Shown here: positions 1-64,000 of the stretch, piece after piece
How the letters are laid out: every line of letters starts with the position of its first letter
Position numbering within the stretch: the stretch's first letter is position 1
Assembly (NCBI GenBank): GCA_951406725.2
Contig: OX597816.1
Location: forward strand, 67,580,001-67,644,000
Length of the DNA stretch: 64,000 bases
Source of the DNA: Octopus vulgaris
Taxonomy: Eukaryota
Reading direction: 5' to 3'
The notes under the pieces: model-generated
Told to the model about the DNA's origin: nothing
Seen by the model: the letters and a program-made list of their open reading frames with translations, nothing else
The model's database searches: none
Translations under genes and position numbers: made by a program

Positions 1-69
1 CAGAAAGGGACACAGAAAAAACAAGAAGAGAAAAAAATGTGTGTAGTGGCTAACGATCTATCATGGCGA

Positions 70-70
70 C

Positions 71-143
<73 letters not shown>

Positions 144-198
144 CATGTATATATATATGCATACATGTATATATATATACATACATGTATATATATAT

Positions 199-245
<47 letters not shown>

Positions 246-340
246 CATGTATGTATATATATACATATATATACATACATATATATATACATACACGTAT
301 ACACACACATACACACACGCGCACACACATACACGCACAC
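70..340. repeat. (TA)n/(CATA)n/(CA)n compound microsatellite
   Basis: Direct inspection. Confidence 0.95.
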
Positions 341-787
341 ATAGATATTCAGTCACATTTATGCTCACAGCACACACATACATACACCCACCCACACATA
401 TCCATACGAATGTTCTCAAACGCGTCATCGGTATATGCGTGACTTGTTTAAATTTTTACGAGGAAATTATAAATTATTTTTGAATGAATCTACTGACAAG
501 TGACGTTGTCACCTCCGTTAAGTATGACCGTAAGAAAATGTTGCAACTCCTTATTGCCAGATTTAAACTTCCAGTTTTTATGAAGACATGGAAATTAGTC
601 TCAAATCTTTTTATGGTGTACAAACAATTTATGAAATATTTTGTTTTCATTTGTAAAACGTTGAATCGCCTGATGTGTGAGAAAGAGAAAAATAAACATA
701 CCATCAAGAGCTTAAACGAACTTACCCTACCTGATAGAAACAGCAACGAGATTTCGCTTAAATCCGACCTTGTAATATACTTTAGAC

Positions 788-1178
788 CAGGGGTTCTCAA
801 CTAATTTTTAATCTAGGGACCTCGTTGGCCACTATTTTACTCTGGTGGAATCCCATAGCCATTCAATGTTCAAAAACCAGTTTTATAGAAACTTCTTTCA
901 AAATTCCGATTCTGCTTTTCATGCATTAACTTATGTAGGTTGGACCCTGTAAAACTTGAGAGCAAGAAGCGCCCGGGAGGACGGCCATATTAGCTACACT
1001 AGAAAAAGAAACTTAGTTGTTACTTGCAATATATACCAATACATACATCTAAAGAAAGAGGTTTTCACTGACCCTTAAATACTATTGTGGATCCTCAATT
1101 TACAATTTTGTTGCATAGACCAATAAAAATCTTACATGGGCCCTCAGGAGCCACATGTATCCCGGTTGAGAACCCCTG
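788..1178. mobile_element. hAT (Charlie-like) MITE
   Basis: TIRs CAGGGGTTCTCAAC / GTTGAGAACCCCTG with 8-bp TSD CTTTAGAC / CTTTAGGC. Confidence 0.85.
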
Positions 1179-1599
1179 CTTTAGGCAGAAAAATCTTAAG
1201 TTTTTGTAGAAGACAGAAAGATGAAGTTCACGAGGATATGGTAAGGCTCATTTGATCATAAGTGTATTCGAACAACAACAAAAATATGGCGATTTGTTGA
1301 ATATTCAAGGTTTATTGATTATTACACAAAGTGGTTGATGGTTGGCTGGGAAGTTTAGTCTTCCTAAAAGGAGGGAAACGAAATTGAGCTGGAAGTGGTG
1401 ACAAAGAAACTCCATAATTTAATTAACAAATTCCAGTGAAATACCGTAATTTCGTTAACAGAACCCCCTGATCATATTGTGTCTACAGGCACCTATATCT
1501 TCTAGCGATATTTTAAGCATTTTTAAAATAGTAACTGAAGTATAGCTGCTCCAACGTACTATATACTCAACAACGAACACCATTGAAAAATCAATTCCG

Positions 1600-1632
<33 letters not shown>

Positions 1633-2452
1633 TACAGGATACATGAGAGCCAGGATATATGAGCCAGGATCTCAGGATATATGAGAGCCAACACAGTTCC
1701 ATTTGATACAATAATCTTGCAAAACCAGTGAGTTGCGTATAAAGAATTGATGGGAGTTGTTCTGCGTGGAGTCAAGTCTTACAAAAAAAAAAAAAAAAAG
1801 AAAAAGGCATTTAACTCCGCTTGCATTAATATACTTTCTATACACTATTTTCATGTTATATGAAATATATGTACGTCCTGTACATCATTTTCATGCTATG
1901 TACATATGAAATTTAGGGGCTTTTAATGCATTGATGAATTAGTTCTTGCAGGATTAATTTCATACGGTTGTTTGGGATGTAGTGATTACCCATAATCCAT
2001 TTTATTTTCCCATGTCTGTTGTTTTATTTCCTGATGCCTGTTTCTTTTAATGACATCCATGAAAACATTATCCACAGTGGCAATTCTTTATTAAAGACAG
2101 TAGGTTGTGATGAAGGAAATTCAGCTGTCATTTCTCGCAATCATTTGGGTCACGTAGTATCATCCAATTGATTCCTTCCCTATATGTCAATAGATTTGTG
2201 GTGGTTCCAACAGAAGCGGGTATGTTGAACTTGATCTTTTCTCGACTGTAGCTATTGCTAGCGCAGGAGTTAGGCAAACTCACAAACTACGAGCTAGGAC
2301 CAACAGGTCCTAGCAGGTTTGCAAGATTATTTATATGAGTTCGTGTGTTGAAGCATATTCTATTGTGTCTGGGGAGAGTCATTTTCTTTTTGTGTCTTAT
2401 TATGTAACACATTCACCGGTAAAATTTCCACGTTTTTCTTATTTTTATTGTC

Positions 2453-2489
2453 CTAAAATTTTCGTTGCGTCTTGCAACCTTTTCAATAG
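2453..2489 (-). ncRNA. Variant minimal hammerhead-like motif (U3-A8)
   Basis: CTA-TTGAAAA-G-GTTGC(AAGAC)GCAAC-GAAA-AT-TT|TAG, with palindromic AATT stem III. Stem I has only 3 bp. Confidence 0.35.
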
Positions 2490-4501
2490 TTATTTTATCC
2501 AAAATTTGACACTGGCTCCTGCTTATCCGTACTTATAACATCATGATGCAGTATTTGGAGCTAATAACGGTATTGTTATTGCGGATGTTGTTACTAGTTT
2601 TGTTTGTATATGTGCTTTATTTTGTTTTTAATGTTTAGCTGGATTTAATGGCTGAGATAGTGATCTCAATATGTTATTAGTGCTTTAGAGTGCTGCAAAT
2701 ATGGCTGTTTGTTTGGAAATAATTGTACCTGTCGCGGAAGATAGTGGATACAATGCATCAGTCACACATACATATATTTATTTACAAACATGCATATATA
2801 AACACGAACGTGTATGTGTGTTAAATTTATTCCGGAGAGGAGGCGTCAACGCCAACGATCTTTGCAGGTTCTCTCTGATTAGTGTGGCTGGTAATCAGCT
2901 TAGAAGCTATCCCTCAAAACATGAGTGTGGAGGGAACCGTACGTCTGATTTGAATGCCTGCAACGGGGTGAAATACTCAAAAAGCACAAAGATTAGGTTA
3001 TGGTGTTAAACCGGGTGGCGTGATCTGCTCAACACCCATGTGAAAAACTACCGTCTCGTGAAACTTGTAAATGAAATTATGGATAGATTGAACGTTCTTT
3101 TTACAGAGTACACTCTGTTGCAATTATTTGGGCTAATACTCTGAAGTGAGTATAACTTCCTGCAACGAGTCAGGAAGTCCATGAAAAAGGTTATAAGTAC
3201 AGCCTTTCCTATTTTGGATAAACTAGAGAAAAACGAAAAAATGAAACACACACAAAGAAAAAAGAACTTTTTGTGATGGTAATTGGAAGGCGTAGAAGCG
3301 TAGATGTGCTGAAATATCTTTCAACAAGAATTTTGAAATCATTAAGAAACAAATGCATAAATATAGATGCAAGAAGAAGTTCAAATATAAACATATAAAT
3401 GTATAAATAAAGTTTGACAACTCTTTAGCATAGATCCTTAAAAAAAATTTTTTTTTTTCAATTTAGGGAATGTTGATGTTGGAATGATTAATTATATCAT
3501 CAGTTTGTGTTCGCAGTAATAGAAAAAAAGCTGAATAGAATTTTGAAAAAGATAACCAAAAGCGGCATTGGTCGGTCGTCTGGCAAAAAATAACTAAGCA
3601 CATTCTATTTTTTAACTTTAGACTACTAACAAGGGAAAGCTGCGGTATTTGTAATAGTCTGTGAATACCTTCTGGGACCAGAAGGGTGGAGTCAGGAACT
3701 AAGAGTGATCTGGTCAGCAGTGGGGCTTGGAGATTTGAGAAACTTAATGTATTGTGAGAATATATCGGAAAGAAAGGCTACTGCCCAAGGTCAGCTCTTA
3801 ACGAACTGACCTATGAATAAAAGCATTGCAGTCTTTTCTAAGACGGCAGTTTGAAATTTCAAAGAGATTTGGTTGCTATTTCTGTCAAATCGAACGACCA
3901 TTTAAATGCGTCCTTATTGTTGTTTAGCTGCAGCAGAATTCTGTTCAAGAACCTATAAGAAGTCGTTGGAACTATAATCATTCTGACTTTATGAATATAT
4001 AAGACTATGTACTCAGTGTGTTTTTTTCTTTTTCTATCATTTTCTATCCAAGTATGTAAGTTGAGAAATATTTGACTACTATTTCGTGCCTATTTTTAGT
4101 GATCGTACTGACTCCTCTACATTGATATAGTTATTGATGATGATAATGTTATGTAACTCCAGGGCAGCCCTGAATCAGTCACCATTCGAATCTAGTCTTC
4201 TATCTGAAGATAACTTCTCTCTTCTTTTCTTTCTGTTAGGGTTAGAGACAGTGAAAGACATCTATAGGTGCCATCTGCCCTGTGACTAAGCAAATCACGC
4301 GCGCACACATTATATATATACATTTTTATTATTATTTTGCAATTTACTTAATCATCGGCTTATTATTGTTATTTCAATTTTATTATTTCTATTATTATAT
4401 ATAAATTAGAAAAAAACACCTTTTATCAATTCAAAATGAACAATTAAATTACACCATCTAGAAAATTACATATAATATAAATATTAAAATTAAAATAACA
4501 A

Positions 4502-4559
<58 letters not shown>

Positions 4560-4561
<2 letters not shown>

Positions 4562-4950
4562 CGTAGGAGTGGCTGTGTGGTAAGTAGCTTGATTACGAAC
4601 AACATAGTTCCGAGTTCAGTCCTACTGCGTGGTACCTTGGGCAAGTTTCTTCCACTTTAGCCTCGGGCCAACCAAAGCCTTGTGAGTGGATTTGGTAGAC
4701 GGAAACTGAAAGAAGCCCGTCGTATATATGTATTTATATGTGTGTGTGTGTATACGTTTGTGTCCCCACCCAAAATAGCTTGACAAGCGATGCTGGTGTG
4801 TTTACGTCCCCGTAACTTAACGGTTCGGAGGGGAGAGACCGATAGAATAAGTACTAGGCTTACAAAGATTAAGTCCTGGGGTCGATTTGCTCGACTAAAG
4901 GCGGTGCTCCGGCATGGCCACAGTCAAATGACTGAAACAAGTAAAAGAGA
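4560..4950 (+). mobile_element. SINE family A (tRNA-derived head, internal microsatellite, LINE-like tail)
   Basis: A box TGGCTGTGTGG, B box-like GTTCAGTCC, core ACCTTGGGCAAGT and tail ...ATGACTGAAACAAGTAAAAGAG. More than 15 copies in the window. Confidence 0.9.
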
Positions 4951-5554
4951 GTATATATATATAGGAATAAAGCTGCAGAAACATGTCTCTCGTGGACGTA
5001 CATATACTGCAATTGAATCAACCGGATGCACATAAGTGTTACATCAAGGGACATTAGGACGCCTATGCAGCAGAAACACGTGTCGGACAGAAATTTAACG
5101 CGAGAATTCTCCATTCCTTCCTATCTAGAATATATACACTTTTTACCATATGAAATCCAAGGAAGCGAACTCAAGATTTACCTGTCTAGTGAAGTATCAT
5201 GTAATTGTTTACCTTAATCCAGATGTGGCTAGCCAGAACCTGGATTATATAAGAATCTTAATAAGATACTTGCCCTGATCTCAAATACCTATTCTTTTAG
5301 GTTACATGAACGGAATCGAAACGCCCCTCATTACACCATATCAGCTTAATAAAGGAAAAGGTACATTAGATTGTACAGTTGTAAACACACCTAAAAAGAT
5401 ACAGAATAGCCGCAGCTTCAATGTCTTTTGATATAAGTTTGGTACATCAGGGTATGCTTCGAGAAACTTAGTAAAGAAGGTGGGGGTTACTCTATAATCT
5501 TGCAAAGGAGATTATTCAACTATTTAGCTACATAGACTGCTACAACCCCAACCT

Positions 5555-5910
5555 CTTCGAGACTAAAGAAAGCATGAATTAGTCGAAGCAATGTGAAGAC
5601 ACTGTTGACCGTTTCCTTCGACTACAAGAGGATTGTTCAACCATGAGTATGCTTCGACTAGTCAGACCTTAAACAAGGAGTTCCACTACGAGGTTTTGTG
5701 GCGGTTGCAAGATGCTATTTGTCGGAAAAGTTTACAAATTGCATGTGTCCCATGATTGGTAATTGCACCATGACAATGCATCTGCCCATTTAGTGCAGCT
5801 TGTGCAACAGTTTTTGGCTAGGCACAGCATTCTCCAGGTCCAACAGCCACCGCATTCCCCAGATCTCACCCCTTGCGACATTTTCCTCTTTCAAAAAACC
5901 AAATCAAGAC
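5555..5910 (+). mobile_element. Degenerate mariner transposase fragment
   Basis: HHDNASAH...QPPHSPDLTPCDIFLF corresponds to the DD34D catalytic motifs (HDNA, YSPDLAP.D). Interrupted by a MITE at 5917. Confidence 0.85.
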
Positions 5911-5916
5911 AAATCT

Positions 5917-6702
5917 GGGATCTTTTCCTTTTGAACGGCAGTTTTCAACACAATTTCTAGTTAACTAAACACTTTTAAACTTCGTATACTGGTAGAATGT
6001 GTCAAAATAAAACATTTTTTTCTCTTGGCTTTCTTGAGAAAATTGTAATTTGTAAGTTTAACGTAGTTTAATTTTTTGAATTTTGACCAATCCTATGCCC
6101 TCTATTGAGCTAAAATCATTTGCTGCGTCTAAAACAGATAACATCCTGTCACTAACCCTAGCCCTCACCCTAACCCTAAATTTTAGCCTTTCGTTTTTTT
6201 TTTCTTAATTGTTAAATTAATTTAAGGATAACAATTAAGAAAAAAAAAAAAACGAAAGGCTAAAACGAAAGCAATGGAAAATAATTTTGATTTAACAATT
6301 AAGAAAAAAAATACGAAAGGATAAAACGAAAGCAAAAACTCAAAACAAAATCAAAACGAATAATTTTAGACACACGCGTAACAATTAAATTAATTTAACA
6401 ATTAAGAAAAAAAAAAACGAAAGGCTAAAATTTAGGGTTAGGGTTAGGGTGAGGGCTAGGGTTAGTGACAGGATGTTGTCTCAGTTTTATGCGCAGCAAA
6501 TGATTTTAGCTCAATAGAGGGCATAGGATTGGTCAAAATTCGAAAAATTAAACTACGTTAAACTTACAAATTACAATTTTCTCCAGAAAGCCAAGAGAAA
6601 AAAATGTTTTATTTTGACACATTCTACCAGTATACGAAGTTTAAAAGTGTTTAGTTAACTAGAAATTGTGTTGAAAACTGCCGTTCAAAAGGAAAAGATC
6701 CC
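5917..6702. mobile_element. Foldback/palindromic MITE with telomere-like tracts
   Basis: Near-perfect inverted arms of ~300 bp starting GGGATCTTTTCC and ending GGAAAAGATCCC, with exact 6-bp TSD AAATCT (5911-5916, 6703-6708). Confidence 0.9.
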
Positions 6703-6899
6703 AAATCTGGGACAAGCACAACTAGAACACCGAATGTTTAGGTAAGGCATTGTATTAAACTCGATCTAGGAATATGTATTAGTAAAAGCGGCAACTTAAA
6801 AAATTATTAGAATACTTGTCTATATTCGAGTTTGATGAATTCTCTCCTAAAGATAATCTATTGTAGTATTTACTAGATTTTACCGTTGCTTAATATATT

Positions 6900-7096
6900 G
6901 GTTTCAAATTTTGGCACAAGGCCAGCAATTTCGGGGCAGGGGCTAAGTCAATTAGATCGACCCTAGTGCTCAAGTGGCGCTTATTCTGTAGACCACGAAA
7001 AGATGAAAGGTGAAGCCGACACCGGCAGTATTTGAACTTAGACGAAATGCCGCTAAGCATTTTGCTTGGCGTGCGAACGATTTTGTCAGCTCGCTT
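6900..7096 (-). mobile_element. SINE family B, diverged
   Basis: Reverse complement of family B motifs. Confidence 0.75.
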
Positions 7097-7340
7097 AATG
7101 TATTTATAAAACAAATCATTTAAATCTGACAATATTTTATTGCAGGGATAGGAAAATAATCATAAAATTATATCATAAATATTTAAACCATCTAAATGCA
7201 GTGTTTCGAATCAAGCACATCATTCCTCATGGGAAAGGCAAACGTTACGGAAGTGGTGATGTGACACAAATGTAAATATTAAAAAAAAGAGAAAAAAAGA
7301 AATATTTGGAAAAAATAAAATTTGGAAACGTACTCTCTAT

Positions 7341-8483
7341 TGTATGAAACACAGAAATACTAAAAAAGAAACATGGAAAAAAACTGCTCTTTTTCTTTCC
7401 CCATGAAGAGTGAGGCGCACAATACGAATCTCTCCGTATTTCAAATCACATTCACTGAGAAATGTGAATGAACGAAGATTTGGTAAATTTCTACAGCTAC
7501 ACCTGTTTGTCTTCGGGTTGGGCGATAGTTTACCTAAACAACAAGTAATTTTCGACGTTTTTGATAGTCAGATTCGTTCAAAACACACTAAAATACCACA
7601 GGAAAAACACATTTCCTCTTTAAAGGGTGTGTAGAATGGCTTGTAGTCCTTCATTCATTTCCTTTGGCACTGTATAATATATCCATGTATTATGGCTTTC
7701 TCTTATTATTTTGTTAGATGCGATCGTGCGGCGTACAAGAGGAGACCTTGTCACCAAACTCCTTACGTACGGTCGATATATATATACCTACAGGTGTAAT
7801 AGTAAACATTTACCTAAAATTGTTGATGTGTAATAGGACAAAGAACACTACACTGACAAAACGATCAGGTGTTTACTCCTGCATACGAGAGGACAATGTG
7901 GTGAACTCGGTTAATGAAGTTGTAAATAATAGCCATGGATTGGTCAATTCCAGGTTGTGAACAGTCAAAATTTATATAAATAGTTATGTTGCGGTTGAAG
8001 TGATGTAGCACCGGCACAGACTCACGTGTTAAGTGTTTGAAATTAAGCTGACGTATATCCGATAAAATAAATAAATCTTCAGGGGTGTATCAACACCTTG
8101 CAAGCATTTAGATATGATTTATTAACATGGTACAAGTCATATGAAGTTGGTCATGAATTACAGATATACACGTAGAGTCAACCTGATGAAAAAAATATAA
8201 TGCAACAAGCTAGTAACTTGATATCAAAAGCTTAGCACAGGGACTGGGTTAAACCCAGGAACATATAAAGGCATTGCTTCATGTCTGCCTTCATATACTG
8301 CATGTCTGAATGACCATGTAGTTGTTATAGCAACTTGGTGAGAGTGGAGGCAATCATTCTGGGCTGATGTATGAAACACAGAAATACTAAAAAAGGAAAA
8401 TGAAAAAAATCTGCTCTTTTTCTTTCCCCATGAAGAGTGAGGCGCACGATACAAATCTCTCCGTATTTCCAATCACATTCACT
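7341..8483 (+). repeat. ~115-bp direct duplication (7341-7456 and 8368-8483)
   Basis: TGTATGAAACACAGAAATACT...CCATGAAGAGTGAGGCGCAC...AATCACATTCACT occurs twice with few differences. Confidence 0.9.
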
Positions 8484-8719
8484 CTCCAATAAACTGCGCG
8501 ATCTTACTTCCAAAATAACTATAGAACAGAGTTAAGCTTTCATCGAACCAAGCCTCGTGAATCGGTTATGATCTCCGGTTTTATCTATTCATTTCGCTTC
8601 ATTTATGTCACTAATACATTTAAAGTGATAAATTTATGTAAAAAATTATAACTAATGTTTCTGTTCCCGATAATTTCGATAGTAAATGTAATGTCACAAA
8701 GTACGAGCGAACAGAAAAG

Positions 8720-8972
8720 GCTAACTATTTAAATTAAAAAAGCGTCCTTCCGTGGCGTTTGTCTTTAAACGTTTTCCATACGTTTAGAAACTGTAACCAG
8801 TCAGTTGCGTTCTGCTGTCTGGTGTTGTCACGTAAACTTATTTATCGTTCACTTTGTTATTTTATTTCAAGTGTTTAATATCGTTTGCTTTTTAGGATAC
8901 AATATCCATCAATATATTCATATACGTTGATATTCTTGAAATAATAAGCCTGGACTTCAGAATACAACAGAT
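8720..8972 (+). promoter_or_regulatory. Candidate core promoter and 5' UTR of the EB1-like gene
   Basis: Inr-like TCAGTT at 8801 in locally CpG-containing sequence. A pyrimidine tract plus TAG at ~8885-8896 could be the acceptor of a small 5' UTR intron. Confidence 0.3.
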
Positions 8973-10298
8973 ATGAGTGCAAATAATTGTTTCAAAATTG
9001 AACATGTCAGTAAAGAAGATTTGATTATTTGGTTCCGTCGTACAGTTTCTCCGAAGTTCAATGCAATCGAAGACCTATGGTCTGGATCCGATCTTTGCTT
9101 AGGAATGGAAATACTTTTCCCTGGCTCTGTTGATTTACGGAATATAAAGATTGACAGACTTACAGAAAACGATCGGCGCCATAATTTTACTTATCTTCAA
9201 ACAGTTTTTGAGAAAAATGGTGTTGAAAAAGAGATTCCCGTTGAAGATATTTTAAAAGGAAATTTTAAGAGTTGTTATCAGTTTGGGCAATGGTTCCGAT
9301 CATTCTTTCTGGAGAATTATCAAGGCCAACCTTATGATATAAACCAAATTAGAGCCTCATGCAAAAAGAAAAAGTTCAAGAAAAGGGCTACAAAATCTCA
9401 AAATAGAGAACATTCTCAAGATACAAAGGACTTCTCTGAAACGAATGCTCAGTCACCAGTCGACAAAAACAAAGAAGAAACCTCGAAATCAGGGAATCAC
9501 CGTGATAATGAATCTGTTCATAAAAACGCTATGATTCAACCGCCGAAGATATTCGTCAAATCAAAGAATTTGGCTGTGAATAATACGTTTCGGGTTCAAA
9601 ATGTAAGCAAAGAAGATTTAATTATTTGGTTCCGCAGAGCAATCGCTCCGAAATTGTCCAGCATTGGTGAATTAGGAACCGGTGTCGATTTTTGTGTTGG
9701 TATAGGAATATTATTTCCTGGCTCAATTGCTTTTGAAGATATAAAATTCAGTCCTGTTACCGACACGGATAAACGCCAGAATTTCAAATGTCTTCAAGCT
9801 GCTTTTAAAAATTTTGCAGTCGATAAGGATATTCCAGTGGAGAACTTAATAAAAGGAACCTTTAAAGGGAATTTCTTCTTCGGAAAATGGTTTAAAGCAT
9901 TTTTTCACGCAAACTATAAAGGTCAAACGTATGATTTGTGTCGACTGCGTGGTTTGGGTAATAATAATTACAACAAAAACAACAGAAAGAGTCATTGTTA
10001 TGAAAAATGTGAAAGGGAGAATTCCGGTCAAGGTGACGCTTGCAGGAGAAATAGTGAATCTGGTGTTGAAGCGATGGCAAAACATGTTGAGTGCCACCGT
10101 AGATGTAAGTTGATATTAGAAAAGGAATCCCAAACAGATTTGGACTATGAAGCTGATATGAGCGACAAAGACAGGGAGTCGGATAATAACAAGATAGAGA
10201 AACTTTCTGAAAAACTGCAACGGATCGAAACTATTTGCAGGAATAATCCAGACGAAGGAATATGTCTAATGATATGGAAAGTACTCGCAGAGGCTTGA
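8973..10298 (+). CDS. Divergent EB1/MAPRE-family microtubule end-binding protein with two tandem calponin-homology domains (441 aa, single coding exon)
   Basis: Only long non-repetitive ORF in the window. Two copies of an EB1-type CH domain (SKEDLIIWF...LFPGS(V/I)...NF..LQ..F....V(E/D)K(E/D)IPVE..(L/I)KG.F....F..WF..FF..NY.G..YD) match EB1 SRHDMLAW...LFPGSI...NFKILQAGF...VDKIIPVDKLVKGKF...WFKKFFDANYDGKDYD. The C-terminal KLQRIETICRNN...IWKVL resembles EBH KLRNIELICQEN...IVDIL. An AATAAA lies at ~10344. Confidence 0.92.
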   Translation: MSANNCFKIEHVSKEDLIIWFRRTVSPKFNAIEDLWSGSDLCLGMEILFPGSVDLRNIKIDRLTENDRRHNFTYLQTVFEKNGVEKEIPVEDILKGNFKSCYQFGQWFRSFFLENYQGQPYDINQIRASCKKKKFKKRATKSQNREHSQDTKDFSETNAQSPVDKNKEETSKSGNHRDNESVHKNAMIQPPKIFVKSKNLAVNNTFRVQNVSKEDLIIWFRRAIAPKLSSIGELGTGVDFCVGIGILFPGSIAFEDIKFSPVTDTDKRQNFKCLQAAFKNFAVDKDIPVENLIKGTFKGNFFFGKWFKAFFHANYKGQTYDLCRLRGLGNNNYNKNNRKSHCYEKCERENSGQGDACRRNSESGVEAMAKHVECHRRCKLILEKESQTDLDYEADMSDKDRESDNNKIEKLSEKLQRIETICRNNPDEGICLMIWKVLAEA

Positions 10299-10847
10299 TT
10301 GGATAAAACTGAATAGAGTATGACAGAAAGATATTGTGAATGAATAAAAAAAGAAAAGTTGTTCTTTGAATTGGAAAAAGAATCCAACAATAATCATTAT
10401 GTACTCTTCACCAATGCTGAAGAAATATCCAATGTTGATTTGGAAACATTAATTCACACAACATTGCTTATAAATATCGGACATTCAAAGAAGCATTTTG
10501 TTATATAGTGAACGGGAATATTGTCAGTCTTTAGAAATGTTTTTTACAAAATCATTTCAAGATTAGCTGTTTAATGTAAATTTAAAAATATTAATATTAG
10601 TAAATATTTTTCTCCCTGTTGTAGCTTTCATGTGTATTTGGTTTAAATATTACACTTCAGTATATAATTATAGTTTATCATAAATGTATATATTGTTAAT
10701 CCGTTCCTTTACTGCAAAAGTTCAGGTATGACCTTTCATTTTACAAAAGGAAAAAATTTATCTTTTTCTTTTTCAATTATTATTTTTTTTTCATAAATTT
10801 TGATTCTATTTGCATCTGTAATATTGAACCTAAATTTATATGCTATT

Positions 10848-12023
10848 TACAAGTGTTGTTCCTAAAGCATTGAAAAAATAGGCATTACGTTTTTTTTTTA
10901 TTGAAATAGGACGTCCAAGTTGCACATGTTAGCAGAGCATCTCTTTCTCTATACAAAGACAGTACTCAACATAACCCCCTCACGAGCGATGCGTTTGCAT
11001 TTTCGTTGGACCCAAGATATGTATCGTCTTAAAAAAAATCAGGTATGCTCTGTTGCAACCATTTCTCTACATACACTTAAACCTAATCTCAGTCATAATT
11101 TCGTTGTCCTCTTCATTAGACCAAACAGAGAGAAGTCAGAGGGTGTCAGATCTGGACTGTACGGTGGATGGGGGAACCACTGATTTGCTCTATTTGCCGA
11201 TTGCCTGGTTTGTTGCCAAAGATGTCTATGATAATGCATCGTTATGGTGAATGTGGTTAGTTTTCTGATTCTTGTTTGGTATTACCCACCTGATGGTTTT
11301 TCTAAGCCTTTATATTGCTTCAATGTACCGTACGCTGTTCATAGTACAGCTAGGGTTCAGAAAATTAAGGACTTGGCCCCCCCCCCAAGCTACCATACCA
11401 TCTTGTGTCGAAGCTAGCGCTTGGAGAAGAGATGTGACAACATTCTATGCACTGAGCCTTCGTTTCTGGATCACAAAGATACGGACACGTTCTTTCTCCT
11501 GTCACCAGATCGGGAAAAAATATATTCATTAGCTTCAAGCGCTTCAGCAAATTACAGGAGGCTGCCACCCTTCTTTCCTTCAAATCGAGTGTCAACTGCC
11601 GAGGTACTTACTTCGCACAAACTTTCTGACATCCAAAGTTTTCCATTATCTTCTGTATTGTATTGCGACCACAGTCCAGTTGTGCGGTATGCTCACAGAT
11701 TGTGACTCATCTATCTGCGCGAATCAGTACGTCCACTCACTGGCGATTCGTGTCAGTAGTCGCAGCTGATGGCCTTCCGCTGCGTTGTTTGTTTTTAGTT
11801 TCCCATTCTTTAAACTTGTAAACAATGTGTATCTTTCTGTCGGATAGCCTGTCCCTCATCTTCATCAAGAACACAACATCACGTTCCTTCTGTTTGGAAC
11901 TATTATGATGAAGAGGAAGGAGATTTAATATAGATGAAGAGTAACACGATCAACATATGCAAGTTGTCAGTTAATAAAAGAAGTTACGCCCACTTTTGCA
12001 TTACTTTCAGGATAATCCTAGTA
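10848..12023 (-). mobile_element. Near-full-length decayed mariner element
   Basis: Minus-strand SPDLTPSDFSLFG motif at ~11110-11160, TA-bounded degenerate TIRs and a length of ~1.18 kb. Confidence 0.7.
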
Positions 12024-12051
12024 TTTTAATACTAATACATAAATGTACACA

Positions 12052-12361
12052 TAGGCACAGGTGTGGCTATGTAGCCAGAAGCTTGCTTCCTAACCACATG
12101 GTTCTGGGTTCAGTCCCACTGAGTGGTTTCATGGGAAAACATCTACTATAACCTTGGGTTGACCAAAGCCTTCTGAGTGGATTTGATAGATGGAAACTTA
12201 GATTGTCGTATATGTGTGTGTGTGTTCGGCAAAAAAGACCGACAGAATAAGTACCTGGCTTAGCAAAAAAAAAAAAAAAAAAAAAAATTAAGTACTATTG
12301 CAACGGGCCGACAAAACGCTTGTGAGTGGATGTGATAGACGGAAACTGAAAGAAGTCCGTC

Positions 12362-12434
<73 letters not shown>

Positions 12435-12615
12435 TGTGTATTTGTATGTCTGTGTTTCTCCCCCCACTATCGCTTGACAACCGATGTTGATGTGTTTACG
12501 TTCCGTAACTTAGCGGTTCGGCAAAAGAGACCGACAGAATAAGTACCAGGCTAACAAAGAGTAGATCTTGGGGTCGATTAATTCGACTAAAAATTCTTCA
12601 AGGCGATACCCCACA
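12052..12615 (+). mobile_element. SINE family A, two nested or partial copies
   Basis: Same head, core and tail motifs, duplicated. Confidence 0.8.
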
Positions 12616-12855
12616 AAGGCTGCTGTTTCTAGCGTAGCTAGAGTGTGTGCCGCCCGAGGCGGCCCTTCCGTTTTCCGCCGCTGGACCCCACAAAAAACAC
12701 ATTGCCTACAGCAGACCCAAATATTTATATACTGATATATACAGTTACAAGCATAACAAAGAAAAGCAAACACGATCTGTTAGAACTAGCAGCTAAATCT
12801 TGCTCAAATCATTATGGACTGTTAAAAGGAAAAAAAACAAAGGACGCATAGTTGT

Positions 12856-13234
12856 ATTAAGTCGATTACATCGACCCCAGTGCGTAACTGGTACTTATTT
12901 CGAAAGGATGAAACGCAAAGTCAACCTCGGCGGAATTTGAACTCAGAACGTAACGGCAGACGAAATACTGCTAAGCAATTCGCCCGGCGTGCTAACGTTT
13001 CTTATTTCTTTATTGCTCCCATGGGGCTAAACTTAGAGGGGACAAACAAGGACAGACAAACGTATTAAGTCCATTACATCGACCCCAGTGCGTAACTGGT
13101 ACTTAATTTATCGACACCGAAAGGATGAAAGGCAAAGTCGACCTCGGCGGAATTTGAACTCAGAACGTAGCGGCAGACAAAATAGTGCTAAGCATTTCGC
13201 CCGGCGTGCTAACGATTCTGCCAGCTCACCGCCG
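12856..13234 (-). mobile_element. SINE family B, two tandem copies
   Basis: Family motifs occur twice. Confidence 0.88.
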
Positions 13235-13627
13235 TATAGTTGTCGGATATATTGCCTGGGAACAAACGAAATAGTCACAGATGGTTCGTATTTGTTCATA
13301 GATCTGCTCGAGCACGGCTGATCTCGATGGAGTTAATCGTCAGCACAAGAACAAAATAGGAACTCGAAATAGGAATAATCTTCGATTTTAATTATGCTAA
13401 AACGATATATTTTCTCCTGAATTTTCAGTTAGCTTGGTATAACATCATCTTAACTGGTAGGAATCAGTTTTTATACCTATTTCTCCATGCATGCTGTCTC
13501 CATGTTACTAGCTGTCATTTCAACTAACATTTCTGTGTTATAGAATTAACTACACTAGTTGAAATCCACGTGGTCACTCGACCCGCTAGAAATAGCAGCC
13601 AAATCCCATTCAATCTATATTCTGCTG

Positions 13628-13860
13628 TTCTTTATTCTTTTACTCGTTTCAGTATTTTTAACTGCGACCATGTTGGGGCACCGTCTTGAAGGGTTTTGGT
13701 CGAACAAATCGACCCCAGGATTTATCAATTTAGGTCTGGTATTTATTCTATCGGCCTCTTTTGCCGAACCGCTAGGTTACGGGGACGTAAACACACCAAC
13801 ACCGGTTGTCAAGCGGTGATGGAACAAACACGAGATAGACACAGACAGACAGACAAACAG

Positions 13861-13891
<31 letters not shown>

Positions 13892-13900
13892 CACACACAT
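13628..13900 (-). mobile_element. SINE family A, 3' half
   Basis: Reverse complement of the family A tail. Confidence 0.8.
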
Positions 13901-14159
13901 ACGCACATATATATCGTTTGCTATTATGCAAAAGTGTCGTATGTCCAAAACGTTGCTTTTTCAGAAATCGAAAAAATAGTTCCACCATTCCATAGCCAAA
14001 CCGCTGTACTGCACTTTGGCAAATTTTGATATCTTGGCATCTAAAGCAGCTAGAGATACGATAGTTTAATCAAAAGAACCGGCTATTGCAAACAAAAATA
14101 AATAGCGAAAACATTTGGCCAAATGTGGGCATACGACAATATAATATAATAGCAACGAA

Positions 14160-14212
<53 letters not shown>

Positions 14213-14370
14213 ACACGACGGGCTTCTTTCAGTTTCCGTCTACCAAATCCACTCACAAGGCTTTGGTCGGCCCGAGGCTATAGAAGACACTCGCCCAAGG
14301 TGCCACGCAGTAGGACTGAACCCGGGACCATGTAGTTGGTAAGCAAGCTACTTACCACACAGCCACTCCA
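14213..14370 (-). mobile_element. SINE family A, 5' half
   Basis: Reverse complement of the family A head and core. Confidence 0.85.
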
Positions 14371-14915
14371 ACACTTTTCATAGATTTCAGCATGAAAATC
14401 ACCGATAAAACTAGTGTATTGAAGAAAAATACCTTTTGCTTTTAAATACACCCAGAGTAACACACGCACTTTCGTGTCTCCCTCATAGTCAGATGAGCAA
14501 TAAATGCATAGTTTTCTCGTTTTAACAAATTGTAACGAACGATGTTAGTGCTTGTTGTTCACGAAATACGATCTATTATACATTAAATAAAATATTTGAA
14601 TGATTCACAAACACACGCATCACTGTCAGTTAGAAATGAGGTGATGCATCACCCTTCCTTCACTGTAACTACTACTTGTGTCTGCTGTTTTCAACCACCA
14701 ACACATCCACCAGAAATTTGACCAACTTCCACACCAAACAGTCACTTAACCTCTCACCCTTCGCAAAATTAAACAAATGCCTGATGTAGCAATGGCCGTT
14801 TTTGAGTCAAATGTACACCAACGAACAAGCTTGCACACCAGTCTGCACACATACACTCAAAGATGTAGGCGCTGGTGTCAAGAGTTGTGTATGTTTATCA
14901 TTCAAATGTTTATGT

Positions 14916-15214
14916 TGTTCCTTCTCAAGCCACGCCTGGCTCATTAGGGCCGGTTTCCCGGTTTCTTTGGCGTATAGGTTCCCCACCTGGACGAGACGCC
15001 GGTCCGTTGCAGGTGACCTGCAAGATGCAGGAGGAAAGAGTGAGAGAAAGTTTTGGCGAAAACATCAGCAGAAGTTCGCCATTACCTTCTGCCGGAGCTG
15101 CGTGGAGCTTAGGCTTTTCGCTCATAAACACACACATCGCCCGGTCTTAGATTCGAACCCGCGAACCCTCGACCGCGTGTCCGCTGCTCTAACCACTAGG
15201 CCATGTGCCTCCAC
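14916..15214 (-). mobile_element. SINE family C
   Basis: Reverse complement of the 29335-29627 type. Confidence 0.85.
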
Positions 15215-15631
15215 AAATGTTTATATAGCATGACTGAATTAGCTTTGTATATGCATGAGAAGAGAATAATAAGGTGCATTTACGGCAGTTGACTTTCCAC
15301 AGGGTATGCTTACAAACTATCGCCTTACTACGTTTATGTATGTGTGTGTGTTGTGTGTATGAGAGTAATATGCAAATTAGTTGTTTCAAATTTTAGTACA
15401 AGGCCAGCAATTTCGGGGAGGGGTGAGTCAGTTATATCGACTTCAGTTTTTAACTGGTGTTTATTTTATCAACTCGGAAAGGATAAAAGGTAAAGTCGAC
15501 TTCGGAATCTTGGGGTTAGTAGCCCGCGCTCTTAACCACTACGCCATATGCCCGTGGGCAATTATGGATTCCAATTTCGATTCCAACCAGTGACCTGGAT
15601 AATAATAATAATAATAATAATAATGATAATA

Positions 15632-15808
15632 GCATCAAAAAATTCCTTAGGAACGAGAACCCAGGTTCGAAATTTCCCCAAGACACCTGATGAAGGCTGG
15701 AGGGTATATCAGCCGAAACGTTGTGTTAATAACAAACAAAATGAGGACAAATATTCGTCGAATGTAAATAATGTACATAACTCCTCATCTCTTAAATATA
15801 GAACTGTA
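15632..15808 (+). mobile_element. Short repeat carrying a hammerhead motif (probably derived from a Penelope-like pLTR)
   Basis: Follows an (AAT)n run and contains CTGATGA...GAAAC. The Penelope link is inferred from the known association of minimal hammerheads with Penelope-like elements. Confidence 0.45.
15682..15727 (+). ncRNA. Minimal type I hammerhead ribozyme-like motif
   Basis: GACAC-CTGATGA-A-GGCTG(loop)CAGCC-GAAA-CG-TT|GTGTT: stem I ACAC/GTGT, stem II GGCTG/CAGCC and a palindromic ACGT stem III. Confidence 0.7.
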
Positions 15809-16919
15809 TTTCTAATTCAATCCACTGTACTATTCTCTCCAGCGCCACTCTCTTCCCTCACCAGTCTCGCACTACGCCGTCGTTCTCTTCTGTCTCGCTC
15901 TACACCCCCGCTCTATTCTACCCAATCTCGCACTACGTCGCCATTTCGATCTTTCGTCTCGCATTACGGCACCGCTTTATTCCCTTTCGTCTCGCACTAC
16001 GTCACCACTCTGTTCTGTCAAGTCTCGCACTACGACACCCTCTGCTGCCGAGTTTCACACTACACCACATCAGTCTTATTCTGGTTCTTGTCTTGCCCAA
16101 TATCGCTGCCCTATTCTCACACTCCATCATAGCCTCTCTCTCTTCTGTCTCTACCCTCATATCATGCCGCCACCCTATCCTGTATTCTGCTGGTTGAATC
16201 GAGGTGTCTCGTGTATATTTTGCTTGTAGGTAGAAAAATATCCTCCATAGTGTATTTTGTTGGATGAAATATCCTAACAAGAAAGTTCCAACTTGGTTTC
16301 TTGATCTGCTAGAAATAGCTGCCAAATTTTCCTCAAATCATTGCCTAATGCGAGACTAGATAGCATAAAGCGGCAGTGGAGGATAACGTGATACAGACTA
16401 AAGCGGAGGTGAGGGTGAGAGTAGAGAGAATAGAGCAGCGATGAGGTCAGAAGTAGAGAAGAGGGCGAGATCAGACAGAATAGAATGGTTGTGTGTGTGA
16501 GTGGGGGGGGGGGGGAAGAATCGGGTGGAGACCGAGAGTAAACAGAATCGAGAGTAAGCAAAATGGAGCGGCGTTGGAGGGTGAGAGGTGACAGAATAAG
16601 CGGCGTTGAAGGTCGATACTAGACAGATATCAGGAGGAAAAAAAGAGCAAGAAGAACTAAAAAAAAAACAAAAACACACACACACACAAAAAAAAAAAAC
16701 AAACAAAATCTCGCAAGACAATGCAGTTAAAGGATAATGTAGTTAGTCATACGAAAATACGAAATAACCAAGACTTGAAACAACAATTTTGATCAAATAT
16801 TTACTTTATCAGAGCAGACATACGAGGTAAAAACAAAAACGACACTGTTAGAACAGGCGGTTGACAATATATCAAGACACATCACCAGACAAAGCAAGCA
16901 CGCGCGCGCACACGCACAC

Positions 16920-16995
<76 letters not shown>

Positions 16996-17561
16996 GCATG
17001 TGTAAGTCTAAATTTATGTCGACTGCCTGATATCACCAGCTGGCACATGTTTTTAATGATGAGTACACACAACTTAAGATCTAATGAGCAATATTATAAC
17101 GAGCGGTGATCTAAAACTGGACACCGCACTGAGGTTATGAGTCAGTCAACTATGACATATCGTAGACCGTTAATGACACACTAACCTATATATATATGAT
17201 AGTTATATTTCATGTGAGCTGAATGAAGACCAGTAAGAAGACCACAAGGTAGACTCATTACTTGAGACCAATATAGATGTTATTACTGGTACTAGCATAC
17301 ACGTGCACTAAAAATATAACGACACTCATTAAGGAGAGAAAAATGGTGTATCTATTTAAAACAACGAAAGAAACAATAGGTAGCCTTAACCTTTCTATCT
17401 GAAAGGTTTTTAACCCAATATTTACATGCTGTTATTTATAGCGGGTTTTACGTTACCCCCGATATACTGAGTAGACCGCGATATAAATTTACATATATTA
17501 GTCAGAAAAATCCGCAATGTACTGAGTGCATGATAGGTGAACCGCGATAAGACGAGGGATT

Positions 17562-17775
17562 ACTCTTTTACTTGTTTCAGTCATTTGACTGTGGCCATGC
17601 TGGAGCAACGCCTTTTAGTCGAGGAAATCGACCCCAGGACTTATTCTTTGTAAGCCTAGTACTTATTCTATCGGTCTCTTTTGCGCAATCGCTAAGTAAC
17701 AGGGATGTAAACACACCAGCATCGGTTGTCAGGTGATGTTGGGAGGGGGGGGGGCAAACACAGACACAAACATAT

Positions 17776-17815
<40 letters not shown>

Positions 17816-17816
17816 G

Positions 17817-17852
<36 letters not shown>

Positions 17853-18010
17853 CGACGGGCTTCTTTCAGTTTCCGTTAACCAAATCCACTCACAAGGCTT
17901 TGGTTGGCCCGAGGCTATAGTAGAAAACATTTGCCCAAGGTGCCACATAGTAGGACTGAACCCGGAACCATGTGGTTAGTAAGCAATCTACTTACCACGC
18001 AGCCACTCCT
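17562..18010 (-). mobile_element. SINE family A, full length
   Basis: Reverse complement of the 4560-4950 type. Confidence 0.9.
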
Positions 18011-18024
18011 ATAATCTTATATCA

Positions 18025-18570
18025 TTAGACTGCGGCCATGCTGGTGCACCTCCTTGAATTTGTAGTCGATTGAATCAACCCCAGTACTTATTTTTTAAGC
18101 CTGGTACTTATTCTATTGGGCGAATCGCTAAGTTACGGGTTCGCAAACACGCCGGCACCGATTGTCAAGCGGTGGTGGGAAACAAACACAGACACAAAGA
18201 CACACACACATATACAACGGACTTCTTTCTGTTTCCATCTACGAAATTCACTCACGAGGCTTTGGTCGGCCCGAGGCTATAGTAGACACACTTGCCCAAG
18301 GTGTCACGTAGAGGGACTGAACCCGGAACTATGTAGATGGGAAGCTCACTTCTTGCATGGTGAGGAGCTTGCTTCTCAGCCACATAGTTCAGTCTCACTG
18401 CGTGACACCTTGGGCAAGTGTCTTCTACTATAGTCTCAGGCCGACCAAAACCTCGTGAGTGAATTTCGTAGGTGGAAACTGAAAGAAGCCAGTATGTGCG
18501 TGCGTGTGTGTGTGCGTGCACGTGTGTGTGTTTATCACCCACTACCGCATGACAACCAGTGATGGTCTGA
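18025..18570. mobile_element. Two older family A SINEs head-to-head
   Basis: Minus copy at ~18025-18350 and plus copy at ~18357-18570. Confidence 0.75.
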
Positions 18571-18574
18571 ACGT

Positions 18575-18720
18575 AAAATCTCAGAACGTAAAAAGCTACA
18601 GTAAACCCCCCCACCTTTGTGGTTAGCCATATTGAGATGGCTATTATACTTTACATCTTTAAAAATGCTTATATAGTTATTTCCCTTACAAACCCGAGCA
18701 ACGCCGGGCGATACTGCTAG
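18575..18720 (+). mobile_element. Helitron-like 3' end
   Basis: Hairpin CCCGAGCAACGCCGGG about 10 nt before a terminal CTAG followed by T. Confidence 0.65.
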
Positions 18721-19341
18721 TTCCTATTAAAAAAAAATTTTGAATAATCTATATACGCCCAAACGTATCTCTGCAAAATCTCATTAAAAAAGTACGCTGT
18801 TTTTAGATATTTATGAGGAAAACAAAGTCGACAGGGTTACCAAAACTATAGGTGTGCCGAAACATTTTTTGGTTTCCCGACTTAATTTCCTCATATTTCT
18901 CTTCAATATGCGTATTTTTATTGAAGCGCAGAAGAAATAGATTTTGGTGAGTATAGATTGCGATTTTGTTGATAAAATTCGGAAAAGAATCCTAAAGTTG
19001 AGGAAATTTGTGATAACAAAATCGGATGAGGAAAAGGACGATCTGAAACTCACCCATATAGTATTTTTTTTTTTAGAAAGGCATATATAATGCACACCCA
19101 CGAAAACACATTTCTACAAAATTTCATTTTAAAATGTGGATTTGAAATAGAGTTATGTGAAAACAGATTCGAGTGAAGGAACATGATCTGACGCTCCCTC
19201 ATAAAAGTTAACCTACGGGAACGGCTATATGATAAACTAGCTCGCATTGCCCAAAGTGCCACGCAGTGGGACTGAACCCCGAACCATTAGGTTCGTAAGC
19301 AAGCTACTTACCACACAGTCACTCCTGCGTAGATTTTTATT

Positions 19342-19542
19342 AGTGGCTGTGTGGTAAGTAGCTTGCTTACGAACCATATGGTTCCGGGTTCAGTCCCACT
19401 GTGTGGCACTTTGGGCAAGTGTCTTCTACTACCGCCTCGGGCCGACCAACGCCTTGTGAGTGGATTTGGTAGACGGAAACTGAAAGAAGCCCGTCGTATT
19501 TATGTATATATATATGTGTGTGTGCGTGTGTGTTTGCGTGTA

Positions 19543-19575
<33 letters not shown>

Positions 19576-19810
19576 TTGTGTGCGTATGTGTGTGTGTGCG
19601 TGTGTGTGTTTGTGTGTTTGTGTATGTCCCCCCAACATCGCTTGACAACCGATGCTGGTGTGTTTACGCTCTCGTAACTGAGCGGTTCGGCAAAAGAGAC
19701 CGATAGAATAAGGACTAAGCTTACAAAGAATGAGTCCTGGGGTCGATTTGCTCAACTAAAAAGGTGGTGCTCCAGCATGGCCGCAGTCAAAATGACTGAA
19801 ACAAGTAAAA
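19342..19810 (+). mobile_element. SINE family A, full length (inverted head fragment at 19245-19330)
   Basis: Family motifs. Confidence 0.9.
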
Positions 19811-19877
19811 GCATATAAGAATATAAGGCCTGATATAGTGGCTTAAATACCTGGCAATGTAACTCATTGGAAACACA

Positions 19878-20305
19878 GCCCTTGCTTCTTGCTTCATGCA
19901 CTTGTTTGACGACACTGAGGTCATCACAGATTAGTGGACCCAGAGGAGTGATCGTACGTAGAGTCGACCGAGTCCACCTGTACTCCCCCTAGCTGGCAGT
20001 CCTATGTCAGCCCCACTGCATCCTCCGAGACGACGTCGAGCCTCTGGAAGTATTCCTTAATCACGTACAGCCATCTGATGCGGAGCCTGCCTCAGAGCCT
20101 GCCATGGGGCCTCTTCCAGTTCGTGGGTGGTGCGTCAAACGAGGGTAAGGCTCTGGTTGGATGATCTGGCGGGAGGTGGAAGACATGTCCGTACCAATGT
20201 ATGCGGTGGGTAGCTAGGAGGTGGGAGGCTGCGGGCTGATACGTGCGTGCACGCAGATGATCAATGTTTAGAAAGTTACAGGGATGCAGAAAGCATGCTC
20301 ACCTG
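19878..20305 (-). mobile_element. RTE-clade LINE 3' fragment
   Basis: Minus-strand RIHWYGHVFHLPPDHPTR...WKRPHGR...IRWL.VI and a short GCAAGAA-type tail. Confidence 0.75.
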
Positions 20306-20384
20306 TAATATGAAAGAATACCGGTAGAGACCTCTACCGGTATTATAATGATCTGAAACAAATAAAAAGAGTTTTATTTATTAT

Positions 20385-20694
20385 TTTATTCATGCGCCCT
20401 TTTCAAACCCAGCCAGGCTCATGGGCCCGGTTTCCCGATTTCTGTGGCGTATCTGTCCCCCCCCCCACCAGCTGGACGGGACGCCAGTCCATCACAGCGT
20501 TACTCAAGAAACAAGAAGAAAGAGTGAGAGAAAGTTGGGGCGAAAGAGTACAACAGGGATCGCCACCACCCCCTGACAGAGCCTCGTGGAATTTTAGGTA
20601 TTTTAGCTCAATAAACACACACAACGCCCGGTCTGGGAATCGAAACAGCGATCCACTGACCGCGGGTCCGCTGCCCTAAACATTGCGCCTCCAC
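20385..20694 (-). mobile_element. SINE family C variant
   Basis: Family motifs. Confidence 0.8.
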
Positions 20695-21018
20695 ATCAAA
20701 TGGTAACATAATGTTATAGATAAAAGAGCAAGAAAACACTCTAAGACGGACGAATGAGAAATCTGTTGGTACCAGACCCGAGGTACAAGTTTATATTTGT
20801 GATCATCGGGGCGCTTGGTTATGCAATAGTTTCAGTGCCTGATTTCGAAAAGTTTGGTTTCATAAAACCAGAAAAGATACGGACCAATAAAAAATTACAA
20901 TTACAATCCAATAATGGAACTAGGAAAATATGTAAAACATTCCTGAAGTTTAATCTGTATTGTGTACACATACACACTTATAAATATTCAAAAAGATGTA
21001 CATGTTTATAAACATACG

Positions 21019-21060
<42 letters not shown>

Positions 21061-21173
21061 GTAAAGTCGAAATGTACAAGACTATCTCGGTGTCGTCGTC
21101 TAGATTCCAATAAAAGATAGAACGTTGTTTCACAGCTGGAAACCAACTCTTACTCAATTGAAGGGAGAAATTT

Positions 21174-21176
<3 letters not shown>
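20695..21176 (+). mobile_element. 3' fragment of an RLE-type non-LTR retrotransposon ending in (CA)n
   Basis: PRYKFIFVIIGALGY...GF......KKLQLQS..GT.KICKTFLKF resembles the C-terminus of RLE LINEs, followed by a short 3' UTR and (CA)n. Confidence 0.6.
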
Positions 21177-21220
<44 letters not shown>

Positions 21221-21825
21221 ACACACACAGGTGTTTGCGTGTACTTTATGAATACATGTATTTCTATATGCATGGGATGTGTAAACAAGTCTATGTATGC
21301 ATATGTGTGTGCATGCGTGTGTATGCGTATGTTTTGTACGTACATACAAACATGCATATATCGCATGCATATGAAACTTACTTTTCAACTATTTAAGTAT
21401 GTAATTCCAAGACCGCCAGGAAGATGTTTGTTCATATGATGTGAAGACAAGACACTGCGACATGCCATAGGCGCAGCAGATGTCTTTCAAAGAGTTATAT
21501 GGAATTATCATATTTATGTTGTTGTTAATGAAACCGTTCTCTTCAGAAATTCTCAAGTGGAGTCATGCAGATAGCCCAGTTTTACAATTAAACTATATAA
21601 TGTTTGAGATGCAAAAGCACGTAACTCTGCATGTGATATTATTATGTTATGCTATGCTAAAGAGGGCAATCACACAATCTTTTAACGAGTCGTCGCTTCC
21701 CACTTCTTTTTTCCGTTAATTCAGCATCCGGTCCCAAAACATTATTACAGAATAATGTTAGCTTCTTTCTTATCAAGGCACGTATGCAACCTAGCCGAAT
21801 TTTTTTTTGTGTGTGTGTGTGTAAT

Positions 21826-21866
<41 letters not shown>

Positions 21867-22167
21867 AAATTTTAGGCGGGACACTAGCCAAATTTTAACT
21901 TCTCTGGAGCCTTTTTTCTTACCCCAACACCAACTTCCATTCAAACATTCACGTGACCCCTTCATAATGACCAATCAAAATTTTAGGCGCGAAACCAAGC
22001 AAATCCAAAACAACTCTGGAGCCTCTTTTTTTCACATATAAGAGACAGACTCTAATCTCTCTTTTATATTTTGATAAGCATAACAAATGCGCAACCGGTA
22101 AAAAGAACTTTCACCTAATTAAATTACTTAAATTACTTCAATTATTTGTCAGCATTTTCTTCATTTC

Positions 22168-22247
<80 letters not shown>

Positions 22248-22251
<4 letters not shown>

Positions 22252-22562
22252 AAGTCGCATGGCTCAGTGGTTAGAGCGTCGAGCTTAAGATAGTGGGGCT
22301 GCATGTTGTGTTCTTGAGCAAGACACTTTATTTCACGTTGCTCCAGTTCACTCAGCTGTAGAAATGAGTTGCGACGTCACAGGTGCCAAGCTGTATCGGC
22401 CCCTTTGCCTTTCCCTTGGATAACACTGGTGGCGTGGAAAGGGAAGGCCAGTATGCATGGGCAACTGCTGGTCTTCCATAAACAACCTTGCCCGGACTTG
22501 TACGTCGGAGGGTAACTTTCTAGGTGCAATCCCATGGTCATTCATGACCGAAGGGGGTCTCA
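22248..22562 (+). mobile_element. SINE family D (tRNA-derived)
   Basis: TGGCTCAGTGGTTAGAGC A box, then TTCTTGAGCAAGACACTTTATTTCACGTTGCTCCAG core. Body shared with 56603-56862. Confidence 0.8.
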
Positions 22563-22664
22563 ACATATATATGCATATATCGTGAAATTAACGTGTAAGT
22601 AGCTGAGCACTCAATACACACACACGCATAAGCGCGCGCACATATACATATATATATGCAAATT

Positions 22665-23024
22665 TACATATATATGTGTATATATATAGTTATATATACA
22701 TATATATATATACACACATATATATAAATATATAGACACACATATATATATATATACATAAATATACATAAATATATATACACATATTTATATACATAAA
22801 TATATAGAGACATATATATAGACATATATATATATATATATATATAGACATATATATATATAGACATATATATACATAGACATATATATACATACATACA
22901 TAAATATATGTACACACACATATATATACATATAGATATACATACATATATATATATACATACACATACATACATACATATATATACATACATATACATA
23001 CACATATATATACATACATACATA

Positions 23025-23085
<61 letters not shown>
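22665..23085. repeat. Cryptic (TA)n/(CATA)n microsatellite
   Basis: Direct inspection. Confidence 0.95.
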
Positions 23086-23088
<3 letters not shown>

Positions 23089-23457
23089 AGAAAAAAGGGG
23101 TGTGGAGAGTTTCGATTAACCCCACTTGATGAGTTGTATGTTGTGTTTACTAGTTGTTACTGTTGACCAGGACCTACTGCATCTCTGTATCATTTCGTTT
23201 TTTCAAAAGTTTATATACATATATGCATATACATATAAACATGTATGTGAGTGTGTACACGCGCGCGCGTGCGTGCGTGTGCGTGTGTATGTGTGTGCAT
23301 ACGCTATTAACTTTACTAGAATCATTTATCTTGCTCGCTGTATTTAGATTCAAACACGTGGAACGGAAGCTTTTGTCTAGTAATTGCATTGATAATTATA
23401 GTTAATTGAAGGCACACCATAATACACATGTCAATCCTTACCGTATGTGTATTTTTC

Positions 23458-24520
23458 ATGTCATCCATCAGTCCATCTACTCTGCCACTATTTATGGATG
23501 GTCACGGGGGTTATATTCCTCTATAGGTTCCTATCAGAAGCAACCATTATTTGATTATCCGCCTGGATTCCTAAGTGCGACCAACTGAAATTATGGATAT
23601 TATCCATCAGTCTCGTTCTCGGTCTACCCGCTAAATTTCCTTCGGTTTACCCGGCTTCAAGGATTCGCCTTGATTCCTGCAACATTCTAATCACGTCCAT
23701 AGTGCTGGTGTTACGAGTTCTCAATGCAGAGAAATAGCGGCTCAACCTAGAGAGATTCCCTGACCCCCTGTCATAGCGTTACTCCAGACACCCTTCGGAG
23801 CTACGAAATCTCAATGCAGAGAAATAGCGGCTCAACCTAGAGAGATTCCCTGATCCCATGTCGTAGCGTTACTCCAGACACCCTTCGGAGCTACGAAATC
23901 TCAATGCAGAGAAATAGCGGCTCAACCTAGAGAGATTCCCTGATCCCATGTCGTAGCGTTACTCCAGACACCCTTCGGAGCTACGAAAGCTCAATGCAGA
24001 GAAATAACGGCTCAACCTAGAGAGATTCCTTGACCCCCTGTCATAGCGTTACTCCAGACACCCTTCGGAGCTACGAAATCTCAATGCAGAGAAATAGCGG
24101 CTCAACCTAGAGAGATTCCCTGATCCCCTGTCGTAGCGTTACTCCAGACACCCTTCGGAGTTACGAAAGCTCAATGCAGAGAAATAGCGGCTCAACCTAG
24201 AGAGATTCCCTGATCCCTTGTCGTAGCGTTACTCCAGACACCCTTCGGAGCTACGAAATCTCAATGCAGAGAAATCGCAGCTCAACCTAGAGATATTTCC
24301 TGATCCTCTGTCCTAATGTTTCTCCAGATACCCTTCGGTGTAACCCCATTTCAGCCTTTTATATTTGCGATCGTACTCTTTCAGTCATTAGGCAACATTC
24401 ATGACCATCGGTGAGGAATAGACACGAAAACCGAATTTAAGGTAGCAAGTTCGGCTTTTTACCAAACTCTCCTCTTTTGAGTTTTGAATCCTGGAGCTGA
24501 CACATTATTTTGCCAGCAGT
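23458..24520 (-). mobile_element. RTE (Rex3/Expander-like) LINE 3' fragment containing an internal 90-bp tandem array
   Basis: Minus-strand LTDGHECCLMTERVRSQI*KAEMG..RRVSG...IRESL*VEPLFLCIE...VIRM...GRPRTRLMDNI...SWSHLGI and a GATG-type tail. Confidence 0.85.
23720..24338. repeat. 90-bp minisatellite, ~7 units
   Basis: TCAATGCAGA unit starts at 23721, 23811, 23901, 23991, 24081, 24171 and 24261. Confidence 0.97.
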
Positions 24521-25460
24521 TAAATAACAATAAGAAGCGGCGAAATAAAAAAAAAAACAAAAAACAAAAAAAACACACAATCATCAAAAATTGATTACAC
24601 TTCACAGCAAAGAATTGTGGGACGGAGTTTTGAGTTTTCTTTTAACGTCTTTTGATGTTGATGTTTGAAGCTAATTCTTGCTGTTCTGGTTATTCGCTTT
24701 TCTAAAAAAAAATAGTGTCACGTAAAGTACATGTATTCGAGATATATTTCGTTTGGTATTGTTATGACAGACTGTGAATCTGCAACGACATTCTTGCATT
24801 TAGTATAAAGGTCATTTTTAATGGGAAATCCAGTCGAGTTGTTTGAAAAAATGTTTTGAAGAAATAAAAATTTAGAATATGAATATTTTTCTTTGCGTAG
24901 ACCTTATCAACAATGACAGTTTATGTAGCATTATGTTCTCTTCAGATACGAAGCATCTGTATTCAACAAAATGAATAAATAAATAAATGCATGATGCTGT
25001 CATATCATATTCTTTATGTTGTACATTTGATTTGATTCCGTTTCACGAGGGCAAACAGTTGTCAAACACCTAATAACTGTGTTCTACATACTATATATAC
25101 AGAGCTCACATGAGTCCCAACGTGGTCACCCGAGCCGCTAGAAATAGCAAATATCCGTTGAATCACATTTAGTGCGTGGTATCCAGGGTAAAAGTCTTCT
25201 ACTATAATAGTCCCGAGTCGACCAATCTCTTGTGAGTGAATTTGGTAGACAGAATGTGAAAGTCCGTCGAATCTATAGACAAGTATGAGTTCGAGTCTCA
25301 GCCGGCCGCCAACACATTTTTTCTGCAAAGTAGGGGTAGCTTATCAAGTTCAGGCTATATTATTAGCATTATACTGCGTTAGAGAATTTAAAATCACTTC
25401 TTTAGCTTTCAAAGACATTTCAACGCTTCTAAAACAAACTTCGTTTGTTTACGTTCATCG

Positions 25461-25519
<59 letters not shown>

Positions 25520-25746
25520 AGTAAATAAATGGCACAACGAAGCACCAATATTTACTGGAAAATAGCGAACGTAATAAATACGACGCTAATGTATAGCTTC
25601 ACTGCGTATGTACTAGTAAAGATGCGTTCGCTATTTTCCAGTAAATATCGGTGCTTCGTTGTGCCATTTATTTACTTTATATGTATAATTTTACCCTCAC
25701 GGGCTATCCTTTACTGGAAAGCAATACTCTCGTATTGCATTACTAT

Positions 25747-25800
<54 letters not shown>

Positions 25801-25859
25801 CAAGTTTAGGAACCTTTCCAAGTTGTTAAAGATGACGATGAACAGTTGTATGGTTTGAA

Positions 25860-26325
25860 CTAAGATTTATTGCCAATTCTTCAACTGATAATGCAGGATT
25901 TTCTTCAAGTAATGCCTCAAGGAGCTTATCATCAAACTCAACTGGACGTCCTGTTCGATCTTCATCTTCGAGGCTAAAATCTCCACTTGTGAATTTTGCA
26001 AACCATCTTCTGAAGTTCTTTCATTCAAGCATTCTTTCCCATAAACTGAGTGTATGTTTCGAGTCGCTTCGGCTGCAGAGTTTCCTTTTTTGTACTCATA
26101 AAGCATTATATGCCTTAAATGCTCTTTGAATACTTCCATGTTAGAAAGGGTTTTAATCAAAGAAATTTTAATTCTATTATTCTGTAAAATAATTCTTAAT
26201 TAGTTTAAATGTACACCAATGCATATAAATAATTTTAAATTCCATTAGACATTCTAAACTACTATTAAATTTCATTTAATTTAAAAAAAAGGTAAAATCG
26301 GACAGAACTTATGGGATGACCTGAT
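25860..26325 (-). mobile_element. Mariner 5' fragment (TIR plus HTH domain)
   Basis: KEHLRHIMLYEYKKGNSAAEATRNIHSVYGKECLNERT is a mariner N-terminal HTH. TIR-like TCAGGTCATCCCATAAGTTCTGTCCG lies upstream on the minus strand. Confidence 0.88.
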
Positions 26326-26679
26326 TGAATACCATTTTATATTTACAAATCAATGCAGATAAAGAAGGCTAGCGCATCAGGTCACCAGAATATCCTGGTT
26401 ACAACACTGCTTTAACTATTCATATACATGCAAAATTTTCCTTTTATATGTACAACATATGCAAGACCAATGCTAGATAGAATTAGTTTGGTATAATCAT
26501 TAAAGATAAATATAAATAATAAATATATTTTGTATCATATCAATTAAGATGCTGGATCTAAGTTTCGGGAATTGACCATCCTTAATGGAAATAAAAGACA
26601 GGAAAAGGATAGGAAAGGAAGTAAAGAAGACAAGTAAAATAACAAATTTTTAGAAAGTGACTAAAAATACGTATATTTC

Positions 26680-27017
26680 ACTTGCTTCTGTCATTTTGAC
26701 TGTGGCCATGCTGGGGCACTGTCTTGAAGGGTTTTAGTCGAACAAATCGACCCCAGGAAAGATTCTTTTAAACCTAGTATTTTTCTATTGGCCTTTTTTG
26801 TCGAACCGCTAATTTACGTAAACAAACCAACATCGTTCGCAAGCGGTGGTGGTGAACAAACACACACACGCAGATATATACGACCGGCTTCTTTCATTTA
26901 CCGTCTACCAAATTCACTCGCAAGGTTTTGGGTGCCCGAGGTTATAGTAAAAGGCACTTTCTCAAGTTGCCGCACAGTGTGGCTAGATCCGGAACCATTT
27001 TGTCGGGAAGCAATCTT
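26680..27017 (-). mobile_element. SINE family A, diverged
   Basis: Family motifs with many substitutions. Confidence 0.75.
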
Positions 27018-27515
27018 GAGATATAAAAGTTAAACCAAGTGATTAATATTGGGCAACAGTTATTTTAAAATAGGGTTAAACGATCAAGGGACCAAATTAC
27101 ACTCTGTCTCAATAAACCGCAGTGAAATCTAAACAATGGTCACACCTATATAGAAGCACACATGTATATATATATGAGCACTAACATAATAAAAATACAC
27201 ACCCACACCCACACAGCTGTATATTCATATACCCATTTATATGCGTATCACAAATATTAGTACTTACAAAACCGTATTTATATATACACAAGCTTAAACA
27301 CATATACAAATCTAAATGCATACAAAAATACATACATACATATACACAATATAAATAGACATATGTATAAATGCATGAAGAAGAATACATACACATATGA
27401 ACCTATAGTCATATATGCAAACATACATGCGTACATACACACATATATGTGTGTGTGTGTGTGTTTGTGTGTACGCACACACAGGCTTTACTGTATAGAC
27501 ATATGCACATATATA

Positions 27516-27696
27516 TTTCTTTATTGCCCACAAGGGGCTAAACATAGAGGGGACAAACAAGGACAGAAAAAGGGATTAAGTCGATTACATCGACACCAGT
27601 GCGTAACTGGTACTTTATTTATCGACCCCGAAAGGATGAAAGGCATACTGCTAAGCATTTCGCCCGGCGTGCTAACGTTTCTGCCAGCTCGCCGCC
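27516..27696 (-). mobile_element. SINE family B with internal deletion
   Basis: Family motifs. Confidence 0.85.
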
Positions 27697-28081
27697 ATAT
27701 ATATACGCAGTAAATTCTATACAGATAGATACCTATATAAACACATTCAGTTGCACACACACTCATGCACACAAATATGCATATATGCACGTGTAGATCT
27801 ATACCTAGCTATATATACAACATATAAATACACACAAGCACACACACATAAATTGTAATAATACTCATAATTTTTTATATAAAATTTTCACTGTTCTCGG
27901 TTCTGTTTATGGTTTGGGCTATCAGTCGAGTGTATGGGCATTGATGTAGCGGATATTTTAATTTTTGATCTTCAGTGAACCTAGCTGACGAATACTAGCC
28001 AGATTTATGATAGTAAACATATTCTGGAAAGTCCGAAACTCGAGTACTAAGTTATCCACTTTCTCTGGCGTTCTTCTAGAG

Positions 28082-28412
28082 CAGTGGTCACAAAGTGAGC
28101 GGTATTGCCCCCATTGGGTGCAATGGAAAGTTCCAGTGAGGCGTTGAAGAAAAGTGTGATGATAATGGGATAGCGATTCATATAAAATGTGGGGTGATAA
28201 TAGGGTAGCAATTTATGTAAAATGTGGGGTGATAGTGGGGTAGCATTATAACAAAATAATAGGTACATTAGGTTAAGTTTTATTTGTAATATACAGTTGC
28301 TTTGAATTTGCTTCAGAAAGAGGTCTATGTGGTGATTAGTAGAGGTGGGGGCACTAGGAATGTGGCCTGGATGTCAAGGCGGCGGCAGCCCGAAAAAGTT
28401 TGGGAACCACTG
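28082..28412. mobile_element. hAT (Charlie-like) MITE
   Basis: Termini CAGTGGT...ACCACTG with 8-bp TSD TTCTAGAG / TTCTAAAG. Confidence 0.8.
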
Positions 28413-28596
28413 TTCTAAAGGTAAGACGAATTTTTTTTATATATTCAACGCCCGCACACATCTTTGCCTCTAAACATTCAGTGAAGCTTTACAATAGCGT
28501 CGTACAGTTATTAACTGCTATTTGCAGAAAACATTGGTACCTTGCTGTGCTACTAATTTCTATTTTATCTCTCTCTCTATTACACACACACACACA

Positions 28597-29122
28597 CTAG
28601 CAATGCATCCCGGCGTTGCCGGGATGTTATGACCTACAACCATATTGCATTATTTGCTCCTTTCTTATGGGCAGAATCGGCACAGCCGACATATAGTTAA
28701 TGGAATAATGGAAGTTGTTTGTTTAATCGTGAAGGGCGAGGGTACAATTTGTATGAAAGTGCTTTCTGTTCTTGAGAAGGATCAGAAACTATGTATTGTT
28801 TCATCGTGTAAAAGTGGGCTAATACAATTTTGTTCAGAAATAACAGATAGAAAAATGAATGTCCCTTAATACATTCTTTTTGGTTGTGGCTTATTTTAAT
28901 ACAATATTTATGTGTACATTTTCATAAATGTTCTACGCATGCGTGAAACATCGGACGACAGTGAAACATTGGAAGCAAATCGAAATATTGTCCGAATATG
29001 ATCTCAAAATTGTGCAAACCAATGTAGTTGCCGAGGTTACTTTATTTGTAAAAAAGAGTTGTTGAGTCAAAAACATAATTTATTTGGTAGATAGATAATA
29101 AGCAGCTTTCTTTATTATAATA
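28597..29122 (-). mobile_element. Non-autonomous Helitron-like element
   Basis: Minus strand ends ATCCCGGCAACGCCGGGAT...CTAG|T, the same hairpin type as at 18692-18720. The 5' boundary is uncertain. Confidence 0.55.
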
Positions 29123-29334
29123 CAGGTGTGACTAATTCGGAGAAACATTACTTCCATTATTGAAACATCGTCACTCTTGTAATGCAACACTTTGTAATTT
29201 TGGTTGAAATTGAAAGTATTAAACTATTTTCACTTTCTAATGAAAGCTGGTCGTTGTAGAGCAGTGTTTTTCAAATAACTATAGCTGGTTGTCGAGATAA
29301 CGTAGAAAATGTGTGTGTGTGTGTGTGTGTGTGT

Positions 29335-29627
29335 GTGGAGGCACATGGCCTAGAGGTTAGAGCAGCGGACTCGCGGTCGAGGGATCGCGGGTTCGAATCT
29401 CAGACCGGGAGATATGTGTGTTTATGAGCGAAACACCTAAGCTCCACGTGATCAGAAGGTGATGGCGAACTTCTGCTGACTCTTTCGCCACAAATTTCTT
29501 TCACTCTTTCTTCCTGCATCTTGCAGCTCACCCGCGACGGACGTCCCATCCAGGTGGGGAACCTATACGCCAAGGAAACCGAGAAACCGGCCCTATGAGC
29601 CAGGCATGGCTTGAGAAGGAGGAAACA
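29335..29627 (+). mobile_element. SINE family C (tRNA-Arg-like head)
   Basis: GGAGGCACATGGCCTAGAGGTTAGAGCAGCGGACTCGCGGTCGAGGGATCGCGGGTTCGAATCTC with A and B boxes, followed by a non-tRNA body. Confidence 0.85.
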
Positions 29628-29824
29628 ACATATATATATATATATATACGCATATATACACTCATGAAATAATTTCATCAATTGGATCTCCTGGATTTCA
29701 GCTGCATAGAACTCTGCATTATACTTCTCTGCATTGGTTTACTATGTGGTATGCTAGCCGGTTCCACTAGAGGAGCTTTCTGTAATAGCCTCATGATTCT
29801 ATAAATCCATATATTGCACTACTA

Positions 29825-29856
<32 letters not shown>

Positions 29857-30272
29857 CTTTATTTTGTGTTCGTCCCCCAACTCCACCCCTTGACAACCAT
29901 TTGTATATGCCCCCTTATTTAATGGTTCGGCATGGAGAACAATAGAATAAGTACCAGCGTTGAAAGAACAGTAAGTCGACTTGCTGGCCTAAACCTTTCC
30001 AAGTGGTACAACAGCATGTCTGCAGTCTAATGAGTGAAACGAATGAAAGAAGATAAATGAAAGATACATATCTCAGTGCAAGGCTTGCAAAACGTTTGCG
30101 AATGTCTCTTATACAGGGCTTGTGAACATTATGTGATATATAGAACTTAACAGAAGAGTAAAGTAGAAGGACGAGTTTAAGTACATTAAAAAGTTACAGT
30201 TTATTCGTGTTTGGCCGAGCGAATGAATTCTTTGCTCGTCAGTTTTGAATAGGCGTTCGCATGCACACATGT

Positions 30273-30356
<84 letters not shown>

Positions 30357-30761
30357 ACATGTAAACGCTATTACCGAAACTTTAATGATATCATTGACGA
30401 CTGGAGAGGAGGTGACTGTCAGAGGCTACACATACCCCCACCCTCTGTTCTTGACAATTCCGTCATGCTTTTTTAATGCCTTTATAATAAGGAAACCGTA
30501 TTAACACTGTTTAGTAAAGCTAAGCTACTGCTGGAATTTCAGGGTCTAAGTGGCTTCTTAACACTTACCAACACATACGCATACTTGCGTGAGACAGACA
30601 GACGCTGGTGGTCAGAATGACCTCATACTAGAGTGAACAATCGCTTTACCGCAGCTGCTGTTTTAACAACCACAGTAACTTTTTCTTTTTCTCTTCATGC
30701 ACACACACAGTATATATATATATACATACACATGCATACCTACTTACATATATACACACAA

Positions 30762-30806
<45 letters not shown>

Positions 30807-31262
30807 ATAAGAGTGGTAAAAATATATTTTATCAAGTGCACACACACGATCGCATATGGAACTCACTACGCTGGATAGTGTGAATAGATATGTTTATCGT
30901 ATGATAGTTTTCTCAGAGTTTCATCCTTTGTTGGGCTGTTCAGTGCACTCCCTCTCTCTCTCTCTCTGTACACACAAACACACATGTATATATTACATAT
31001 ACATATATATGTGTATCTATGGTTCGACAGACAGACAGACACGTTCTTATGAAAAAAAATTCAACGCAATCTAAATAACAGTTTATGTCATGGAGAAAGT
31101 GAGCAGCATTAAAAATGATGTTATTACTCACGTATGAATTTCTGATGTATAATATACTTGTAGATACAATGTCTGTAATAAAAAGGCGGGTTGGTCACAA
31201 CTGGAACGTCTTTATTCAATAAGTTTTCTCTGTGATGATTCAGTCGAAAACAACAACCACAG

Positions 31263-31670
31263 CTCTTTTACTCTTTTACTTGTTTCAGCCATTTGACTGT
31301 GGCCATCCTGGAGCACCGTCTTTAGTCGAGGAAATCGACCCCAGGACTTATTCTTTAGAAGCCTAGTACTTATTCTATCGGTCTCTTTTGCCGAACAGCT
31401 AAGTTACGGGGACGTAAACACACCACCATCGGTTGTCAAGCGATGTTGGGGGAAGGGGAACAAACACAGAAACACAAACATATATACACACACATACACA
31501 CACACATATATATACATATATACGACGGGCTTCTTTCAGTTTCCGTTTACCAAATCCACTCACAAGGCTTTGGTCGGCCCGAGGTTATAGTAGAAGACAC
31601 TTGCCCAAGGTGTCACGCAGTGGGACTGAACCCGGAACCACATGGTTGGTAAGCAAGCTACTTACCACAC
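31263..31670 (-). mobile_element. SINE family A
   Basis: Family motifs. Confidence 0.9.
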
Positions 31671-31715
31671 ATTTTGATTCAAGCTCAGCAATTATGTGAG
31701 AAGGGAAAACATGAT

Positions 31716-32092
31716 TACACCAATCCCAGCGAACAACTGGTACTTATTTTGTTTACCCTAAAAGAATGAAAGACAAAGTCGACCTCGGCGGAATTTGAAT
31801 CCAGAAAGTATAGTAGGAAGAAATACAGCCAAACATTTTGTCCGGCGCAGTATCGATTCTGTCTTCTCGCTCCCTTTACAGCTGCTAATAATGTATTCAA
31901 ATTTTGGCACAAATCCCGCAGTTTCAAGGGAGGGGACAAATAGATTGCATCGTCGCTAGTTTTCAACTGGTGCTTATTTTACCGATCCCGAAAGGATGAA
32001 AAGCAAAGTCAACTTTGAACTGGGAATGTAAAAACAGACGAAATAGCGGTATTTTGTTGGGTGTGCTAACGATTTTGTCAGTTCGTCGTCTT
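31716..32092 (-). mobile_element. SINE family B, two old tandem copies
   Basis: Family motifs. Confidence 0.75.
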
Positions 32093-32829
32093 GCAGCTGC
32101 TAATAACTACTAAAGCCACAACAAATTACTACCTCTAAGAACAACAGCGGCATATCTCTTCCAACTCACGCCATAAAATGTAGTGATACATTTGGAAAAT
32201 GTAATCTCAGATCTATACACACGCACATACATGCACAAAAAATACAAATTGATGTAATGGTCGCGATTGGAAGGCCTTTGATTCTGTTGAACTGATAAAC
32301 CAAGGATGATTTGGGGCTAAATGACCATTCCTTTGTTCTTTTATTTTTGAAATTGTACTTCATGAATGACTAAGTTGATTACTCCAGGTCATATCTTATC
32401 CAGCAGATCTATGATGAAAGGCGTTCTAGCCATGACCATCAAGTCATTGCATGTTTAAGACCAACTACAAATACAACATGTACTCCTATTGTTAAGACAA
32501 CAATGTACTGAATTGAGGGTGATTTGGCTACTGTTTCTGGAAGATAGTGTTATTACGTAGAAACCTTTTCATTGACTCGTGATAAGGAAGTTGTTGTCTA
32601 ACCACATGTTAGCTCTGACTAAGCATTCGTATGGTCTAAGGCCTTTATACCGTGACCAATTAGTAAAACTGTTTGAGCGTCGAACAAAAAAAAAACATAT
32701 TTAAATTTTAGAGTTCAAGTCATACGAGGTCAATTTCCCTTTCGTCTATAAGGGGATCGATAAAATATAGAACCAAGCGAAATGTGAATGGAAATATAAC
32801 AGAAGATCTTGTTTTGTTTTTATGACATA

Positions 32830-33115
32830 GGGCTTCAAGGCCTACCTTATCTAGAGTCACATCTTTTATGCAGGCCTTGAATCTTGCAACGGACCGGTGG
32901 CCCGTTCAGGGAGAATGTTGAGCTCTCGGTCATTTAAACGATATGGAAACCGCGTAACCAGCCTCATCATTCCATGGGCTCGAGAAAAAACGAAGATGTT
33001 ACAAGAGATCAACTTACATACCCCCCACGGGCTTTGGTTAAGCATTCATACATTTAGAGACTATGTATACCCCAGGGTAAAGAACCCTTGCTTAGAAGTT
33101 CTCACGTTGTCTCGT
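32830..33115 (-). mobile_element. Highly decayed RTE-like LINE fragment
   Basis: Minus-strand remnants resembling WLGHV.RM..R.P....EL....R..G.P..RFKD. Confidence 0.4.
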
Positions 33116-33808
33116 AAGGAATTCGATGAATTGTGAAATGAAAGCCGGGGCAAGCAGAAGTTCCGTTTATAATTCAGTTTTTGTATGCCGATCGGCCAAC
33201 TGCAGCGTTAAGGAAACCTATTTATAATGTGCTCGCAGTGACTGTTGAAGAACTGTTTACACTTTTGAAACCTGCCATGAATTACATTAACCACACACGA
33301 AACATGCAAATCTTGCACACAAGCTAAATGCTAGATAAATATTATTTTTGTGATATCCATTACCATAAAGGCTTCCAGTCATGTTAACTTATTCCACTGA
33401 GCTGACATAAAATTGTACAGGCGAGACCCATATCGTTGTAGTGTGGATGGCCTTGTGTGAGTAGTGTTCTTTCTGGTAATTTACGGTGCACCAGCTGCTG
33501 GAAAACAGCGTATGGTGTAGCGTTTGTTTATATTGAATTTTTATTATGTTATTCTAATCTCTGTCATAAGTAAGTTTAATGAGTTTACCAAACAAGAGTT
33601 TAAGTAGGAAATACGTCTGGGTGGACTGCATAAGGTTACAGTTAGTGATGCTCAACGAATGTTAAGCAGTCTATTCCACTTGATTACTAGAGTATGGTAG
33701 AGGTTTGTATTTTATACTTGGCCTATAACTTGACCCTATGTTTTAGATAATTTTTTATAATAATAATAATAATAATAATGTCACTTTGATGACATGCACT
33801 GCTTTCTC

Positions 33809-33873
<65 letters not shown>

Positions 33874-33874
<1 letters not shown>

Positions 33875-35362
33875 GCACTAATACTACTCTCAAGTGAACT
33901 GAACAGAACAGGATATGGCTATAAAATTGACAACAGGAAAATAAGCCATCTATTTTATGTGGATGATTTAAAACTATATGGCAAAGATGATGAAGAGCTT
34001 GAAGGACTACTACATACTGTGAAAGGATTCAGTGATGATATCGGGATGGAGCTTGGTCTTGAAAAGTGTGCCAAAGCCACTTTTAAGAAAGGGAAACTGG
34101 TAAAGTCTAGTTCAATCGAATTAGATGTCGAAACAGTAAAAAAGGAACTTGAGCAGGAACAAACCTATAAATACCTGGGAATAAATGAAGGCTCTGGTAT
34201 CCAGCATGCAAGCATGAAAGAGAAGGTTAGGAAGGATTGTTATAGAAGAGTTCGAGCAGTCCTGAAGTCTGAGCTGAATGCATATAATAAGGTGTTAGCC
34301 ATAAATTCCTTAGCAGTACTAGTTGTTCTATGTAGCTTCAATGTGCTTAACTGGAATACCAGTGAAATAATGAAAATTGACAGAAAAATCCGCAAGCTAC
34401 TGACTTGTAATAAGAGACACTATCCAAAGGCAGACGTGGATCGTCTTTACCTTCCCAGAACTTAGAGAGGTCGAAGTTTGATCCAGCTTGAACTTACATA
34501 CAAAGCCACCACAATCGGACTGGCCAAATACCTTGAAGCAACCAATGATTGGATGCTAAAAGTTGTTGAAAAACACGAAAGACCGAAAAAACTTCACTCT
34601 ATTCTCAAAGAGAGCGAAAAATTCGCAGCTGATCTCTTAGATACTCATCAGATTGATCAGGCTGAAGGAAATGTATTTCCATTGGACAATATGTCGGCAT
34701 TATAGAATCAAAACCGCTGACAAATGGTATAAACACCATCCTGAAGCTATGACTAAGGGAGAAAATGTGTCGATTCTATGGGACTTCCCCGTACAGACCG
34801 ACAAAACTATAAAAGCTAATAAACCGGATATTATTATAAAAGATCAGACAAAAAAGATATGTTTATTAATTGACATGAGTATTCCTTGCAATCACAATGT
34901 AGCGGCGAAATAATTTGACAAGATTAGTAAATATAAAGACTTGCTAATAGAATTTGAAAAAATGTGGCATCTCAAGGCGACTACAGTACCAGTGATTGTA
35001 GGATCTCTAGGAATGATAAAAAAAGGTACTGAAACCTATTTGAAAATGATTCCAGGCTTACCATCCCTACAGGAAGTGCAAAAAATCGTATTAACCGGAA
35101 CGGCTCATGTACTGAGAAGAGCATTATCGCTATGAAAACAACATCCATTCATACTCTTTTATTCTCTTTTACTTGTTTCAGTCATTTGACTGTGACCATG
35201 CTGGAGCACCGAATTTATTTATTTATTAATTTTTAAATACATATTTTATCTGTGAATTTGCGCGTGTAATCTGGGAATGCATACAATGAGCTTCTCTGCC
35301 CTAGGTGTATGGAAAACACTCGGCGAGAAACGGAAGAAAATTTGAAGAAAGAAGGAAAAAAC

Positions 35363-35363
<1 letters not shown>
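33874..35363 (+). mobile_element. 5'-truncated R4/Dong-like non-LTR retrotransposon (RT plus restriction-like endonuclease), pseudogenised
   Basis: ISHLFYVDDLKLY (RT active site), YKYLGI, RLYLPR.RGR.LI, HWTICRHY, ILWDFPVQTD...NKPDIII.D...LIDMSIP...KY.DL..E..KMW...VPVIVGSLG (RLE). Contains stops, frameshifts and an internal deletion, and is flanked on both sides by (AAT)n. Confidence 0.92.
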
Positions 35364-35418
<55 letters not shown>

Positions 35419-35419
<1 letters not shown>

Positions 35420-35971
35420 CCCTGATGCAGTACCAGGCAGTGGCTCTCATGGCTACTCATCTTAAGTGATTGGAAGTGTCATCATGTACATTGTTTTGTC
35501 TTGGTATAAAAGATGGGCTACAGCAAATATTCTGCTCAATACCACAGATTTGCTTGGCAGTTATTTGAGCTTAACCAGTTGAGCATGTCCCTTAGTGGCT
35601 GACGATATGTGCATCTCTAATCACGAGCATTAGTGGTGTGTGAGCATCATAGCCATGTGTTGGGCGGGATTCTTTGGGGCTTGAATAATTCACCTCTGGA
35701 AACATGGGTGTTTCGTTCAACATCTTCAAACAACCCTTATTCAAGGACCTTTTGAGCGGAATGGGTTACTCGACCAGAAGAAAATTCTAACTGGGCACCA
35801 CTTCAAGGTCATGTGCTGTTTGTCTTGATATGAGATCACCATGTCCCGCATATATGGTTGTGATGCATGTGCCTAATGTACCCTTATCAGACGGGTAGTC
35901 ATGGTGGGTATACTGGGCTTCGTATATTTTACCCTAGTGTCACTTTGATGGCATGCACTGCTCTCTCGCTC
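35419..35971 (+). mobile_element. Non-coding ~550-bp retroposon embedded in (AAT)n
   Basis: Bounded by (AAT)n on both sides. Its last ~180 nt recur at 46630-46809, also between (AAT)n runs. Confidence 0.7.
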
Positions 35972-36025
<54 letters not shown>

Positions 36026-36026
36026 T

Positions 36027-36472
36027 TTTTCTACTATAGGAACAAGGCCTGGTATTTCGGGGAAGGGCTAAGTCGAGTATAGCAACCCCAGTACTGAACT
36101 GGTACTTATTTGATCAAACTCGAAAGGATGAAAGGCAAAGTCGAGCTCGGCGGAATTTGAACTCAGAGCGTAAAGACGGAAGAAATGCTGCTAAGCATTT
36201 TGTTCGGCTGTCATCGATTCTGCTAGTTCGCTGCTTTAATAATAATAATAATAATAATAATAATGGTTTCAAATTTTGGCACAAGGACAGCAATTTCGAG
36301 TAAGTGAGAATAGTCGATTACATCGACTCCAGAGCTCAACTGGTACTTATTTTATCGACTCCCAAAATATGCAAGTAAAGTAGACCTCGGCGGAATCTGA
36401 ACTCAAAACGTAAAAACAGTTGCTTAGCATTTTGACCGGCGTGTTTAGTGATTCTGCTAGCTTGCTGCAGTT
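36027..36472 (-). mobile_element. SINE family B, two tandem copies separated by (AAT)n
   Basis: Family motifs. Confidence 0.82.
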
Positions 36473-36933
36473 TTATGATATTTTATGGTATGCGTGTGTT
36501 CTTTTTTCTTTCTTTCTTTTGTTTCTGTCATTGGATAGCGGCACAAATCTGGAGGAATTTAATCAATTAAATCGATCTCACTAATTATTTTACGTCTGGA
36601 ACTTATTGTATCAGTCACTTTTTACTGAACAGCTTATTCATAGGAACGTAAACTAACTTACAGCCAACAGTTATCAAGCGGCGGGAAACGCACATGGAGT
36701 TTTATATTCAGGACTTCTTTACCAAGTGTATTCATCCGCTTTTAAACGGTGGTATGAAATTTGAAACAGGGTTTGTTGCTAAGCATAGACGTCTAGCAAC
36801 TATGTAGAGGCACCAAAATGTTCAAACGCAATGCTTCCGCTCCTGACAAAGCTACAAGCATACATCTTACGTAGCATAGTGCATCAAAGAATCACTGAGC
36901 TCAGTAATGCCTTGCGGTATTTGTTATGACATT

Positions 36934-37282
36934 GTGAAAGCGCATAGCTGAGTGGTTAGAGTATTCGGCTCACGGTCCGAAGGTCGTGAGTTCGATTCCT
37001 GGCGACACGTTGTGTCCTTGAGCCAGACGCTTTATTTCATGTTGCTCAAGTCTACTCAGCTGGGAAAAAATGTGTTGTACTTGTAATTCAAAGAGCCAGC
37101 CTTGTTACATTTTGTGTTACGCTGAATACTCCCCACCTTCACCTACCACCATCACAAACTATGATAAAGGTATGCATGTCTGTGGAGTGTTCATTCACTT
37201 GTACGTCAATTACACGAGCAAGTTGTTCTGTTGATCGGATCAACTGGAACCCACGTTGTCGTAAATGATAGAGTGCCAGTAT
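36934..37282 (+). mobile_element. SINE family D-related
   Basis: tRNA-like head with GAGTTCGATTCC B box and the same core. A related copy is at 39276-39570. Confidence 0.75.
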
Positions 37283-38028
37283 GGCATTCAATGTTCTATT
37301 TTCAAATCCCACCGAGGCCATCTTCACCTTTCATCCTCTTTCATCCTTTCGGAGTCTATAAAAAGTATCAATCCAGGGCGGCAGTTTCAGTAGTGTAGCT
37401 CGAGTGTGTGCCGCCCGGGGTAGACCTTGACTTTACTGCACTCACCACCCCCACTCCAGAAAAAGTACAAGCTTCTACAGTAGATCCCAAAGTGCTGTCC
37501 ATACATAAAAAAAACATCTCCTGGGTCGGACTGTTCCAACTCCAGCTATGCTGCTGGCGATTTGGCGGAACAGTAAGGACGACAAACCGGCTGTCATGTG
37601 ATATGAGTTCCGACGCCTCGCGCTCTGAGTTAGAATCACTCAGTGGTCTTCTTGGGTGGTAAATTTAATTCGCCGCCCGACTTTATGTCACCTGGCACTT
37701 TGTCTACATTTAGTAGAGTCCACTCTGATGCAAACATTCAGTCCAGATCTCTGGTTTGAGAATGTCTTTCCCCATCCTTTCCACTAGTTTCAAAGGCCAT
37801 GTGAAGGGACTTGAGCAGGGCCTCTCCTCCTGAACAATATATATGAAATAAGCAGTTAGGCAGGCATTAGATGTGAGGTTAAGAAGCTCGCTTTGCAACC
37901 ACGTGGTTGCGTGTTCAGTTCCGCTGCACGAGACCTTGGGCAAGTGCAGTCTAGCCCCGGCCAACTAATGTCTTGTGAATGAGTTTAGTAGACGGAAACT
38001 ATATGGAATTCCCGTGACTTAACGTAAA

Positions 38029-38447
38029 TAAGGCGGCGAGCTGGCAGAAACGTTAGCACGCCGGGCGAAATGCTTAGCGTTATTTCGTCTGCCGCTACGT
38101 TCTGAGTTCAAATTCCGCCGAGGTCGACTTTGCCTTTCATCCTTTCGGGGTCGATTAAATAAGTACCAGTTACGCACTGAGGTCGATGTAATCGACTTAA
38201 TCCGCTTGTCTGTCCTTGTTTGTCCTATCTGTGTTTAGCCCCTTGTGGGTAGCAAAGAAATAGGTATTTCGTCTGCCTTTACGTACTGAGTTCAAATTCC
38301 GCCGAGGTCGACTTTGCCTTTCATCCTTTCGGAGTCGATTAAATAAGTACCAGTTATGCACTGGGGTCGATGTAATTGACTTAATCCCTTTGTCTGTCCT
38401 TGTTTGTCCTCTCTATGATTAGCCCCTTTTGGGCAATAAAGAAATAG
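38029..38447 (+). mobile_element. SINE family B (tRNA-like head), internally duplicated
   Basis: AAGGCGGCGAGCTGGCAGAAACGTTAGCACGCCGGG...GAGTTCAAATTCCGCCGAGGTCGACTTTGCCTTTCATCCTTTCGGGGTCGAT. More than 10 copies in the window. Confidence 0.9.
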
Positions 38448-38679
38448 GAAACTATATGGAATCTCGTCATATAACATATGCGTGCGTGTGTGTGTTAGAT
38501 AGTTTTTGTACCCGTGTCTGTGCTCCCCACTGCTTGACAACTAGCGTTGGTTTGTTTACTTCCCGTGACTTAACGTAAAAAGAAGGAAAAAGACAGAATA
38601 GAAATATGGACCTTTGTAAGCTTTTGATTATTTTTGATCAGAGCTTAGCTGGGGCCAAACAACATCAACGTTCCTTAGA

Positions 38680-38830
38680 TTTGGAGAAGAAAGGCGGGAA
38701 GACCACGCAGGAGTTGGAATGAAGATTTTGTTAAATTCTTCGGCACCCAAACATGGATGAGGAAAACATCAAACTATGGTGGGTGGAGAGAACAAGCTGA
38801 GGCCTTCGTCCAGCTGTGGACTGAACATAT
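38680..38830 (+). mobile_element. RTE LINE extreme 3' fragment
   Basis: GRPRRSWNEDFVKFFGTQTWMRKTSNYGGWREQAEAFVQLWTE matches the RTE C-terminal pattern. Confidence 0.6.
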
Positions 38831-39172
38831 GCACGGGTTAAAATGTACCTTACATAAGGCTACAACAGCAACGTTTAAAAACACATTAACCATGTGGTAT
38901 CAGTTATGGTTATATTATTGAGCTTCTAACAGGAAATTTGAATTTTGATCAACACAGGATACATAGTATTTTTCGATAGAACAAAACACAAAAGACAAAA
39001 AGGAACCTCTACGTGTGGTCGAAGGCATGGTTGTAGGGGTGGGGTTAAGAAGCTCACATTGTAGTCACGGGGTTTCGTGTTCAGTTCCGTGCTGCGCAAC
39101 ACCTCAATATTTTCTGAGAAGATTTGGTAGACGGATAGTGTGTGGAAGTCCATCACCACGTGCACACACACA

Positions 39173-39280
<108 letters not shown>

Positions 39281-40274
39281 CGCGTGGCTTAGTGTTTTCG
39301 GTTCACGGTCTTAAGTTCGTGAGTTCGATTCCTGGCGGCACACTGTATCTTTTGAGTAGTTGCTCCAGCATTCTCAGCAGGCAAAAATGAGTTGTACTTG
39401 TTAATTGTCCTTATAAGCCAAAATGAATTGTCCCTGTAAGCTGTCCCTGTAAGCCAGCTTTGTCACATTGTTTCACACTGAATCTCCCTGAGAAATACGT
39501 CAAGAGTACGCGTGTTTGTTTAACTGATCAACTGGAACACTCGTCGTCGCAAACCAACGGAGTACCAGTTATATATATTTATGAATGCGTGTGTGTGATT
39601 CTCCCCGACTGCTTGACAACCTGTGTTGATATGCTTATGTTCTTGTATCTTAGTTTTTAAATTTTGGCACCTATTCATTCTATCGGAAACTTTTGCCGAA
39701 CCGCTAGTTCTTAGATCAGATTCTTTCGACTAAACCCATCATAGCTGCAGTCTCATGACTGAAATTAGTAAAAGCTAACAATTCTTTTAATCCTGCGATC
39801 TGAAAAACTTGCTAGATCATCGAACAGAATATAGTGTAGTATTCGTTTTTCATCGTTCCGAGTTCAAATCGTGGTGAGGTCAACATTAACGTTTAGCTTT
39901 TCAGGTTCTATAAACAAAATACTAGTCAACGGTTATGGAATGATGGAAATATGAGCGATGCCTTGCGATATCTGTACCGATTTTATGTTTCGCATGCTAA
40001 ACCACCTGCTAGATTACAAGAGTGGAATATGGAATTTTCTTATACTTTTTTATTGCCCACAAGGGGCTAAACATCAAACCTTCCAGTGCACTTCTATATA
40101 ACTTTGCATAAAACACACACACACACACACTTTAGCGACTGAGGTACTATTAATACCGCGAGGTAATATCTATCGCCGCTTAAATTATATTACAGTAGCG
40201 GCCATGGTAGAAACTCTCAAATTGGCTTTGTGTGCGCGTTTATATATATTTTCTTTTTTCTTTTCTTTTATTCG

Positions 40275-40419
40275 TCATTCAGTCATTTTGACAGCGGCCA
40301 TGCTGGAGCACTGCCTTTGGTCGAGCAAATAAGCGTAGTACTTATTCTATCGGTCTCTTTTGCCGAACCGCTAAGTTACGGGGACGTAAAAACACCAGCA
40401 TCGATGTCAAGCGATGTTA

Positions 40420-40455
<36 letters not shown>

Positions 40456-40590
40456 AATCAACTCACAAGGCTTTGGTCGGCCCGAGGCTATAGTAGAAGA
40501 CACTTGCCCAAGGTGCCACGCAGTGGGACTGAACCTGGAACCATGTGGTTGGTTAGCAAGCTACTTACCACACAGCCACTCCTGCGCCTA
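40275..40590 (-). mobile_element. SINE family A with internal deletions
   Basis: Family motifs. Confidence 0.85.
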
Positions 40591-41319
40591 TATATATATA
40601 GGGGCTAAACATAGAGGGGACAAACAAGAACAGGCGAAGAGATTGAATCGATTATATCGCCCCCAGTGCGAAACTGGTACTTTATTTATCGACCCCGAAA
40701 GGATGAAAGGCAAAGTTGACCTCGGCGGAATTTGAACTCAGATATATATATATACATTATACATACAAGCATACACACACATATACATTTGCGCGCGTCT
40801 GAGTGCAAGAGAGAAAGAGAGAGAGGGGGAGAGCGAAGGAGTATGCGCACGCGCGTGTAGGAATGTCGGAATCATTGAAATTGTAAGAAATAGATGTCAA
40901 ATGAAACAATGATAAGATGAAATATACACGCATGATAGGGAGTGGCTAATCACCTGACATTCTACATCATTAGACAAACTCATTAGAATAGGAGGTGGGA
41001 GGTGTCGCGTGGTTTTTCTTCAGTAAGGTCTCTACACATTCTGTTTGCCTATGTGTATACTTGTGTGTGTATGTGTGTGTGTGTGTGTGTGTATGTGTTT
41101 GTGTGTGTGTGTGAGTGTGTGTGTTTTGTATCGGTCTATATTAAGGTGTTAGTAGTGTTGTAGTACACGTATGAGTGTCTGTTAACAGTGTAGTGCAGGT
41201 GTTTTGGTGCATGGTGGTGGTGATGTGGTGGGTATACGCCTGTGATTTTCTGGTGTTTGTATGTGTTTGTATGTTTGTACGTGTGTGTGTGTTTGTATGT
41301 TTGTACATGTGTGTGTGTT

Positions 41320-41672
41320 TGTGTTGGTGTTGTGCTGTGTGTGTGTGTGTGTGTTAGTGCTGTGCTGTGTGTGTGTGTGTTAGTGCTGTGCTGTGTGTGT
41401 GTGTGTTAGTGCTGTGCTGTGTGTGTGTGTGTTGGTGTTGTGCTATGCGTACGTAAGTGTGTGTATGTGTGTGTTAATGTGCTAAGCGCACGCGTGTTTG
41501 TATGTTTGCACGTATGTGTGTGAGTGTGCGTATGTGTGCTGGTGTTGTGCTGTGTGTGTGTGTTGGTGTTGTGCTGTGTGTGTGTGTGTTGGTGTTGTGC
41601 TGTGTGTGTGTGTTGGTGTTGTGCTGTGTGTGTGTTGGTGTTGTGCTAAGCGCTTGTGTGTGTGTGGTGTTG
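41320..41672. repeat. (GT)n-TTGGTGTTGTGCT compound minisatellite
   Basis: Repeated ~20-25-nt units. Confidence 0.9.
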
Positions 41673-42082
41673 GTATTTGTGACGCATGTATGTTTGTATC
41701 AGTTAACATTGTAGAGTAGGTGTCGCGGTATACATATGCGTGTGTGCTGTTATTGTGAAGTTTGTAGTCGTATATGCATATGATAGTGTGTGCGTGTTGG
41801 TGAAGCCTACATCTGCACTAACTCCAACGCATTCAACTCACACATACACAGCTCACACACACACATACCGACGCTATGTAGACGCTGTCCAACTGTCTTC
41901 ATAGTGTTATGTGGGTGTGCATGATTATGTGTGTGTCTGTGTGCGTGTGTATGAGCATGATAAGGATGATGATGTATATATCTTAAAACCTATCAAAGTG
42001 GTGTGTGTGTGTATGTGTGTGTTTATTGAACAGAATACATAGATGTGCTTCATGAGGCTACAACTTATATTATAACCCTATC

Positions 42083-42220
<138 letters not shown>

Positions 42221-42343
42221 TTCGACAATGGCTCGAAATTGTAATGATCTTTGACAGATAAGTGATGGGAGATGAGCGTGTCCACGTCTTTTGTTTGTGT
42301 TTTCTGTGTTCCTTTGTCGTCTGCCTGTGCAACCATTTATTTC

Positions 42344-42377
<34 letters not shown>

Positions 42378-42636
42378 TATGCATACACACGCGCTCGCGT
42401 ATGTGTACACCTTGGTGTCAAATTCCGCCGACGTCCATTTTGCCTTTCTTCCTTTCGGGGCCGATAAGTAGCAGCTGAGCTACGAGATCGATGTAATCGA
42501 TTGGCCTCCTTCCCTGAAAATTTCAGGCCTTGTGTCCATAGTAGAAAGGAGTCTTGAGCGTGTTTCAGTTGTTTGACTGCGGCCATGCTGGGATACCACT
42601 TTCGACTCTATTTTAGTTTGTAACTAGTTCTCTATC

Positions 42637-42795
42637 GTAGGAGTGGCTATGTGGTAAGTAGCTTGTTTACTCACCACGTGGTTCCGGGTTCACTTCCACT
42701 GTGTGGCACCTTGGGCAAGTGTCTTCTACTATAGCCTCGGGCCAACCAAAGCCTTGTGAGTGGATTTGGTAAACGGAAACTGAAAGAAGCCCGTC

Positions 42796-42855
<60 letters not shown>

Positions 42856-43070
42856 GTATGTGTCTATATGTTTGTGTGTCTGTGTTTATCCCCTAACATC
42901 GCTTGACAACCGATGCTGGTGTATTTACGTCCCCGTAACTTAGCGGTTCGGCAAAAGAGACCGATAGAATAAGTACCTGGCTTACAAAGAATAAGTCCTG
43001 GGATCCATTTGCTCGACTAAAGGCGGTACTCCAGCATGGCCACAGTCAAATGACTGAAACAAGTAAAAAA
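42637..43070 (+). mobile_element. SINE family A, full length
   Basis: Family motifs. Confidence 0.9.
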
Positions 43071-43440
43071 GTATCGCATCATTGAACCCACTGCTCACTG
43101 ATTTTAGACCTCTGTTTAATTAAAGTCTTTAAGCTACCCTCATTTTAAGTTTACCACCCGCAAATTCGAAATCGACTTCATATTACCCCTACTGGTTACC
43201 TCAAACCTATTTCCATACACCTTGCTCTATTACTACCAAAAGTTTCCAGTGGGGTGGATCTGAAACCGCATGGGGGTAAGAGGAAAGTACCTTTCTGCTA
43301 CCACCCAAGGGGAATTTGGAATCGATTTCATTCTATCCCCCACGTAAGCTAAATGTAATTTCAAGTTACCTGTAGGTAAGATGAAGTAAAGGTAACTGGA
43401 AAAATCGATGCACCAGTATTAACGTAAACACCTTTCCGCC

Positions 43441-43533
43441 TATCTATCCGTCCGTCCGTCCGTCCGTCCGTCCGTCCGTCCATCCATCCATCCATCCATC
43501 CATCCATCCATCCATCCATCCATCCATCCATCC

Positions 43534-43597
<64 letters not shown>

Positions 43598-43619
43598 GGA
43601 TAGAAAGATAGTTAGATAA

Positions 43620-43672
<53 letters not shown>
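43441..43672. repeat. (TCCG)n(TCCA)n(TCTA)n followed by inverted (GATA)n
   Basis: Direct inspection. Confidence 0.95.
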
Positions 43673-43674
<2 letters not shown>

Positions 43675-44029
43675 GCTTCCGAACAAAATCCCGGCCACAT
43701 GAACTGGGGAGCCAGAAGCACAGGATGCAGCTTACTGATATCGAACGTGGATCTAAATGGTTGTGAAGCGAACTTCTTTACGCAGTCAAACACACACACA
43801 CACACACACACATACACACACACACACACACACTGTACAGGCAAACACATATATCTATCTGCCTATGTTTGTGTGCGTGTGTGTATAGATATCTATGTAA
43901 GCACGTATCTATTTGAATGTACACAAAAACATGCACTGAGACACGTAACTAGATAAATAAAAAAAATCTTGTGATCGGATTAAATACGGGGAAATTCTAT
44001 GAAAGAAATCATGATTGGAGGAGGGTTAA

Positions 44030-44216
44030 TTATTAGCAGGAAGAGAGAGAGGGTAAGAGAGAAGTGTGAATTGAGAGAGAGAGAGAGTGTGTGTGAGTGA
44101 AAGAGGGCGGGCTTAAAAGAAGGTGCATGAATGAAGAAGAATAGATGTACACGAAATTAAGATAAGTATGAGGAAGGACATTTGCTGAAGTAGCAGGTAG
44201 AGCGAGAGAGAGAAAA

Positions 44217-44269
<53 letters not shown>

Positions 44270-45391
44270 AAGAGAGAGAGTGAGAAAGAGAAAACAGAGA
44301 AGGGAGTACGAAAGAGGAAGAGAATGCGTGCGCGGGCGAGTGTGCGTAAGTGTGTGTGTGTGAATGAGCGAGTCAGCGAGTAAGAGAGGGAGAGAGAGGA
44401 AGAGTATGTTAGTCGTTTAAAAAAGAAAAAAAAAAGCGTTGTCTGAAAAGCGGATTACTCGAGTGCCGTTACGAAAGTGTTTGCCTTATTGGAGTTAAAA
44501 TCAAACTTGGGAATTTACTGAAAAGCATACACACTTATTTAATATATGCATATATACACACGCATACTCACGCAAGCACACACTCTCACATACCCACATA
44601 ACTACATACACACATACATTAACATATATAGATATAGATATATATAAGTATACATACATGCGTGTATTTATTAAAGAGAGCAAGCAACACAACAGCAACA
44701 AGTTAGACGGGGGAAAAACAAACCCACCTAAAACAACAACCACTACCACCATCAGAATTACTGCCAACAACAACAACAACCACAACAACAATATCAGCAG
44801 CATTCAAAATCATTTATAAGTAACGAAGTATTCCAGAGCGGAGCATTTAGCGAAATCGCTCAAGTTCGCTCAACAAATATTAAATATTACACCCTTACAC
44901 ACAAGACCTCTACACGCACGAACATATATATATATATACATATAACTTAAATATATATACATATATCATACACCTATACACGTATTTACACAGCATATTC
45001 TTTAATCAAACGCACGTGTTGTGTATATAACACATACAACTCAATATATAATAATAATAATTATTATTATTACACACGGACGCACACACACACACACGCA
45101 CCACACATTGTACATATGTTTCTTTTCACAGAATGGATATACCATTTAATTTCAAAAGAGTCAGTGTCTTGACTTTCCATCGTCCAGTGCTAATAAAACA
45201 AACGCACGTTTTCATTATATAGTTTAATAAGAAAAGATAAAGAGTAAGAGACGTAACTTTTTTTTTTTTACATTTCCGTGGCTTAATAGCCACCAACCCA
45301 AACATATCCAATAATTAATATATATATATATTATATATTATATATCATATATATATATATATTTTATATATATTTAATATCATAAGTATTC
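44030..45391 (+). promoter_or_regulatory. Candidate promoter and long 5' UTR of the signal-peptide gene
   Basis: GGGCGG box at ~44105, GAGA tracts at ~44205-44290 and CpG-containing unique sequence at 44325-44480. No recognisable SINEs between ~43080 and ~46570. TSS not determinable. Confidence 0.4.
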
Positions 45392-45482
45392 ATGGCGCCT
45401 TACACAACATTAGGGTTTTTAAAAAGAGCGGTTGCTTTACTCTTGTTGTACGTCACATACGTGAAATGCTTCGCACCTGAAG
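45392..45482 (+). CDS. Putative first coding exon of a secreted or membrane protein (signal peptide MAPYTTLGFLKRAVALLLLYVTYVKCFAPE, phase-1 intron)
   Basis: ATG followed by G, 30 open codons with basic residues then a hydrophobic core and a plausible VKC/FA cleavage site, ending exactly at a consensus donor AG|GTAAGT. It follows about 1 kb of SINE-free sequence. Confidence 0.72.
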
Positions 45483-45715
45483 GTAAGTTTGCTTTGCTTT
45501 ATCTATCTACCTAGTTAAAAAAAAATACAGTCTCGTTTAAGATGTTGTATCTGAGGAAATACAGCTGTTATTTTAGCGCAAAACTGCGTGTGTGTGTGTG
45601 TGTGTGTGGGGGGGGGATGTGTGTGTTTGTAAGACAAGCAGTAATACTTCTTGCACATCAATTGATAAGATCTCTTGATTGAGAGATAGATTGAAGTGTG
45701 TCTGTGTGTACATGC

Positions 45716-45746
<31 letters not shown>

Positions 45747-46087
45747 CAAATGCATATATACATGCATATATGTTTATATATATATGTATATATATATATA
45801 TATATATATACATACAAATGCACATATACATGCATATATATGTTTATATATGCGAATAAGAATGTATATATATATATATACATACATACATTCTTATTCG
45901 CACCCCCGGCAACCGTGGTTGCCTACTGTAAAATATAAACAGAACATTCTTTAATTTATCGTACTTCGATAAGAAAACAAAATCACAACCTTCCGTCTCA
46001 GTAAACCACTATTGTTCCAGGAAGTTGTTTTATATATTTACTACGTATTGCTTGAAGCTAACTGTTTTCCTACACCTCGATCCTTGA

Positions 46088-46132
<45 letters not shown>

Positions 46133-46573
46133 GTTATATTATATTATATCATATTATATTATATTATATTATATTATAAGTACATAGTTGTGTATGAGTA
46201 TACATATATAATTTATGTACATGTGTGTATATTTGCGTATATATCTGTGTGTATGCATTCATAAACCATTGCAGGGCATGATATAATCATCAAAATTTGT
46301 GTTTAGAATGTGAAGGACTAAATAAATAAATACCGCACATTACCCCCGGCTCTCTGTCGATTCAGTTTACGAAATATTAGTTTTTGTATTTGTCATTTTG
46401 CATTACCGAAAGAAGAAACATCACTAAAACAAAATCGCAAAATTTGCATGCTGTGGCTGTGTGTATCATCCTTCTTGTTGATTTAGCCCTCACACAATGA
46501 AAGCCTTGTTAACTTTGACAATCTCATGAATAGAAAAGGGTTTGCGAGAGCGAAGGGCCCAGCCGTTTCTTCC

Positions 46574-46614
<41 letters not shown>

Positions 46615-46629
46615 TAATAATAATAATAA

Positions 46630-46809
46630 GGGCCCCACCTGCAAGGTCATGCGCTGTTTACCTTGATATGAGATCACCATGTCGCGCACATATGGTTGTG
46701 ATGCATGTGCCTGGTGTACCCTTATCAGACGGGTAGTCATGATGGGTATATTGGGCTTCGTATATTTTACCCCAGTGTCACTTTGATGGCATGAACTGCT
46801 CTCTCACTC
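46630..46809 (+). mobile_element. 5'-truncated copy of the (AAT)n-embedded retroposon
   Basis: Matches ~35793-35971 with the same 3' end CTCTCTC(A/G)CTC(AAT)n. Confidence 0.75.
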
Positions 46810-46839
<30 letters not shown>

Positions 46840-46840
<1 letters not shown>

Positions 46841-47562
46841 TCTTGTGTAGGCACAAGACCCGAATTTTTATGAGAGTGGGGCGAGTCGATTGCATCAACC
46901 TCAGTGCTCAACTGGTACTTATGTCATCGACCCCGAAAAGATGAAAGGCTAAGTCGACCTCGGCGGCATTTGAACTAGAATGTAAAGACGGAAGAAATGC
47001 CGCTAACTATTTTGTCCGACTCACCAACAATTCTTCCATCTCGCCGCTTTTTATAATAATCCTTTCTATTGAAAGCACAAGGCCTGAAGTCTTAGGGAAG
47101 GGGATAAGTCGATTACATAGACCTCCAGTGTTTCACTGGTACTTTATTTATCGATCCCGAAATGATGAGAGTTAAAGTCGACCTCAGCGGAATTTAATAA
47201 TAATGATCCTTTCTACTAAAGGGACAAGGCCTGAAATTTGTGGGGAGGGGACTAGTCGATTAGATCGACCTCAGTGTTTCACTGGTACTTAATTTATCGA
47301 TCCCGAAAGGATGAAATGCAAAGTCGAGATCGGCGGAATTTGAATAATAATAATAATAGTCCTTTCTACAAAAGGCTCAAGGTCACTAGTTTCGAGGAAG
47401 GAGATAAGACGATTACATCAACCCCAGTGCTCAACTGGTACTTATTTTATCGACCCTGAAAGGATGAAAGGCAAAGTCAACCTCGGCAGAATTTGAACTC
47501 AGAATGTAAAGACGGATGAAATGCCGTTAAGTATTTTAGCCCGTTAACGTTTCTACCAGCTC
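46840..47562 (-). mobile_element. SINE family B, four head-to-tail copies
   Basis: Repeated CTGGTACTT...CGA(C/T)CCCGAAA.GATGAAA...GTCGACCTCGGCGGAATTT units joined by short (AAT)n. Confidence 0.85.
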
Positions 47563-47669
47563 GACCCCTTTTTAGGACTTTTTTTCCCTTTCATTAATAT
47601 GCAGAAAGCAACATAATCGACTTCACTACTCCCATCAAATGTTGTGCCCTTATTTATAAGCTTGAAATT

Positions 47670-47734
<65 letters not shown>

Positions 47735-47839
47735 GTAATGTCTTCGACGTGACATACAACATGAATTGACTGTTTTCAAAAAAACCTAAATACCTGTCGG
47801 AGATCATCGCTGGAGGTCAGGCTTGAGCAGATCTCTTCT

Positions 47840-47903
<64 letters not shown>

Positions 47904-49889
47904 GGGGGGAGAGTCTGTTTGTGTGAACAGGAGAGAAAAAAGAGAGAGGAAGAAATGAAGCCAGTACTGGACTGGTACTTTATTTCATCAGCCCCGAGGG
48001 GACGAAAAAGTAACATTGACCTCGAAAGAATTTGATCCCAGAAAGCCCGAACAAATACTGCAAGACATTCTATTCCGACACTTTAACAACTAACTATTCA
48101 TTCATTCATCTACCCACCTACCTACCTACCTACCTACCTACCTACCTACCTATGTATTCATAGGCGTGACAGTGTGGTTGAGAAACTTGCTTCCCGACCA
48201 CATGGTTTCGGGTTCAGTCACACTGTGTGGCACCTTGTGGCACCGACTGAAATCATGTTTTGAAATTGCGTGATTGTTGTAAATGTATGTCGTCCATTTC
48301 CACGGTTCTGGTTATAAGGAAATATTATCCTGCTTGGAAAGGATTAAGGGTTGGCGACAAGATGGGCATCCGGTTATAGAAGATTTGCCTCAACAAATTC
48401 CGTCTGACCCATGCAAGCATAGACAAGTAGACGTCAAAACGACGATGATGTTGATATGTACATATGTATGTGTGTGCAAGTTGTGTTTCGTTTTTAATTG
48501 TTTGAATTCTTGCTATAAAGAAGGAGTTGGTTTCCAACAGAGAATTATATCCCCATCGTTGAAACTTAATGACAACAGTTTTGCTTACAGGTTGTATTTG
48601 CTTACAGGTTGTATTTGCAAACTGCGTGTGTGTGTATGTTTCTGTTAGCTGGTCATTTTCATTTTTCTCGAAACAGCCAGATTTTCGGGATTATCGCTTA
48701 GATGTTTATTACCATGGCCAAGCTGCAGATATATAATCATAGATACAACTGTAAATTTATGATCTATATAAAGAAATTATAGGCTCTGAAGAAGTCCTCC
48801 GTAAACGTTATTTTTCTCGCTAATTTTGAAAGAAATGTTCACATCAGCAGGGAATCTGAACTTAATAATTACATAGTTGTTTCTAAACGATTATATCAGG
48901 TCTGTACTGTTTGCATTTAATAGCAGTTGTTTGTTATAGGAGTGTTAGACCAATATTCCTTTTGCTTAAACGCATGTATTTAACAACAGAAATACTTTCT
49001 CTATCTCGGAGGTGTCTTTTCTACGGATAACATTGTATTTTGTTTTAACAACAGTATCATATTGCATTGGTAAATGTTAATCATGTGTAATATCACCTAA
49101 AGAAATTGGCACAATCAACATTTTTGGTTGTATCTTGGGGTTGTCCCTTTTAATCGTTAGGTATTTTGTAACTATCTCCTGCTCTTAGAAAGCAAAAGCA
49201 TGACCTTCAAAATTGTGACGTAATCTAACTTTCCCAAGGTCAAGAGAGGTAATACTTCCTGTTAATATTAGCTTCATTCTCAAGTTCACGTAAAACATTC
49301 CTTTGTTTTATTATGCAAAGTGTTTCTCCTCTAAATTCTTCTTTGAGGTAGGCTAATCCAGCAGTTTTAGGGTCGCATGGTACGTCATCGAGAAGTGAGT
49401 ACTTCTCGAGTTCACTTCCGACTTGTTAAGACGTTGTTCTCTTCAGTTTTAAGCAGCTGGCTGGTTGATGTAATGTATGTATTTTTGCTGCTGTTGTTTA
49501 GTAGATACCGTCTAAGTGATGCCATACCACAAAAATTATTTCGACTAATTTCAAACCTCTTTACTTATAAATGTCTATGTTTGTATGTATGCATATATGA
49601 TTTGGTGAACGAATATGTCGCTCTTGAATATATCATACTTGAATAGGTCGTTCTTTTGGATTTATTTAATATTTTCTTCTGTGCAGAATTCAAGCCGGTC
49701 ACTAACAAAGGGACAAGGCTCTTTTGCTTAAGTCAACACAGCTCTTAAGGTTTGTGGCTATGAGGATGTGCGGATAAACTTACTCTCGTGCTGTGGGTGT
49801 GCATGTCACGTTAGAACACAAGTGTGTAGGTTTCATTACGCGTGTGCATGCATTCGCACACACGTACATGCATACACACATATATTAAA

Positions 49890-50265
49890 CTCTTTAACTT
49901 GTTTCAGTCATTTGACTGCGGCCATGCTGGAGCACCACCTTTAGTCGAGCAAATCGACCCCAGGACTTATTCTTTGGAAGCCTAGTACTTATTCTATCGT
50001 TCCCTTTTGCCGAACCGCTAAGTTACGGGGACGTAAACACACCACCATCGGTTGTCAAGCGATTTTGGTGGGGGACAAACACAGACACGCAAACATATAC
50101 ACAGGCATACATATACATATATACAAATATACGAAGGAGCTTCTTTCAGTTTCTGTTTACCAAATCCACTCACAAGGCTTTGGTCGACCCGAGGCTATAG
50201 TAGAAGACACTTGCCCAAGGTGCCACGCAGTGGAATCGAACCCGAAACCATGTGGTTGGTAAGCA
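49890..50265 (-). mobile_element. SINE family A
   Basis: Family motifs. Confidence 0.88.
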
Positions 50266-50278
50266 AACACACACACGC

Positions 50279-50328
<50 letters not shown>

Positions 50329-51589
50329 AGCTTCCACATAGTTACCGTCAACAAAATTTACAAGGTATTGTCGGTCCGAAGACACTTGCATAAAAGTGCC
50401 GCACAATGAGACTGAATCCAAACCACGTAGATGCAAAGCGAACTTCTTAACCATATAGCCATGTCTGATAAAAACAAATCTGAGTTACTTTTAAAAACAG
50501 ATCCAGTCACAAAAAAAAAAAAGCATTTAAAAGAAAACACTATTTTAAATTAGAGGAAGGAAGAAACATTCTAAAAGAATTATCAAATTATAAGTATTAT
50601 CTGTTTTTAAAAAATCCAGTATTTCACGATTTTGATATTCTTTGGTGAAGCCTTGAATTCTTGCTGCTCTATTTTAATATTCCTTGAGTAAAAGTCGTGA
50701 TGTGAAGAGAAGAGTCTCGCATGCTTGGACTACTGCAAATCTTTCTAAGAAATGTCTCGCCTAGGCCTGCACATACACGTACAGAGATATGGTCAAACTT
50801 GAGCGGCTGAGGCTCCAGTCTCAATTTAGTTTATGACATTCAGTGCATCACAATTAATCAACTTAAACGTTTGACGTGGGGAGGGATGACTACAACATTC
50901 TTTACGTTCTTACTGATCCCTCTACATTAATGAAGGCAGCGAGACGGATAGTAAAATAAAAGAGTTATGGACGAAATAACGTGCAGTACTTAGTTTACCC
51001 TCTTTCCGCTCTAAGTTCATTTTCCGTCGGCTTTCCCATACATCCTTTCGAGATTATTATTTTGTTGCTCGGTCCTTATTGAATATAACCTATTATCAAT
51101 AGTATTCCTGCCCTAAAATATCTCTCTTGATTTGTTATCTAGAACTGCATTGTCTAGTGTGTCTTTGTTCTTTTAAGGCTATAGGAAGTAATTTGAGGAG
51201 ACTCGGATGCTATTTCTCGTAGTTCGGATCTTTGGATCACAATGCCAGAAGCAGCAGCAACAGCAGTAATAGTAGTAACAATTGATGCCGTCTTCTTCTT
51301 CTTCTTCTTCTTCCAATCAGGACTCACGCCATTAGCCACAAAGAATAATCCCTAATTCGAGCCTACTCTAAGCTACTAAGAATGCATGCAGCAACTTGAA
51401 GATCCACTCACCACATGCGATAGACTGGCGGTTGCACGGGCGCGAAAGCCACGTTGTTATCCTCATTCCATAAACGGTGGCTTTTTAACGGGTGGAGAGC
51501 TGAACCATCCTGGGGTACAGGGGATTCGTAATCTAGACTAGGGTCTGAAAGTTTACCACACCATAGTGGGTTACACCATGGTTCCTCTG

Positions 51590-51793
51590 CTTTGTGGAAG
51601 AAGTAGGAATAAAGAGTGAGAGAAAGTTGTGGGGAAAGAGTACAGCGGGATTCACCACCCTCCCCCGCTGGAGCCTCGTGGAGCTTAGGTGTTTTTGCTC
51701 AATAAACACTCACAGTGCCCGGTCTGGTAATCGAAACCGCGTTCTTACGACCACGAGTCCGCTGCCCTAACGACTGGGCCATTGCGCCTCCAC
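51590..51793 (-). mobile_element. SINE family C variant, 5' part
   Basis: Family motifs. Confidence 0.8.
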
Positions 51794-53350
51794 AGTTGAT
51801 GCTGTTGTCGTTTAGCTTCACACCGACCATTTTGGACTTGTAAATCTATGGTTACTGTCGTTCCAGCAGTGACCATCCTGTCTTTTATTTTTAAACACAA
51901 TGCATCCAGAACGAACTGCATTCCCCAGTGCGATCTTCCTTTATGTCAGACGGCAAAATCTGATTTGATGGTTATTCGGTTTTATGAGCTTGTATCCTAC
52001 ATCAATAGTAGCTTTGTATATTTGTGTCATAGTTCCCAGCTTAGTCTTGACTGAAAAGAAAACTATCATAGACGGTCCATGTGACAACATAATCCAATGT
52101 GTTACCCACTTTTTAAGACCCTTGCCTGTCCAAGTTTCCCCCAAACGTCCAATGCTTGTTTTCAGACATTTAATTAGCCCTTGTTTATATATTCTGAGTA
52201 GTGTGAAGCATTCTTTTCATAAGTCCCAACTTACTCTGGTGGTTGAGAAAAAAATTGGAAACGAGTATCATATATGTTGCATGGACGCCAGGGAAATATA
52301 TCATATGTATTAAATATGATACACAAGACAGACAAAGTGTAAGATAGTGTAATCAGGCGATATTTCATGCAGCTCGATTTAAGCTACCCCTCTTTTTCAC
52401 ACGACTGTTTAATAATGCAGTGTTTCTATATAACATTGCAATACCTGGCAAGGAGGAAATAGCACAATTGTGACGTCTCCTGTAGGATTAGTCAGCTGCC
52501 TGTGACATGTGTCATGTCACCTTTATTAACTCCTTCCCACCGACATTGTTTCTTAGACTTGGCAAGGCCACTGGTTTTAGATCATTAGATATAAGTTGGA
52601 ATTTTTCCACACCCGAATTATAAACTGTTCACAGTGAGCTATATTTTATCACCGCATAGTCCGGGTCATATCGCCCTGTTCAACTAAGCCTTTATGTAAA
52701 TTATTGCCATTTACCAAATTATGCGTTGTATTTCATGCACTAAATTATCATTGTTATAATTGATTGGGAAACATTTAATTTATATTTGTTAATTAAAAAT
52801 TAAAGTTGTTAATCTGTTTAAACCCTGTGTACATTGCTTACCCAGACGATGTCTGAACTTCCACCCGTATTAGTTCTGGAATGTTGTAGACATATCTGTT
52901 GTAAAGTCACGCCGAAGAAATCTATATTTCTGTCACCTACTCACAGGTTGACACTTATCGTCTTGATATATTCTTCCCATCGCCACAAATTAGTACTATT
53001 TGTGTTGCTGTTATCAATGGTAGTGGTCGTGGTTGGAAGATTGATTTAACGGGGTTAAAGAAGACGTAATGAACGTGTGAACGAACATCGCAGTGGTGGC
53101 AGTGTTTAAAAACGTTTCTTTTATTTGTTAAAAAATATCTTAAGATGACAGCGACTTTGGCGATGCTAATGAAGAGGAGGGGTAAACGTATTATCGAAGG
53201 CCAACCGTGGCCATCCCATCTTATTAATGATTACACAATCCAGTACATTCTTCCTTATTTTTTTTCAAGCGGCAAGCTGCGATTTGAGGGACAACTAGTT
53301 GCTATTTCTTGCATGTACACTCTCATAATGGTATGATAATGATGAGGAAG

Positions 53351-53565
53351 AAGGCAGCGAGCTGGCAGAATCGTTAGCACGCCGGGCAAAATGCTTAGCG
53401 GCATTTCGTTCGACTTTACGTTCGGAGTTCAAATTCTGCCGAGGTCGACTTTGCCTTTCATCCTTTCGGAGTTGATAGATTAAGTAGCAGTTGAGAACTG
53501 GGGTCGATTTAATCGACTTAGCCCCTTATCCAAACTGCTGGCCTTGTGCTAAAATTTGAAACCAA
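53351..53565 (+). mobile_element. SINE family B
   Basis: Family motifs. Confidence 0.88.
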
Positions 53566-54476
53566 TGATGATGAGGAAGAAGACGAGGAGAAGGAGGAGG
53601 ATGGTGATGACGACGATGATAGCAATCATAGTGATAATGATGTTGGTGAGGATGGTGCCGGTCTTGATGATAAGGATGAGAATGATGGTGGCAATTAATC
53701 CATGATATTAAATTGTACAAAAGTTACACGAACCAACGAGGAAAGCTCTTTTGAGGTCATTCATTCAACTAGAAATACCAGTCAAATCTCGCTCATATCA
53801 TACTTTTATACTTTTATTAAATCTGATAATATGGGTTTAGACACAGCCCTATACTTGAAAAAAAAAAAAAAGAGAAAAATCATTAGTGGTCATGGTTGGA
53901 ATGTTTTTGACCTGCCTTCTGGACAGGACTGAATTGGAGTTAAAGGATGACAATCATGCTGCATGAACGAAATAAATGTTAATAAGGGTAAAAAAAAAAG
54001 ACAAAAAATAAACACAAAAACCCCCAAAAAGATTAAGATGAAACCAGAATCCAGAGAGATGATAATACGTTGGGTGATCTTATGTTTATTGGTAAAGTGT
54101 TACACGTTATCTAGGTTAATACTGAGGCAGACAGTCCCAAATTCTATCTATTGTCTATTTTTCACATGAAGAACAATAGAGATAGAAGGGAGCTAGTGGT
54201 GATATTGAGAAGATCAGTTAAAAAAGGACCGTGACTATCAAACACCACCATCAGCACCGCCATCATCAGCACCACCGTCATAAATGTTCTCAATGCAGTC
54301 AGTGTCTTCCTTTCGCTTTCTCTCTCTCTCTCCCTTATATAGACGCGCATACATCATTCTTATATAGAGAAATACACACACACACATATATGGATATGCG
54401 CGTATCATATAAAGACACAGAAATACACACAATCGCTTACACATAGACATCTCTCTCTCTCTCTATATATATATAT

Positions 54477-54864
54477 GTAGGAGTGGCTGTGTGGTAAGTA
54501 GCTTGCTTACCAACCATATGGTTCCGGGTTCAGTCCCACTGTGTGGCACTTTGGGCAAGTGTCTTCTACTATAGCCTCGGGCCGACCAAAGCCTTGTGAG
54601 TGGATATGGTAGACGGAAACTGAAAGAAGCCCGTCGTATTTATATATGTGTGTGTTTCTGTGTCTGTGTCTGTCCCCCCAACATCGCTTGACAACCGATG
54701 CTGGTGTGTTTATGACCCCGTAACTTAGCGGTTCGGCAAAAGAGACCGATAGAATAAGTACTAGGCTTACAAAGAATAAGTCCTGGGGTCGATTTGTTCG
54801 ACTAAAGGCGGTGCTCCAGCATGGCCGCAGTCAAATGACTGAAACAAGTAAAAGAGTAAAGAGT
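54477..54864 (+). mobile_element. SINE family A, full length, young
   Basis: Family motifs, close to the in-window consensus. Confidence 0.92.
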
Positions 54865-56426
54865 ATATATACTGTAAAGAGTATATATAACAAAAAGAGG
54901 AATATATAAGAGTGGAGTGACTAAAAAATAAATGAAGTTAAAAAAAAACTTTAATACATTTAATCAATACCATTGAGACTTAGAAATATCGAAGGCACAA
55001 TATAATCCAAATAAGAAAACAAAGAAATTCTTTAACATATCTTTAAGGATTCCGAATCAGATGAGAATTTCGGCATTATTCTGGAATCTGACAGTATTAA
55101 TAACCCAAAATTCGGGTTAAGTGCTTCTTTAGAAATACCCTACCTTTACACCCTTCCAAGACCTATGTAGACGTAATATATATACCTCTGTCAAAGTTTA
55201 ACACTGACTTCAGCTTCAATAGCTTAAATTTAGAAAATTCGGGTAGATGCTGATGTACAGAATGTCGTACGAAAAAATTCCAAAAGAGTTGGAACTTGTC
55301 TCTTGGTTGGAAAGAATATCCTGATGACAATTATTATAGATTCTCAAAAGGAAATGAAAAAAGTGTCAGTTATATAGAAAATTGAACCTCTTATAGGAAA
55401 ACCAGAGATATTTCTTTACAGGCAAAGAGACAGCTACTAAGAGGTTTCGGATATTATGAGACCTCGTCTAGATAGCTTAGTCTACGCTAGCCTACTTTAA
55501 AGAGTCGATAAGCTTTTTAAAATATAATTCGCATTTGATTTCAAAATGCGAGATAAGGGAACTAACTCAAATAGGTAAAAACAACAACGTTAATTTAGCT
55601 AATTCTGATACGTGGCGATGTACAGAATGACGTACACATACACACACAAATTCTTAACGAATTGAAATTTGTAGAAGGGAAAACTACGAAGTTACCAGGT
55701 GATAACTGTTGACGACCTTGAAAGAAAAGAGGAGATAATTTCAGAAAATTAAGAAACAATTTCACAATACACTTTAAATTTCATGCTTAAAGAGAAAATC
55801 AGATCGAGAGTTAAACGATAACAACTACCATTCCATGTGTCAAATATTTCAAGCTAAACATTTAATTCAATATTCATTCTCCCACTCTCGAAAAAGACGC
55901 AAACTTTTGGAACTTTCTCGTTGCTCAAACTTTTCCAAAAATGATAAATCTACAAACGTTTAAGTTAAACACCAGAAAGAAAGAAAGAAAAAACCTGCAA
56001 AGGCTACGGGCACGGCACATCTTCCAAAGACTGTGTAATTACAGAACTGAAAATCCTTTATACGTCACCAATGTCAGCAGCAAAATGTTAACGACGAGTA
56101 ACATTCAAGCATGCCTTAAAATGACATCCAGATTAATCTTCTTTTCCCCAAATTTCTTTTCCCTCTAAGCAGTTATAACAGTAAAAGAGGATTAGGTCAT
56201 TTTATGTAAACTGGAACACAAGATTTCAACGTTCATATTTGAACTTTTTGCATTTCTGTAGTATTATTTGCTTTTATTCATTCCCTAACTTGATGGGTAT
56301 GTAACAACAAGCCAGCTGCCACTAAAAAATCTCTAATGTGACATCTTTATCAATGTACCTGATGAGATCCAGACTGATGGGTCAAAACATAAAGGGTTAA
56401 TACTAAATCCATCTCCTGTTAGTTAA

Positions 56427-56600
56427 GGGAGAGTTTACGAAAAAAACAAAAGACGAAGACAGGTGGTGTACAAAACAAACAAATGTATTAGTATAACGCT
56501 CAGGAATAGAAAAAGTCTTTTACGTTTCGAGCCTACGCTCTTCTACAGAAAGGGACACAGAAAAAACAAGGAGAGAAAAAATGTGTGTAGTGGCTATCTA
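56427..56600 (-). mobile_element. Dispersed repeat carrying the variant hammerhead; second copy truncated at window start (1-70)
   Basis: 56546-56595 matches positions 1-51 (CAGAAAGGGACACAGAAAAAACAAG...ATGTGTGTAGTGGCT). Confidence 0.7.
56517..56552 (-). ncRNA. Variant minimal hammerhead-like motif
   Basis: CTTT-CTGTAGA-A-GAGC(GTAG)GCTC-GAAA-CG-TA|AAAG. The core carries A6->U. Confidence 0.5.
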
Positions 56601-56602
56601 TC

Positions 56603-56862
56603 GGGATGTGTGTTGTGTTCTTGAGCAAGACACTTTATTTCACGTTGCTCCAGTTCACTCAGCTGTAGAAATGAGTTACGACATCACTGGTGCCAAGCTG
56701 TATCGACCCCTTTTCCTTTCCCTTGGATAACATCGGTGACGTGGAGAGAGGAGGCTGGTATGCATGGGTGACTGCAAGTCTTCCATAAACAACCTTTCCC
56801 GGAGTTGTCTCGGAGTGGATCATTCTAGGTGCAATCCCATGGTCAATCATGACCGAAGGAGG
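56603..56862 (+). mobile_element. SINE family D body
   Basis: Matches 22305-22555. Confidence 0.8.
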
Positions 56863-56863
56863 T

Positions 56864-56949
<86 letters not shown>

Positions 56950-56962
56950 AAGGAGAAAAATT

Positions 56963-57796
56963 GGCGAAGTTTCGCATGTCGTAGCACAGATTTCCGTCGA
57001 TTTCCGTAAAAAACTTTTATTTTTTTACATAAGTAATGAGAGCGAAAGAGACTAAGAGGAAGCGATTTTATGACGAGAAGGTTTCACTTTGAAGTTGGCC
57101 TGTGTGTGTTTGATGGGGTGTGGGAGACAGACAGTATGTTGTGTAAGTGAAGTGCTTCTGTTAGTGTGTGCGAAGAGACAGAGAGAGTAATGTGTGAAAG
57201 AGAGAGATAACTGATTTTTTACTCGGTGTATGTGTATATGTATGTATGCATGTATGTGTGTGTGTGTGTATGTATCTATGTATGTGTGTGTGTGTAAGTA
57301 TGTGTGTGTGTATGTATGTATGTATGGCCGATTCATCGTAATTTTTTACTCGGTGTATGTGTATATGTATGTCTGCATGTATGTGTGTGTGTGTATGTAT
57401 CTATGTGTGTGTGTGTGTGTGTAAGTATGTGTGTGTGTATGTATGTATGTATGTATGTGTGTGTGTGTATGTATGTATGTATGTATGTGTGTGTGTGTAT
57501 GTATCTATGTATGTGTGTGTGTGTATGTATGGCCGATTCATCGTAATTTTTTACTCGGTGTATGTGTATATGTATGTCTGTCTCTTCGCACACACTAACA
57601 GAAGCACTTCACTTACACAACATACTGTCTGTCTCCCACACCCCATCAAACACACACAGGCCGACTTCAAAGTGAAACCTTCTCGTCGTAAAATCGCTTC
57701 CTCTTAGTCTCTTTCGCTCTCATTACTTATGTAAAAAAATAAAAGTTTTTTACGGAAATCGACGGAAATCTGTGCTACTACAACCGAAACTATGCC
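56963..57796. mobile_element. Foldback MITE (Merlin-like termini) with internal satellite
   Basis: Inverted arms of ~220 bp, GGC...GCC ends and exact 8-bp TSD GAAAAATT (56955-56962, 57797-57804). The interior consists of repeated TTTTTTACTCGGTGTATGTG+(GTAT/GT)n units. Confidence 0.88.
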
Positions 57797-58595
57797 GAAA
57801 AATTAATATACTGACTGAACGAGAAGCTAATAGAGACGTATTGATAGTTAGAGGATAGACAGACAGCCAGAAAGACATGAATTGTATTAATCGACAGAAA
57901 CACTTATACGCATGTACTGAGTTCTGTTTCTCTAGTTTGTTTCACCAAACACACACACGCACACACACACATATATATATAAACACACACTGTATGCATA
58001 TAGAAAAACGCATACACACAGCTAATTCACAAGCATACATATGCTTTTAAGGCTACTTAAGTCTAAGCAGAATAAACAGGAACTTACAAAGTTGAAGAAC
58101 GACGAAGGAAAAAAAGTGGGAGAATAAGACAGAGTGTAAGTGAGAGAGAGAGAGAGAGTCGTAGAAGAGAATAATGCGAAGTGAATGTCACGAAATGTTG
58201 TGTAAGTAAAAATGCGTTTATGATGTGAGATGAAGTAATAAGAGTTGTAATGATAAAAATAAAACTAGAATAAACATCGAGTAAAATAATGAACCAATCA
58301 GATACTTTCTCCTGTGCTCACTCGATCCGTTAGAAATAGCAGCTAAAATCTCATTTAAATACTGAAACACGCAATGTGTTAGAATAGAAATTTATATGGC
58401 GTGATGGGATTATGTTTTAAATCGATGGTGCATGGAAATACGGAAAACAAAAGTTGGTAGGGTCACGTTTGGAAAGCTTCCGCTCATTCATATCTCTCCT
58501 CGATCAGAGCGGACTTGAAGTAACAAGTACACGTTCATAATGTATAGTATTCTCATTAGTTTTCAGAGGTATTAGCTTCAGTTTACTTAACAGCA

Positions 58596-58659
<64 letters not shown>

Positions 58660-58833
58660 GAGTGAGAGAGAGAGAGTGTGTGTATATCAGTCTCTTTCTC
58701 TCTCTTGTGTGTGTGTGTGTGCGTGTTATGCTGTTGCTTCTGTTATTGGAGTATGGTCAAGCTTGGGCACTGTCTTGAAGGGTTTAACCAACTCAAATCC
58801 GAGTACTTACGGTGATAAAGTTTGCTATATATA

Positions 58834-59038
58834 TACAGGGTGGGGAGGCAAAATTTACAATATTTTGAGGCAGGGATTGAAAGACAGTGTATGACCGATT
58901 TGTTTATTGAAAGTCATGAGAATTTATTTGCAACAAGACAATTTACATAATAGAAAATATTTTTATACTATGTATCCTCCTTCTTTCTCAATAACTGTCT
59001 TCACATGCTTCCTGAAACTTGCACAGGCGTTCCTCAAA
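58834..59038 (-). mobile_element. Tc1/mariner-superfamily 3' fragment
   Basis: TA+CAGGGTG terminus. The minus-strand RNACASFRKHVKTVIEKEGGYIV* is typical of a Tc1/maT transposase C-terminus. Confidence 0.7.
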
Positions 59039-59039
59039 T

Positions 59040-59214
59040 GACAACCGATGCTGGTGTGTTTACGTTCCCGTAACCTAGCGGTTCGGCAAAGGAGACCGAT
59101 AGAATAAGTACAAGGCTTACAAAGAATAAGTCCTGGGGTCGATTTCTTCGACTAAAGGCGGTGCTCCAGCATAGCCGCAGTCAAATGACTGAAACAAGTA
59201 AAAGAGTAAAGAGT
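59040..59214 (+). mobile_element. SINE family A, 3' half
   Basis: Family tail. Confidence 0.85.
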
Positions 59215-59414
59215 ATATATACTGTCTGTTTTCGCTAAATCCTCTTGGGCGTAAACAAACGAGCACCAGTTGTCAAACAGTGACAGACAAGTATTATGAC
59301 ACACGCACATACACACGCATGCGCGCGCATACCCCCCCCCCCCCACACTAGACGGGCTTCGGCACTATTTCCGTTTGCCAAATTCTCTCGCAAGGCATTA
59401 TACACGCCCTGATA

Positions 59415-59637
59415 CCTATTTCTTTATTACCCACAAGGGGCTAAACATAGAGGGAACAAACAAGTACAGGCATAGGTATTAAGTCGATTACAGTGCGTAA
59501 CTGGTACTTAATTTATCGATCCCGAAAGGATGAAAGGCAAAGTCGACCTCGGTGGAATTTGAACTCAGAACATAACAGCAAACGAAATACGGCTACGCAT
59601 TTCGCCCGGCGTGCTAACGTTTCTGCTAGCTCGCCCT
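59415..59637 (-). mobile_element. SINE family B
   Basis: Family motifs. Confidence 0.88.
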
Positions 59638-59729
59638 GATACCGTCGGTATCTACATATCAAATTTGTGCGCAATCGGATAGAGGATGCCCGAGATCCTA
59701 GAAGACACACACACAGACAGAACGGATTT

Positions 59730-59765
<36 letters not shown>

Positions 59766-60014
59766 ATCCTTGAAGAATCAAGGCATATCAACTAATTGGC
59801 TAGACAGAATCACACAGACCAGGCAGTGAAGTAATCCATCATCAGTGCAGAAGGCATCGAAGAAGTTAAAATACAGTTGTTGGGTAATCTGCTATTCCAA
59901 TAGAATACAAAATATTCAACGAAGAACAAAATATATAGAGTGGTGTAAAATAAAATATAAGAAACGAATGGATTTCCGAGTGTTGCTAAAATAAATAAAT
60001 AAATAAATAAATAA

Positions 60015-60070
<56 letters not shown>

Positions 60071-60073
<3 letters not shown>

Positions 60074-60461
60074 GAGTGGCTGTGTGGTAAGTAGCTTGCT
60101 AACCAACCACATGGTTCCGGGTTCAGTCCCACTGCGTGGCACCTTGGGCAAGTGTCTTCTGCTATAGCCCCGGGCCGACCAATGCCTTATGAGTGGATTT
60201 GGTAGACGGAAACTGAAAGAAGCCTGTCGTATATATGTATATATATATATATATATGTATGTGTTTGTCCCCCTAGCATTGCTTGACAACCGATGCTGGT
60301 ATGCTTACGTCCCTGTCACTTAGCGGTTCGGCAAAAGGGACCGATAGAATAAGTACTGGGCTTACAAAGAATAAGTCCCGGGGTCGATATGCTCGACTAA
60401 AGGCGGTGCTCTAGCATGGCCGCAGTCAAATGACTGAAACAAGTAAAAGAGAAAAAGAGAG
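60071..60461 (+). mobile_element. SINE family A, full length
   Basis: Family motifs. Confidence 0.9.
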
Positions 60462-61197
60462 TATATATATATATAAGTTCAGCAAAATTTAGATTCAGAT
60501 GAATATGGTACTTAAGTTAAAGGCACTAGAATTTAGTATGGTATTATCCATATAAATCAAATGGGGTGATTATAATAAAAATAAGCAACAAATGACTGAT
60601 ACACACACACACACACACATATATATAGACTGAGATCACAACACTCTCTCTAATGGGACGTTAGACCCTTGCTGGATCACTCACCACTCACAGCTAAGTG
60701 GATTAAAGCAGCGTAAAATCTAGTTTTTTTTTTCCTAACGATCACAATACACCGTCAAGTTCGAGAATCGAAACCTCAATATTGCGATCGTGAGTGCAGC
60801 ACCCAAACCACAAGGCCACACGCCTTCACTACACCAGTTATGGAAGTCTTATGTAGTATCAAAACTCTGCGTTTTCTTCTCTAAGTCATGTTGTAAATAT
60901 GAACGGAATGTTATCAGTCTGTGGGCACAGCAGAGGCAAGCTCGTTTGTTTCTCATTGTTGTCCATGATAAAAAGTTTTGTAACAAGAGAGTACGTACGA
61001 GTTGATGTCTTACATTGATACAATGTAACAACATTGTAAAGGACGGGAGTGGTCTTTTGTATCTATTCAAGCATACAACTGATATATATATAAAGCAATG
61101 AAGGAAACTTCCTCCCCGTAGTCACTAGAACTGAGAAATTGCAGCCAAATTACCTTCAACTCCCACCATATCGTTAAGAAAACCACCTTGGACAATA

Positions 61198-61535
61198 TCA
61201 TTTCATTTTCATTTTCATTTCATCTAGTTTCAGCTCACGAGCTGTGGCCATGCTGGGGCACCGCCATTCGGTATTGCTACATGATTTTACTTCACGAATG
61301 CTTTTTAGCAATTGACATTTGGTGCATAAGAGAGTTTGATGCAGCTGCCCTCATCTGCACCTCCTGCCGTGAAGTTGGTTCATCTGGGACACCTGACAGG
61401 AAGAGGTCCAGCTTTATTTTGAAGACACCTGCATCCACCCCATGCAGGTCTCTCAGGTCCTTCGGGAGGATATTGAAGAGGATATTGAAGCCCAGGCTAT
61501 CGCAGTATCTTGTCCTACATCTTGATGGCAAAATA
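61198..61535 (-). mobile_element. CR1-group LINE 3' end
   Basis: LFNILPKDLRDL..VD..VFKIKLDLFLSGVPDEP......RAAASNSLMHQ is a typical CR1-group ORF2 end, followed by a 3' UTR and (GAAAAT)n tail. Confidence 0.85.
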
Positions 61536-62639
61536 TTGATACGGAACAATAAAAACAAGATGCTCATGACTTGAACCCCTTTGTTCTTGGGGCTGAATGG
61601 GGCTAACCAACTACTTTAACGACTACAACAACAACAGGTATATATTTTATACACCCCAGAGAAATGAAAGTGATTTACATTCAAAACAATAAACTATACA
61701 GTATAACATTGTTTTTATTTTACCAGAATTATTGTTGGCTCAAATCAGAGTTATCTCCCTTCGTTGCTGTTTTCTGGTCCTAACACACCAAACGGGAGTT
61801 TCAGTTTACTGTTCATGTAGATAATTTCAATCGATGGTTTTCAATTCACAGTATTACATATGTGAGAAGGCCACATTGCGCGCCCTCTAGATACTTGAAG
61901 TACTTTAGTTCAGTGTTCCAAAGTCAGTGGTACAAGCAGTGTCCTTCGTGTAGGGAAACAATAATGCGCGCACCCCCCCCCCCAGATTTGGTCATAAATA
62001 AATAAACCCTGTCGCGGTCGATTTTGACTTTCATCCCCCCGGTGTCGATAAAATTATCGTTAGCCAATATGAGGAATTAATGTAATTGATTTACGTACGC
62101 CCAACAAATCAAATATGTGGTCGGTTTCCACTTGGGCAAACCATTTAATTTTACTATTAACGATACAACAGTAAGGTGACGAGCCAGCAGAATTGTTAGA
62201 GCACTGGAAAGATACATTTATTCAAGCTGTTGATGTTCTGTGTTCAAATGTCGCCGAGATGAACTTTGCTCTTCATTCTTTCGGGGTCGATAAAACTAAG
62301 TAGTTGTTAAATACTGGAGTTGATGTAATCAACTATCCACTTTTCCTCGCCAAATTGCTGGTCTTACGTCAAAATTCGAAACAACGATTCTACAAAGAAA
62401 TATCAGAATGTGTAGAGCTGCAGTCAAAATGTCAAGTAGTATTTAGTAACAGCTCTTTACGTTTGGAGTTCAAATCTCATCAAAGTGTTAAAATATGGCG
62501 GATAACGAAATTTATTTTAAAGTTCAATGTTTTTTTTTCTTTCTTTATCCCGTTAAGTGTTTAAGTCAATCAAAATGGGCGACACAGAGTAAACATTTTT
62601 AAAGTATTGGAAAGCAAGAAATGAGTTTTTGTGCAGCCA

Positions 62640-62942
62640 ATGCCATATGGTTGAGAAGATTGATTCACAGCCATGTTTCGATCTCACGGGGCAAGCTACT
62701 TACCACACAGCCACTCCTGTGCCTATAGCCACTCCTGTTTGTGTGTCTGTGTTTGCCCCCCCCCCCCACGCCATCGCTTGACAACCGATGTTGGAGTTTA
62801 CAAACTCGTAACTTAGCGGTTCGGCAAAATAAGTACTAGAATAAGTGCTAGGCTTACAAAGAATAAGTTCTCAGCTCGCTTTGTTCGACTAAAGGCGATG
62901 CTTCAGCATGGCCGCAGTCAAATGGCTGAACCAAATAAAAGA
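62640..62942 (+). mobile_element. Rearranged family A SINE
   Basis: Family tail plus a short inverted head fragment at ~62690-62725. Confidence 0.7.
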
Positions 62943-63595
62943 ATATGTGTGTGTGTGTGGGGGGGGGGGGGCTGTGTGTATGGAGAATGAGAGGGTGGGT
63001 GAGAAGTGTAACCTTTCCGTGGTAAATCTCAAGGCCCAGTTTGTTTTTGGAATTACTAGACCATAACAATGATTTTTATTTATTTATTTTGCTCTTTCTT
63101 TTTTCCTACGTCAAGATCAGTGGAAATTAGCAGAGAGTGAGAGAGAGAGAGAGAGTGGGGAGGAGGGAGAGAGAATGAATAAAAGGTGAGAGGGTGGGGG
63201 TGGGAGGAAGAGAGAGATATGAAAAACGAGGAAGTTAAGTGGTAGAGAGGTGTCGGAGGAAGAGTGCTTAGTAGAGAGAGGGAATATCGAAGTGACATCG
63301 TTTTGTCCATCAATAGCGTGTATTTTTAGTATCAAAAACACACCTCCATCGATACACGCACCAGTATACGCAATCACACATATATAGTTTGTATGTGTAT
63401 ATATATATATATATATATATAAAAGCAGGTGTGTGTGAGTGAATATATGCATATATGTGAATGTGCTTTCGTGTATAAAGCAATACAAAACACAAATATC
63501 GCGTTTTATAATTTCATATTAAATAGTTCGTTGTAAGATCGTTTCAAATCCTGGTCGTCAACACAATCGGGGTCGAAATGACCGTAGTACGAACT

Positions 63596-63634
<39 letters not shown>

Positions 63635-63833
63635 ATATATCTATCTATATATATAAATCAAAATAAGCAACAAGTATATCCGAGGTAGGGTGGTACAATC
63701 GTTTCATGCTACTTCATTTTATTAAACACTGTAAGTTTTACACCAGTTTTAAAATGTCGAGCAATCTTCAGCCATTTATAGAAATTTTCCAATCAAACGG
63801 ACAATCCACATTCTTATCGCTATTTCGTTTGAA

Positions 63834-63894
<61 letters not shown>

Positions 63895-64000
63895 CAGATA
63901 TATATATATATATCAGACAGTTAGGTGATACAAAAAAAGAGACAAGACATCCAGATAGACGATACAAAGAAAACAAGGACGGGTCAGTCGGAGTTTTCTT

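Follow-up and report, generated by a model that had tools for sequence, protein, structure and literature searches.

Introduction

Proteins of the EB1/MAPRE family, among them human EB1 and EB3, Bim1 and Mal3, carry a single N-terminal CH domain of the EB1 type, a basic linker, a coiled coil, an EBH with a pocket for SxIP motifs and an acidic EEY/F tail. Dimerisation, which fly EB1 and Bim1 cannot do without, boosts the binding of EBs to microtubule tips, and EB linkers, which are basic and 60–80 residues long, aid binding (PMC3154886). The SxIP pocket of the EBH is formed by the aromatics F216-Y217-F218 and Y247 (PMC12695022). In Mal3, the exchanges K63D, K76D and Y56A weaken microtubule binding and Q89E impairs end tracking; with Q89A the protein binds more strongly and along the whole microtubule, and with Q89R it binds the lattice and no longer tracks ends (PMC3368265, PMC6459531).

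Diverged relatives are described from Drosophila. Mst27D is a spermatid-specific, retroposed relative of EB1 with a CH domain that binds all along microtubules only if two-headed, and bundles them; CG15306, CG32371 and CG2955 are further testis-specific EB1 paralogues of the fly (PMC10359004). With this precedent, lineage-specific EB1 retrogenes are unsurprising in themselves. Two CH domains also act together in the tandem-CH actin-binding domains of spectraplakin and plastin/fimbrin and in the CH pair of Ndc80/Nuf2 (PMC5800807, PMC3154886). The tandem CH of PMC5800807 was considered as a precedent within EB1 proteins and rejected, as the module described there is the actin-binding module of Shot. 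For octopus spermatids, a perinuclear, manchette-like microtubule sleeve has been described, and PMC3004946, where it treats the link of this sleeve to the nucleus, names it as an open question. Here we analyse an octopus gene that combines a pair of EB1-type CH domains within a single polypeptide.

Results

An intronless gene encoding a pair of EB1-type CH domains

The window, i.e. the whole stretch of 64,000 nucleotides of Octopus vulgaris DNA under analysis, contains a stop-free frame at 8940–10298 of 452 codons from stop to stop, 441 of them from the ATG at 8973. This is the longest among 61 frames of at least 100 codons in the window, the runner-up having 228 codons, and 30 base-shuffled versions of the window yielded frames of up to 215 codons. 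Pfam CH was matched twice in the 441-aa ORF (8973–10298, forward strand; E 4e-12), and all 13 PDB sequence matches are EB1, EB3, Bim1 or Mal3 (best E 3e-29), as they were again with the second CH domain as the only query. The preliminary description of an uninterrupted 441-codon ORF with two EB1-type CH domains was thus confirmed. No actin-binding CH proteins were among the PDB sequence matches of the ORF or of CH2, and fimbrins appeared only as low-TM Atlas rows (TM 0.22–0.29 by query). The whole-protein Atlas matches were EB1/CH clusters, all below 0.9.

Twenty-five of the 60 other frames in the window were run against Pfam, and two of these gave a match. These are a LINE-type reverse transcriptase (RVT_1) fragment at 33779–34462 (forward strand, in a 228-aa frame) and a mariner/Mos1 transposase HTH fragment at 25870–26199 (reverse strand). 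Both are fragments, in line with the earlier statement that every neighbouring transposon ORF is broken, as far as these 25 frames go.

CH domains and linker

CH domain 1 (aa 9–122; 8997–9338, forward strand) and CH domain 2 (aa 209–322; 9597–9938, forward strand) align with canonical EB1s without gaps at 35–42% identity and, again without gaps, share 62 of 128 residues (48%) with each other. In EB1 numbering, CH1 carries T in place of K76 and R/N in place of K59/K60 and has a net charge of −4, while CH2 retains K76, carries E/D at K59/K60 and has a net charge of +3; K89 is kept and Q102 is replaced by K in both. Positions 63, 76, 56 and 89 of Mal3 were assigned to K76, K89, H69 and Q102 of EB1 with an offset of 13 derived from the end points of the alignment, the position of the gap in which is our assumption. 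At positions 76, 89, 69 and 102, CH1 accordingly reads T, K, N, K and CH2 reads K, K, T, K. R17-H18 are K-E in both domains and K98 is kept. A change at Q102, to K or to another residue, is common to most octopod paralogues and is therefore a family trait.

The two domains begin with an identical segment, as had been noted earlier; at the protein level VSKEDLIIWFRR is the same at 9006–9041 and 9603–9638. At five of its 12 codons the two copies differ by silent changes, on the ground of which a recent gene conversion of this segment was rejected. Since 31 of the 62 identical CH1/CH2 residues are likewise encoded by different codons, the copies must be old.

The linker (aa 123–208; 9339–9596, forward strand) has a net charge of +11 and begins with a basic patch, KKKKFKKRATK at 9363–9395, which is retained in Argonauta. 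It places 86 residues between the CH cores and about 70 (aa 131–200) between the conserved blocks, in agreement with the charged linker of some 70 residues first noted. To our eye, the conserved KKKK(F/Y)KK patch resembles a nuclear localisation signal.

A remnant of the EBH

A search of the tail with PF03271 (Pfam EB1) gave no match. A profile derived from the tails of six EB1s and paralogues matched aa 413–438 (10209–10286, forward strand) at 14.6 bits, a score reached by none of 2000 shuffles (maximum 10.3), and matched the Argonauta tail, in which the segment is conserved, at 17.8 bits. Two CH matches and a weak match to the EB1 C-terminus had been expected of profile searches; Pfam delivered the former, and the latter appeared with the custom profile and not with PF03271. 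We regard the segment as a remnant of the EBH helical hairpin. The equivalents of L221, I224, E225, C228 and L246, which belong to the bundle core, are retained, and the residues of the SxIP pocket are replaced, F216-Y217-F218 by K-L-S and Y247 by A. With this pocket lost, recruitment of SxIP-containing +TIP partners by the octopus protein is predicted to be lost as well.

An upstream coiled coil was not found. The region is acidic and polar and poorly conserved relative to Argonauta, and a crude heptad score amounted to 0.38–0.50 in three orthologues as against 0.75 in three canonical EB1s. The acidic EEY/F tail is also absent, the C-terminus being KVLAEA here and KILADD in Argonauta. The tail alone returned nothing significant from the PDB (best E 0.31), and in an Atlas search it led to EB1 C-terminal clusters at 0.78, which is a lead only. 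A predicted structure of the full chain, based on a four-sequence alignment, had a mean pLDDT of 37 and a pTM of 0.23, with only the tail hairpin (residues 405–440) at 61–65, and was set aside because of this low quality. The hairpin remnant may allow self-association of the protein.

Conservation, probable transcription and selection

The same two-CH layout is present in O. bimaculoides (97% identity; annotated as uncharacterized LOC128247397), in a third assembly (93%) and in Argonauta hians (73%). Identity to Argonauta is distributed unevenly, with 113/130 residues in aa 1–130 (CH1; 87%), 42/70 in the linker (aa 131–200) and 118/127 in aa 201–327 (CH2; 93%). In the tail it is 30/83 over the first part and 20/31 over the last 31 residues.

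Independent contigs of two sequencing runs, X17 (8418–10243, two differences) and X15 (7900–10624, three differences), bridge the junction between the two CH copies. A misassembled join, for which the preliminary description had asked raw reads to be inspected, is therefore ruled out. Run X1 contains parts of the gene only, at a depth of 3–6. In run X4, which comes from a related species, one 2055-nt contig at a depth of 206 and free of joints corresponds to 8640–10616 (forward strand), and the DNA-like runs X15 and X17 extend beyond both of its ends. This suggests an unspliced transcript, the RNA status of X4 being a guess. AGTAAA at 10599 is a possible poly(A) signal. The probable 5' leader contains four upstream ATGs, at 8636, 8655, 8686 and 8691 (window 8636–8693), by which translation might be controlled. 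Translational control is common in spermatid mRNAs.

Among the 40 listed differences of X4 (of 68 in total), 28 lie in the ORF, extending to codon 391. With 21 silent and 7 replacement changes, dN/dS is 0.077 (p 4e-10), and it would be 0.41 (p 0.001) in the worst case that all 28 unlisted differences were replacements. Within CH2, the listed differences comprise nine silent changes and no replacement. The ORF contains a single one of the 12 listed indels (13 in total), with a length of 3 nt. Together with the domain-biased conservation relative to Argonauta, this bears out the earlier proposal that selection maintains the gene, for which a dN/dS near 1 together with a lack of transcripts had been named as the contrary outcome. 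The ORF is almost certainly a real gene, and it is under purifying selection.

That we are dealing with a processed pseudogene, or with an artefact joining two copies, is exceedingly improbable in view of the low dN/dS, which stays below 1 even in the worst case, of the contigs bridging the junction, and of the two-CH protein recurring in O. bimaculoides, Argonauta and a third source. None of the runs that hold the gene is recorded as RNA, as such an explanation would have it, and four O. vulgaris runs guessed to be RNA contain next to none of its words; neither observation is evidence either way.

A family of intronless EB1-like genes

The canonical EB1 gene, on contig C9, is interrupted within its CH by three GT-AG introns, after codons 40, 53 and 89 of the domain, and encodes the EBH in an exon of its own. 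At least nine long, single-frame EB1-like ORFs in the genome read through all three of these intron positions, and short or decayed copies come in addition; these counts are lower bounds. Besides the gene at 8973, the long ORFs are located on C19 (369 aa), C16 (301 aa), C13 (312 aa) and C2 (494 aa), on C5 at 137.8 Mb (313 aa) and 17.29 Mb (428 aa), and on C3 at 181.74 Mb (761 aa) and 181.71 Mb (376 aa). The protein of one of these paralogues matches an Octopus vulgaris entry at every residue. The gene at 8973 is hence one of a family, a point missing from the preliminary description. The paralogue at C5:137.8 Mb contains CH, coiled coil and EBH above the Pfam cut-off in a single frame, which is expected of a copy of a spliced mRNA, so that the family is likely to stem from a retroposed EB1. 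We consider it very probable that EB1 was retroposed and that further duplications followed. An intronless, EB1-derived and probably retroposed gene had been proposed, and the three CH introns of the parent, none of which occurs here, speak for this. The two-CH gene may go back either to a retroposition of its own or to DNA-level duplication of an older retrocopy. A blastn comparison of the gene with the parent locus showed no DNA similarity. A poly(A) remnant or a target-site duplication would not be expected to survive at such divergence.

The member at C5:17.29 Mb is a second two-CH gene (G000 C5:17287095–17288066; L018, L043; P0020; P0022 in O. bimaculoides), annotated as RP/EB family member or as uncharacterized. 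Like the gene at 8973 it consists of a single exon with two EB1-type CH domains, here about 110 residues apart; conserved counterparts exist in O. sinensis and O. bimaculoides. It differs in having an N-terminal extension and no tail after CH2, and its domains are only 24–32% identical to those of the gene at 8973. In trees it groups with the C2 gene, in a clade apart from CH1 and CH2. A single clade of all four tandem CH domains was rejected (p-AU 0.0002, in a tree from which near-duplicate orthologues were left out and to which a long-branch warning applies); therefore, the two-headed layout arose twice.

Several further EB1-like loci were seen. The two genes on C3 (C3:181706294 and C3:181744359; L008, L007/L042) are single-frame genes on the same strand, 38 kb apart, with long coiled-coil tails, and the 761-aa gene, whose neighbour has 376 aa, is annotated as 'interaptin-like' in O. 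sinensis. A half-CH copy (C13:10760205–10760351; L038), a local duplication of CH-coding DNA, follows the C13 paralogue at a distance of about 230 bp from its stop codon. On C7, a tandem array (C7:37711009–37716366; L012–L017) with a period of about 520 bp comprises at least 10 copies; a 119-codon frame in each of them encodes the first half of a C16b/C19b-type CH domain. A 229-codon frame on C16 (C16:3808834–3808932; L047) has a coiled coil and an EBH-like end with no CH in frame, and is possibly a paralogue consisting of the EB1 C-terminus only, or a last exon. Beside a decayed CH copy at about 44.038 Mb of C16 there is a frame of 327 codons (L044:3883–4863), which we take to resemble a transposase of the hAT/GTF2IRD2 type.

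Origin of the two heads

In phylogenetic trees, from which the broken copies C16b and C19b and a fluke sequence were left out, CH1 and CH2 fall into one derived clade together with the domains of seven paralogous lineages (support 100/99). The branch leading from canonical EB1 to this clade is long, with 0.7 changes per site. This supports the claim that both CH copies originated after the divergence from canonical EB1. The earlier scenario of a retrocopy that later duplicated internally is probable in its first part. Its second part is neither supported nor rejected, as CH1 and CH2 as sisters obtained p-AU values of 0.505 and 0.429 in two trees; a third tree, from which clade-B rows were left out, joins them at 67/64. 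Judged from the alignments and trees, the two copies may have arisen by internal duplication or by a fusion of two paralogues, and conversion may have acted locally.

The two heads might have come from fusion of neighbouring paralogues, or from a local segmental duplication with read-through, followed by conversion of the first helix or by shared constraint on it. The protein would then have the same function as the lattice cross-linker proposed below. Over EB1 positions 34–125, CH1 and CH2 have 44/92 residues in common, which is within the range of their identities to other paralogues (34–51/92), CH2 sharing 51/92 with the C16 paralogue and CH1 46/92 with the C19 and C5 paralogues. Moreover, paralogues do occur in local pairs, as on C3 and behind the C13 gene. 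Against this stands the stretch of positions 7–33, in which CH1 and CH2 share 17/27 residues (21/27 in Argonauta) and only 5–11/27 with the other paralogues, as well as the tree that joins them and an AU test on positions 34–125 in which their clade was not rejected (p 0.096). We regard such a fusion as a serious possibility, although we lean against it.

Distribution

Two full CH domains were found in one of 120 listed (of 129) EB1-type proteins of 351–2000 aa from other organisms, a survey biased towards canonical-like domains, in which diverged tandems would have escaped notice. The exception is a 1662-aa catfish model with DNMT3-type domains, in which the CH copies are 1300 residues apart. 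Most of the 43 rows with multiple hits among the 120 were rejected as tandem CH; they are arthropod EB1 models repeating only the C-terminal third of the domain. We presume that these partial repeats are alternative exons. Word-limited protein searches (15 and 14 matches) returned octopod or unassigned sequences and two EB1 matches from outside, and in a metagenome scan none of 592 pattern matches was confirmed. In the literature searched we found no earlier description of this gene, of an octopod family of EB1 retrogenes or of a natural tandem-CH EB, and no EB matches in the supplements of two octopus gonad papers (PMC11202624, PMC6341066). To that extent, the two-CH single-chain architecture and the octopod EB1 expansion appear undescribed.

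Discussion

With canonical EBs the octopus protein shares the EB1-type CH, the basic linker and a C-terminal hairpin derived from the EBH. It departs from them in its two CH domains per chain, its single exon, the exchanges Q102→K and R17H18→KE, and the absence of the coiled coil, of the FYF/Y247 pocket and of EEY/F. The gene is most aptly classed among derived EB1 paralogues, not as a canonical EB. Its relation to Mst27D and the other fly paralogues is one of type, as these are also diverged, retroposed EB1 relatives that form a lineage-specific set with similarity mostly in the CH domain; Mst27D, as described, differs in having one CH, dimerising through a coiled coil, binding Nup358 and having originated independently (PMC10359004). 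The tandem-CH actin binders are of other CH subtypes, and the CH domains of the octopus protein are separated by a long linker predicted with low confidence.

What might such a protein do? We propose, at roughly even chances, that it is a multivalent lattice binder which cross-links (bundles) or stabilises microtubules, rather than a tip tracker or a recruiter of SxIP partners. This proposal derives from the residue at 102, the sensor position, which is Lys in both heads and thus basic, as in Mal3 Q89R. Each CH domain would occupy the EB site between protofilaments, and the basic 86-residue linker would add electrostatic affinity and let the heads reach two sites on the same or on a neighbouring microtubule. 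Q102→K would abolish the preference for the conformation of the GTP cap, leaving two individually weak heads that are blind to the nucleotide state, with tethering supplying avidity for the lattice. Through weak dimerisation, the EBH hairpin may raise the number of heads to four. Several observations argue against lattice binding. K76 is missing from CH1 and an aromatic at 69 from both domains, at positions where K63D and Y56A weaken the binding of Mal3. Both domains have E at H18, K59/K60 are E/D in CH2, and CH1 carries a net negative charge. Also, Lys at 102 differs from the Arg and Ala tested in Mal3, and the change there is family-wide.

The preliminary description saw in the protein a possible single-chain pseudo-dimer, in which two CH domains replace the EB1 dimer; on this reading, the protein would track plus ends autonomously and recruit no cargo. 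The importance of dimerisation for tip binding and the likeness of the linker to the basic, 60–80-residue linkers of EBs would fit this (PMC3154886), as would the loss of the coiled coil and the retention of K89 in both domains. However, the sensor Q102 in helix H3 is Lys in both, and RH of the SRHD motif reads KE (PMC3368265); the sequence, by Q102→K, argues against autonomous plus-end tracking. The heads are joined head-to-tail, presumably unlike those of a dimer, which are joined C-terminally. As the EBH hairpin has been conserved, the protein need not act as a single chain and may not be a pseudo-dimer in place of a dimer. The idea has thus been weakened, and we hold it to be distinctly unlikely. 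Slightly more room, although still as an unlikely case, is given to repurposed CH domains with little microtubule binding. The protein would then be an adaptor, for example a nuclear or perinuclear one acting through the lysine patch, which we likened above to a nuclear localisation signal, or a dominant-negative partner of EB paralogues acting through the EBH remnant. The loss of several tubulin-contact residues, the acidic CH1 and the long branch to the clade would agree with such a change of use. The strong constraint on both CH domains and the retention of K89 and K98 do not, and the diverged CH of Mst27D still binds microtubules (PMC10359004).

Given the precedent of Mst27D and the perinuclear microtubule sleeve of octopus spermatids, a role of the lattice cross-linker in spermatids is attractive, and by analogy with the fly protein its use at that sleeve is possible. 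Taken to its full extent, the picture would be that octopods gained about ten single-exon EBs by retroposition and built a two-headed EB twice, and that the gene at 8973 encodes a lattice cross-linker, four-headed if the EBH dimerises, which organises the manchette-like sleeve shaping the sperm nucleus, convergent with Mst27D of the fly. As a whole we put this forward tentatively and think it unlikely to hold in every part.

EBs gain avidity by dimerising a chain with one CH. A natural chain with two, evolved twice under strong selection, is a test of the contributions of valency, linker and the Q102 sensor, and makes it possible to address what decides whether an EB tracks tips or binds the lattice. 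For the cephalopods themselves, the octopod EB1 retrogene family provides candidates for linking perinuclear microtubules to the nucleus in spermatids, the question named as open in PMC3004946.
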